The notes beneath the pieces are model-generated. The model did not search any database. It saw only the letters and a program-made list of their open reading frames with translations, and was not told the origin of the DNA. From Chlamydiota bacterium (lineage in GTDB: Bacteria; Chlamydiota; Chlamydiia; Chlamydiales; SM23-39): a stretch of 54,650 bases of DNA. Positions 1 to 54,650 of the stretch are shown here, in pieces. Numbering within the stretch: position 1 is the stretch's first letter; the number at the start of each line of letters is the position of its first letter. Where the stretch lies: NCBI GenBank assembly GCA_016219355.1, contig JACRNF010000029.1, forward strand, positions 1-54,650, in the 5' to 3' direction. Both the position numbers and the translations under genes were made by a program.

Positions 1-55
1 CAAACTCCTCAAAAACCTTAGCTGATTCCGAGGGAAGAAACCCAAAACTGAGGTT
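1..55. repeat. Terminal part of a palindromic repeat element (family B), cut by the window edge
   Basis: caaactcctcaaaaaccttagctgattccgagggaagaaacccaaaactgaggtt aligns to the reverse complement of 19714-19769 (caaactcctcaaaaatcttatcagattctgagggattaaacatgaaaactgaggtt). Confidence 0.75.
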
Positions 56-286
56 AGTAGCCTCTTTTCCCGAAGAGTACTTTTGTATTAATTATTTTTC
101 AATTGTATTTACTTTTTGAAAAACATATTTTTTGTTCAATCTTAAGTTGTTAACAGATCATTATTTAAGCGAAAAACACATGCTTTTGGAGTTTTTAGCT
201 CAAATTAAATAGGCGTTAAATTTTATTTTAACTTACAAAATGTAATTGCTTGATATTTTCTAACTTGATAGATTTTTTACCTTAAA

Positions 287-3200
287 TTGAAAGAAAAAAA
301 TATGGATAAAGATTTTATTCTTAAAAAACTCTCTTGCACTAGTTTTGCCAATTTGAATAAAGCATCTAAGATGGTCGGGAAGAATCAGGTTGAAATTAAT
401 AGCATTACTCATGACTGTATTGACGCTATTGTTTTTGACCGTTGTTCATATAAAGTTAAAATCCATTTTTCTTCAAAGTTAGATCTCTTTGATCCTAGTT
501 GCGATTGCAATGATGGGAATATGTGCAGGCATGTTTCTGCTGTTTTATTAACTGTTTTTAATAAATCTATGGGAGATCTTTCGGTTGAGAAACCTATGAA
601 GGAAGAAAAGAGTGCTTTGAATCCCGAACTGCTCAATTATTTTAATAAGCTGCAAAGCGATATTCAAGAAAAGCCCGTTTTGGAGCAAAAAATTATAAAA
701 GATGTTTATGCCTATGCTTATTGTTTGGAAGTCTCCGGATATAAAAAAAATCATCTTGGTTTTTATGTGATGTATTCTAGAATAAGAAAAGACCTTTCCT
801 ATGGATCTTCCTCAAGAATCTATATAAAAGATCTGCTGTTTTCCAAGACCTCTGCTCAAAAAAAGATGAATATGACGGAATTGGACTGGGAGATTTTTTT
901 TAAGGCTTTGCAAAATGACAACATTTCTTATACCTCCAAATATTCACTGACGGAAGAACTTTTGAAAAAAATGATCGCAACCAAAAGATGTCATTTTGAT
1001 TCTATATTTACCCCGCCACTTAGTTTTGGTGATGACATTACAGTTGAAATGAATTGGGAAGTCGATACGTCAGGCAATCAGGAATTAGTTTTTAAATACA
1101 ATGGAGAGCCTATTTCGGTTTTTAATGTCGGAAACTCGGTGCTCTACATAGACCGGCAAAATTTTACTTGTCACCAAGTTAAATCTCCTTTATCAGCCAA
1201 AGCCGTTGAATCGCTGCTTCAGATGCCGAAGATTTCTGCAAACGATGCAACCGTTGTAAATGAACATATTAAAAACAAACTTCCTGGTTTAAACTTGCCC
1301 AAGCTTTCTGAAGTAAAAACCGATCATTTAAATAACCTAAAAGCCGAAAAAGCCCATATCCTTTTTTCGATTTATGATGTTGGGTATGACTTCAAAAAAG
1401 TTTACGCTAACGTTTTTGTCGAGTACCCTCTTTTTAAAGAACAGCTCCCATATATGTTTGTTCAAGGGGGGCAATTGTGTCTTATTTGCGAAAAATTATC
1501 CAAAAAAGTGAAAGAAAAAATTTATAATTTTGAACATGATGTCGATTTTTGCCGCAAGGTCATTAAAATAATGATGCAGACAAATTTTAAGCACGAACCC
1601 CTTAAAGGACACAAATTAGGCCAGTTTTTCATTAGGGGCGATTATAATCCGAGCTCTTTAAAAAACATATGCATGGATATTTGTGTAAATCTTGTCCCTG
1701 AATTAAAAAAAGAAGGATGGGTTGTTGAGTTCTCAAAAGATTTTTTCTTTCAAGATGTAATGACGCCTGATGAATGGTATGGCGATTTAGAAAAAAAAGA
1801 TGATTGGTTTGATTTGGAACTCGGAGTGTTGATCGATAAAAAAAGAATTAATATTTTACCTCTTTTATCGGAGCATCTTAAAAAATTTGATAAGGAAGCT
1901 TTTTTGTCTTCTTTAGATAATAATGTTGATATCCCCTTGGAAAGCGAAGATAAAAAAATTATTTTAGTCCCTTCCAAGAAAATTAAAGCTATTCTTTCAA
2001 ACTTTATTGAGCTTTTGGATGAAAAAGGGAGCAAAGAAAAAGTAACTTTGAGCAAATGGCAGCTTAAGCAGGTGAGCGATTTTTCCTCTCAAATGGATGT
2101 TGCCTGGAAAACCAATGTCAATTTGCAGGAAATTAAAGAAAAACTGCTAAATTTGCAAAATATAAAATCGGTAGAGGCTCCGAAAAATTTTAATTTTGCT
2201 TTAAGGGATTATCAAAAAACCGGTCTTTCCTGGCTGCAATTTTTAAAAGAAAATGAGTTTGGAGGCATTTTGGCAGATGATATGGGACTTGGCAAAACTT
2301 CCCAAACTCTTGCGCATATAATGCTCGAAAAAGAAAACAACAGGCTGAGCTCTCCGGTGTTAATCGTTGCTCCTACCACTTTAATGGGGAACTGGGCTAA
2401 TGAAATTAATAAATTTACTCCCTCTTTGTCATTTATAATATCCCATGGCCAAAACAGATTTGAAAATTTTGATAAGCTTAAAAACGTCGATATTGTTTTG
2501 ACTACCTATCCATTGCTTGCAAGAGATAAAGATATTTTATTAAGCCATCAATTTTACATGCTGATATTAGACGAGGCGCAAAATGTTAAAAATTGCAAAA
2601 CTCAAGCCCATGGGGTCTTAACCAATATCAAAGCCCAATATCGAATTTGTTTAACCGGAACTCCAATGGAAAATCATTTGGGGGAGCTTTGGTCTTTATT
2701 TCATCTCATCATGCCGGGATTTTTAGGGACTAATGAATCTTTTCAAAAGCTTTTTAGAAAACCGATTGAAAAAGCAAATAATCTTGAGCGGAATAAAATT
2801 CTATCTAGCCGCATTAAGCCTTTTTTATTAAGAAGGACCAAAGAAGAAGTTTTAAAAGAGCTTCCTCCTAAAATAGAGTCGATTTCAACTATTGAGCTGA
2901 CCGAAAGGCAAGTTGAATTGTATGAATCGGTTAGAATCGCCATGCATAAAAAAATAAAAGATGCCATTCAAGATAAGGGTCTTGCTAAAAGCCAGATCAT
3001 AATTTTGGATGCTCTATTAAAATTAAGGCAAATTTGCTGCGATCCAAGGTTATTTAAAAAAGAGGACAGTTCTCTTTCCGAAAAAGATTCAGCTAAGCTT
3101 GATTATCTTCTTGAAACCCTGACACAATTAATTGAAGAAAACAGAAAAGTGTTGTTGTTCTCCCAATTTACCAGCATGTTAGATCTAATTGTCCAATCTC

Positions 3201-3601
3201 TCAATCGATTAAAAATCCCTTTTTCTATTTTAACCGGAGAAACTAAAGACCGAAGAACTCCCGTTGAAGATTTTCAATCAGGCAAAGTTCCTTTGATGCT
3301 GATCAGTTTAAAAGCCGGAGGGGTTGGATTGAACCTTACTGCTGCCGATACTGTAATCCATTATGATCCCTGGTGGAATCCTGCGGTAGAAACTCAAGCA
3401 ACTGATAGAGCGCATAGAATAGGCCAGGAAAAACAGCTATTTGTATATAAACTAATTTCTCAAAGCACAGTAGAAGAAAAAATTTTAAAGCTGCAGGAGC
3501 GTAAAAAAAATCTTATCAGCTCGGTGATAAAATCCAATGAAAAAATTAATTTTCAGTTGACCGAAGAGGAGCTCAATTCCATTTTTTCACCTATATCTTA
3601 A
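287..3601 (+). CDS. SWIM zinc finger + SNF2/RapA-family helicase/ATPase
   Basis: N-terminal CDC...CRH SWIM motif; LADDMGLGKT, DEAQ, LTGTPMEN, QATDRAHRIGQ helicase motifs; ATG at 302 is a plausible alternative start. Confidence 0.92.
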   Translation: MKEKNMDKDFILKKLSCTSFANLNKASKMVGKNQVEINSITHDCIDAIVFDRCSYKVKIHFSSKLDLFDPSCDCNDGNMCRHVSAVLLTVFNKSMGDLSVEKPMKEEKSALNPELLNYFNKLQSDIQEKPVLEQKIIKDVYAYAYCLEVSGYKKNHLGFYVMYSRIRKDLSYGSSSRIYIKDLLFSKTSAQKKMNMTELDWEIFFKALQNDNISYTSKYSLTEELLKKMIATKRCHFDSIFTPPLSFGDDITVEMNWEVDTSGNQELVFKYNGEPISVFNVGNSVLYIDRQNFTCHQVKSPLSAKAVESLLQMPKISANDATVVNEHIKNKLPGLNLPKLSEVKTDHLNNLKAEKAHILFSIYDVGYDFKKVYANVFVEYPLFKEQLPYMFVQGGQLCLICEKLSKKVKEKIYNFEHDVDFCRKVIKIMMQTNFKHEPLKGHKLGQFFIRGDYNPSSLKNICMDICVNLVPELKKEGWVVEFSKDFFFQDVMTPDEWYGDLEKKDDWFDLELGVLIDKKRINILPLLSEHLKKFDKEAFLSSLDNNVDIPLESEDKKIILVPSKKIKAILSNFIELLDEKGSKEKVTLSKWQLKQVSDFSSQMDVAWKTNVNLQEIKEKLLNLQNIKSVEAPKNFNFALRDYQKTGLSWLQFLKENEFGGILADDMGLGKTSQTLAHIMLEKENNRLSSPVLIVAPTTLMGNWANEINKFTPSLSFIISHGQNRFENFDKLKNVDIVLTTYPLLARDKDILLSHQFYMLILDEAQNVKNCKTQAHGVLTNIKAQYRICLTGTPMENHLGELWSLFHLIMPGFLGTNESFQKLFRKPIEKANNLERNKILSSRIKPFLLRRTKEEVLKELPPKIESISTIELTERQVELYESVRIAMHKKIKDAIQDKGLAKSQIIILDALLKLRQICCDPRLFKKEDSSLSEKDSAKLDYLLETLTQLIEENRKVLLFSQFTSMLDLIVQSLNRLKIPFSILTGETKDRRTPVEDFQSGKVPLMLISLKAGGVGLNLTAADTVIHYDPWWNPAVETQATDRAHRIGQEKQLFVYKLISQSTVEEKILKLQERKKNLISSVIKSNEKINFQLTEEELNSIFSPIS

Positions 3602-3684
3602 GGTGCATCTTTAACTAAAAAATTTACTTGCATCTAAAAAAAATAAGACTTTGCCCTAACCTTTTAAGATGCTAAAATAGAGCA

Positions 3685-4890
3685 ATGAATAAAACCAGTA
3701 TAGCTTTTATTTTAACCAGTGTCTTGAGAGCTCCCTTTTGGGCCCTTTATAACCTTCTGGTTTTTATTTTATATAAAGATCTACATGCTTCGGCTATTGA
3801 AGTGGCTTTATTTTTGACATTAAAGCCTGCAATTTCTGTATTGTCCATCTATTGGGGCTCTTTTATAAGTCAAAGAAGAGACAGGCTAATTCCCAATATT
3901 ATTGTTGGGGGCATTGTTGGTCATTTGCCATTTTTCTTTTTTCCTTTCATAGATAATCCCTGGTTTATTGTAATTTCTGGCATTTTATATATGATGATAA
4001 ATCGAGGCATCATCCCTGCTTGGATGGAAATTTTAAAAATTAATGTACCTAAATTTTCTCGTGAAAAAGTTTTTTCTTATGGCTCGGCCGTTTCTTATAT
4101 CGGTGGGATAGTTTTGCCTCTTTTAATTGGGGATCTTTTAGATATTAAGCCGGGGATATGGAGATGGCTCTTTCCTTCTTTTGCACTGCTCAGCTTAACC
4201 AGTCTTATTTTTCAATTAAAGATTCCTATTAATAAAGCAAAAATTATTGAAAATAAACCTTTTTCTTTCTCAGAGCAAGTAACCCAGCCTTGGAAAAATA
4301 TTTGGAAGCTAATTGTTCAAAGAAAAGATTTTAGACAGTATCAAATGGGATTTTTTTTAGGAGGTATGGGGCTTATGATCATACAGCCGATTTTGCCTCA
4401 ATTTTTATTTGATACTTTAAAAATATCTTATAGTGAACTGGCCATTGCTATTTCAGTCTGCAAAGGCATAGGTTATGCGCTTACTACAAGATTTTGGGCA
4501 AACCTGTTGAATAAAATGGAATTTTTTAAATTTAGCTCTATAGTCATCATTATTGCTGCAGCATTCCCTCTAATTTTAATGTTTTCAAAATATAATCTTT
4601 TCTGGCTTTATTTTTCATACATCGGCTATGGGATTATGCAAGGGGGAAGCGAGCTTAGCTGGCATTTGTCCGGCCCTGTTTTTGCCAAAAATGAAGATAG
4701 TTCCGTATATAGCAATACCAATTTGGCAACCGTTGGCATAAGAGGTATTTTCACTCCATTTTTGGGCGCATTTTTAGCTTCAATATATAGCTCAAGTTTT
4801 GTTCTTATATTTGCCTCGGCCCTTTCTTTTTTTGCATTTGCCCACATGATCTTTAATAGCAAAAGAGCTTTGGAAGAAAAAAATCTTTGA
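3685..4890 (+). CDS. MFS-like membrane transporter
   Basis: 401 aa with about 12 hydrophobic segments in two halves separated by a central hydrophilic loop. Confidence 0.8.
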   Translation: MNKTSIAFILTSVLRAPFWALYNLLVFILYKDLHASAIEVALFLTLKPAISVLSIYWGSFISQRRDRLIPNIIVGGIVGHLPFFFFPFIDNPWFIVISGILYMMINRGIIPAWMEILKINVPKFSREKVFSYGSAVSYIGGIVLPLLIGDLLDIKPGIWRWLFPSFALLSLTSLIFQLKIPINKAKIIENKPFSFSEQVTQPWKNIWKLIVQRKDFRQYQMGFFLGGMGLMIIQPILPQFLFDTLKISYSELAIAISVCKGIGYALTTRFWANLLNKMEFFKFSSIVIIIAAAFPLILMFSKYNLFWLYFSYIGYGIMQGGSELSWHLSGPVFAKNEDSSVYSNTNLATVGIRGIFTPFLGAFLASIYSSSFVLIFASALSFFAFAHMIFNSKRALEEKNL

Positions 4891-4892
4891 AC

Positions 4893-5891
4893 CTATTTCG
4901 CCTTAAGATTATTCCCGTTTTGGATTAGTTTCTCGATTCGAGACTGCCACCAATTTTTAAAAGAAGTTTCATCAATATCTTGGGGTGCATAGTTCGATCC
5001 CTTTTCATACTGAAGCCCAATAAATTTTATGGAAGGATCAAACAATTTTAATTCTTGCTGAACTTCTGAAAGGTTTTCAGGTTTATTATCCAGCATGACA
5101 ACAACTCTAGGTGTATAATTGGCGAGCTTAAAAAAAGCAATAAGGACTTTTCCTTTGCTGCATTTATTGGTCAAGATAATTCCTTTATAAAAAAGGGGAT
5201 AACTATTGCAATAAAATGGCAAATCTTTGAAAACCAAATGTTCTATATTAGGAAAACTATTTTCAAAGCTGACGTTAAAATTCTTTAGGTTTTGATAATA
5301 CCATTCATCCGATTTTATATTTTCCCCAAGCTCACCGCTAAGAGTAGATGATAAAGCAAGCAATTTGATGTTTTGCTTTTGCAGGTTAGATAGTACTGTA
5401 GGAATGGAAGGTTCTACAAGCATTTGGGGATTTTCTTTGGTGGCTAAAGAAAATAAAATATCCTTCTTCTCTTTGCTTAAGGGATCTATCAAATTATGCA
5501 TGATCTTAGTATGTTTTCGAATATTGGGAACATAAAGAGGAGGAAGATCTACTTGGATCAAGGTATAGTTAATATCGAATAGTACTAAAATTTCAGTTGG
5601 CTTGTTTTGAGTTAATAAATTCTCAACTTGCGGAGTTAGGTTTTCAAAAGAATCGATTGCAGTAATGTCAGCTCTCAAAGAGCAAAAATAAAAAAAACCA
5701 AATAAGCAAAAAATTAAATGTTTTATACCTAAACAACTTGAAAAATTGGTTTTGGGCTTCAGTGAAAGATCTTGCGATTCAAAGATCGTAAGTGGGTCAA
5801 TATTAGAAATATGAACCCACTTACGATCATTAAATCCCGAGGCTTTGACGAAGCCGAAAATCCAATTTTTCAAATTGTTTAGGTATAACAT
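4893..5891 (-). CDS. DUF2608-like (HAD-fold) exported protein carrying an in-frame palindromic insertion at its N-terminus
   Basis: HAD-like motifs VLFDINYTL and VMLDNKPENL; signal-peptide-like KHLIFCLFGFFYFCSLRA follows a 54-aa segment encoded by the repeat at 5724-5887. Confidence 0.7.
   Translation of the reverse strand: MLYLNNLKNWIFGFVKASGFNDRKWVHISNIDPLTIFESQDLSLKPKTNFSSCLGIKHLIFCLFGFFYFCSLRADITAIDSFENLTPQVENLLTQNKPTEILVLFDINYTLIQVDLPPLYVPNIRKHTKIMHNLIDPLSKEKKDILFSLATKENPQMLVEPSIPTVLSNLQKQNIKLLALSSTLSGELGENIKSDEWYYQNLKNFNVSFENSFPNIEHLVFKDLPFYCNSYPLFYKGIILTNKCSKGKVLIAFFKLANYTPRVVVMLDNKPENLSEVQQELKLFDPSIKFIGLQYEKGSNYAPQDIDETSFKNWWQSRIEKLIQNGNNLKAK
5724..5887. mobile_element. Palindromic MITE/RPE-like element, family A, long form (164 bp)
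   Basis: ~37-bp imperfect terminal inverted repeats (tatacctaaacaa...ttgtttaggtata) ending in TA; perfect inner 14-bp stem gatcgtaagtgggt/acccacttacgatc; second copy at 22586-22683. Confidence 0.85.
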
Positions 5892-5950
5892 AGAAGGCTT
5901 TGAAGAAGCCGAAAATCCGATTTTTCAAATTGTTTAGGTATAACATAGAA
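5841..5950. repeat. 55-bp tandem duplication spanning one end of the family A element and the adjacent start codon
   Basis: 5841-5895 and 5896-5950 are identical except for 2 mismatches. Confidence 0.9.
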
Positions 5951-6185
5951 TCCTCTGTTCCAATTAAGTGGGTCCATTTTATCAAATTGGATATTTTTTT
6001 AGATTAAAAAAGTAGGTTCTCCACAAACGGGCACTTCACTAACGGCTTCGGTGCTTCCATTTTCAATTTTTAGATCAAGCCATCTACGAATTAATTCTTT
6101 ACGATATTCAGTTGGATCAAAGTGTACAAAAACTCTTTGAAGTGTCTGTATTATAAAGCATTAAGAGCAGCTCTTAAAGTTGAGG

Positions 6186-7268
6186 TTACATGTTTTTATT
6201 TTCTAAAATCTTTAAAAAAGCACGATTAATATAGTAAATTTCTCTGCCTTTTTTAATTCCTTCAAGAATGCCTATTTTTTCTAATTCTTTTAAGTATAAT
6301 GAAGCTGTTTGCCTATGAGCAATTTTTGCCTCTTCAAGAAACTTTATCTTGCAATAAGGGTAATAAAAAATTATCTCAATTAATTCTTTTGAAAAAAGTT
6401 TAGGTAATTTTTCTTTAACATTTGCAGCTGTTTCATTCATAATTTTTTGTATAGATAGAATTTTTTCCTTTGTAAGATTAGCTGTTTGAATAATTGCTTC
6501 TAAAATATATAAAATCCAGTCTTCCCATGCATTTTTTTCAGCAATAGCTCTTAGCTTTAAATAATAATTATGTTTGTTGTCAATAATATACCTTGATAGA
6601 TAAAGAATGGGCAAATCTAATAGTTTTTTCTCTATTAAATACAGAATATTGATTATTCTGCCGCTTCTTCCATTTCCGTCATAAAAAGGATGTATAGCTT
6701 CAAATTGATAATGGATGATAGCTGATTTAATCAAGGGATCTAAATCGTTTTCTAAATAAATAAATTTTTCTAAATTATCTAATTTTTCTCTAATGACGGC
6801 TTCTCCTTCAGGCGGAAAATAAACGACTTCTCCAAATGAATTAACTAGTTTTGTCCCGGGTAATTTTCGAATACCAACTTTTCTATTTGTAATGATATCT
6901 ACAATTTCTTCGAATAAGGATACATTTAGCAATCGTCCTTTTTTTATACTATTGTAGCCATGCCATAAAGCATCTTTATACCTTAAAACTTCTTTTGTAT
7001 TGGGATCTGTATTTACATTGTTTTCCCCAAAAGCTCTGTATAATTCATCATTAGTTATTACAATGTTTTCTATTTCTGAGGATAATTTGGCTTCTTGAAG
7101 TCCAATGATTTGAAGTAAAATTGCTTGGTTAGGAATTAAATTTGCAATTCCTTTTAGTTCAGCAATTTCCTTATTGGCAATAATTGCCTTTTTTAAAATT
7201 TGAGGAGTTTCCAAATCACATTTTGGAGGAAGTAAAGGAAGCTCATTAAAAGGTTTATTTGGATCCAA
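6186..7268 (-). CDS. Fic-domain protein (AMPylase) with N-terminal inhibitory motif and probable C-terminal HTH
   Basis: Canonical Fic motif HPFYDGNGRSGR; SSEIEN matches the (S/T)xxxE(G/N) autoinhibition motif; C-terminal HRQTASLYLKELEKIG is HTH-like. Confidence 0.92.
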   Translation of the reverse strand: MDPNKPFNELPLLPPKCDLETPQILKKAIIANKEIAELKGIANLIPNQAILLQIIGLQEAKLSSEIENIVITNDELYRAFGENNVNTDPNTKEVLRYKDALWHGYNSIKKGRLLNVSLFEEIVDIITNRKVGIRKLPGTKLVNSFGEVVYFPPEGEAVIREKLDNLEKFIYLENDLDPLIKSAIIHYQFEAIHPFYDGNGRSGRIINILYLIEKKLLDLPILYLSRYIIDNKHNYYLKLRAIAEKNAWEDWILYILEAIIQTANLTKEKILSIQKIMNETAANVKEKLPKLFSKELIEIIFYYPYCKIKFLEEAKIAHRQTASLYLKELEKIGILEGIKKGREIYYINRAFLKILENKNM

Positions 7269-7306
7269 AAATAACTCATTTGTTGATTAAATAAACATAT
7301 TATTAA

Positions 7307-7341
7307 AACATGTCGAAAAAATCAATGTTTTTCGACATGTT
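7307..7341. promoter_or_regulatory. Perfect 14-bp inverted repeat (operator or terminator) between dnaJ and fic
   Basis: aacatgtcgaaaaa-N7-tttttcgacatgtt. Confidence 0.6.
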
Positions 7342-7393
7342 ATTTAAAAGCTATTCATTGTTAATGAGTTAAAATACAACAAAAGTTGAAAAC

Positions 7394-8545
7394 TTAAGAA
7401 AAAAATGACTTTAACTTATCTAAAAAGCTCGATTTTTGAGGATGGTTGCCTGGACTTTCCAACTCTTTTAACTCTTCAAAGAGCTCTTTTTGTTTGGATG
7501 ATAATCTCACGGGAGTTTCAATGTTAAGGCGAACTAGTAAATCGCCAAAGCCATTACCGTGAACATTAGGAAATCCTTTTTCTTTTATGCGTAAAAGTTT
7601 AGAGTTTTGAGTCCCTTCGGGAATAATAATTTTGCTTGAGTCTCCATGAGGGGTCGGAACGTCTTTTTTAGTCCCAAGGGCAGCTTCGGAAAAAGTTATT
7701 GGGATATCTAAGTAAACATCATCGCCTTCACGAATAAAGGCGTCATGAGGTTTTACTGTGATAAACACAAATAAATCTCCGGCTGGCCCACCACCTTCGC
7801 CGGCATCTCCATAGCCGGACATTTTTAAACGCATGTTGCTATCTACCCCGGCAGGGATGTGAATTTTTACATTTTGTTTCTTTTTGATGCGGCCATAACC
7901 ATGGCACTCGGGGCAGGGATTAACAATAACTTTTCCATTTCCATGGCAACGAGAGCAGGTTGTGGCCATACTAAAAAAACCGCGGCTTTGATAAATCTGG
8001 CCGGTTCCTCGGCATGTTGGGCAAGTTTGAATATCTTTAGAAGATTTAGCTCCTTTGCCATCACATGCGTCGCACGCAACATGGTTAGAAATTGCCATTT
8101 CTTTATCAGTGCCTGAAATAGCTTCTTCAAATGAGATTGTTAAAGAGACTTTTTTAGAAGTTCCCTTGACCGCTCCCTCATCGGATGTATCAAAACCAAA
8201 AAGAGAATCAAAAATAGAACCGCCGCCTCCGCTACCTTCGCCAGCGCCAAAAGCTCCCATAAAGGTTCTAAGGGCTTCTTCCATAGAAGAAAAGCCACCG
8301 CCAGGCATTCCACCAAAACCGCCTGATTTAACCGCTTCTTCGCCATATTGATCGTAAGTTCTTCTTTTATTGTCATCGCTCAAGATTTCATAGGCTTCAG
8401 AAACTTTTTTAAATTGAGCTTCGGCAGTAGGATCGTTTGGGTTGCGGTCAGGATGAAACTTTAAAGCTTGCTTTCGGTAAGCTTTTTTAATTTCATCGGA
8501 AGTAGCATTTTTGGAAATGCCTAAAACTTGATAATAATCTGCCAT
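7394..8545 (-). CDS. dnaJ: Chaperone DnaJ
   Basis: J domain with HPD, G/F-rich region, four CxxCxGxG repeats. Confidence 0.98.
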
Positions 8546-8603
8546 ACAAGTTCGCTTTTTTAAATGAGACTATAGCTTTTTTCTGAATAATCATCAATAG
8601 GTT

Positions 8604-8630
8604 TTAGCAAAAGATGGTGTAAAGTGCTAA
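8604..8630 (-). promoter_or_regulatory. CIRCE-like HrcA operator upstream of dnaJ
   Basis: Minus strand TTAGCACTT-N9-TTTTGCTAA versus consensus TTAGCACTC-N9-GAGTGCTAA; exact 9-nt spacer; about 60 bp upstream of dnaJ; overlaps the rpsU stop codon. Confidence 0.7.
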
Positions 8631-8821
8631 AATTTTCTTCTGACAACAGTTTTAGCCCTTTTTCTGGCCGCTTTTGATTTGGCTCTTTTTTTAACAGACG
8701 GCTTATCGTAAAACCTATGGGCTTTAGCCGTTTTCATTATACCTTCTTTATCAAGCTTCTTTTTTAAGATTCGAAGCGCTTTGTCGATAGGTTCTCCAAT
8801 TCGAACTTTAACACTTGGCAT
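8627..8821 (-). CDS. rpsU: 30S ribosomal protein S21
   Basis: [17 protein letters not shown]...[10 protein letters not shown] signature. Confidence 0.97.
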
Positions 8822-8882
8822 GTACTTTGGTCTCCAATTTTTATCTTCATGAGAAAATTATATAAGATTGTTTCATTATTGA

Positions 8883-9512
8883 TCAAGCTTTAGGGCTTTT
8901 TAAATACAAAAGATCGATTTTAGAGGCTCTGGAAAAATCCTTTTTTTGAAATTTTTTGTTGGTGATTTCTATAATATGCTTGGGATCATAAGCTCTTTTT
9001 TCAATTTTCACTCCTTTAAAAATATCATTTATCCCAATGAGGCTGTTTTCAGGGATAATTACAGTGAAGTCTAAAATAATTTTGCTTAACTCCTCTTTGG
9101 TGACAAGCTTTGGGGTTTCATAAGCAATCTCATCTTTTTTCTTTTCCCCATTTAAAATAAAAAATTCATCGCTTCGAGCGTCTAAGACTGTTATAAATTT
9201 TCCTTCATTTTGGGGAATATAGCCCATCAGAGAGGGAAAAGTGATTATAGGAATTTTTTTAACATAGCAAAGGGCTTGGACAATAGAGGCTCCCACCCTT
9301 AGACCAGTAAAAGAGCCGGGCCCTATTGATACGGCTATGTAGGAGAGGTTGTCCAAAGAAATGTTTTCTTTTTGCATTAGGTTAGAAAGCTCTAAAGATA
9401 GATTTTGAGATAGGGGGGCGGTTTGCTTAATTAGGATAATGATGGGTTTTTCGTTGCTAACATAGATTAAGTAGCAAATATCTTGGGAAGTATCTAAAAT
9501 TAATGCTTGCAT
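8883..9512 (-). CDS. tsaB: tRNA threonylcarbamoyladenosine biosynthesis protein TsaB
   Basis: LILDTS, GPGSFTGLRVG and DAR motifs. Confidence 0.93.
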   Translation of the reverse strand: MQALILDTSQDICYLIYVSNEKPIIILIKQTAPLSQNLSLELSNLMQKENISLDNLSYIAVSIGPGSFTGLRVGASIVQALCYVKKIPIITFPSLMGYIPQNEGKFITVLDARSDEFFILNGEKKKDEIAYETPKLVTKEELSKIILDFTVIIPENSLIGINDIFKGVKIEKRAYDPKHIIEITNKKFQKKDFSRASKIDLLYLKSPKA

Positions 9513-9649
9513 AAAGTATTATTTGACATTCAAAATGTAAATTTTGCATAAAAAGCTTAGAATTTATTATAGCAAAGAGTATAAAAAAGCTGTAGCTCAA
9601 ATTTACTCAGAAATGATAAATTATAAAGATTAATTTTAAGGAGACTTGC

Positions 9650-12154
9650 TTGATAGACGATAATAATAATCAAAATCCACCTGAAGAAGAGTATATTTCA
9701 ATACCTTCAAAAGAAGAGACTATTACTGATAGAAAAGATGTTACAATCGGAGCTCCTTATCCTGAGCAGCTATTTATTCTGCCGTTGAATAAACGTCCTT
9801 TTTTTCCCGGCATGGCAGCTCCCATATTGATCGAACCCGGTTCTTTTTATGAAGTTTTAAAAATTGTTGCTAAAACTACCCACAAATGTTTGGCCCTTTT
9901 TCTAACTAAAAAAGAGAACGCCAACATCTATAAGCTTAATCCCGAAGATATTCATGATGTTGGTATCGTTGCAAGAATTTTAAGAATTATTCCTCTTGAG
10001 CAAGGTGGAGCGCAAGTCGTTTTTAATATGGAAAAAAGAATTTCCATAAAAGAAATTGTAAAAGGAAAATATTTAAGCGCTAAGGTTGAGTATCATGACG
10101 ATCCTCCGCTTAGTCAATTGCCAAGAGAGTTAAAAGCTTATTCCATCAGCATTATTACAACTATCAAAGAGCTCTTAAAATTAAATCCTTTGTTTAAAGA
10201 AGAGCTGCAAATCTTTTTGAGCCACTCCGATTTTACCGAACCGGGTAGGCTCGCCGATTTTGCAGTTGCTTTGACTACCGCCACAAGAGAGGAATTGCAA
10301 GAAGTGCTGGCTGCCTTTGATCTGCAAAAGAGAATTGATAAAGCTCTCTTGATTTTGAAAAAAGAATTAGATCTTAGCAAACTGCAAACCAGCATCAATC
10401 AAAGAATCGAAGCGACCATTTCCAAAGCCCAGCGAGAATTTTTCTTAAGAGAACAGCTTAAGGCCATTAAAAAAGAGCTTGGAGTTGAAAAAGATGACAA
10501 GACAAGCGACTTGGAAAAATTTGCAGCTAGAATAAAAGATAAAAAAGTTCCTGAACATGTTTTAAAAGTCATCAAAGAAGAAACTGATAAATTAAGTGCT
10601 TTGGAGCTCCATTCTCCTGAATATGCAGTTTGCCGAAATTATTTGGATTGGCTAACAGTAGTTCCATGGGGAACCTTCAGCAAAGAATCCCACGACTTGA
10701 CCAAAGCCGAGAAAATTTTAGAAAAAGATCACTACGGCTTAAAAGATATCAAAGAACGAATTTTGGAATTTATTGGCGTTGGCAAGCTATCCGGAGGGGT
10801 TAAAGGAAGTATTATATGTTTGGTAGGGCCTCCAGGGGTTGGTAAAACTTCGGTTGGTAAAAGTATTGCCAGGGCTTTAAATCGAAATTTTTATCGCTTT
10901 TCGGTTGGCGGAATGCGCGATGAAGCTGAGATCAAAGGACATAGAAGAACCTATATTGGCGCTATGCCGGGAAAAATGATCCAAGCTTTAAAAAACACCC
11001 AAACCATGAATCCGGTCATCATGATAGATGAAGTGGACAAGATGGGGATAAGCTATCAAGGAGATCCTGCATCGGCTCTTTTGGAAGTTCTTGATCCGGA
11101 ACAAAATAAAGAATTTTCCGATCATTATCTTGATGTTGCTACTGATTTATCCAATGTCTTGTTTATTGTAACGGCGAATGTCCTGGATACCATTCCTGAG
11201 CCTTTGAAAGATAGAATGGAGATCATGCGCCTTAGCGGCTATATTCAAGCAGAGAAAATTGAAATTGCTAAAAAGTATTTGATTCCTCGCAACCGCGACA
11301 ATATGGGGCTCAAAGTTACTAATGTGATATTTACCAATGGTTCTTTGGCTAAAATTGCGGATGCCTATGCAAGAGAAGCCGGGGTTAGATCGTTGGAAAA
11401 CAATATTAAAAAGATCATGCGTAAAATTGCTTTGAAAGTTGCTAAAGAAAAAGAAAAGAAAAAAACCATACCTCAAGTGGTTATTACTGAGAATAATGTT
11501 AAAGATTATCTTGGTAAGCCCATCTTTACTAGCGATATTTATTATGAAAAAACTCCTATTGGAGTTTGTACCGGAATGGCTTGGACCGCTTTGGGCGGAA
11601 CTACGATTTACGTAGAAGCTATCAAAGCCCAAGCGGAAAAAACTGAAATGAAATTGACCGGTCAAGCGGGCGATGTTATGAAAGAGTCTTGTCAGATTGC
11701 CTGGAGTTTTGTCAACAGCAACGTTGAAAAGTTTGCCAAAGGGATACCATTTTTTGAAAAGTCTTTAGTGCACATTCATATACCTGAGGGGGCAACTCCT
11801 AAAGATGGCCCATCGGCCGGTATAACCATGGTAACTGCTTTATTTTCTTTGCTTTTGGACGTTCCTGTTACTAATAGTTTGGCGATGACGGGAGAGATTA
11901 CCCTAACCGGTAGGGTTTTACCTATTGGTGGCTTAAAAGAAAAATTGATTGCTGCCAAAAGGGCAAACATTAAAAATCTCATTTTCCCCAAAGAAAATGT
12001 GAGAGATTATGATGAGCTTGATGCATACATTAAAAAAGGATTAACAATCCATTTCGTTGAAAATTATGACGAAGTGTTTAAGATTGCTTTTCCTAAGGAA
12101 AAAATACATGAGCTTCGAAAAGTTTTATCAAAAAAAGATCATAAATCCAAGTGA
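9650..12154 (+). CDS. lon: ATP-dependent protease La
   Basis: GPPGVGKT Walker A, IDEVDK, PKDGPSAG catalytic Ser, GGLKEK. Confidence 0.98.
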   Translation: MIDDNNNQNPPEEEYISIPSKEETITDRKDVTIGAPYPEQLFILPLNKRPFFPGMAAPILIEPGSFYEVLKIVAKTTHKCLALFLTKKENANIYKLNPEDIHDVGIVARILRIIPLEQGGAQVVFNMEKRISIKEIVKGKYLSAKVEYHDDPPLSQLPRELKAYSISIITTIKELLKLNPLFKEELQIFLSHSDFTEPGRLADFAVALTTATREELQEVLAAFDLQKRIDKALLILKKELDLSKLQTSINQRIEATISKAQREFFLREQLKAIKKELGVEKDDKTSDLEKFAARIKDKKVPEHVLKVIKEETDKLSALELHSPEYAVCRNYLDWLTVVPWGTFSKESHDLTKAEKILEKDHYGLKDIKERILEFIGVGKLSGGVKGSIICLVGPPGVGKTSVGKSIARALNRNFYRFSVGGMRDEAEIKGHRRTYIGAMPGKMIQALKNTQTMNPVIMIDEVDKMGISYQGDPASALLEVLDPEQNKEFSDHYLDVATDLSNVLFIVTANVLDTIPEPLKDRMEIMRLSGYIQAEKIEIAKKYLIPRNRDNMGLKVTNVIFTNGSLAKIADAYAREAGVRSLENNIKKIMRKIALKVAKEKEKKKTIPQVVITENNVKDYLGKPIFTSDIYYEKTPIGVCTGMAWTALGGTTIYVEAIKAQAEKTEMKLTGQAGDVMKESCQIAWSFVNSNVEKFAKGIPFFEKSLVHIHIPEGATPKDGPSAGITMVTALFSLLLDVPVTNSLAMTGEITLTGRVLPIGGLKEKLIAAKRANIKNLIFPKENVRDYDELDAYIKKGLTIHFVENYDEVFKIAFPKEKIHELRKVLSKKDHKSK

Positions 12155-12599
12155 TCTGACGCAAAAAATAGAAGAACTTAAGGCGGCAAAAAAAACTATT
12201 GCCACTTTAAATGGTTCTTTTGATCTTTTGCATGCCGGACATTTGCACATTATTTATGAGGCCTCATGTCAAGCGGATGTTTTGATTGTAGCTTTAAATA
12301 CAGACGATTCGATCAAAAGATATAAAAATGTTAAAAGACCGATTATTCCTTTGGAATATCGCTTAGCAATGATGAGCGCTCTTGCCTTTGTAGATTATGT
12401 AACTTATTTTGACGAGACCGATCCCATAAAAATCTTATCAATTATAAAGCCAAACGTCCATGTCAATGGGGCCGAATATGGGGAAAATTGTATTGAAGCC
12501 GAAACGGTGAGGGCAAACGGTGGTAAAATCCATATAGTTAAGTTAAAAGAAGGGCTTTCCACATCTAAAATTTTAGAAAAGATCAAAACATGCGTATAG
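12108..12599 (+). CDS. Cytidylyltransferase-family nucleotidyltransferase, RfaE2/HldC-like (heptose-1-phosphate adenylyltransferase)
   Basis: NGSFDLLHAGH (HxGH), LNTDDS...K...RP, GLSTS motifs; ATG at 12108 has an upstream AAGGA. Confidence 0.75.
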   Translation: MSFEKFYQKKIINPSDLTQKIEELKAAKKTIATLNGSFDLLHAGHLHIIYEASCQADVLIVALNTDDSIKRYKNVKRPIIPLEYRLAMMSALAFVDYVTYFDETDPIKILSIIKPNVHVNGAEYGENCIEAETVRANGGKIHIVKLKEGLSTSKILEKIKTCV

Positions 12600-13732
12600 T
12601 TGGCAATTTTTCTAAAGAAAATCATGCGAAAAGATTTTCTGTGTTTTTAAGACATGAAGGGATCGAGAACTCAATTGAAATTCAATTCGACCCCGAAAAA
12701 AAAGTCTCTAATTATACTATTTGGGTGCTTAATGAAGATGAGCTTGAGATAGCAAAACTTTTATTAAGCGATTTTTTAGAAAATCCCGATGATGATAAAT
12801 TTAGAGTATCTTTTTCAAAAGAGCCATCACAAGAAAAAGAAGAGCCCTATGAACAACTTGAAAGGCCCCATTTTTTAAAAATAAATTATCCTTTTAAATA
12901 CACCTATTTCATCATCCTTTTATGCACATTTCTTTTTATCATCGATACTTTTCAAGCGAAATACCTTGAAAAAAAATATAACCTAAAGCAGATGATTTTG
13001 TTGACTCCACTTCAAACAGCTCTCTTATTTGATGTTACCAAGTCAAGGACTGAACTGGATAATGTGATTATTCAATATCATTTAGACTCTGAAGAAATGT
13101 TAAAAAACCCACCTCCGGACGCTCTGCATGCCCTAACAGAGGTTGATAGAATACCTGAGTGGATAGGGCTCTATGATATTTTGCTTGAAAAGATCAAAGT
13201 AAAAACGGACTTTAAAACTCTTTTTGGTGTCCCTTATTTTGAAAAAATACACCAAGGAGAATTTTGGCGGCTTTTAACACCTGTTTTTTTACATGGCGGC
13301 ATTTTACATATTTTGTTCAATATGCTTTGGGTCTTGATCTTAGGAAAGCAAATTGAGCCCAGGATCAGATTTTTAAGATATCTTTTATTGATACTTGCAA
13401 CTGCCACAATTTCTAATACAGCGCAGTATTTAATGTCAGGCCCTAATTTCGTTGGATATTCCGGAGTCATAACCGGTATGGCCGGATTTATTTGGTCTAG
13501 GCAAAAAATAGCCCCTTGGGAGGGATATCCCTTGCAAAAACCGATTATTAATTTTCTTGCGATCTTTATTTTGGCTGTTTTTGGCTTGCAGTTTGTTTCT
13601 TTTGTGTTAGAGCTTTTAAATATTCATCTTTTATCTGGTTTAATCATTGCCAATACCGCTCATATTGTTGGAGCTTTAGTTGGCATTATTCTTGGCAGAA
13701 TACCTTTTTTTGCCTGGAGGGTTGATGAGTGA
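12590..13732 (+). CDS. Rhomboid-family intramembrane serine protease (GlpG-like, with N-terminal soluble domain)
   Basis: WR motif, HILFN, catalytic GYSG and AHIVG. Confidence 0.9.
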
Positions 13733-14630
13733 TAAAGATGTAATAATTTTAGGCACATCTTCTCAGCAGCCAACTCGTAAAAGAAGCCATGGGGCTTATC
13801 TAATCCGTTGGAATGAAGAGGGGCTTTTATTTGATCCTGGTGAAGGGACTCAAAGGCAGTTTATTTTTGCTAATATTGCGCCTACTACTGTCACTAGGAT
13901 TTTTGTAAGTCATTTTCATGGGGACCATTGCTTAGGGCTTGGTTCCATGCTTATGAGGCTAAATTTGGACAAAGTGCCCCATCCTGTTCACTGTTATTTT
14001 CCAAGGTCGGGAAAAAAAAATTTTGACGCTCTTCGTTATGGATGTTTGTATCATCAGACCATCCAAATAGTAGAACATCCGGTTACAAACGAAGGGATCG
14101 TTGAAGAGGATCATATTTTTAAAATTGAAGCGGCTTATTTAAATCACAGTGTTGAAGCTATCGGCTGGCGTATTACTGAAAAGGATAAGATTAAATTTGA
14201 TAGTGAAAAACTCAAAAAATTAGGAGTTGCTGGCCCTAATGTCTCTATTTTAGAGAAAAAAGGATCTATTCAAATTCAAGATAAAATGATTAAATTAGAA
14301 GAGGTCAGCTGGGTAAAAAAAGGGGAGAGCGTTGCGGTTGTGATGGACACCCTTTTTTGTAAAAATGCAATAGAGATAGCTAAAAATTGTAAAGTTTTAA
14401 TTTGCGAGAGCACTTATTTAGAAGAGCATAAAGAGCTTGCCAAAGAGTATATGCATATGACCGCTAAGGAAGCTGCGATCATTGCTAAAGAAGCTAATGT
14501 TGAGCTACTAATATTAACCCATTTTTCGGCAAGGTATCAAGATTTGTCATTATTTAAAAAAGAAGCTGAGGCCATTTTCCCAAATGTCATTGCGGCCGAA
14601 GATTTACAAAGAATCCCTTTCCTCAAGTAA
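13725..14630 (+). CDS. rnz: Ribonuclease Z
   Basis: [27 protein letters not shown] motifs; ATG at 13725 follows GGAGG. Confidence 0.95.
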
Positions 14631-14634
14631 AAAC

Positions 14635-15429
14635 ATGATAATATCATTTCATAACCACTCTTTATACAGCGACGGCAAAAATAGCATAGAAGAGATTGTT
14701 TTAATGGCTGAAAAGCTAAAAGTAGATGCTTTGGGCATATCGGATCATTTTTGTTTAACTAAAAAAGATAAATTTTATCGATGGGCGATGCTAAGAAAGC
14801 ATCTGGATGCATATATCCAAGAAATTTTAGCTTTTAAAGATCATATCAATCCCAAAGTCTATTTAGGGCTAGAAGCTGACTATGTTGAAGGGATGGAGGG
14901 AGATTTAGCAAAAATCGTTAATTCAAAGCCCTTTGATTTTTTAATCGGCTCGGTCCATCTTGTAGATGATGTCGACATTGCTGACAAAGTTGAATTTAAT
15001 GCGATCAAGTATACCAATGATCAAAAAGAGATTGGGATAAAAAAATACTGGGACAGTGTTAGAAAAATGGCAGAGTCTAAAGTATTTAATATTGTTGGAC
15101 ACATTGATCTTTACAAAAAATTTGGACTTTATCCAGATGAAGATATATCAAAGGAGATTGATTTAGCTCTTCAGGCTATTTTAAAAGCCAACATGGCAAT
15201 CGAGGTGAATACTTCAGGGTATTTTGCAGGATGTAAAGAGCAATATCCGTCTGAAGCCATTTTAAAAAAAATTAAAGAATATAATATTCCGATAATTGTA
15301 AATGCTGACTCTCATGATGCTGAGCATTTATGTCGTGGTTATGAAACGGTTTATCCTCTATTAAAAAAATTAGGGTTTTCAAAACAGGTATATTTTATCA
15401 AACGTAAAATGGTTGTTACCGATCTTTAA
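14635..15429 (+). CDS. PHP-family histidinol-phosphatase-like (HisJ) protein
   Basis: HNHS..SDG, SDH, GLEAD, GSVH, GHIDL, EVNTSG, ADSH metal-binding motifs. Confidence 0.85.
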   Translation: MIISFHNHSLYSDGKNSIEEIVLMAEKLKVDALGISDHFCLTKKDKFYRWAMLRKHLDAYIQEILAFKDHINPKVYLGLEADYVEGMEGDLAKIVNSKPFDFLIGSVHLVDDVDIADKVEFNAIKYTNDQKEIGIKKYWDSVRKMAESKVFNIVGHIDLYKKFGLYPDEDISKEIDLALQAILKANMAIEVNTSGYFAGCKEQYPSEAILKKIKEYNIPIIVNADSHDAEHLCRGYETVYPLLKKLGFSKQVYFIKRKMVVTDL

Positions 15430-15465
15430 TAGAAATAATTTAATCAATCTTAGGAGGATAATTTA

Positions 15466-15756
15466 ATGTTAGATATATCAGTAGTTTTAGAGCGTCACCC
15501 ATATTTTTTTATGGCTGGATTAACTGGAGCGTTATTTGGGTCTGATTTTTCTTCAAGACCGGACCTAAAAAGTCGAATATTAGGTCTGATCTTGAATTTT
15601 TTTTTATGGGCTAACGTGTACTATGCACTATTTGGCTCTGACTCCTATATTGAATCTTACAAAGAAATAATAAAAAAAGGTTCCAAATCTCAACAATTTA
15701 CTCAAAACGCGTTAGCTATCTTATTAGGACGGGAAATAATACCGGAGCATGCATGA
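15466..15756 (+). CDS. Small hypothetical membrane protein
   Basis: Strong SD AGGAGG upstream; two hydrophobic stretches. Confidence 0.55.
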   Translation: MLDISVVLERHPYFFMAGLTGALFGSDFSSRPDLKSRILGLILNFFLWANVYYALFGSDSYIESYKEIIKKGSKSQQFTQNALAILLGREIIPEHA

Positions 15757-15930
15757 AATTAACAATTGCTGTCGTCTAACTATAAATCTGCAATCATTTT
15801 TAAAGTTACCAAAAAAAATTTAGCCTTTTTCAAAAAAATTAAGCCTGAAAGTAGGCCTTTTAGATACAAGTTTTTCTACAAAAAGTTAATTTTTATAACA
15901 TATTTGTCCTTAGGCGGTTATGAAATTCTT

Positions 15931-15989
15931 GTATAAAATAGGTAGGTGTTTTATACTTAGGATGTATAAAAGACCAACCTGTTTCATAC
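15931..15989 (+). promoter_or_regulatory. Two tandem palindromic boxes GTATAAAA-N10-TTT(T/C)ATAC directly before the AAA+ gene
   Basis: 15931-15956 gtataaaa-taggtaggtg-ttttatac; 15964-15989 gtataaaa-gaccaacctg-tttcatac; the ATG follows immediately at 15990. Confidence 0.65.
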
Positions 15990-17339
15990 ATGGAAAGAGA
16001 ATTAAAAAAAGTATTAATTAAATGGAAAAATAGCCCTTTAAGAGCTCCTCTTATTGTCAGAGGTGCTAGGCAGGTTGGGAAAACCTATATTATTCAAGAT
16101 TTTGGAAAAAGCGAATTTAAAGATATAGTAACAATTAATTTTGAAACATCATCCACTTTTCACCGCTGCTTTGATGTAATGGACGCTGTTGCTATTATCA
16201 ACGAGATCGAACTCATTTTAAACATTCGTATTATCCCTCAGGAAACTTTGCTTTTTTTAGATGAGATCCAGCAATGTCCAAAAGCGTTGCAAGCTCTAAG
16301 ATATTTTAAGGAAAACCTACCCGATTTACATGTTATAGCAGCCGGTTCTTTATTGGAATTTGCTTTACATGATGATGACTTTTCCTTTCCGGTAGGCAGA
16401 GTGCAATTTGTTAGATTCTATCCACTCTCTTTTGAAGAATATCTACATGCTTGCAAAGAAACGTCTTTGAAAGAAAAATTATATGAATTTGATTTGAAAT
16501 CTTTGCCTCCTGCATCGTTGCATCTGCATTTAATGAACCGCATAAACGAATATTTTGTTGTTGGAGGAATGCCATCGGTAGTACTTGCGTATTTAAACAC
16601 ACGTTCATTTTTAGAAGCTAAATATGTTCAAAAAGGCCTATGGGATTCTTTTGAAAATGATTTTGGCAAATATGCCCAAAAGTTTCAGCATCGCCATCTT
16701 AAAAAGATATTTACTGAAGTTCCCAGGCTTATAGGATCTCATGTAAAATATAGCAGAATCGATCCTGATTTGCCCAATCCGGCAAGAGATATGAAACGAG
16801 CTATCGAACTTTTAAAATTGGCAGGACTATTGCATGTGATTTCAGCCTCATCAGCAGGATCGGTTCCTTTGCTTTATGGGTTAAAAGAAAATATTTTCAA
16901 AATGATATTTTTAGATATTGGGCTAGTTGAACAAGCTATGAATATTGATCCAAATTTTCCCGGATTGATGAGCGGACCATTAGCTGAACAGTTTGTCGGA
17001 CAAGAATTTTTAGCTACGTCAGATCCTTTTCTGGAAACAAAACTTTTTTTTTGGACACGTGAGCAAAGCTCGGCCGAGGTTGATTATCTGATTGAACATA
17101 AAGGGATTATTTATCCCATCGAAGTCAAATCTGGGACTTCGGGCAAACTAAAATCTTTGCAAATCTTTTTAAACGAAAAAAAAGCTCCTTTCGGAATAAA
17201 AATTTCTCAAGAGCCGCTCAATTTTTCAAAAAACATTCTTTCCGTCCCTTTTTATCTTATCGCTCATTTAAGAAGATTGATAGATTCTATTAACAGACAA
17301 AACGGCTCTTTAGATAACCTAAAAAAAATACTTATATAA
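15990..17339 (+). CDS. AAA_14 ATPase with DUF4143 / PD-(D/E)xK-like C-terminal domain
   Basis: GARQVGKT, LDEIQ, AAGS, GGMP, C-terminal EVDY...PIEVKSG. Confidence 0.9.
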   Translation: MERELKKVLIKWKNSPLRAPLIVRGARQVGKTYIIQDFGKSEFKDIVTINFETSSTFHRCFDVMDAVAIINEIELILNIRIIPQETLLFLDEIQQCPKALQALRYFKENLPDLHVIAAGSLLEFALHDDDFSFPVGRVQFVRFYPLSFEEYLHACKETSLKEKLYEFDLKSLPPASLHLHLMNRINEYFVVGGMPSVVLAYLNTRSFLEAKYVQKGLWDSFENDFGKYAQKFQHRHLKKIFTEVPRLIGSHVKYSRIDPDLPNPARDMKRAIELLKLAGLLHVISASSAGSVPLLYGLKENIFKMIFLDIGLVEQAMNIDPNFPGLMSGPLAEQFVGQEFLATSDPFLETKLFFWTREQSSAEVDYLIEHKGIIYPIEVKSGTSGKLKSLQIFLNEKKAPFGIKISQEPLNFSKNILSVPFYLIAHLRRLIDSINRQNGSLDNLKKILI

Positions 17340-18069
17340 TTTTTATTTGTCTTCTAATCTCAGATGCCGCAATAGAAAATGCGCAGGCGACATTAATAGA
17401 ATTTTTAATCCCAAGCATTGGTATTTGGAGGATATAATCAAGCTTATTTAAAACCGGATCCGAAATACCATATTCTTCATTGCCAAAAATCAGAGTAAAT
17501 TTTTCCGGAAAAATAAAATCATAAAGAGAAATAGCCTCTAAACTAGTATCAAAACCAATGAGCGGTCTTGTAAGATTTTCGATAGCAACATTGTTGTAGC
17601 AACTGACGTGTTTTGATGAGCCCATGGCAGTCTTGGTCACCTTTTCATTGTCAACAAATGGGGTTTTTTCAGAAAAGTAAATGGAGCCTATTCTTAGCGC
17701 TTCGTTGGTGCGGAGTATGCTTCCTACATTGTATGCCGAGCGAATATTGTCTAAATAAATGCAATTTTCTAAAAAAGGGGCCTTGGCCTCTTTATCTTGA
17801 GTCGTTAAGGTTGGTAAAAGATTGTGCTCTCTTAAGTTCATTTTAGCCATTTTTAAATGAAAGTGATATTGATCTGAAACCTCTTTTAGATTTTTAGGAT
17901 AAAATGGCTCAATATTCATCCAATGAAGAAATGAAAGGTATTTTTCAACTTTATCAGGGGATTCTTTTTGTTGAAGCAAATCCTCATAAATCGATTTTAA
18001 AAGCTCCAAACATTTTTTATGCTGAAGCGGGAGTTCAAAAGCAAAAAATTTTCTTTTTGTGAAGTTCAT
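17332..18069 (-). CDS. TrmH/SpoU-family RNA methyltransferase
   Basis: LDNIRSAYNVGSILR, GNEEYG, IPMLG.KNSINVA SPOUT motifs. Confidence 0.92.
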   Translation of the reverse strand: MNFTKRKFFAFELPLQHKKCLELLKSIYEDLLQQKESPDKVEKYLSFLHWMNIEPFYPKNLKEVSDQYHFHLKMAKMNLREHNLLPTLTTQDKEAKAPFLENCIYLDNIRSAYNVGSILRTNEALRIGSIYFSEKTPFVDNEKVTKTAMGSSKHVSCYNNVAIENLTRPLIGFDTSLEAISLYDFIFPEKFTLIFGNEEYGISDPVLNKLDYILQIPMLGIKNSINVACAFSIAASEIRRQIKII

Positions 18070-18072
18070 GGA

Positions 18073-19653
18073 CTATTTTTTTCTAGCAAGATATTCATCC
18101 AAATTGCCCAAAAATAAAGATAACCCCTCTTTATCAAAGGCTAGTATTTTAGTGGCAACTTTGGAAATAAGGTCTCGATCGTGCGATGCAAACACCACAG
18201 TTCCTTTAAATTCATTAAGGCCCCAAGCTAATGCCGAGACCGCTTCTAGGTCCAAGTGATTATTAGGCTCATCCAAGATCAAAGTATTAGGCTGAGTTAA
18301 CATTAAAGCAGAAATAATTAGCCTTGCGGTTTCTCCGCCGGATAAAGCAGAGACCTCTTTAAAAGCGTCGTCTCCGCCAAAGAGCATTTTTCCTAAAACC
18401 CCTCGGATGTCTTGGTCATAGCTGTCAGGCTTTTTAGTTTTTAACCAATCAAAAAGATTTGTCCCTTTCTTTTTTTCTACAAGGTCGGTGTGAATTTGGG
18501 GAAAATAACCTACTTTTACCATATGGCCTAAAGCTACAGATCCTTTATCGGGAGATATTACTTGGGCAAGTAATTTTAAGAGGGTGGATTTGCCCATACC
18601 GTTGTTGCCGATAACTGCGATTTTTTCACCCCGTAAGATGTCGCAGGAAAAATCTTGCATTATCTTTTTTTCATCGTAAGATTTGTAGCAGTTTTCAATT
18701 TTAAAAGCTATTTTGCCCGATTGCGCATCTGGTAGGATAAATCGAATGTAGGGCCTTTGAATATTGGATTTTTTTAAGTCCTGAGGCTGCAGCCTATCGA
18801 TCTCTTTTAAACGGGATTGTACTTGCGAAGCTCTTGTTCCCGCTCCAAATTTAGCTACAAATTCTCTTAGCTGGGCTATCTTTTTTTCTTTGTTCTTTAT
18901 ATCGGCCTCTGACCTTTCCCTGACGGAGGTTTTAGTAACAACCATCTCATCATAGTTGCCGGGATAGAGAATAACGGTTTCATAATCGATATCGGCAATA
19001 TGTGTGGTAATGGCATTTAAAAAGTGCCGGTCATGGCTGATAACTATGAGCGAACCGGAATAATTTTTTAAAAAAGTTTCCAGCCAGGAAATAGATTCTA
19101 AATCTAGGTTATTGGTCGGCTCATCTAATAATAGGGCTTTTGGCTTGCCGAAAAGAGCTTGGCAAAGAAGTACTCTAAATTGTCTATCCAAAGGAATAGA
19201 GCCCATTTTTTCATAATGCATGTCGCCATAAATGCCCATGCCTGAAAGAAGCTGCTCTGCTTCAGATTCAGAAGAGTAGCCATCTTCTTCAGCAATCACC
19301 TCTTCGATCTCGCCTAGCCTAATGCCGATCTCATCGGTCATTTCTTCTGTATAAAGAAGTTCTCTTTCGGATAAAGCCTCCCAAAGTTTTTTATTACCCA
19401 TGATGACGGCATCGATGACTCTAAATTCGGAAAAACTTTCAATATTTTGTTTTAGAAAACCAACCTTTTTAGGTAGGAAGACATTGCCGCTGGTTGCTTG
19501 CTCTAATCCCATCATGATTTTTAAAATGGTCGATTTTCCGCATCCATTGGGACCTGTCAAACCATATCGACATCCATCGTTAAATGTCATGGTAACATTT
19601 TCAAATAATACGCGAGATCCAAACGATTTGGATAAATTGTCTAAAGTAATCAT
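18073..19653 (-). CDS. ABC-F family ATPase (YbiT/YheS-like)
   Basis: Two ABC domains (GPNGCGKS, LDEPTN; GNNGMGKS, LSGGE, LDEPNNH), no TM segments. Confidence 0.93.
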   Translation of the reverse strand: MITLDNLSKSFGSRVLFENVTMTFNDGCRYGLTGPNGCGKSTILKIMMGLEQATSGNVFLPKKVGFLKQNIESFSEFRVIDAVIMGNKKLWEALSERELLYTEEMTDEIGIRLGEIEEVIAEEDGYSSESEAEQLLSGMGIYGDMHYEKMGSIPLDRQFRVLLCQALFGKPKALLLDEPTNNLDLESISWLETFLKNYSGSLIVISHDRHFLNAITTHIADIDYETVILYPGNYDEMVVTKTSVRERSEADIKNKEKKIAQLREFVAKFGAGTRASQVQSRLKEIDRLQPQDLKKSNIQRPYIRFILPDAQSGKIAFKIENCYKSYDEKKIMQDFSCDILRGEKIAVIGNNGMGKSTLLKLLAQVISPDKGSVALGHMVKVGYFPQIHTDLVEKKKGTNLFDWLKTKKPDSYDQDIRGVLGKMLFGGDDAFKEVSALSGGETARLIISALMLTQPNTLILDEPNNHLDLEAVSALAWGLNEFKGTVVFASHDRDLISKVATKILAFDKEGLSLFLGNLDEYLARKK

Positions 19654-19713
19654 ATTTTTAAAAAATTAAATTGTAGGTATTATAGCAAATAGACAAATGC
19701 TGCACAATGAATA

Positions 19714-19879
19714 AACCTCAGTTTTCATGTTTAATCCCTCAGAATCTGATAAGATTTTTGAGGAGTTTGGTTTCTTTTTTTTGGGGAAAATAGCCAAAGG
19801 TCCTATTTTCGAAGAAAAAAGGAATCAAAACTGCAAAAAGATTGCTGATTCTGAGGGATTAAACATGAAAGATGAGGTT
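19714..19879. mobile_element. Palindromic MITE-like element, family B (166 bp)
   Basis: ~33-bp near-perfect terminal inverted repeats aacctcagttttcatgtttaatccctcagaatc / gattctgagggattaaacatgaaagatgaggtt; inner stem gaaaatag/ctattttc; homologous copy at 1-55. Confidence 0.8.
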
Positions 19880-19881
19880 AT

Positions 19882-20808
19882 ATGGAATATTTAGCTGCTA
19901 TAAACCAATTTTTAAGATATTTAGGTGTGGTAAAAAACGTATCCAAGCACACTATCAGAGGATATAATATTGATTTGCAAGATTTTAAAGAGTTTGTGCA
20001 AAAAAATATTTTAAAAAATAATGAAACCGAATTTTCTTTAGATATCATTGATAAATGGGTGATTAGAGAGTTTTTGATTTTTCTAAGAAATGAAAAAAAG
20101 AAAAATTGTACCATCATGAGAAGAATATCTTCTATGCGCTCTTTTTTCAAATATTGTTTTAGGGAAAAACAGGTTCAAATAAATCCAATTGAAGATATCG
20201 ATAGCCCTAAAAAAGAAAAAAGGCTTCCTAATGCTATAAATTATGATCAAGTTTTGCATTTATTCAATATGCCCGATTTAAACACTTATCTAGGTTTAAG
20301 GGATAGAGCAATAATCGAGCTTTTTTATAGCTCTGGACTAAGGCTCTCTGAGCTTGCTGCATTAAACAGAGATGACATTGATGTAAATTCTTTAATGATC
20401 AGTGTTATGGGAAAAGGCAAAAAACAAAGGGTTGTCCCGATTACTAAAACGTCCCTTAAGTGGATATTAGATTATTTAAATCATGAAAGCAGAAGCGTTG
20501 ATAGCAAAGAGCATTTTAAACAAAATGATCCTAAAGCGATTTTTTTAAATAAATGGGGAACTAGAATAACTGTAAGGTCCATAGATCGCAATTTCAAATT
20601 TTATCTAAAAAAAAGTGGTTTGAGCGCTAAAATCACACCTCATACTATCAGACATACCATTGCTACACATTGGCTAGAGAAAGGTATGGATTTAAAAACG
20701 ATCCAGATGCTCCTTGGCCATAATTGTTTGGCCACAACTACTATTTATACCCATGTCTCATGTAAGTTGAAGCGAGAGGTGTATGATAAGACTCATCCTA
20801 GGGCTTAA
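19882..20808 (+). CDS. xerC: Tyrosine recombinase XerC
   Basis: SSGLRLSEL, GKGKKQR, HTIRH, LGH, TTTIYTHV, HPRA C-terminus; neighbours match the chlamydial lon-rnz-xerC-ABC-F region. Confidence 0.88.
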   Translation: MEYLAAINQFLRYLGVVKNVSKHTIRGYNIDLQDFKEFVQKNILKNNETEFSLDIIDKWVIREFLIFLRNEKKKNCTIMRRISSMRSFFKYCFREKQVQINPIEDIDSPKKEKRLPNAINYDQVLHLFNMPDLNTYLGLRDRAIIELFYSSGLRLSELAALNRDDIDVNSLMISVMGKGKKQRVVPITKTSLKWILDYLNHESRSVDSKEHFKQNDPKAIFLNKWGTRITVRSIDRNFKFYLKKSGLSAKITPHTIRHTIATHWLEKGMDLKTIQMLLGHNCLATTTIYTHVSCKLKREVYDKTHPRA

Positions 20809-20918
20809 AAGAACTCACAATTTTCAACATATTTTGGGACACAATCATAAACTTTAGGATAATTAGAAATTCACAAAAAGATGCTATATTTGTGAAAAAT
20901 GAAGTCATTTGAAACGGA

Positions 20919-22007
20919 CTAAAAGGCCCAATTGATAGAACCTTTTACCAGCCAAACATTGTAATTATCGGTGTTTTTATATAATCCGCCTAAAAAGTCA
21001 ATATTTAAAGAAGTGTTGACTAAGTATCTAAAATAAGCGTTGCCGCTATTGGCTTGAAAGCTATGCTTTGGCAATACTTGCGGAGCTGCTATAACTTCCG
21101 GAGTAATAGCCCTGGTTTCGTTTGTCAAATCGAGAGTTGTCCTCCAAAGATGAGTGTAATTAAGCTCAAAATAATAATGAGGGAGCCATTCTTTGGAAAC
21201 TGCTAAGATCAGGCTATTGTCGGTCTCACGCTTATAAGAATAATAATCAAGGTTGATCCGATCTAATTTTTTGTAATCATAGATATATCTAGCGGTCCAA
21301 TTGCAACCGAACTTTTTTTTCCCAAGTCTTGCCCAAAGGGTGTATTCATATTTGGTATTGTTGATTGGATTTATATAAAGGGCTAAATAGCTGCTTGCTC
21401 CAACTCCGCAAAGAGGTGGTTTAAATCGATACTCATAAAGCGCATTCATTTGATACCGCCTTACAAAAAAAGCAAAAATATTTAAAAAATTTCTAGCTAT
21501 AAAGAGGTCTTTATATCCGGTTATTAAGAAAAAGTGGCTTGGATGAGAGTATTTGAATGAAAAAGCGGGCTCAAAATCCACTTTTTTTTGAAACGGAAAA
21601 AGATTGTAGGAGTTATTTATCCCATCAGTTAAATTTGCTGCAAAATTAAAGGTCCAGTATTTCTTAAAAAAGACATCAGCCCCAAGCGAATAGACAAAAA
21701 TATTTACGTTATAGTTATTTTCATTGGCGATTAAGTTAAACTGCTGCTGGGGAGCATAATGAAAAGCTCCAAATGGTCTAAAATGATCATTAACGGGCCA
21801 AAATAAAACAGCCGCCTGATCCAAATTATTCAATTGGACCGTCTTAATTTTTAAGACCAGATCGCTCTCTCGTTCTTGATCATAAAATGTTGAAATATAA
21901 ATAGAAGGATCAACATATCGTTTTACTTCGCTGAGCTCTTTTTTTAAAAAGCCATTTTCGGGATCATGTTTTAAAGCTAAAGTAAGATGTTTTTTCAGAA
22001 GAATCAT
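20919..22007 (-). pseudogene. 3' part of a split TPR + outer-membrane beta-barrel (YaiO/PgaA-like) export gene
   Basis: Begins with a TPR-like half repeat (KKHLTLALKHDPEN); aromatic-rich alternating strands; ends GSINWAF (C-terminal Phe, BAM-type signal); overlaps the upstream ORF in another frame. Confidence 0.6.
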
Positions 22008-22518
22008 TGAGCCCTTGTTTTAAATAAATTTCGGCTACTTCATTTTTTTCTTCAGCATAATAAACTTTGCCAAGCAAAATTGACGCTTCGGTATAATTGG
22101 GCATTTTTTGAAGAATGATCAAGAGCTCTTTTTCAGCCTTTTTATACTCTTTTTTCCAATAATACATTCTAGCAAGAGCAAGCCTTGTATCTTGATCATC
22201 AGGGTTTATTTCAAGCGATCTTGTTAGATATTTTTCTGCCTCGTCCCATTTTTTTAAAATTGAGTAAATGCGGCCCAAGCGATACATGAAATAGGGATTA
22301 TCAGGATATTTTGATAATAATTGTTCAAATATACTAGCCGCTTGCTGAAGATTTTGATCTTTTTCAGCTTCATTTGCTTGAAAAACTAGAGGATTTTCTT
22401 GTGGATTTTCCGATGAGATTTTTGTTTCTTGGGGTAAGGAATTTTCATTGCAAGCAAGATGCAGAGGTAAAAGGAAAACGAAGGCGATAATGATTTTTAA
22501 AAGAGATTTTTTTTTCAT
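21964..22518 (-). pseudogene. 5' part of the same gene: signal peptide (possible lipobox LAC) + TPR repeats
   Basis: MKKK-hydrophobic-LAC N-terminus; TPRs (YPDNPYFMYRLGRIY, NPDDQDTRLALARMY, PNYTEASILLGKVY); the frame breaks after YLKQGL. Confidence 0.65.
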
Positions 22519-22585
22519 TTCAAGAGCAATTTTTTATCTAAAATAAGTTATTGCAAATGGATGGATAATATTCAACTAGATCTTT

Positions 22586-22683
22586 TATACCCAAACAACC
22601 TGAAAAATTGGGTTTTCGGCTTCGTCAAAGCCTCAGATCTTTCACTGAAGCCCAAAACCAATTTTTCAGGCTGTTTGGGTATA
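22586..22683. mobile_element. Palindromic element family A, short form (98 bp)
   Basis: tatacccaaacaacctgaaaaattggg...ccaatttttcaggctgtttgggtata; matches the reverse complement of 5724-5887 with the central 66 bp absent and a few substitutions. Confidence 0.85.
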
Positions 22684-22773
22684 TTGAAGAATTAGCTTGA
22701 TTAAAATATTTTTTACGCTATTTTGAAATAGAGGGTTTCTATGTTTTTTAAGACATAAAAAAAAGGTGATAAT

Positions 22774-25700
22774 TTGAATTTAAAATTGTGGGAAAAGATC
22801 CATAAATGGGTCGTGATGCTAGGCGCCGGAGCTTGCATTTTGATCGGCCTTATCGGCCTTATTGGCTGGCATTTTAGTATTCCTTCTTTGCTTCAGGTTA
22901 TTTCAGGGCATGCAGCTATTCGATATAATGCCGCTTTTTTATTTTTACTGGCCGGCGGTTGTCTGTATTATAATCTTTTTGTCACAAAGGGATTTAACCT
23001 ACCTAGATTCTTGGCCTTCATTTTTATCAGTATCGGCATTTTAACGATTATTCAATATCAATTTAATCTTAACTTAAGCGTGGATACTTTTTTGATTGGT
23101 CTTTTTGTAAAAAAACCGCTTTGGGGATTTTCTTTGCGGGTTACTTTCTTAGGAGCAATTTCCTTTGTATTAATGGGAATTGTTTTTTTGATTTTTTCAC
23201 CTAAAAAATTTACCAAAATCAAAAGTGCTTTTATCACTATTTTGGGTTTAGTGATCATAAACGTCGGTATTTTAGGTTTTATTAGTTTTTTGATTCCTAT
23301 AGAGACTAATATTTTTAATTATAAAGTTGCGACTGCAATGTCTTTTTGGTCCGCTTGCAGCTACTTTTTTATGGGGCTCTCCTTTATTTCTTTAGCGGGC
23401 TTTTACAATATTAAGAATAACATTAATTTTTTCAAAGTTAGGCCTTTGTTAACTGGGGCCACTGCTATTATTTTATCAATATTAATTGCTTTTGGTTTAT
23501 ATGTTGAAAAAGTTCACCTTTTTGAACAATTTTTTAATAATCAATTGTCTTTAATAAAGACAACGATTATTCAAAATTTTGAGCAAGAAATAAATAATAT
23601 TTCTGACATTGTCAAAGAATTAGAAGCTAATCAAAAAAGCTTAAATGAACATGATTGGGAGAAGTATTCAAATTTTTACATGTTGCAACATTCAGAAATT
23701 AAAGCCATTTATTTGCTAGATAATGACTTTAAGGAAATAAAGGCTATTTCTTCTCAAAAGGAGAATGTAAAACAATCCTTTGAGTTAAATGAAAACATTA
23801 GGCAAAAATTAAGCACTCCTTTTGAGGATAATTTTTTGATTCAATATGACTCATCAAAGGAAATTGTAGCTTTTATAACTTCAGCAGAGATCAGAACAAA
23901 TCAAAAAGGATTTTTTGTCGTTATTTCTGATTCTAAAAAGCTTTTCGATGAATTATTAAGCACAATCAAAGGAGATTTTCAAATAGATTTATTTGCAGAT
24001 AAAGAACGGATTTATGAATTTAACACCGAGGTCAAACCTGATAAATTTTGGGTTTGGCAAGATGTAATAAATGTTCATGGCCTTGATCTAACCATTAAAA
24101 TATTTCCTTCCGAAGCGCTTGTTTTAGAAAGTTTGAACAAAGCTTCTATTGTAATTGTTTTTAGCATTGGATTCATCGTGGCTTTTTTTTTATGGCGAGT
24201 TTCAGCGTTAATTGAGAAGAGCCGCTTGCAAGTTCTTGAAATAACCAAAATTAAGAACTATATCTCAGAATATAAAGATAGATTATCTCTTGCCATTAAA
24301 GGAGGTAAAATCAGTAGTTGGGTGATTGATTTAAAAACCCAAGAGATTTCATGGGATGAATATGCCTATGTCAATTTTTTTGGAAGAGATCCCGATTTTA
24401 TTTTACCCAAAAATTTAGCAGAGCTCTTGAAATATATACATCCTCAAGATCAAAGACGTTTTGAGGATGAAATAAAAATGTATGGCAAAGAAGTTTTAAT
24501 TACGGTGTTTAGGGTTATTTATCCTGAAGGTAAAGCTCGTTATCTTAATACCAAGTGTACTTTATTTTATGATAAAGAGGGAAACCCTTATAAACTAGCG
24601 GGAGTATGCATAGATATTACCAAAGAAAAGATATTTGAAATAATTTTAGAAGTTCAAATGCATATTGCAAAAATTTTAAGTGAAGCAGTATCGGTAGATG
24701 AAGCAATCATTAAACTTATACAACTATTAGGAGAAGCTTTAGATTTGGCGATGGTTAATTTTTGGAAGAAAGATAATGCATTAGAAGTTATAAAATTGCA
24801 GCAAAGCTGGAATGATCCAAATTTAAATTTGACTGAATTTATCAGCGTTTGTAAAAATCATCCTTTTGCTAAAGGAGAGGGATTTCCTGGCGAAGTTTGG
24901 GAGCATAAAAGAGCTATATGGTTTCAAAATGTTAAAGAACAGTGTAAATGCAAAAGAATAAAAAAAGATGATGCGGCGGTTTTGAAATCGGCTTTTGGTT
25001 ATCCTATTAGCTATAACGGAAATTTTGTTGGAGTGTTTGAAGTTTTTAATAAAACTTTTTTTGTAGAAGAAATAAATGAATACTTGTTATATATTGCTGA
25101 TTATATCAGTTATGAACTCGGGAGGTTTTTAAGTAGAAAAAAAGCTGAAGAATCGCAATCGCAGCTCGCTGCCATAATTTTATTTGCAAGGGAGCCTATT
25201 TTTGTTTTGGATCTAGTTGGAAAAATTATTACTTGGAATAAAGGAGCTGAGCAAACTTTTGGGTTTTTAGAAAGTGAGATAATCGGAAAATCAATTGAAA
25301 CCCTCTTTGCCTTTGAAAAACAATCAAATGTTAATACCCTTGTTGAAAAAATTAAGGGAGGCTTGCCAATTTTAAACCTGGAAATTGATTTGCATGGCAA
25401 TAATGGAAAAAAAATCACCGGGCTTATGACCATTTCTCCAATGAAAAAAGAAAATATGATTATCGGCGCTTGTGTGATTATACAAGACATTACCGAGCTA
25501 AAACTTGCCCAAGAAGAGAATCTTAAAAATCAAAAGAAATATCAGATTTTTCTTGAATCGGCCAGCGATTGGTTTTGGGCAATGGATAAAAATAGAAAAA
25601 TTACCTTTTCCAGCCCAAGCATAAAAACTATTTTGGGATATGAGCCTGAAGAAGTAATCGGCATGGATATGTTTTTACTTTTAGGAGATGAAAATATTGA

Positions 25701-25845
25701 AGAGACTAAAAAAGAATTTCTAAACCATCTTGATAATAAAAAAGGATGGCTTAATAAAATAGCGCGCTGGAAAACAAAAGGGGGGAGCATAAAGTGGTTG
25801 GAGTGCTCAGGCGAGCCAATGTTTGATGAAAATAATAATCAATGA
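22774..25845 (+). pseudogene. Membrane sensor histidine kinase, sensory part (TM segments, extracytoplasmic domain, PAS, GAF, PAS, PAS), truncated
   Basis: About 7 N-terminal TMs; PAS (IHPQD), GAF (GEGFPGEVW), PAS (WNKGAEQTFG; SPSIKTILGYEPEEVIG); stops mid-PAC at FDENNNQ. Confidence 0.8.
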
Positions 25846-26353
25846 TATATTAGAAGTGCAAAGGCTAGAATCGGAAATGTTTGAAATGGACTTTAAAAAA
25901 ATTAATGTGGAAATGCTGTTAAAAGAAGCAATAGAGGCAAATATGTCTCTTGCGCTAAATCGTGAGGTGGAATTAGTCTTGGAAAATTGTCCTTCTGATT
26001 TAGAAATTTTAGCTGATTATAAACGAATGATGCAGGTGATGACTAATTTAATCTCTAATGGGCTCAAATTTTCACCGCGCGAAGGAAAAATATTTTTTAG
26101 AGCAGATAAAATCGATAAAATCATCCGGATCTCAATTCAAGATCAAGGGCCCGGCATAGAAGAAGGTATCAAGACCACTATTTTTGAAAAATTTGTCAAG
26201 GGAGAACCTTTGGGCCAGACCATGATTCCTGGGACGGGTCTAGGTCTTTATATTTGTAAAAACATTATTGAAAAACTTGGCGGAACAATTAATTTTACTA
26301 CTAAAAAAGGTCAAGGGACCACCTTTTATTTTGATTTGCCAATGGCTACATAA
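25823..26353 (+). pseudogene. HATPase_c part of the same kinase, without the HisKA H-box
   Basis: Starts at INDIL (end of HisKA helix 2); N box NLISNGLKF, G1 DQGPG, G2 GTGLGL; no SHELRTP-like motif in either fragment. Confidence 0.8.
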
Positions 26354-26373
26354 GCCCTTTTTAAGGAGAAAAT

Positions 26374-26760
26374 ATGGCTAAGTCTTTAAAAAAATTGCTA
26401 ATCGTAGATGATGATCAAGACATTATAGATATTATTCAAATAGCTTTAGAAGAGATGCCCGGGGTCCAAATAAAATATTGTCTTTCGGCAGAATCAGGGA
26501 TAAAAGAGGCTCTATCTTTTCAGCCAGATTTTATCTTAATCGATGTGATGATGCCGCATATGGATGGAATAGCGATGTTAAAAGCTATGCGGCTAATTCC
26601 AGCTTTAGCGAATGTTCCTGTCGCTTTTTTGACTGCAAAGATTCAAAAAGAAGAGATTGATCAGTATCATAAACTTGGGGTTAAAGAGATTATCACTAAA
26701 CCTTTTGATCCTATAACTTTGGCAGATCAAATTTTAAAAATTTGGAAAAAAAATCAATAG
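26374..26760 (+). CDS. Single-domain response regulator
   Basis: IVDDD, LIDVMMP phospho-Asp, FLTA, KPF; SD AAGGAG. Confidence 0.93.
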   Translation: MAKSLKKLLIVDDDQDIIDIIQIALEEMPGVQIKYCLSAESGIKEALSFQPDFILIDVMMPHMDGIAMLKAMRLIPALANVPVAFLTAKIQKEEIDQYHKLGVKEIITKPFDPITLADQILKIWKKNQ

Positions 26761-26782
26761 CTGAAAACAAATTGGAGATTTT

Positions 26783-28882
26783 TTGGGACTAAAAATGAAA
26801 TCGACGGGCAATAAAAAATCTTTAGACAAAATTTTAGAGCTGGAAGTTAAAAAATATAGAGAGACTATTCCACAAAAAATTGCTGCGCTAGAAAAATTAA
26901 TCACCAAGGCAAAATCGAAATCTAATGAATCTTCATTTCAAGAACTTGAATATGCTTTTCATAAACTAGCCGGTTCAGCCGGAACTTATGGATATGGCAA
27001 GGTGAGTGAGATAGCCAAACAGATTGTTGGGAAAATTCGAGAGTGGCTTTTGCTTTTACCCAAAAAAGAGATAAAAAAAGCTCAGATCAAAGAATTGCAA
27101 GATTTATTCAGCTTGATCAAAGAAGAATTTAAAGCCAAAGAAGTTAGCCTTGTAAAAGAAGAAGCCATCTTCCCACTACCGATAAAACAACTAAAATTTA
27201 GTCTGGATCTATATATTTTAGATGGGGATGATGATTTTTTACGGATGATTGCAAAAGAAGCCAAAAGTCGAAATTTACATATACAAGCAGAGTCTGATCC
27301 TGAAAAAGTATGGGACCAAATAAAATCTAAAGAATTTAATCCTCGCATTTTTATTGTCGGTCCCTGTTATTATGAAAAAATCGATAAAAACTTAAGAAAA
27401 TCACGCCACAAAAAGCAACCTATCGATCCTTATGAAATAATCGATGAATATAGAAAAAATCATAAAGAGGGTGTTGTTGGGGTGATTTTACCTGAAGTGG
27501 ATTTTCAGCAACGGATCGCAGCCATCAAGAAAAAAATCGATTATATTTTGGAAAAGCCCTGTTCGGTTAAAAATTTATTAAATATTGCCGAAAGCGTTAT
27601 CCCAACCTATTTTGTAAAACCTCTAAAAGTCATGGTTTTAGATGATGATGAAGATATCTGTTTATTTATTAAAGATGCTTTAGAAGAGATCAATGTCAAG
27701 GTTGAGACTCTTTGCCAAGCAGGAGTTTTTTTTAAGCAGCTGAAAAGCTTTGTGCCTGATTTACTTTTTTTGGATTTATCCCTTGTTCATTTCAATGGCC
27801 TTGAAATTTTACAAACTATTAGATCTGACGCTCGCTTTAAAGACCTTCCGGTTATAGTTATTACGGCGTACTCAGATGTTGAGACTATTAAAAGAGCCTA
27901 CATGGCCAAAGTAGATGATTATATTACTAAACCTTTGGTTAAGGGAATAATACAATCAAAAGTGATGTATTTTGCGAGAATCTTATCTTTTAAAGAGATC
28001 ATTCAGACTCAAGATTTCTTGACCGGTTTATATACCGAACATGCCTTTTTATACTTGCTAGCCCAAAAATTTGAAAAAATCGGTTTAGAAAAAAAGGAAA
28101 GTTCGATCGCTATAATTGGGATTGATAAATTTGATGCTATTAATACCACAGAGCAAGCTGAAATGGCGCTTGTTGAAGTTGCCAATTCTTTAAGCGAGAC
28201 TTTTAAAGCTTTTGAGCTGATTGGTAGAACAAATAAAAATGATTTTATCATTTTTTTAGAAGGGATACGGGGCCCTTTAGCTTTATCGCTTGTCACTAAA
28301 TTTATAAATAATGTCGATCTTGAAATTGCTTTGGCCAAGAAAAGCAAAAGATCTTTAACTTTAAGCGGCGGCGTTTCGATTTATCCGCTAGATGGAAAAA
28401 ATTCTTTAGAATTAATAAAACTAGCCCAAAAATTTCTTTCGAAAGCTAAAAAAATTACCAATACTGTGGTTGGATCTTCCAAAGCGAAAACGATCTCGTC
28501 GATTATTCAAGAGGTTTTTATTTTGGATGATGATTTAGACATTCAAAGGCTGCTTAACTTTGCTTTTAAAAGAGAAGGGTTTAAAGTCACTTTGGCAGGA
28601 AGTTTTAAAGAGGCTGTTTTAAAGTTAAGAAATAGGCAAGGAGCGGAGCTTCCCGCCCTTTGTATTTTTGATAGGATGCTTCCCGATGGGGATGGTTTAG
28701 AACTTTATCGAAAATTAAAAAAGGAATTTGTTAATTTTCCAGCAGTAATGTTTTTATCCAAACTCTCTAATGAAAAAGATGTAATTTTAGGACTGAAAGA
28801 AGGGGCTATTGATTACATTACCAAACCTTTTAGTATTCAGGTACTCATGCAAAAAGCTCTAAAGCTTTTAGAGGGCTCCTGA
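26783..28882 (+). CDS. Hpt-REC-REC-GGDEF(degenerate)-REC phosphorelay protein
   Basis: HKLAGSAGTYG Hpt; pseudo-REC; REC (VLDDD...LFLD...KP); DFLTGL GGDEF start with GRTNKNDF at the active site; C-terminal REC (DRMLPDGDG). Confidence 0.85.
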   Translation: MGLKMKSTGNKKSLDKILELEVKKYRETIPQKIAALEKLITKAKSKSNESSFQELEYAFHKLAGSAGTYGYGKVSEIAKQIVGKIREWLLLLPKKEIKKAQIKELQDLFSLIKEEFKAKEVSLVKEEAIFPLPIKQLKFSLDLYILDGDDDFLRMIAKEAKSRNLHIQAESDPEKVWDQIKSKEFNPRIFIVGPCYYEKIDKNLRKSRHKKQPIDPYEIIDEYRKNHKEGVVGVILPEVDFQQRIAAIKKKIDYILEKPCSVKNLLNIAESVIPTYFVKPLKVMVLDDDEDICLFIKDALEEINVKVETLCQAGVFFKQLKSFVPDLLFLDLSLVHFNGLEILQTIRSDARFKDLPVIVITAYSDVETIKRAYMAKVDDYITKPLVKGIIQSKVMYFARILSFKEIIQTQDFLTGLYTEHAFLYLLAQKFEKIGLEKKESSIAIIGIDKFDAINTTEQAEMALVEVANSLSETFKAFELIGRTNKNDFIIFLEGIRGPLALSLVTKFINNVDLEIALAKKSKRSLTLSGGVSIYPLDGKNSLELIKLAQKFLSKAKKITNTVVGSSKAKTISSIIQEVFILDDDLDIQRLLNFAFKREGFKVTLAGSFKEAVLKLRNRQGAELPALCIFDRMLPDGDGLELYRKLKKEFVNFPAVMFLSKLSNEKDVILGLKEGAIDYITKPFSIQVLMQKALKLLEGS

Positions 28883-29934
28883 TGAATTTATACCCTTTTT
28901 TACAAAAGATCATCGATATTGCCAAGTTTGAGTTTTTGTTAGTAATAGTTGTTATTCTATTGCTTTTTTTTGCTCGTATCATACTTACAATAAAACAAAA
29001 AAGAGAGGAAAAATTAAAAAAGACAATAACAAATCTTTTGTTAGAAGCTATTGAAAAAGAAAAAATAACTGTTGTTAAACATATACCCCAAAAATGTTTA
29101 AAGCCAAAAATGCTCTTAAGTGTTTTGGAAAACCTGGACTCTAAATTTTCAGATAAAGTATGGGTCAATATAAAAGAACAGCTTGTAAAAAACAATTTAT
29201 CACCGCTTGCTAAAAAATGGGTCAAAAGTTCCAATTGGATGAAGCGGAATTTTGCTGCCAGATGTTTTGCCTTAGCGCCCCAAATTGAAAATGAAAGTGA
29301 AATTATTCACCTTTTAGGCGGTCCTATTCCTTTGGTTAGGCTAACTGCGATAGAACCGGCCGTCTATTTAGGAACAAATGCATTACTGCATGCCTTTTTT
29401 CAAGCGATGAGTAAAGAGCCTGAGAGAGGAAGATATCCCTATCGTGATGCAATTTTAAAAGGGCAAACATTTGTTTTTTCTTGGATAAAAGAGCAATTGA
29501 TACAGGAGAAGGATACTAAACTTAGATACATATACTTGGATATTTTGAGCGCAAAATTTGATAGCTTTGTTTTAAAATTTATTAAAAAAGATTTGAGATC
29601 TTCGCATAAAGATCTTCGTCTAAAAGCGGTAACAGTAGTTGCGAGTTTTCCCAATGAAAAATCTGTTTCCTTGATTTTATCATTGATCAATGATCCTAAT
29701 CCTTTAATTAGAGCCGAAGTAGTCAAAGCGCTTCCCAGTTTCTTGAATGCAAGGGCTATTCCTAAATTGAAAAAAGCTCTTTTAGACAAAGATTGGTGGG
29801 TAAGGTTATACGCCGCTTTAGCCTTGAAAAAGCTAGGAGTAAAAGGAAGAAAAATTTTGCTGTCGCAAGATAAAAAAAAGCATTTGAAAAGTTATGAAGT
29901 TGCTCAATACGTTTTAGCATTAGGCGAGATTTAA
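28882..29934 (+). CDS. Membrane-anchored HEAT-repeat protein
   Basis: N-terminal TM; repeats such as LINDPNPLIRAEVVKAL and LLDKDWWVRLYAALAL. Confidence 0.85.
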   Translation: MNLYPFLQKIIDIAKFEFLLVIVVILLLFFARIILTIKQKREEKLKKTITNLLLEAIEKEKITVVKHIPQKCLKPKMLLSVLENLDSKFSDKVWVNIKEQLVKNNLSPLAKKWVKSSNWMKRNFAARCFALAPQIENESEIIHLLGGPIPLVRLTAIEPAVYLGTNALLHAFFQAMSKEPERGRYPYRDAILKGQTFVFSWIKEQLIQEKDTKLRYIYLDILSAKFDSFVLKFIKKDLRSSHKDLRLKAVTVVASFPNEKSVSLILSLINDPNPLIRAEVVKALPSFLNARAIPKLKKALLDKDWWVRLYAALALKKLGVKGRKILLSQDKKKHLKSYEVAQYVLALGEI

Positions 29935-29936
29935 TT

Positions 29937-31346
29937 ATGCCTTGGTATAACCCTTTTTTATTGTGGTCTAATATTATTATCTTTCTATATTTTTTATTGG
30001 TTCAGATAACTTATTTAGTTTTGCTCATTTTTGCTATTTTCGAGCTTTATAAGCGAGTCAAAGAGATAAAATTAGAAAACTATGAAAAATTTTTACATTC
30101 CGATTCGGCTCCGGCCATATCTCTTATAGTTCCAGCTTTTAACGAAGAGCACTGCATTGTTTTTAATGTAAAACATTTGCTCAATCTTTCTTATCGGTAT
30201 AAAGAAATAGTGGTGGTCAATGACGGCTCAACTGATAAGACATTAGAAATCTTGATCAACGTTTTTAAATTAGTTAAGGTTGCTCCAACTGTATTACCCA
30301 AGCTAAAAACTAAAAAAGTGAGACAGTATTACAGGTCTAGAGAATATCCTAATTTAATTGTGGTAGATAAAGAAAATGGGGGGAAGGTTGATGCTAATAA
30401 CGCCGGTATTAATGCGGCAACATCTCATTATTTTGCAACAATAGATGCCGATACCGTGATCACTGATCAGGGGCTTGAAAAATTAATACGCCCATTTATG
30501 ATGACTCCCAATACCATAGCTTGCGGCACTACTATCGGTATTGCCAATGAATGTGAAATTGAAGGAAATAGGATAAAAAAAATTTCGTTTCCTAAAAGCT
30601 TTTTACCCGGAATCCAGGTTGTGGAATATTTGCGGGCTTTTTTATTTGGCCGGCTTGGATGGAACCACCTTGGAGGATGTTTGATCATTTCGGGCGCCTT
30701 TGGATTATTTGATAAAGAGGTAGTTATTGCAAATGGAGGCTATAAATTAGAAATAGGAGATGATGTTGAGATTATTGTTAGGCTGCATAAGAAGATGAGA
30801 AAAGCTAAAAAACCGTATGTTATTACTTTTATTCCCGATCTTGTAGCTATGACCGAAGCTCCGGCAACAATTCCGGCTTTGTTTAGGCAAAGAGAAAGAT
30901 GGCATCGAGGGCTTATTGATGTAATGTGGCGTAATATCGATATGTTTTTTAATCCCCGCTATGGAAAAGTTGGGATGATTTCCGTTCCTTATTTTGTGAT
31001 AATCGAGAGTTTATCCCCCATTGTTGAAATTTTTGGCTATTTTATAGTTGCGATCAGCTGGTCTTTAGGGATAATCAATTGGTATTTTGCCCTTTGGTAT
31101 TTTTTACTAGCATTCGGATTTCCTTTGGTCTTAAGCTCTATTTGCATGCTTATGGCCGATCTTAGCTTTGGCTGGTATTTTTCTTTAAAGAACATTTTTA
31201 AGATATTTATTTGCTCAGTTTTAGAGCAAGTGGGATATAGGCAAATGCTAGTATTTTGCCGTTTGAAAGCCTTTTTTGCATGGTTTAAAAAAGAAAAGAC
31301 TTGGAAAAAAACTACTCGCCAAGTTTTTCCTGATGAGCAAGCGTAA
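29937..31346 (+). CDS. Processive GT2 glycosyltransferase (PgaC/IcaA-like synthase)
   Basis: VPAFNEE, NDGSTD, ENGGK, DAD, GDD, QRERW motifs; N- and C-terminal TMs. Confidence 0.92.
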   Translation: MPWYNPFLLWSNIIIFLYFLLVQITYLVLLIFAIFELYKRVKEIKLENYEKFLHSDSAPAISLIVPAFNEEHCIVFNVKHLLNLSYRYKEIVVVNDGSTDKTLEILINVFKLVKVAPTVLPKLKTKKVRQYYRSREYPNLIVVDKENGGKVDANNAGINAATSHYFATIDADTVITDQGLEKLIRPFMMTPNTIACGTTIGIANECEIEGNRIKKISFPKSFLPGIQVVEYLRAFLFGRLGWNHLGGCLIISGAFGLFDKEVVIANGGYKLEIGDDVEIIVRLHKKMRKAKKPYVITFIPDLVAMTEAPATIPALFRQRERWHRGLIDVMWRNIDMFFNPRYGKVGMISVPYFVIIESLSPIVEIFGYFIVAISWSLGIINWYFALWYFLLAFGFPLVLSSICMLMADLSFGWYFSLKNIFKIFICSVLEQVGYRQMLVFCRLKAFFAWFKKEKTWKKTTRQVFPDEQA

Positions 31347-31429
31347 TTTTTCCTTAAGTTTTTAAAGAGCTCTTTTTCTTGCAAATAATGAGATAAAAAA
31401 ATATTTAGGACCTTAGGTAGGACAAGAAA

Positions 31430-32677
31430 ATGAATAACGATAAAGAGATTTTTACCACTTTACTTAAAAAAATCAAAGAAAAGAAGGCAATTATCGGTTT
31501 ATTGGGTTTAGGAGTTGTTGGCAAAGCGCTTTTAAGAGCGTTGCGAGGTAGCGGCTATAGAGAAATCGGCTTTGATATAAATAAAGAGGTTGTAAAAAAG
31601 CTCAATCAAAAAAAAACATCTCTTTTTTCTGCAACTAGTGATTTTAAAAAGTTAAAAGAATGCGATGTTATCTGTATAGAAGTCCCAACGTTGCTTGATA
31701 AAAACAAGAAGCTCGATCTAAGTTTTTTGCGAAAAACGACTGAGACGATAGTTAAAAACATGAGAAAAGGGCAGCTCATAATTTTGGAAAGCTCGGTTGC
31801 TCCCGGAATCACCAGAAATTTTATGCTTAAAGAGTTGCAAAAAAGCAAGGCTATATTTGGAAAAGATTTTTTTATCAGTTTTTCTCCGGAAAGAGTAGAT
31901 CCGGGTAATTTAGACTATACTTTTAGCCAAATACCCAAACTTGTGTCAGGCCTCGATGAGAAATCTTTAATACTTTGTGATGCATTTTATAGTAGTTTTG
32001 TAAAAACAGTGAAGGTTTCAACTCCCGAAGTTGCCGAACTTTGCAAAATATTAGAAAATACCTTTAGATTTGTAAATATCAATCTCATCAATGAATTTTC
32101 TGAGTACGCGGCGAAAAAGGGGATTGATCTTTTAGAGGTAATTAAAGCAGCTTCGACCAAACCTTTTGGCTTTATGCCATTTTATCCATCATTAGGGGCG
32201 GGAGGTCCATGTATTCCCATTGTTCCTTATTTTTTATTGGAAGACGCTAAAAAAATTCAGGTCAAACTACCAATTTTGCAAGAAGCGATGGCTTTTCAGG
32301 AAAAAAGGATAAAAAAGGTTGTTGATCTAGCTTTTAAGATACTCAAAAAGAATAAAAAGAAACGGAAAAACATTTTAATTGTTGGTATGGGATTCAAACC
32401 GGGATCTTGCGATATTACGGAGAGTATTTCACTAAAAATCTGGAATAGGGCCGAAAAAAAAGGGGCTAAAATCTTTTATCACGATCCGGTTATTCCCCAA
32501 ATAAATAATAGAATCTCGATGCCGCTTGAAAATAAATTATTGGGAAAAATAGATCTGATCATTATCGCTCAAGATCATAAAGAAATTGATTACGATAAAA
32601 TTTTAAAAGCTGAAAAACCTATTATTGATCCCAAAGGGGTATTTAAAGAAAAAAACGATTACATTTACAGGGTGTGA
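31430..32677 (+). CDS. UDP-sugar (UDP-GlcNAc/ManNAc/Glc) 6-dehydrogenase
   Basis: GLGVVG Rossmann fold, VPT, SPERVDPG, KILEN, catalytic GGPCIP. Confidence 0.9.
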   Translation: MNNDKEIFTTLLKKIKEKKAIIGLLGLGVVGKALLRALRGSGYREIGFDINKEVVKKLNQKKTSLFSATSDFKKLKECDVICIEVPTLLDKNKKLDLSFLRKTTETIVKNMRKGQLIILESSVAPGITRNFMLKELQKSKAIFGKDFFISFSPERVDPGNLDYTFSQIPKLVSGLDEKSLILCDAFYSSFVKTVKVSTPEVAELCKILENTFRFVNINLINEFSEYAAKKGIDLLEVIKAASTKPFGFMPFYPSLGAGGPCIPIVPYFLLEDAKKIQVKLPILQEAMAFQEKRIKKVVDLAFKILKKNKKKRKNILIVGMGFKPGSCDITESISLKIWNRAEKKGAKIFYHDPVIPQINNRISMPLENKLLGKIDLIIIAQDHKEIDYDKILKAEKPIIDPKGVFKEKNDYIYRV

Positions 32678-32680
32678 AAA

Positions 32681-33619
32681 ATGATTTTGGTAACAGGGGC
32701 AGCAGGCAATATCGGTTCAAATTTATGTCTGCATTTATTGAATAGGAAAGAGAAGGTAATTGGAGTGGACAATTTTATTACCGGCTCTAACAAAAACTTA
32801 AGCTCTATTCTTACAAATCCCAATTTTACTTTTATTGAGGCAAATATTATAGATGAAAAAATTCAATCGACGTTGGAAAAATATCCAATAAAAGAAATTT
32901 TTCATTTGGCTTGTCCTACCGGAGTGAACAACTTAGAAAGGCTCTCTGAAGAAATGTTACTCGCCTCTTCTATAGGAACTAAAAATATTTTAGAAATTGC
33001 AAAGAGAAAAAAAACGAGTTTATTATATTTTAGCTCTTCTGAAGTTTATGGGAACCCTTGGGTCTTTCCTCAACCGGAGAGTTATTGGGGCAATGTTGAT
33101 CCCATAGGCATTAGAAGCCCTTATGAAGAGGGGAAAAGATTTTCTGAAGCACTGATCACATCTTTTGTTAAAAAATATCATGTAAATGCAAAAATTGTGA
33201 GAATTTTTAATACTTTTGGTCCGGGAGATTTGGAAAATGATTTTAGAGCTGTCCCTAGTTTTATTACCAAGGCTTTAAAAAATGAAGATCTTAACATTTA
33301 CGGAGATGGCAAGCATACAAGAACCTTTTTGTATGTGGATGATTTGATCGATGGCGTAATGCTGATAATGAAGAAAGCGGCTGAAGGGTCGGTTTATAAT
33401 ATTGGAAGCGATATAGAGATCTCTATTTTAGAACTTGCGAATTTGATTATTAAAATTAGCAGTTCCAAAAGCCGAATCAATTTTTTAAAACATCTGTCTT
33501 ATGATGTTTGTCACAGATGTCCTGATTTGACAAAAATAAAAAAACTTGGTTGGAAGCAAAGTATTTCATTAGAAGAGGGCCTTAAAAGAGTTCTTTTGAA
33601 AGGTGTTAAAGAAGCTTAG
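32681..33619 (+). CDS. NAD-dependent epimerase/dehydratase, UDP-glucuronate decarboxylase-like
   Basis: TGAAGNIG, HLACP, SSSEVYG, YWGNVDP, YEEGK, RIFNTFGP. Confidence 0.88.
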   Translation: MILVTGAAGNIGSNLCLHLLNRKEKVIGVDNFITGSNKNLSSILTNPNFTFIEANIIDEKIQSTLEKYPIKEIFHLACPTGVNNLERLSEEMLLASSIGTKNILEIAKRKKTSLLYFSSSEVYGNPWVFPQPESYWGNVDPIGIRSPYEEGKRFSEALITSFVKKYHVNAKIVRIFNTFGPGDLENDFRAVPSFITKALKNEDLNIYGDGKHTRTFLYVDDLIDGVMLIMKKAAEGSVYNIGSDIEISILELANLIIKISSSKSRINFLKHLSYDVCHRCPDLTKIKKLGWKQSISLEEGLKRVLLKGVKEA

Positions 33620-33744
33620 TTAGTAATAGACGCTCTTAATTTCTGATTAAAATTTTCGAAAGGAATATTTCCCGTAAATGGTAGCCTAATATATTGCAAC
33701 AATTCAAAAAAATATTTATAATCCATTTCTTTTTAGGAAAAAAA

Positions 33745-35061
33745 ATGAAAATTGAAACGGCATATAACAATTTGCAAGTTCTTAGCTATCGAAAAGTTTG
33801 GGAGCTTGAATGTAAAAATGATCAAATCAAAGAAGCTTCATTTATAAAAAAAATATATTATTGGATCGTCTCTTTTTTTTCATCTTACCATCAAACATGG
33901 TTGCAAAAAATTTCAAAAGACTCATGCGATACGACGCTTCAATATTTAAAACTCAATAGTAGAGAATTGTTGCCGGAGAGACAAAAAATCCTCTTTGATA
34001 AAGCGGAGAATTTACTTTGTGGTCGTGGTATATCATATAAATGCGATTTAAAAGAACGTTCTTGGAATTGGACACATGTTATGCCTAAAGATAAAGAGTT
34101 GATGGAGCCCTTTATTGAAAATAATCGTTACTATAACGATGAAGAAGATACAAAGATTAATTTGAAAGGATTTTTTTCAAGTGTGGAAAGACTTTTACCA
34201 CATTTTTCTTTTTCTAAAAACTTGGAAACAGAAATTGTTCAAAAAGAAGAACCGATAGCTAGAAGCGAAAATCTAAAGGTACATTGGATCGGCCACTCTT
34301 GCTTTTTGATTCAAGGCGGTAATCAAAATATTTTGGTAGACCCTAATTTTAGTAGCTTCAATCGTGTGACCCCTTGCGGGATTGAATTAAAAGATCTTCC
34401 TAAAATAGACGTAATAGTAATTTCTCATAATCATCCAAGTCATATGGATGAAAAATCTTTAGAGTATTTTAGAAAATTCCAACCGAAAATTCTAGTTGGG
34501 GCTGGGATGAAAAGTTGGTTTGTGCAAAAAGGATTTGATGAAAAAAATATTTTTGAGCACGAGTGGTGGGAAAAAACTATTGCGGAAGACAAAAATAAGC
34601 AGATTAAATTTATCGCTGTTCCGTCAAGACATTCATCTATGTCGATGAGAGGCGTTAAGGCCAATCAAGCTCTTTGGTGTGGCTGGATTATCGAGGTAAA
34701 CAATAAAAAAATCTATTTTGCCTCAGACACCGGCTACAATAAAAAAATGTTTAAACAAATTAAGGGAGAGTTTGGAGAAATAAATCTGGCTCTTTTGCCA
34801 ATTTCACCCAAAAGTAAAGATAATCTTAATTTGGGAATAAACGATTTTGTAAAAGCTGCTGATGAAATCAGGTCTTCCGATACTGAGATCATACCGATGC
34901 ATTGGGGGACTTTTAAGAGTGGAAAAGAAGAGATTGAAGCTCCGAAAAAAGAGTTGGAAATGGTTTTAACAAAAAGGCCCGATTTAAATGTCCGGTTTTT
35001 AAAAATTGGCCAGGCGTACCAGGTTCATGATCAAGCTGAAAAAAATGAGTTAATTGGGTGA
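33745..35061 (+). CDS. MBL-fold metallohydrolase (NAPE-PLD/RomA-like) with long N-terminal extension
   Basis: WIGHS, DP.FS, SHNHPSH, YFASDTGY, PMHWGTF; ATG at 33745 follows AGGA. Confidence 0.8.
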   Translation: MKIETAYNNLQVLSYRKVWELECKNDQIKEASFIKKIYYWIVSFFSSYHQTWLQKISKDSCDTTLQYLKLNSRELLPERQKILFDKAENLLCGRGISYKCDLKERSWNWTHVMPKDKELMEPFIENNRYYNDEEDTKINLKGFFSSVERLLPHFSFSKNLETEIVQKEEPIARSENLKVHWIGHSCFLIQGGNQNILVDPNFSSFNRVTPCGIELKDLPKIDVIVISHNHPSHMDEKSLEYFRKFQPKILVGAGMKSWFVQKGFDEKNIFEHEWWEKTIAEDKNKQIKFIAVPSRHSSMSMRGVKANQALWCGWIIEVNNKKIYFASDTGYNKKMFKQIKGEFGEINLALLPISPKSKDNLNLGINDFVKAADEIRSSDTEIIPMHWGTFKSGKEEIEAPKKELEMVLTKRPDLNVRFLKIGQAYQVHDQAEKNELIG

Positions 35062-35066
35062 AAAAA

Positions 35067-35400
35067 TCGGGAAGACGATAAGCCGGATTCTGTCTTGAGC
35101 AATCATTCGTCTAGGATACTTGTTGCCAAATATCTCAAGCGATAAGCTAGAGCCTTCCTTAGGAGTTAAGGTCTTGATCGGCTCTTTGTTCTCTTGCTTT
35201 GGATAGGGTTTGCAAAATTTTAAGTTGCCTTAAAATTGGCTTTTATACCGTTTTCACTCTTTCTTGCTATGCAAGAAGACCTGTTTTCTGTTGCACTTTC
35301 CGTAGCTTTACAGCCCCCGGTCTTTCACCGGTATCCTCTCCTATAAAGTCCAGACTTTCCTCTCTTGTCATAAGACAAAAGCGATTGCTTATCTTCCCGA
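35067..35400 (-). ncRNA. rnpB: RNase P RNA (type A)
   Basis: Minus strand carries GAGGAAAGUCUGGAC near the 5' end and ACAGAAUCCGGCUUA near the 3' end; the termini pair (ucgggaaga/ucuucccga, P1); directly downstream of a CT398-like gene. Confidence 0.95.
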
Positions 35401-35406
35401 AAAAAT

Positions 35407-36171
35407 TTATGATATAGGAGCTTTGCGTCTTCGTTTTTTTGGAGCAGTTTCTGCCGCAGCCTCTTCGGCCTCTAGCCAGTAAAGAATGCGGGAGCAATGT
35501 TCGCAAAAAGTTAGTCTTTCCCCTTTTCTAACTGAATTTTCATGTTGCGCTGTCAATGAGATATGACATCCACTGCAAGTCCTGTTTTCCATAGGAACGA
35601 CGACTCTATCTCTTTTATTGCGCAGCAATCTTTCATAGATGTTAAGCACTTCTTGATTGGCAAGTTTGGCCTTTGCATCTCTGTGAACTTTGAGCTCTTG
35701 TCCTTCTTTATTGATCATTTTGACATTTGCTTGGATTTCTGCTTCCAAAGCTTTGGAGCTTTCTTCTGAGTCCAAAAGACTTTTCTTAATTTTTTGCAAC
35801 ATTTCTTCTTCGGCATTTCGTTTGTCGATAAGATCGCTTGTCATGTGTTCTGTTGCTACTCTTTCTTTTTCAGCAGAGCTCATTTCTTGGGTCAAAGCAT
35901 TAAACTCTTCAACTTTTTTAATAGAGCTTTGCTTGGCCTCAAGCTTTTTTAGCCTTTCTTTAATATCTTGAATTTTGCTTTCTTGAATAATAATGTTTTT
36001 ATTAAGCTCGACAATTTCTTGTTCTTTTTCAGAAATTTGAAACTTTAAATCTTTACGAAGGGTTGCGATATGCTCTAACTCTTTTAGACGTTCTTGCTTG
36101 ACTTTCATGAGTCTTAGCATTTTCATGTCTAAGTCTTGTATTTCTAATATTATCGAGAGATCTTGTGACAT
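35407..36171 (-). CDS. cdsZ: C4 zinc-ribbon coiled-coil protein, CT398/CdsZ homologue
   Basis: Long coiled coil followed by CSGCH...CEHCSRIL; VVVPMENRTCSGCHISLT matches the chlamydial family. Confidence 0.85.
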   Translation of the reverse strand: MSQDLSIILEIQDLDMKMLRLMKVKQERLKELEHIATLRKDLKFQISEKEQEIVELNKNIIIQESKIQDIKERLKKLEAKQSSIKKVEEFNALTQEMSSAEKERVATEHMTSDLIDKRNAEEEMLQKIKKSLLDSEESSKALEAEIQANVKMINKEGQELKVHRDAKAKLANQEVLNIYERLLRNKRDRVVVPMENRTCSGCHISLTAQHENSVRKGERLTFCEHCSRILYWLEAEEAAAETAPKKRRRKAPIS

Positions 36172-36471
36172 TCTTACCTCAAAAAAACTTTAATAGAATT
36201 GATATAGAATAATTTGACACTAAATTTATCTTATTTTACACATATTTACAAGCAAAATATTTTTATTTTATCCCTTCTCCAGGCTATCTAACATTTTATT
36301 TGCCCGTCTTTAAGGAAGCAAGTTTATTTAGTTAAAAAATTTGTATTATATAAGTATTTTTTTAATTTTGAGTTAGCGTTTCTGATTTAAGCTTGAGAAG
36401 ATGGTATCCTGGTATTCTACTTTGGATCAGCTTGCTTTAGAATTTTTACAAGAGCTGAGTAAGATGTTTTA

Positions 36472-39030
36472 TCAAGGTATTAACTCTTTTTCTCTACCTA
36501 TAAGAGCCGGCGGATTCAGCAAATCTATAATTTTTTTGTCCCCATTGACTTCAGCGAACCATAAAGCAGTGCGTCCAAGACTATTTTTAGCATCTAATTT
36601 AACGCCGGCTGCGAGTAAGACCTTGACGGTGGGTACATCTTTATATTTTGTTGCATACATCAATGGAGTCTGCATATTCTCATCTGCAACGTTAATATCA
36701 GAAAATGGTATAATTTGTTTAATAATTTCAATATCGCACTCGTTTTCGATGCAGAGCATTAAAAGAGTTTTATTACAATGATATCGTTCATTAAATATTG
36801 ATGATCTATATTGTGGCGAGTCTATCATTGCTTTGATCAAAAGATCAATAATCGATAAAAATCTTTTTTTTAGGGCCAAGATTAATGCTGTGTCTCCATT
36901 AGTATTTTTAGTATCTAATTTAGCCCCGGCTTTAAGTAAAGCTTTGACAACTGGTTCGGCCTTCGCTCGTACTGCAAGAATTAATGGAGATGCATTATGC
37001 ATATCTACAGCATTAATATCCGAATAAGGTATTATTCTTTTTGTCATTTTAATATTCCAGTGGTTGTCAATAAAGATCATTAAAAGGGTATCGTTACAGC
37101 TATATCGTTCATTAAATATTAATGAATGATATTTTGGAGAGTCTATTATTGCTTGAATTAAAAGATCAACAATCGGTAAAAATTTCTTTTCTATGGCCAA
37201 GAATAATGCAGTTTTTCCTTTTTTATCTTTAGCATCTAATTTAGCGCCTGCTGCAATTAAGGCTTCGACACTAGCTTTATCCCAATTTTCTACTGCCAAC
37301 ATTAATGGAGTTTGATAATCTGCATCTTCAGCATTAACATCTGAAAATGGTATAATTTGTTTAATAATTTCAATATCGCAATGCTTAATGATACAGAGCA
37401 TTAAAATGGTTTTACCTTCATATTTTTCTAACATCACCGATCGATATTGTGGTAAGGCTATTATTGCTTTAATCAAAATATCGCAAATCGAAAAATGATT
37501 TTTATTTAAGGCGAAGATTAATGCATTTTTTCCTTCTTTATCTTTAGCATCTAGTTTAGCGCCTGCTGCAAGTAAGGCGTTAACAATATCGACATTTCCA
37601 TTTAGTGCTGCAAACATTAATGGCGTTTGCATTTTATCATCTGCAGCATTGACATCTGAAAGAAGTATTATTTCTTGGATCAACCCATTAGGCCACCTGT
37701 CTTTAATGCTGATCATTAAAAGGGTTTCGCTCCCATATTTTTCTGACATTAAAGCGCTATATTGGAGTGATGCTTTTATCGCTTTAATCAAAATATCGCG
37801 AATCGAAAAATGTTTATTATTTGAGGCAAAAATTAATGCAGTTTTTCCATTATTATCTTTAGCATTTAGTTTAGCGCCTGCTGCAAGTAAGGCGTTAACG
37901 ATGTCCACATTCCCATCTATTGCTGCAAACATTAATGGAGTTTGCATATTGTCATCTACAGCATTGACATCTGAAAGAGGCATTATTTTTTGGATCAACT
38001 CATTAGGCCACTTGTCTTTAATACTGACCATTAAAAGAGTTTGTTTATGCACATTTTGATCTTGCGCATAATTTAAAATTCTCTCTGGTAATATCTTTTC
38101 ATCAGTGAATTTTTGCACTGTCCAAAGCGCCTCAAGTCCGGACAATGAGTCATATGTTCTGTTCAGCTGCCAATCAATAGGGTTATCTGATTTGCAGGAG
38201 GGTTGACCAAATAAATTTTGAAGCTCAATGATCTTTTTTTCATTAAAAAGCTGTATGGCTTTTGTAATAAGCAAGTTTATAAATTTATCAAATAAAAATT
38301 TTTGCTGATCAGATGAAGGAAGAGAATTTAATAATAATCTGCATTGAAACAATAAAATTGAAGCTGTTGGATTTTGCCCCATTTCTTTAAAAAGCAAATT
38401 ATAATGCAATATAATTAAGTCAATGGTCAAATCGACATTATGCTCTGAACAAAAAAGAGCCGATTGGTGCTTGTCAAAAAAATCTATCAACTGAAAGCAA
38501 GAGAGGCTTTGTAATTTCTTAAGCGTTGCAAATTCTGTTTTGCAAGCATCTAGCTGAGTCTTTTTTGCGAATGTTGAGCATGTTAGGCTTGATTCAAAAG
38601 GAAAATAAGGAGAATCCCACTTGCTTCCTTCCATTAAATATTTTGAGCCATGTTTGCTAGAATAAACTCTTGCTAAAGTTTTAAAACCGTAAACTCTTGC
38701 ATCAGGAATTTTGTTCAGAATTTGTCTAGCTAAAGAGTTTGGTCCTTTAGCTGAATAACAAGATTCAAGATATACAACTGCATCTGGTGTTAATGAAGCG
38801 GATATCTTTTCAGCTATTATTCTGTTATGTACCCATCTGTTGCCAAAATCACATGATTCACCGCCTTCTGATCCATGTACTCTGAAAAACAATTGTGTAA
38901 CGGTGTGATCTTGAGGGATGTTATCAAGTTCAAAGAAAACAGAACCTTCAGGCTGCAAATGCCTAAATGCTAAGTCCTTATCATGCCCGTCCTGAAATAT
39001 TGTCAATGATGTGCTTGCTGATGCGGCCAT
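36472..39030 (-). CDS. Paralogue 1: putative clan-CD protease-like domain + helical linker + ankyrin repeats
   Basis: LFFRVHGS...VVYLESCYS; five 105-107 aa super-repeats containing TPLM.A/TAL ankyrin motifs. Confidence 0.85.
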   Translation of the reverse strand: MAASASTSLTIFQDGHDKDLAFRHLQPEGSVFFELDNIPQDHTVTQLFFRVHGSEGGESCDFGNRWVHNRIIAEKISASLTPDAVVYLESCYSAKGPNSLARQILNKIPDARVYGFKTLARVYSSKHGSKYLMEGSKWDSPYFPFESSLTCSTFAKKTQLDACKTEFATLKKLQSLSCFQLIDFFDKHQSALFCSEHNVDLTIDLIILHYNLLFKEMGQNPTASILLFQCRLLLNSLPSSDQQKFLFDKFINLLITKAIQLFNEKKIIELQNLFGQPSCKSDNPIDWQLNRTYDSLSGLEALWTVQKFTDEKILPERILNYAQDQNVHKQTLLMVSIKDKWPNELIQKIMPLSDVNAVDDNMQTPLMFAAIDGNVDIVNALLAAGAKLNAKDNNGKTALIFASNNKHFSIRDILIKAIKASLQYSALMSEKYGSETLLMISIKDRWPNGLIQEIILLSDVNAADDKMQTPLMFAALNGNVDIVNALLAAGAKLDAKDKEGKNALIFALNKNHFSICDILIKAIIALPQYRSVMLEKYEGKTILMLCIIKHCDIEIIKQIIPFSDVNAEDADYQTPLMLAVENWDKASVEALIAAGAKLDAKDKKGKTALFLAIEKKFLPIVDLLIQAIIDSPKYHSLIFNERYSCNDTLLMIFIDNHWNIKMTKRIIPYSDINAVDMHNASPLILAVRAKAEPVVKALLKAGAKLDTKNTNGDTALILALKKRFLSIIDLLIKAMIDSPQYRSSIFNERYHCNKTLLMLCIENECDIEIIKQIIPFSDINVADENMQTPLMYATKYKDVPTVKVLLAAGVKLDAKNSLGRTALWFAEVNGDKKIIDLLNPPALIGREKELIP

Positions 39031-39209
39031 AATCTTTTGATGTTATTAATATTAATAATATTAATTATGCTTTAAATTCAAATTAAAATCAAATGATATT
39101 TAAACGTAATTATGTTAAGTGCTAACGGTTAAAATTTTTTTTAAATAAAATCGTTGTTTGGGTATAAAGCTTTCGGTTCAAGCTGGTGGTGGTATCGTCA
39201 TATCGCTGC

Positions 39210-40799
39210 TTACTTTGGATCAGCTTGACTTAAAATTTCTACAAGAGCCGGGTTAGGTTTAGACTCTTTCAGCACTAATTTTAAGGCCTTTTCTCTATAA
39301 TGAGCGCCGGCATCAAGTAAAGCCTTTGCAATTTCAGTTCTACCAAAAAGTGCAGCGTACAATAATGCGGTGTAGCCTTGGGTGGTGCCTTTTTGATTAT
39401 TTTGTATATTTACTTGAGCAGAAGCTCTAAGTAAAGCTCTTGCGATTTCCGTATAACCTTGGTTTGCAGCTATCATTAATGCAGTGTATCCATAATTATT
39501 TTGTATATCTACTTGATCAGAAGGGTTAGCTTCAAGTAAAGCTTCCGCAGTTTCTTTTTGCGTAGCATACATTAATGCGGTGTATCCTACATCATTTTGT
39601 ATATTTACTTGAGCAGAAGCTCTAAGTAAAGCTTTTACAACTTCAGTACGACCTTCTCGTGTAGCAATTATTAATGCAGTGTCTTTATAGTTATCTTGAG
39701 CATCTATGTTAACACCTGAATTAAGTATGATTTGTTGAATCAATTCATCTGGCCACTCATGTCTTATACTGATCATTAGAAGTGTTTGTTTATACACGTT
39801 TTGATCTTGTGCATAGTCTAAAATTCGCTTGGTTGATATTTTTTCATCAGAAAAAGCTTGTACCTTTAAAAGCACCTCAAGTCCATGCAATGAGTCATAT
39901 TTTCTATTCTTTTGCCAACAAATTGGGTCTCTTGACATATAAGAAGGCTGGCCAAATAAATTTTCAAGCTCATCAAATTTTTTTCCATTAAAAAGATGTA
40001 TGGATTTTGTAATAATTAATTTTTCAAATGATGCAAATAAAGATGTTTGATCAAGGGATTTAGGAAGGGAATTTAATAATAATCTATATTGAAACAACAC
40101 CGTTGGGTTCCAATCTATTTCGTTAACAGATTCATTAACGAGTAAGTTGTAATGCATTTGAATTAATTGAATATTCAAAACCGTATCTTTCTCATGACAA
40201 AAAAGAGCCGATTGGTGTTTATCAAAAAAATCAATCAATCCTGAGCTATTCAAATCTTCATTTTGCTCTTGCAGCCGCTCTTGCATTTTTTTAAATTCTT
40301 CTTTATAGGATAACATTTGATCGGTGGTTGCGGTAGTAGAGCAAGTGTTGCTTTCCGCAAAGGGAAAATAAGAAGAGCTCCAGTCGGGCCCTTCCATTAA
40401 ATATTTCTGATCGTATGTTTTAGAGGCAATTGCTGATTCAGTTTTAAAACCGTAAATAATTGCGGATGGGTTTAATGAACGAATTTTCTCTGCTAAAGAG
40501 TCTGGGTTATTATCAGAGTAGCAAGATTCAAGATACACAACAGCATGAGGCGCCAGTGCTAATGATATCTTTTTAGCTACAGTTGTATTATCTATTGGGG
40601 TGCAAGCTTCACATGTGCCAAGGTCAACTTCTGTTCCAGATCCGTGCGCTCTTACAAACAATTTGGTAATGGTATGATCTTTCGGAAGTATATCAAGATC
40701 CCAAATAACAGGTCCTTCAGGATGCAAATGCTTAAATATTGGGTCTTGAGCGTAGTTAGCTCTAGATATTGTTAAGGCGGTGCTTTCTAATGCAGGCAT
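39210..40799 (-). CDS. Paralogue 2: same N-terminal domain + ankyrin repeats
   Basis: LFVRAHGS...VVYLESCYS; ankyrin repeats G.TAL..A...G. Confidence 0.85.
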   Translation of the reverse strand: MPALESTALTISRANYAQDPIFKHLHPEGPVIWDLDILPKDHTITKLFVRAHGSGTEVDLGTCEACTPIDNTTVAKKISLALAPHAVVYLESCYSDNNPDSLAEKIRSLNPSAIIYGFKTESAIASKTYDQKYLMEGPDWSSSYFPFAESNTCSTTATTDQMLSYKEEFKKMQERLQEQNEDLNSSGLIDFFDKHQSALFCHEKDTVLNIQLIQMHYNLLVNESVNEIDWNPTVLFQYRLLLNSLPKSLDQTSLFASFEKLIITKSIHLFNGKKFDELENLFGQPSYMSRDPICWQKNRKYDSLHGLEVLLKVQAFSDEKISTKRILDYAQDQNVYKQTLLMISIRHEWPDELIQQIILNSGVNIDAQDNYKDTALIIATREGRTEVVKALLRASAQVNIQNDVGYTALMYATQKETAEALLEANPSDQVDIQNNYGYTALMIAANQGYTEIARALLRASAQVNIQNNQKGTTQGYTALLYAALFGRTEIAKALLDAGAHYREKALKLVLKESKPNPALVEILSQADPK

Positions 40800-41076
40800 A
40801 AATTCTTGGTTTTATTATAATTAACATTATTAATTATACAATAAATAACAATTAAAATCAAACTTTTTTATATATATTAATATTAAATTTAATAATTAAA
40901 GTTTGTTTTAAATAAAAGCGTTAATTCTTAGTAAATGATTAATGTTCAATCTTTTATCTGTTTGTTCAGAAGGTTAAATCTGGCATTAAGTATTTTTTTA
41001 GTTTTGAGTCAGAGCTTCTGATTTAGAGCTTTTGAAGATATTATCATGGCATTGTCTACTTTGGATCTGGTTAGCT

Positions 41077-43987
41077 TTAAATCTGTACAGGATTCGGGTG
41101 GGATTTTTTTATAATTTTAGTTTTTCTTAGAAAAATTTTGTCTTCTTCTGTATAAATAGCGCCGGAGGCACGCAGATCTTTTACAATTGTTTCGTGTTCA
41201 AAGACTGTAGCGAGTCTTAATGCTGTGCCTTCATCCTCACTTTGTACATTTACTTGAGCAGAAGCTCTAAGTAAAGCTTTTACAATTTCGGTATGGCCCC
41301 CTTTTGCAGCGAGTATTAATGCGGTGGCATTGCGATGATTTTGTAAATCCACTTGAGCAGAGTCAATAGGTAAAGGAATTGCACTGGGATGTAGTAAAGA
41401 ATTTACAACTGATAAATGACCTTTTTCCGCGGCAAGGATTAATGCGGTGTTTCCATTAGTATCTTGAGTATTTAATTTAGCTCCGGCCGCAAGTAAGGCT
41501 TCGACGCTGGTCGCATCTCCCTTTTGTGCTGCATACATTAATGGAGTTTGATGAGTCACATCTTCAGCATTAACATCCGAATAATCTATTAGTTGTTTTA
41601 TCGTTTGAATATCGCAGTGATGTTCAATGCAGATCATTAAAAGAGTTTTGTCATCACTGTATCGCTCATTAAATATTGATGTTCTACATTCGGATGAGGC
41701 TGTCATCGCTTTAATCAAAATATTGCTAACAGCTAAACGGCCTTTTTTTAAGGCCAACATTAATGCAGTATTTCCCTTGTTATTTCGGGCGTCTAAATGA
41801 GCGTTCTTTTCAAGTAAAGCTTCGACAGCAGCTGAATCTCCCATTGTTGCTGCAAACATTAATGGAGTGTTATTATACATATCTACAGTATTAACATCTG
41901 AATAATTTATTAGTTGTTTTATCGTTTGAATATCGCAGTGATGTTCAATGCAGATCATTAAAAGCGTTTTGTTGTCAGTGTATCGTTCATTAAATATTAA
42001 TGTTCTATATTGGGGTGAGTCGATCATTGCTTTAATCAAAATATCCCTAATCGTTAAATTGTATCCTTCTAAGACCAACATTAATGCAGTGTTTTGATTG
42101 TTATTTCGAACATCTAATTTAGCGCCGGCCTCAAGCAATGCTTCTACGGCTTCGGTTTCGCCAGAAAGCGCAGCGGATATTAATGCTGTGTTTCCATCAT
42201 TATCGCGTGCTTCTAATTCGGCGCCGGCTTTAATCAAATCTTTTAGAAGTTCTAAATTTAATATATTTTTTGCGACCGAGATTAATGCTGTGTTTCCATC
42301 ATTATCGCGTGCTTCTAATTCGGCGCCGGCGATAAGCAAATTTTTTACAATTTCCCTGTTGTAATATTGAGCTGCGAGGATTAATGCGGTCTCTCCCTTG
42401 TTATTTTTTATATTTACTTGATCAGAAGCTTCAGCTTCAAGTAAAACTTTTACAATTTCCATTTGACCGGGTGCTGCAAACATTAATGCAGTATTTCCGT
42501 CCTTATTTTGAATGGTTACTTTAGCTGAAGCTCTAAGCAAAGCTTTTGCAGCTTCGGGTTGATGTGATTTTAGTGCGATCGTTAAAGCAGTGTTTTCCTG
42601 GTTATCTTGAGCATCTACTTTAGCGCCGGCTGCAACTAAGACTGCGACAATGTCTGCATTCCCATTTTGTGCTGCAAACATTAATGCGTTTTTTCCATCC
42701 TTATCTTGAGCATCTACTTTAGCGCCGGCTGCAAGCAAGGCTTCGACAATATCTGCATTCCCATTTTGTGCTGCAAACATTAATGCAGTATTTCCGTCCT
42801 TATTTTGAATGTTTACTTTAGCTGAAGCTCTAAGCAAAGCTTTTGCAGCTTCGGGTTGATGTGATTTTAGTGCGATCGTTAAAGCAGTGTTTTCCTGGTT
42901 ATCTTGAGCATCTACTTTAGCGCCGGCTGCAGCTGTTTTTTATGGCGATCATTAAAAGGGTTTCGTTATTCATATTTCGATATTCGGATTTGGAATAGGA
43001 TAAAATTCGCTCATTTGATATCGTTTCATCGGAAAATTTTTGTACATTCAAAAGCAGCTCAAGTCCATAGTTCGAGTCATGTGTTATGTTAGGTTGCCAA
43101 TAAATCGGATCTCTGGATTTAACATAAGGCTTGCCAAATAAACGGTTAATCTTATTAAATTTTTTTTCGTTAAAAAGATGTATGGCTTTTGTAATAATTA
43201 ATTTTTCAAATGATTCGAGTAATGATGTTTGCTGAAGTGATTCAGGAAGGGAATTTAATAATAATTGGTATTGGAACAACACAGCTGGATTCCAATCCAT
43301 TTCATTAATAGATTCATTAACGAGTAAATTATAATGCATTTGAATTAATTGAATAATCAAAATGGTATCTTTCTCATGACAAAAAAGAGCAGATTGATGC
43401 TTATCAAAAAAATCTATCAATCCATAGCTAGTCAAATCTTCATTTAGCTCTTGCAAACACTCTTGCATTTTTTTAAATTCTTCTTCGCATGATAATATTT
43501 GATCGGTATTTGCAGTAGTAGAGCAAGTTTGGCTTTCTGCAAAAGGAAAATGGGATGAGTTCCAGTCATGTCCTTCCATTAAATATTTCTGATCGCATGT
43601 TTTAGAGGCAATTCCTGATTCAGTTTTAAAACCGTAAATAATTGCTGATGGGTTTAATGAAAGAATTTTCTGAGCTAAAGATTTTGGGCTATTATCAGAG
43701 AAGCAAGATTCAAGATACACCACAGCATGAGGAGCTAATGCCAATGATATCTTTTCAGCTACTGTTGTATTATCTATCCAGTTGCCGACTTTGTCTTCAC
43801 ATGTGCCAAGTAAAATTTGCGTTCCTGATCCATGCGCTCTTACGAACAATTTGGTAATAGTATGATCTTTCGGAAGTTTTTTAAGATCCCAAACAACAGG
43901 TCCCTCAGGATGTAAGTGACTAAATGCTGGGTCTGACTTGTAGTTAGCTCTAGATATTGTTAAGGAAGTGATTCCTAATGCAGGCAT
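41077..43987 (-). pseudogene. Paralogue 3, split by a frameshift near 42931 (ORFs 42917-43987 and 41077-42837)
   Basis: The N-terminal domain (RAHGS...YLESCFS) ORF ends IAIKNSCSRR*; ankyrin reading continues in another frame from AAGAKVDAQD. Confidence 0.8.
42471..42931. repeat. 164-bp direct repeat (42471-42634 and 42768-42931), offset 297 bp = 3 ankyrin units
   Basis: One mismatch between the copies by manual comparison. Confidence 0.85.
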
Positions 43988-44287
43988 AAATTTTTGATGC
44001 TATTATTAATAATATTAATTATACCATAAATAACAATTAAAATAAAAAACATTTTGTATATATAGATATTAAATATTAATAATTAAAATTTATTTTTAAA
44101 ATAGAATCGTTAAGTTTTAATAATTAAGCTCTTATCTCTTGCATTCGGAAATTGAATTTAAGAAATATAAACAAAATGATATAGGAATCTGAGGCTAGTA
44201 ATAGATTTTGAGAAAAAATGGCTAAAAATCACAGTTTTTGTGAGAAAGTATCAGTTTTTAACTATTTTCTTGAAAATATAATGATTT

Positions 44288-45856
44288 TTGAGTAAATTAA
44301 AGGAAAACAAGGGTTTTTTAGGAAATATTATGTGGCAAACAGAAATACCTCAGGGCGCCAAAGCTTTAGGTTATAAAAAACTCTTAGAGATTTTTAACTT
44401 GAAGGACATACCTCATTTTTGCTGGTCCTATGCTTCACCAAAATGGGAAAAAAGAAAGCTATATTTTAATGAACAAAATTTGATTCTTAATATTTATCCA
44501 CCTTCTTATCTTTTATCTGACAATATTTTTGACCACCTCGAATTTGCCATAAAACACGAAGGAATTAATTTTTTAATTCTTAAGCAAGTCCTTTTGAAAA
44601 TATCCCCTTCTGAAGTAACCAAATATATCAATCAAAAGACAACGGGAAAATTTGCAAGAATAATATGGTACCTTTATGAAAAGTTCAATAATAAAGAGCT
44701 CCCTTTGCCAAGTCTTGAAAAAGGAACTTATGTTCCGCTTTTAGATCCCAAAGTATATTTCTGTGGCAAATCGATTCGTCATCCAAGACAGAAAATAGCT
44801 GAAAATCTTTTAGGTAGTTTGGATTTTGCGCCCATTGTAAGAAAAACCCCTTCAATTATCGGGTATGAAAAAAAACAGATGGGGAAAATGGCTTATGATT
44901 TGGCAAAACAGTATGATCCTTCCACTTTAGCAAGAGCCATGAGATACTTGTATACAAAAGAAACAATGTCATCTTGGGAAATAGAAAAAGAAAAGCCCGA
45001 CAATGCTAAGTTGGCAAGATTTGTCCAGATTCTTCATAAAGCAGACTCGATAGGAATATTATCTGAAGAAATGTTAATAGAATTGCAAAAAAATATAGTA
45101 GACCCTCGTTTTGCTTTAAATTCATATCGCAATTTTCAAAATTATGTTGGCGAAGAACCCGGCATGGGAAAATTAATTATCCATTATATTCCTCCTAACC
45201 CTGAAGATGTTTCATCGCTTATGAAAAATCTTATCGAGTCATTCAATGTAATGGAAAAATCTGCAATAAATCCCATAATAGCTGCTGCAATACTATCATT
45301 CGGATTTGTATTCATCCATCCTTTTGAAGATGGCAATGGAAGAATACACCGCTTTCTTATTCATTATGCTCTTGCTAGGCTTAAGTTTACACCCGAAGGG
45401 ATTGTATTTCCTATTTCTGCTTGCATTGTTCGCGACATGCGAAATTATGATAAAACACTTGAGACTTTTTCAAAACCTTTAATGCAGCTGATCACAAATT
45501 TTAAGGTAAATGATATTGGAGAAATGAAAGTATCGCAAGATACAGCTGATTTTTATCGGTATATTGATTTTACTCCCTTTGCCGAATATTTATACGAATG
45601 TGTTGATAAAACCATTACAACAGACTTCCACGATGAACTTTCTTTTCTTGCAAGCTATGATAAAATTAAACTTCATTGTAAAGCTATTGTCGACTTGCCT
45701 GATCAACGTTTAGACTTGTTCATTAAATGTGTTCGGCAAAATGGGGGAGCGTTATCTGCAAAAAAAAGAGAAAGCTATTTTGAGATGCTATCTGATGAAG
45801 AGATAAACAAAATGGAAGAGGTAATTAATAAATATTCTAAGATCGAATCTAAATAA
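44288..45856 (+). CDS. Fic-family protein (long form)
   Basis: HPFEDGNGRIHR motif; ETMSSWEIE segment; ATG at 44330 after AGGA is the likely start. Confidence 0.9.
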   Translation: MSKLKENKGFLGNIMWQTEIPQGAKALGYKKLLEIFNLKDIPHFCWSYASPKWEKRKLYFNEQNLILNIYPPSYLLSDNIFDHLEFAIKHEGINFLILKQVLLKISPSEVTKYINQKTTGKFARIIWYLYEKFNNKELPLPSLEKGTYVPLLDPKVYFCGKSIRHPRQKIAENLLGSLDFAPIVRKTPSIIGYEKKQMGKMAYDLAKQYDPSTLARAMRYLYTKETMSSWEIEKEKPDNAKLARFVQILHKADSIGILSEEMLIELQKNIVDPRFALNSYRNFQNYVGEEPGMGKLIIHYIPPNPEDVSSLMKNLIESFNVMEKSAINPIIAAAILSFGFVFIHPFEDGNGRIHRFLIHYALARLKFTPEGIVFPISACIVRDMRNYDKTLETFSKPLMQLITNFKVNDIGEMKVSQDTADFYRYIDFTPFAEYLYECVDKTITTDFHDELSFLASYDKIKLHCKAIVDLPDQRLDLFIKCVRQNGGALSAKKRESYFEMLSDEEINKMEEVINKYSKIESK

Positions 45857-45965
45857 CGGTTTATCGTCTCTTTAAAAAAAAGAGATTACAAAGAAAGTGT
45901 TTTACAAAAAATAAACATCAACTTTATTCTAAAACTCTATTAAAATTTATTTTTTTTAAAGAACT

Positions 45966-46388
45966 ATGGATTTAATCGAAAAAATACGCAAAATCGAAGC
46001 GCTTTTAGCCCAAACTCAAAGTGAAGGAGAGCGCCAAGCGGCTCAACTTGCAAAAGAGCGGCTTCAAGGGAAATTGGAAGCTCGGCCGATTGAATATACC
46101 GTTCGGATGAAAAATATGTGGATGAAAAAACTTTTTGTAGCATTGTGCCAAAAATATCAGCTAAAAACTTATCGTTATGCAAGGCAAAAGTACACGACTT
46201 CGATGGTTTGGGTAAGCTCTTCTTTTATGAATGAGGTATTATGGCCGGAGTATATCAAATATAGCAACATGTTCCAGGATCTTGCCGATCAGATGATGCA
46301 AGATCTTGTCTCAAAGATTCATGATGTCAAAGAGGAAGATGAAGAGATCATTATGGGCGAAATTCCTTCTCAAGCAACTTCTCATTGA
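45966..46388 (+). CDS. Hypothetical protein, DUF2786-like N-terminus
   Basis: IEKIRKIEALL...EGERQAA pattern. Confidence 0.55.
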   Translation: MDLIEKIRKIEALLAQTQSEGERQAAQLAKERLQGKLEARPIEYTVRMKNMWMKKLFVALCQKYQLKTYRYARQKYTTSMVWVSSSFMNEVLWPEYIKYSNMFQDLADQMMQDLVSKIHDVKEEDEEIIMGEIPSQATSH

Positions 46389-46506
46389 GTTTGTTTCAAA
46401 ACCAAAGAAATTGTTTACAACAATGGCGCTTAATTTTATGCTAAAAAAATTACCGAATTATTTATTTTTTTAAAAGAATATAACCGATTAAAAAAAAGGA
46501 AATTTT

Positions 46507-47619
46507 ATGGATATTGGTGTTCCAAAAGAGATTAAAGATCATGAATATAGAGTTGGCGTTACTCCATATGGAGTTAAAGCTTTAGTTGAAGCTGGCCATA
46601 AAGTTCATGTTCAAAAAGGGGCAGGAGAAGTTGTTGGATTTTCTGATAAAATGTATGAAGAATATGGAGCAAAAATTGCCCCAAGCGAAAAAGAAGTTTA
46701 CAAATGTCCTATGGTCATCAAAGTGAAAGAGCCCCAAAGCAAAGAATTTCCTCTTTTGCAAAAAGGGCAGGTTTTATTTTGCTATCTACATTTGGCCCCA
46801 GATCCGGAACAAACCAAGCATCTTTTAAAACAAGGAGTGGTTGGCATTGCATATGAAACAATCACCGATCAGAATAATAGATTGCCTCTATTAGTCCCAA
46901 TGAGCGAAATGGCCGGAAGACTTTCTGTTGTTATGGGCAATACTTTCCTTCAATTAAAATATGGCGGAAGAGGAGTTTTCTTAGGGGGCATTCCCGGAGT
47001 TTCTCCTGCCAATGTAATTGTTCTAGGTGGAGGCATTGTAGGAACCGAAGCTGCCAGAATGGCTATGGGCCTTGGCGCTAATGTCACCATTTTTGATAAA
47101 AATTTAACCCGCTTAAGAGAGCTTGATTATCTTTTTGGACCGCTTTTAAAAACTAGATATGCTAATCCAGTCGAAATGGAAGAGGCTATTTATGAAGCTG
47201 ATCTTGTTGTTGGTGCAGTTTTATTGCCGGGCGGTAAAGCTCCTGTGCTTATTAAAAAAAGAATGCTAAAGAAAATGAGAAAAGGATCAGTCATTGTCGA
47301 TGTGGCGATTGATCAAGGGGGCTGCTGCGAAACTTCCCGTCCAACATCTCATTCCGATCCTATTTTTATAGAAGATGGGGTAATCCATTATTGCGTAACC
47401 AATATGCCTTCAGCTTGCGCAAGAACCGCAACGCTTGGGTTAACCAACGCAACCCTTCCTTTTGCATTGAATATTGCTAACATGGGATATAAATTGGCCC
47501 TAATGAAAGATCCGCATCTTTTAAATGGATTAAACGTTTGTGAAGGTCATGTGACCAATCAAAATGTAGCTCAAGATCTGGGTTATGCTTACGTTGATCC
47601 CAAAACCCTACTAGCTTAA
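46507..47619 (+). CDS. ald: Alanine dehydrogenase
   Basis: IGVPKEIKDHEYRV, KVKEP, YLHLA, DVAIDQGG, NMP. Confidence 0.97.
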   Translation: MDIGVPKEIKDHEYRVGVTPYGVKALVEAGHKVHVQKGAGEVVGFSDKMYEEYGAKIAPSEKEVYKCPMVIKVKEPQSKEFPLLQKGQVLFCYLHLAPDPEQTKHLLKQGVVGIAYETITDQNNRLPLLVPMSEMAGRLSVVMGNTFLQLKYGGRGVFLGGIPGVSPANVIVLGGGIVGTEAARMAMGLGANVTIFDKNLTRLRELDYLFGPLLKTRYANPVEMEEAIYEADLVVGAVLLPGGKAPVLIKKRMLKKMRKGSVIVDVAIDQGGCCETSRPTSHSDPIFIEDGVIHYCVTNMPSACARTATLGLTNATLPFALNIANMGYKLALMKDPHLLNGLNVCEGHVTNQNVAQDLGYAYVDPKTLLA

Positions 47620-47629
47620 GGAGAAAAAA

Positions 47630-49111
47630 ATGTCCTATCTGCAAAATTATTTGAAGAAAACTCCTTTGGAAAAACAAAAGTCCGGCGCTATCGCTTTTTT
47701 AGCTTCTTTAGATAATATTAAGGATAGTTTTGCGGATATTGCAAACGATATCGTACAAGAGTTAAAAGATCAAAGGTCCCATTTAAAATTGATCGCTTCG
47801 GAAAATTATTCTTCTTTAGCGGTCCAGCAAGCAATGGGCAATCTTTTAACTGACAAATACAGTGAAGGTTATGTTGGCCATCGATTTTATGCCGGCTGCG
47901 AAAATGTTGACGCCATAGAATTTTTGGCCAATGATCTGGCTAAAAAGTTATTTAAGGCAGAGCATGCATATGTTCAGCCTCATTCGGGCTCGGATGCCAA
48001 TATGGTCGCCTTTTGGTCCATTTTGATTAAACAAATACAAGATAAAGAGGTGGAAAAGCTCCAAAAGAAGACTGTGATGGAGTTAACGCCTAAAGAGTAT
48101 GAGAAAATTAGACTCATCATGATGAAACAAAAGATCATGGGGATGTCGTTAAATTCCGGAGGACATCTCTCTCACGGGTTTCGTTCAAATATCTCTGCCA
48201 AAATGATGCAGGCCGTTAATTATGAGGTTGACCCTAAAACTAATCTTATCGATTATGCTGCTTTACAAAAACAGGTTAAAAAAGAAAAACCGCTGATTTT
48301 ATTGGCAGGCTATTCAGCCTATTCCAGGTTAATCGATTTTTCTATAATGAAAGAGATCGCAGATAGCGTTAAAGCTGTTTTAATGGTCGATATGGCCCAT
48401 TTTGCCGGCCTTGTGGCAGGTAAAGTGCTTCAAGGAAATTTTGATCCCCTTCCTTTTGCCGATATTGTAACCTCTACCACTCATAAAACTCTAAGAGGTC
48501 CAAGAGGTGGACTCATTTTATGTAAAAATGAATTTAAAGAAGTTATTGACAAAGGCTGTCCTTTAGTTTTGGGCGGTCCGATTCCTAATGCCATGGCAGC
48601 TAAGGCTATTGCTTTTAAAGAAGCTCTTAGCCCTAATTTTGCCACCTACGCCCACCAAATTGTGAAAAATTCTCAAAGGCTTGCAAAAAGGCTGATGGAT
48701 CAAAATGTCAAGGTGCTTACTAACGGCACCGACAATCATTTGATTGTTATCGATGTTGCCTCATCATTTAATCTTAACGGACGCCAAGCTGAAAAAGCTT
48801 TAAGACTTGCCAAGCTTACCGTGAATCGCAACTCCATTCCTCAAGATATTAACGGACCTTGGTATACTTCAGGTGTTAGATTGGGAACTCCGGCTACGAC
48901 CACTTTAGGTATGAAAGAAGAAGAAATGGATAAAATTGGCGACTTTATCGTTGAGATCTTAAAAAACACTAAGCCAGGTATTGATCCTAAAACCAATCAA
49001 AAATCAAAAACCGAGATTGAAGTGGATAAGAAAGTTTTGGATAGAGTTTCTTTACAAGTAAAAGAACTTTTATCCCATTTTCCTCTATATCCGGAACTAA
49101 TCGTTGATTAA
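47630..49111 (+). CDS. glyA: Serine hydroxymethyltransferase (long chlamydial/actinobacterial type)
   Basis: LIASEN, GGHLSHG, DMAHFAGL, STTHKTLRGPRGG. Confidence 0.97.
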   Translation: MSYLQNYLKKTPLEKQKSGAIAFLASLDNIKDSFADIANDIVQELKDQRSHLKLIASENYSSLAVQQAMGNLLTDKYSEGYVGHRFYAGCENVDAIEFLANDLAKKLFKAEHAYVQPHSGSDANMVAFWSILIKQIQDKEVEKLQKKTVMELTPKEYEKIRLIMMKQKIMGMSLNSGGHLSHGFRSNISAKMMQAVNYEVDPKTNLIDYAALQKQVKKEKPLILLAGYSAYSRLIDFSIMKEIADSVKAVLMVDMAHFAGLVAGKVLQGNFDPLPFADIVTSTTHKTLRGPRGGLILCKNEFKEVIDKGCPLVLGGPIPNAMAAKAIAFKEALSPNFATYAHQIVKNSQRLAKRLMDQNVKVLTNGTDNHLIVIDVASSFNLNGRQAEKALRLAKLTVNRNSIPQDINGPWYTSGVRLGTPATTTLGMKEEEMDKIGDFIVEILKNTKPGIDPKTNQKSKTEIEVDKKVLDRVSLQVKELLSHFPLYPELIVD

Positions 49112-49165
49112 CCGCTTTAAAAAAAAACCTCTTGTTTGTAAGCTAGGGAAAAAGGGAGAACAGAA

Positions 49166-49756
49166 ATGGTAGGCGAAGAACATAACGTCAAAGATAAATT
49201 AGAAGATAAATTAGAGACTGCAATTTTAGAAAGAAGAAGAATTTTTCTATCGGACGCAGTTGATCAAGACACTGCTAAATCAATAATTCGAAGGCTTTGG
49301 TATTTAGATTGGCAAGATCCTAAAAAACCAATTTTATTTATTATTAACTCTCCTGGAGGTTCAGTCGATTCCGGCTTTGCAATTTGGGATCAGATCAAAA
49401 TGCTTAGCGCTCCGGTATATACTTTAGTTACTGGGCTTGCTGCTTCTATGGGCTCACTTTTAAGCCTTGCGGCTGCAAAAGGAAAAAGATTTGCCACTAC
49501 CCATTCTAGAATCATGATCCACCAGCCTTTGATTTCAGGAGTAATTAAAGGCCAAGCAACCGATTTGGACATCCAAGCCCAAGAAATGCTAAAAACTAGA
49601 GAATTGATTGTGGATATTTACTCAGACGCTACCGGCAAAACAAAAGAAGAGATCCATAAAGCGATTAATCGAGATAACTGGATGTCGGCAGATGAGGCTC
49701 AAAAATTTGGTTTGGTCGATCAAGTTGTGACTTCTTATAACGATATCGAGAAATGA
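49166..49756 (+). CDS. clpP: ATP-dependent Clp protease proteolytic subunit
   Basis: INSPGG, AASMG (Ser), MIHQP (His), RD.WMSA. Confidence 0.96.
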
Positions 49757-50544
49757 TCCAGTTTTATAAATATCAAGCCTTTGGCAATGATTTTATATTA
49801 ATCGATGATCAAAAACTGAAGTTAACAAAAGAAGATATCAAACGGCTTTGCGATCGAAAATTTGGCATTGGCGCGGATGGTATTGTTTTATTACTCCCTT
49901 CTTTAAAAGCCGATTTTAAGATGCAGATTTTTAATAGCGACGGCTCAGAGGCCGAGATGTGTGGAAACGGCCTCTCATGTTTAATCAAATTTATTAAAGA
50001 TTTAAAACTTTTTACAAAAACTAATTTTTTTATAGAAACCTTAGCAGGAGTGATGTCTGTCGGTTGTCTAGGAGAAAAAATCTTTTTCCTATCTAAATAT
50101 CCTACAATTTTAGCCCAGGATGTGGAGCTAAACTTCTTGGACAAAAAAGTTATGTTTGATTTTGTAGATTCGGGAGTTCCTCACTCTATTATTTTTACAT
50201 CTGATGTGGATAAAATAGATATAGATATTGAAGGTCTTAAAATCCAAAATCATGATTATTTTAAGCCCAAAGGAGTCAATGTCAATTTTGTCTCAATAGA
50301 AAAAGATAAAATTAAAGTGAGGACCTTTGAACGAGGTGTCCAAAAAGAGACCTTGGCTTGCGGTACGGGAGCTTTGGCCGTATCGGCAATCCTTTATGAG
50401 AAATATCATCTCAAAAATCCCATTATTTTATCATTTCCGGGGGGGGAGATAGAGACTATAGTAGATCCAAATAAAAAAAATATTCAATATCTGGGGACGT
50501 CAACTTTGGTTTTTAAAGGAGAATGTTCGAGCTCTAAAAATTAA
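49753..50544 (+). CDS. dapF: Diaminopimelate epimerase
   Basis: [31 protein letters not shown]. Confidence 0.95.
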
Positions 50545-50580
50545 AACATGTTATCTATGAAATAGATATAATGTTAGCTT

Positions 50581-53500
50581 ATGGAACTGGATTTTTTAAA
50601 ACCCTTTCAAAAACTTGGCGCTGCTTTAATTAAAAAGAAGGCTATCGGTGAGATTTTATTCTCTGAAGGGACCTATGAAATTGAAATCAAAGATAAACCT
50701 TCTATTTGGCCTTATTTGCATCTTGATGACTCTGGCCATATTTTAGATGCATTTTGTAGATGCCCAAATTCAGAAAAAAAAGGTGGATGCTCTCATTTAG
50801 CGGCAGCTTACTTAACAATTTTCGACGGTTTTAACACTCCGCTTCATGTTAGATTCAAGGAATCTTTTTTTAATGCCTTATTTTTGAGTATTTCAGAAAA
50901 CTTTGGTTTCGAAAAAACTGTTTTGAAAAAGAAAAAAAATGGCTTTTCTTGCTTGAAGGAAGATCTCTTTTTGCAAATTGATCCAATCAGTAAAACTGGA
51001 CAAAACAAATTAAAAGAGATTTTATCCCTAAAAATTTTGCCGACTGAAGAAACCTCTTTAAAATTTTCTTCTCTTTCCATGGATGAAATAACTTTGGTTA
51101 AAGAGGGGAGAGCCTCCTTTGAGGTGATGTATGAGCTTTCTTTTTGGTCTGATATCGCAAGATGGCTTTTTTTACTTCAAGATAAAAAAAAATCATATCA
51201 AATTATTTTTAAAGAAGAAAAAGAAAAGCTTCCGAAAGAGCTTACTATAAAATTTTCTGAAGTAAAGATCTTGGTTAATTTTAATCAAGAGATCTTAAAA
51301 AAAATTATCCCTTCGTTAAAAAATGTTGAAGCCAATCTAAAATTTTTTGAATACGAACAAGAGACCATTAAACAAATTGTTTTTGATCCTGAAGCAAAAA
51401 GGTTTTTAGTCGAAAAAAATCCTAGAGTCCAAGAACAAAAGATTGAGGGGTTAAATATCGATGAATGGATATATGTGCATAAACAAGGTTTTTTTCATCA
51501 CGAGCCCGATCCTTTGCTTAATTTAGATGTAATTGAAAAAGATCAGGTTAATGAGCTATTAAGCTTATATCCAAAGAGCTTTCAAAAATATTTGCAAGGC
51601 ATAAAAATTAAACCCCAAGAAAAAGCGGCAAAATATTTTTTGTTTTTTGATGAAAATGACTCTTTGCATATTAGACTTTTTGTTGAAGATAAAGATGATT
51701 TTTTAAAACCGCAATCAACATATTTTGGAAAATGGGTTTATGTACAAGATAGAGGGTTTTATTGTTTAACTGATCTTTTTTTTGAAGGGATTGAAAAGAT
51801 AGTCTTAAGAGATGAGATTTGTGATTTTATCAATAAAAATCGAGAATGGCTTCATAATTTTGAAGGATTTCAAACTCATTTTGGCTCCATGGAAGCCCAC
51901 TTGATCTATTCATTTAATAAAGACCAAGATTTGGAATTTAGCTCTAAATTTGATTTTCCCAAAGAATTTGAAAAAGCGATAGATTTTGATGATTGGATTT
52001 ATATTAAAGGGATAGGATTTTATTCAAAAAATGAAAAAAAGGGAAACCTTCCGCTTCGTCCAGGGCTGATTGTAAAAAACGAAGAAATTGGCTCCTTTAT
52101 TGAAAAACATCATGATGAACTAGAACTGGTAACCGGTTTTTTTACAAATAAGCAGCCGATTGAAAAGATTGGGATTTCAATTGAAGTGAATCAGCAAAAT
52201 AAAATTTTGATAAAACCCAAAGTTGAAACCAAAGAGGGGTTTGATTTATCCAATTTCAAATTTTTCTCTCAGTTCGCATATTTAGAAAACGAAGGCTTTG
52301 TTAAAATTGCTCAAAAACTTCCTGAAAAATACGATCAGGAAAGGGTTATAGATGCATCCCAAGAGCCATTTTTTTTAGGTTATGAGCTAGATCGGCTAAA
52401 GCCATACATTGTGTTTTTAGATAAACGCTTAAGAAAACCGATCAATTTTTCATTGCAGATAACCTCTATTTTAAAACGGAGGAAAAAACATAGAAACATT
52501 TTTATTGTCGGATTACGGTACAGCTCCGAACTTGGAAATGTGAATGCTTTTGATATTTATAAGGCCTTGCAAGGGACTTCTAAATATCTTTTCTCGGACG
52601 CCGGCCTTATTTTTTTAAAACAGGCAAGGTTTAATTGGTTCCGCTCTTTAAATAAATGGTCTGTCGATATCAAGCAAAATTTTTTTAAATTATCTACTCT
52701 AGAATGGATCAGGCTTTCTTTATTCGAGGAGTTAAAATTACCAACTGATGCTACCAAGGATGCGCAAAAGATTTTAGATGAGCTTAAATCTTTTGAAACA
52801 GACAGGTTGTTAAATATTGAGAGTTTAAAGGCTACTTTGAGGCCCTATCAAGAGATAGGGGTAAAATGGCTCTGGTTTTTATATTGCCATGGGTTATCGG
52901 GCCTTTTATGTGATGATATGGGCCTTGGTAAAACTCATCAGGCGATGGCCCTTTTGGCAGCTATAGTTCACGAGACTCCAAATTTGAAATATCTGGTTGT
53001 TTGCCCAACTTCGGTAATTTATCACTGGGAAGAACTTCTCAGACGGTTCTTGCCTTCTTTAAAAGTGCTTGTTTACCATGGCCTGCAAAGAGATATTGAA
53101 GAGTTTCATAAAAATGCCGATGTTCTCTTAACTTCTTATGGGATTGTTAGATCGGAAAAAGAGATATTTAAGAAATTGAAATTTGAGCTTTGCATTTTTG
53201 ATGAAGTGCAGATTGCTAAAAATCATTTTTCTCAAACTCACAAATCTTTAAGAAAAATTCATTCCAAAATGAAGATAGGGCTTACCGGCACGCCTATTGA
53301 AAACAGAATTAGAGAGCTGAAAGCAATTTTTGATTTGGTTTTGCCCTCCTATCTTCCTTCCGACTCAATATTTTTAGAATATTTTATTAATCCGATTGAA
53401 AAGGAAAAAGATGAAGGTAGGCAAAAACTATTGGGCAAGCTCATCAAACCGTTTGTAATGAGAAGAAAAAAAAGTGAAGTGCTCTTTGACTTGCCGGAAA

Positions 53501-54240
53501 AAGTAGAAGAGCTCTCCTTCTGCGATTTATCTTTAGAGCAAAAAGAGCTTTATAATGCAACCCTATCTTTATCTAAAGAGACGGTGCTCAAAGAACTTAA
53601 AGATGAAAACAAACCTTTTTCCTATCTGCATGTTTTTGCTCTACTTTCCAAGCTTAAACAAATCTGCAACCACCCTTCATTAATTTTGAAAGATTATAAA
53701 AGTTATCAAAAGCATATTTCAGGAAAATTTGAACTTTTCAAAGAGCTTTTAAGCGAAGCCAAAGAAAGCTCGCAAAAAGTTGTTGTTTTTTCCCAATATC
53801 TTGGGATGCTAAAAATTATTGAGAGCTATTTGCATAAAAACAATATCGGTTTTGCTTCCATAAAAGGAGAAACTAAAAAAAGATACGAAGAGGTCAAGAA
53901 ATTTCGAGAAGATCCCAAATGCGAAGTGTTTGTAGCATCACTGCTTGCTGCGGGAGTTGGTATTGATCTTTCTTGCGCATCGGTAGTTATTCATTATGAT
54001 CGTTGGTGGAACCCTGCCAAGGAAAATCAAGCGACAGACCGGGTTCATCGTATAGGCCAAAATAGGGGAGTGCAAGTTTTTAAGCTGGTTGCAAAATCTA
54101 CCATTGAAGAAAAAATCCATGCCCTTATAGAGAGAAAAAAAGATTTAATTGAGAAGACTATTGGTAAGGATGAGGCTGATCAGATTAAATCTTTAACCAA
54201 AGAAGAGATTATTGCTATCTTTGAGCAAATTCAAGCTTAA
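50581..54240 (+). CDS. Chlamydial-type SWIM-SNF2 helicase
   Basis: FSEGTYEIE, CRC...CSH SWIM; LCDDMGLGKT, DEVQ, QATDRVHRIGQ. Confidence 0.92.
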   Translation: MELDFLKPFQKLGAALIKKKAIGEILFSEGTYEIEIKDKPSIWPYLHLDDSGHILDAFCRCPNSEKKGGCSHLAAAYLTIFDGFNTPLHVRFKESFFNALFLSISENFGFEKTVLKKKKNGFSCLKEDLFLQIDPISKTGQNKLKEILSLKILPTEETSLKFSSLSMDEITLVKEGRASFEVMYELSFWSDIARWLFLLQDKKKSYQIIFKEEKEKLPKELTIKFSEVKILVNFNQEILKKIIPSLKNVEANLKFFEYEQETIKQIVFDPEAKRFLVEKNPRVQEQKIEGLNIDEWIYVHKQGFFHHEPDPLLNLDVIEKDQVNELLSLYPKSFQKYLQGIKIKPQEKAAKYFLFFDENDSLHIRLFVEDKDDFLKPQSTYFGKWVYVQDRGFYCLTDLFFEGIEKIVLRDEICDFINKNREWLHNFEGFQTHFGSMEAHLIYSFNKDQDLEFSSKFDFPKEFEKAIDFDDWIYIKGIGFYSKNEKKGNLPLRPGLIVKNEEIGSFIEKHHDELELVTGFFTNKQPIEKIGISIEVNQQNKILIKPKVETKEGFDLSNFKFFSQFAYLENEGFVKIAQKLPEKYDQERVIDASQEPFFLGYELDRLKPYIVFLDKRLRKPINFSLQITSILKRRKKHRNIFIVGLRYSSELGNVNAFDIYKALQGTSKYLFSDAGLIFLKQARFNWFRSLNKWSVDIKQNFFKLSTLEWIRLSLFEELKLPTDATKDAQKILDELKSFETDRLLNIESLKATLRPYQEIGVKWLWFLYCHGLSGLLCDDMGLGKTHQAMALLAAIVHETPNLKYLVVCPTSVIYHWEELLRRFLPSLKVLVYHGLQRDIEEFHKNADVLLTSYGIVRSEKEIFKKLKFELCIFDEVQIAKNHFSQTHKSLRKIHSKMKIGLTGTPIENRIRELKAIFDLVLPSYLPSDSIFLEYFINPIEKEKDEGRQKLLGKLIKPFVMRRKKSEVLFDLPEKVEELSFCDLSLEQKELYNATLSLSKETVLKELKDENKPFSYLHVFALLSKLKQICNHPSLILKDYKSYQKHISGKFELFKELLSEAKESSQKVVVFSQYLGMLKIIESYLHKNNIGFASIKGETKKRYEEVKKFREDPKCEVFVASLLAAGVGIDLSCASVVIHYDRWWNPAKENQATDRVHRIGQNRGVQVFKLVAKSTIEEKIHALIERKKDLIEKTIGKDEADQIKSLTKEEIIAIFEQIQA

Positions 54241-54309
54241 GTCTTTAAGCAGCAATGGCAAGAGTAGAAATAAGAGAGCTTGGTAGAGCGGCAAAGTTAG
54301 GTGGTGGGA

Positions 54310-54423
54310 TTATTCATCATCCCAATCTAAATCGCTCTTAGGCCGGTCATCGTCATCAAGCCGATCCTCTTCTTCCGAATCTGAATTAACATTAAACACT
54401 TCGTCGTCATTATTATATGACAT
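54310..54423 (-). CDS. Unannotated 37-aa highly acidic small protein
   Basis: MSYNNDDEVFNVNSDSEEEDRLDDDDRPKSDLDWDDE; GGAG 8 nt upstream of the ATG. Confidence 0.5.
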   Translation of the reverse strand: MSYNNDDEVFNVNSDSEEEDRLDDDDRPKSDLDWDDE

Positions 54424-54650
54424 TGTTTTGTCTCCGTGTCTCATAAATTATATCAAATTTTATCTTTAATGTCTATTTAATTAGCAACTTCAATTGGCTT
54501 GTCAAATTAAAATTTTATTTTGATAAAGCAGGACAGCAATTCCCGCTTAAATAATTTCGTATAGATATGATATACTTTTTTTACGGAAAATTTTCGTAGA
54601 GAGATTATTGTATGAAAAGAGGCCCTCATTGTCAGGAAAAGAAAACATTA

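Follow-up and report, generated by a model that had tools for sequence, protein, structure and literature searches.

A TA-flanked palindromic element inserted in frame at codon 2 of a DUF2608 gene in a groundwater chlamydia

How does a strong palindrome of 160 bp come to lie within the reading frame of a protein-coding gene, and what becomes of the gene that receives it? This question is raised by a locus of a groundwater chlamydia (Chlamydiota bacterium, assembly GCA_016219355.1), the genome of which is a 1.55-Mb draft, a metagenome bin of 100 contigs. The window, i.e. the whole stretch of DNA that was analysed, comprises 54,650 nt (contig JACRNF010000029.1, positions 1-54,650). An earlier note, made from the letters of the DNA, had described there a palindromic element placed in frame after codon 2 of a secreted protein, with a behaviour like that of the Rickettsia RPEs. 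According to our overall reading, the stretch is very likely a non-autonomous IS630/Tc1-mariner-type MITE inserted in codon 2 of a DUF2608 gene. The gene and its surroundings are given by the following features:

4893..5891, minus strand: DUF2608 (PF11019) ORF of 332 aa, or 278 aa once the insert is taken out (by translation)
5670..5723, minus strand: displaced signal-peptide-like segment KHLIFCLFGFFYFCSLRA, ancestral residues 3-20 (by translation; judged by the look of the N-terminus)
6150..6177, minus strand: promoter-like site TTAAGA-16-TATAAT, 10/12 by consensus match only, between the Fic and DUF2608 genes

The DUF2608 domain is matched at residues 89-305 of the 332-aa ORF (E 1.5e-23; 84 bits against a Pfam gathering score of 22.6), a Fic-domain gene is located upstream and an MFS transporter gene adjoins. 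Homologues of the protein were found in 23 of 40 related genomes, at only ~30% identity, and they align only from residue 58-68 onward. In favour of the earlier note, they lack the insert: the 54-residue segment is absent from the alignment of eight homologues and one paralogue. Several of the aligned homologues start with a hydrophobic signal-like stretch, and these N-terminal segments occupy the same place as KHLIFCLFGFFYFCSLRA. From the look of its N-terminus, with a putative signal peptide, the protein may be secreted. A homologous-protein search with the 332-aa ORF returned the window's own protein alone; close orthologues, whether carrying the insert or lacking it, were not among its results.

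The palindrome, its reading frame and the empty site

The inserted stretch is composed of the following parts:

5724..5725: left copy of the TA target-site duplication; TA is found at all complete copies and is single in the empty allele
5726..5885, minus strand: 160-bp palindromic element, the putative MITE (inverted repeats, genome copies, hairpin), equal to 53 1/3 codons of the 54-codon insert (5724-5885)
5886..5887: right copy of the TA duplication, which together with A5888 makes codon 2 (TTA) of the ORF (sequence and empty allele)
5726..5768, plus strand: left terminal inverted repeat arm, with its partner at 5843-5885; the first 26 nt of the left arm agree at 21/26 positions with the IS630 end on contigs C40 and C58
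5771..5841: inner palindrome (core), arms 5771-5804 and 5808-5841, 34 nt, 82%, conserved in related elements of other genera

On the plus strand the order is ...AAATGTTT, TA, the 160-bp element running TACCTAAAC...GTTTAGGTA, TA and then ACAT (5888-5891). The outer arms, 5723-5768 and 5843-5888, are 46 nt long with 80% complementarity, and the element ends read TATACC[CT]AAACAA..TGAAAAATTGG. The RNA hairpin of the element was calculated at -85.7 kcal/mol (z = -14.9), and none of 200 shuffles was as stable; the palindrome is far beyond chance. The element has the make-up of a MITE, being 160 bp long (below 300 bp) and devoid of a transposase gene, with the 54-codon stretch as its sole stop-free reading. 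Rfam gave sub-threshold matches only, with plant microRNA models of the long-hairpin type (48 bits, where the gathering score is 144), and the plasmid sequences searched for the element gave no match.

On the minus strand, ATG TTA, the start codon of which is the reverse complement of 5889-5891, is followed by 54 codons, YLNNLKNWIFGFVKASGFNDRKWVHISNIDPLTIFESQDLSLKPKTNFSSCLGI, and then by AAA CAT TTA. The insert reads Y-L-N-N-L-K-N-W ... S-S-C-L-G-I without a stop, and the element plus one TA amounts to 162 bp, so that coordinates and translation agree with the in-frame position described before. The old N-terminus MLKHLIFCLFGFFYFCSLRA is split after Met-Leu, and removal of the insert gives back ATG TTA AAA CAT. 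In the opposite orientation about five stops are met in the complete copies (nine copies translated in the TA/TAC phase), while the other two phases of the competent orientation reach TAA or TGA early, as read directly from the sequence. Two of the nine complete copies, the window copy and one on contig C36, are open in the competent reading; the remaining seven are interrupted by 1-2 TGA codons or differ in length by 2 nt. No open frame longer than 68 aa was found across any other complete copy among the nine of the source genome.

Public runs containing the window stretch are groundwater metagenomes, of which X1 and X2 are most like the source and X3 comes from a different study; no RNA run carrying the stretch was found among those listed. 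In X3, a contig of 1316 nt, ~94% identical, aligns in order to 5564-5723 (9 differences), 5941-6030 and 6133-6700. Its joint from 5723 to 5941 omits 217 nt, with ends TA..TA and two letters which fit either side, and this skip equals 160 (element) plus 2 (one TA) plus 55 (a duplicate described below). The relative carries ...AAATGTTT-TA-ACATAGAATCC, on the coding strand AGAGGA-TTCT-ATG TTA AAA CAT, which is an empty site with a single TA; what had been obtained by removing the element and one TA on paper exists as an allele. A duplication of AT or TATA at the insertion ends is ruled out, as it predicts a skip of 215 nt and 217 nt was observed. Loose contig ends in X2, X3 and X4 begin at 5721-5724 and 5887-5888, from which it follows that other copies share exactly these borders. 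The 160-bp element is an insertion, with a TA duplication, many copies and an existing empty allele. The empty-allele lineage is 4-10% divergent and belongs to another population, in which precise excision is indistinguishable from absence of insertion.

Copies in the source genome and the candidate transposase

The element family comprises 25 loci on 21 contigs of the source genome (BLAST, E<=1e-3): 9 complete copies, 3 without one end, 5 cut at contig ends, 4 internally deleted and 4 short fragments. Among the contig-end copies there are two overlapping pairs, each pair probably representing one copy. Counting both TAs, seven complete copies have 164 bp and two have 166 bp; all nine are flanked as TA-TACC...GGTA-TA, with unrelated DNA outside, and nothing else in the genome, low-complexity AT runs aside, matches the flanks of the window copy. 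The further genomic copies anticipated in the earlier note are therefore present, one of them in the window itself:

22585..22683, minus strand: second family copy, 99 bp, internally deleted, between divergent ORFs (BLAST)

The window copy is the only genic one among the nine complete copies. The RPE-like event is a single case in the source genome, and the habit becomes visible in the wider family, in other genomes.

TA duplication is a hallmark of IS630/Tc1-mariner elements. An IS in a related genome (G029, locus L035, 145-1344; C121) begins with TATACCGAAACAACTTAAAGAA, identical at 19/22 positions to the MITE end, and at E<=1e-30 its transposase has relatives in 36 of the 300 genomes searched in the order, five of these belonging to the window's own family. 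The matching-clade IS630 elements that were checked have TATACC at both ends, the transposase-distal end being approximately TATACC[CT]AAGGAA.TTCAAAAGTTGG. In the source genome the matching IS630 is seen at contig ends only, with no complete transposase of this clade assembled. A 37-aa match to the transposase C-terminus (49% identity), followed by ...CCAACTTTTGAAGTTCCTTGGGTATA, stands at the left end of C40 and the right end of C58; the IS 3' end is found there at C40:116-141 and C58:9632-9657, with a moderate identity of 21/26 to the MITE end, and a 5'-type end lies at C48:30952, 141 nt from the right end of C48. The IS630 link proposed earlier is in this way given a concrete form, an IS with TATACC termini which runs into contig ends here and is complete in relatives, with intact copies in, for example, genomes G096 and G161. 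Both MITE arms resemble one, transposase-distal IS end, and the MITE may have originated by inverted duplication of a single IS terminus.

The only complete IS630 of the source genome (C95:10127-11413) was rejected as a partner; its ends, TATAGATCTTTGCAAATG..., are unrelated to the MITE end. No significant similarity was found between the two IS630 transposases, and in tblastn neither gave a match to the 80 public loci which carry the end motif. Among these 80 loci no autonomous copy was noticed, the 34 adjacent open frames being viewed by eye only.

The 54 residues might also be taken for a native, lineage-specific N-terminal extension with an incidental palindrome, in favour of which stand the open frame and the annotation of the ORF as a single gene. 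The same 160 bp, however, occur at 24 other loci of the genome, an allele without the segment exists and the alignments show it in no homologue; the further copies and the empty allele refute this reading, to which we attach practically no probability. The place of IS630 could be contested in another way, by a transposase of a different type having moved the element, with an IS982-type enzyme as the candidate, given that no complete matching IS630 gene is assembled in the source genome. The duplication, however, is exactly TA, and IS630 ends match the MITE at 19/22 to 21/26 positions. For IS982, the 29 loci gathered from 41 related genomes include none with the MITE end beside the transposase, a single TIR-like match (L069) is ~1 kb off and faces outward, and the source genome gives only a 20-bit match. 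We regard a mover other than IS630 as very improbable.

The ends of the element are, in their sequence, related to IS630 ends, and we infer that an IS630 transposase mobilises it in trans. Under the IS630-type mechanism, the palindrome would insert at the TA in codon 2 (TTA) and duplicate it. The ORF would stay open for two reasons: element plus TA is a multiple of three, and the orientation together with the phase (TA at codon positions 2-3) gives the only stop-free reading. The outcome would be 54 new codons between Met-Leu and the old signal peptide.

The family in genes of other Chlamydiae

Element-like DNA was detected in 12 of 40 related genomes, some of them with at least 20 matches. 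The end motif is found mostly in chlamydial MAGs, with 33 of the 80 public loci listed named Chlamydiae, Simkaniaceae, Rhabdochlamydia, Parachlamydiales or Anoxychlamydiales; 14 of the 80 are named Verrucomicrobia(e), and GTDB places the class Chlamydiia in the same phylum as Verrucomicrobia. An inverted pair of end motifs, 97-222 nt apart, is present in 16 of the 80 loci listed. Within the order, matches to the 54-aa reading occur in 57 of 301 genomes (48 of 172 genera), and often they are exactly 162 nt long. Among the 150 matches listed, 17 stop-free copies besides that of the window are located in open frames of at least 200 aa, all of which were scanned with Pfam:

L259: MutL, Pfam domains on both sides, or profile in two stretches
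L270: RecC, Pfam domains on both sides, or profile in two stretches
L269: Hsp70-like protein with DUF3731, Pfam domains on both sides, or profile in two stretches
L267: glycosyl hydrolase 3 (NagZ), Pfam domains on both sides, or profile in two stretches
L257: amine oxidase, profile on one side only (first half, before the insert)
L256: thiamin pyrophosphokinase, profile on one side only (from profile position 11, right after the insert)
L243: RsgA GTPase, host genus in the window's own family
L236: solute-binding protein with a lipobox-like segment, ATG 1-3 codons before the element
L260: TruA, ATG 1-3 codons before the element
L268: HemN, ATG 1-3 codons before the element
L266: transglutaminase-like TPR protein, ATG 1-3 codons before the element
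L265: TatD, element probably upstream of the true start
L258, L264: partial elements of ambiguous status
L261, L262, L263: hosts without a Pfam match

The RsgA insert has exactly 54 aa and corresponds to a gap in all ten aligned orthologues, between conserved strands; an rsgA insert (genome G012) carries the same inner-palindrome core as the window copy. In an AlphaFold2 model of RsgA with its insert (11-row alignment), pLDDT falls below 50 at residues 27-72, between well-modelled strands on either side, a result weakly suggestive of a loop, since this part is not covered by the alignment. Of the 16 copies whose left end can be recognised, window included, 14 have NTA as the codon preceding the element (TTA 4, ATA 6, GTA 2, CTA 2), a proportion to be read with the fact that the NTA phase is the one open reading and that a survey by the 54-aa peptide is blind to other phases and orientation. 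Judged by translation, family copies lie in frame in other genes, housekeeping genes of other chlamydial genomes included.

Among known systems, Correia of Neisseria, RUP of pneumococcus and Nezha of cyanobacteria are IS630-related MITEs, small, with terminal inverted repeats and TA flanks. They are presumed to be mobilised in trans by an IS630/Tc1-mariner transposase, have a strong hairpin potential in their transcripts and are mainly intergenic. The chlamydial element shares with them its small size, terminal inverted repeats, TA flanks, presumed trans mobilisation and hairpin potential. It differs in being a palindrome over its whole length, with both ends like one transposase-distal IS end, and in being fixed at 160+2 = 162 bp, with one open reading used in genes.

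The likeness to Rickettsia RPEs claimed in the earlier note is one of behaviour ('works like') and not of membership in the RPE sequence family. In both cases palindromic repeats of ~100-160 bp occur in an obligate intracellular lineage, with many in-frame copies in unrelated genes, where a conserved peptide is added and the ORF left intact; for the chlamydial family this part of the claim stands on the in-frame copies across other genomes. It does not hold within the source genome, where eight of the nine complete copies lie outside genes. The phylum is different, too, and whereas we know of no transposase assigned to the RPEs, in the chlamydial family the TA duplication is clear and the ends are akin to those of an IS630-family element. 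In a review, RPEs are described as integrating in frame into unrelated genes, with 44 insertions in R. conorii genes (PMC10969869), and for R. bellii 526 RPEs are reported, 53 of them inside genes (PMC1458961). MITE-borne ORFs fused in frame to genomic ORFs are also described for QMITE1 of Coxiella, intragenic ERIC and large BOX elements (PMC10969869; see also PMC5896051). The in-frame fusion of MITE coding capacity with host ORFs is common to these and to our family; hosts and sequences differ, and the chlamydial inserts lie in conserved housekeeping enzymes, with an exact 54-aa gap in orthologues. The full-text literature searched, a scope which has most subscription journals and ISfinder outside it, gave no description of a MITE or RPE-like element in Chlamydiae, and 'chlamyd' is absent from the 2024 MITE review (PMC10969869).

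The 55-bp duplication, expression of the ORF and meaning of the family

Beyond the description in the earlier note, the locus has a tandem duplication at the junction of element and flank:

5840..5949: tandem 55-bp units, 5840-5894 and 5895-5949, 53/55 identical (96%)
5889..5891, minus strand: proximal ATG, sharing the frame of the 332-aa ORF and not preceded by a Shine-Dalgarno-like purine run
5944..5956, minus strand: distal ATG (5944-5946) and AGAGGA ribosome-site-like motif (5951-5956), 4 nt (TTCT) upstream

Each unit consists of the last 46 bp of the element, TA and ACATAGA (7 bp of flank), and the ATG is thus present twice. It is the only period-55 duplication of the source genome and is absent from the X3 empty allele, in which the distal ATG is the gene start. 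Because 55 is not a multiple of three, the distal ATG is now shifted by +1 against the ORF frame and starts a reading of 38 codons with a stop at 5830-5832, within a 51-aa ORF (5830..5985). The hairpin of the element begins 2 nt past the proximal ATG.

Could the insertion, or the 55-bp duplication alone, be an artefact of assembly, with a repeat copy or strain variant threaded into the contig? The genome is a metagenome bin whose contigs are broken at this repeat (the overlaps of C50 with C64 and of C2 with C58 fall within the element), and 2 mismatches separate the two 55-bp units, as might be expected of strain variants. Among the contigs listed from public runs, none spans the element-flank or duplication junctions, and the contigs listed from X1 and X2, the most source-like, are without cover at 5504-5695 and at the 5888-5934 junction. 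Against this, the flanks are adjacent in the X3 relative, which means that they belong together, and the element can be placed between them only by reads whose junctions from flank to element are unique. In 10 of 14 overlapping pairs the contig ends share 139-141 nt, and not 55, from which an assembly k of 141 follows; since this exceeds the 110-bp duplicated stretch, the duplication lies within single k-mers. With period 55 occurring once in the genome, there is no assembly-wide signature. The 55-bp duplication is probably real, a k-mer artefact is an unlikely source of it, and for insertion or duplication an artefact of threading seems to us quite unlikely.

The remaining alternative concerns the product of the gene. 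A chimeric DUF2608 protein with a 54-residue N-terminal addition might be made from the proximal ATG, which has no ribosome site, and be functional, with the old signal peptide serving as an internal signal-anchor or with the extension tolerated; the locus would then hold new protein sequence. In favour of it, the 332-codon ORF is intact, the window copy is stop-free where seven of nine complete copies are not, and in other genomes insertions right after codons 2-4 persist in intact ORFs. In the solute-binding lipoprotein (L236) and in L266 such inserts precede a signal-like segment; TruA (L260) and HemN (L268) belong to the same group. However, the AGAGGA-bearing ATG is the one that runs out of frame into the early stop, the in-frame ATG lacks a ribosome-site-like motif and is followed at once by the -85.7 kcal/mol hairpin, and the signal peptide is shifted by 54 residues. 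We consider the functional chimera unlikely, though far from negligible.

In our reading the insertion alone was frame-neutral. A later event, the 55-bp tandem duplication of the element-flank junction, would have parted the ATG proximal to the ribosome site from the ORF frame, and with the distal ATG shifted in this way it is doubtful whether the chimeric protein is expressed. On these features of the start region it is rather probable that this strain now produces little or none of the putatively secreted DUF2608 protein, the duplication crippling its translation. Of the earlier idea of a mobile palindrome creating new peptide, the mobility is upheld by the copies and the empty site; production of the peptide at this locus is uncertain, on account of the duplication.

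What is described here is a Rickettsia-RPE-like MITE family with an identifiable type of transposase. Its mechanism is ordinary (IS630-type, TA) and its habit is noteworthy: frame-preserving, recurrent in genes across an intracellular phylum and apparently undescribed. In-frame 'selfish DNA' within genes that code for proteins has so far been a Rickettsia curiosity with an obscure mechanism of spread, and the same behaviour is now met in another obligate intracellular lineage. The RPEs are without the TA duplication, the empty allele and the IS630-tied ends found here, and these three together make the entry of such elements into genes, and their tolerance, testable. For annotation, the family accounts for puzzling 54-residue inserts and N-terminal extensions of metagenome-derived chlamydial proteins, and the DUF2608 gene may differ in its expression from what its annotation says. 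Tentatively, and with somewhat more doubt than confidence, we suggest an order-wide superfamily of palindromic MITEs mobilised by IS630, whose 162-bp length and single open reading were selected for survival in genes. If this is true, it would represent a second, independent 'RPE phenomenon', for which, unlike in Rickettsia, one can name the type of transposase, the target (NTA codons) and the mechanism, and by which 54-residue segments would have been added to RsgA, MutL, RecC, an Hsp70-like protein and NagZ, as well as to the N-termini of exported proteins.

Insertions close to start codons

Among the matches listed, five in-frame insertions of the family of the 160-bp palindromic element have the start ATG only 1–3 codons ahead of them: those found in other genomes, in the genes for a solute-binding lipoprotein (L236), TruA (L260), a transglutaminase-like TPR protein (L266) and HemN (L268), and that in the DUF2608 gene of the window, whose first codons lie at 5886–5891. 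In 3 of these 5 start-proximal cases a signal-peptide-like segment follows the element directly. Such a distribution may reflect tolerance of insertions at protein N-termini or, alternatively, TA-rich start regions.

In the draft genome that contains the window, short pieces of the element (32–48 bp), either mini-copies or solo ends, were also noticed within open frames of 93–135 aa:

Short copies of the element in open frames of the draft genome
contig C82, 2561–2597: mini-copy or solo end
contig C7, 3350–3381: mini-copy or solo end
contig C23, 7330–7377: mini-copy or solo end

Region between the DUF2608 and Fic genes

Just 5' of the DUF2608 gene, 17 nt of the window (5965–5981) are 88% identical to the element core at 5789–5805, and in the repeat analysis of the window inverted matches tie 5975–5995 to an arm of the element. 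The stretch 5957–5995 may be what is left of an earlier half-copy; it is still there in the empty allele of the related groundwater strain (metagenome run X3). The upstream neighbour is

6186–7268, minus strand: SoFic-like Fic/DOC-domain protein with Fic_N, Fic and SoFic-like_C domain matches

and in place of 102 nt lying between the two genes (6030–6133) the X3 relative has 112 different letters, a second point at which the window and X3 lineages differ in structure.

Other mobile elements and related repeats

The draft genome also harbours an IS630-family element unrelated to the one that matches the MITE:

contig C95, 10127–11413: IS630-family element with 25-nt inverted ends, 92% complementary

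Several copies of it exist, since its end shares 139–140 nt with the right end of contig C13 and the left end of C56.

In a metagenome-assembled genome labelled 'uncultured Verrucomicrobiae' (L135), 822 nt are 90% identical to contig C36 (16345–17163), far closer than other public loci among the matches listed; the source may be a near relative, or the match a shared mobile or transferred gene.

The higher-GC relative G018 (loci L024 and L027) carries a different short repeat, recurring at 115–149 nt from several contig ends, which has only the first 35 nt of its end in common with the element (89%). The same end joined to another interior suggests that one transposase type is used by several MITE families.
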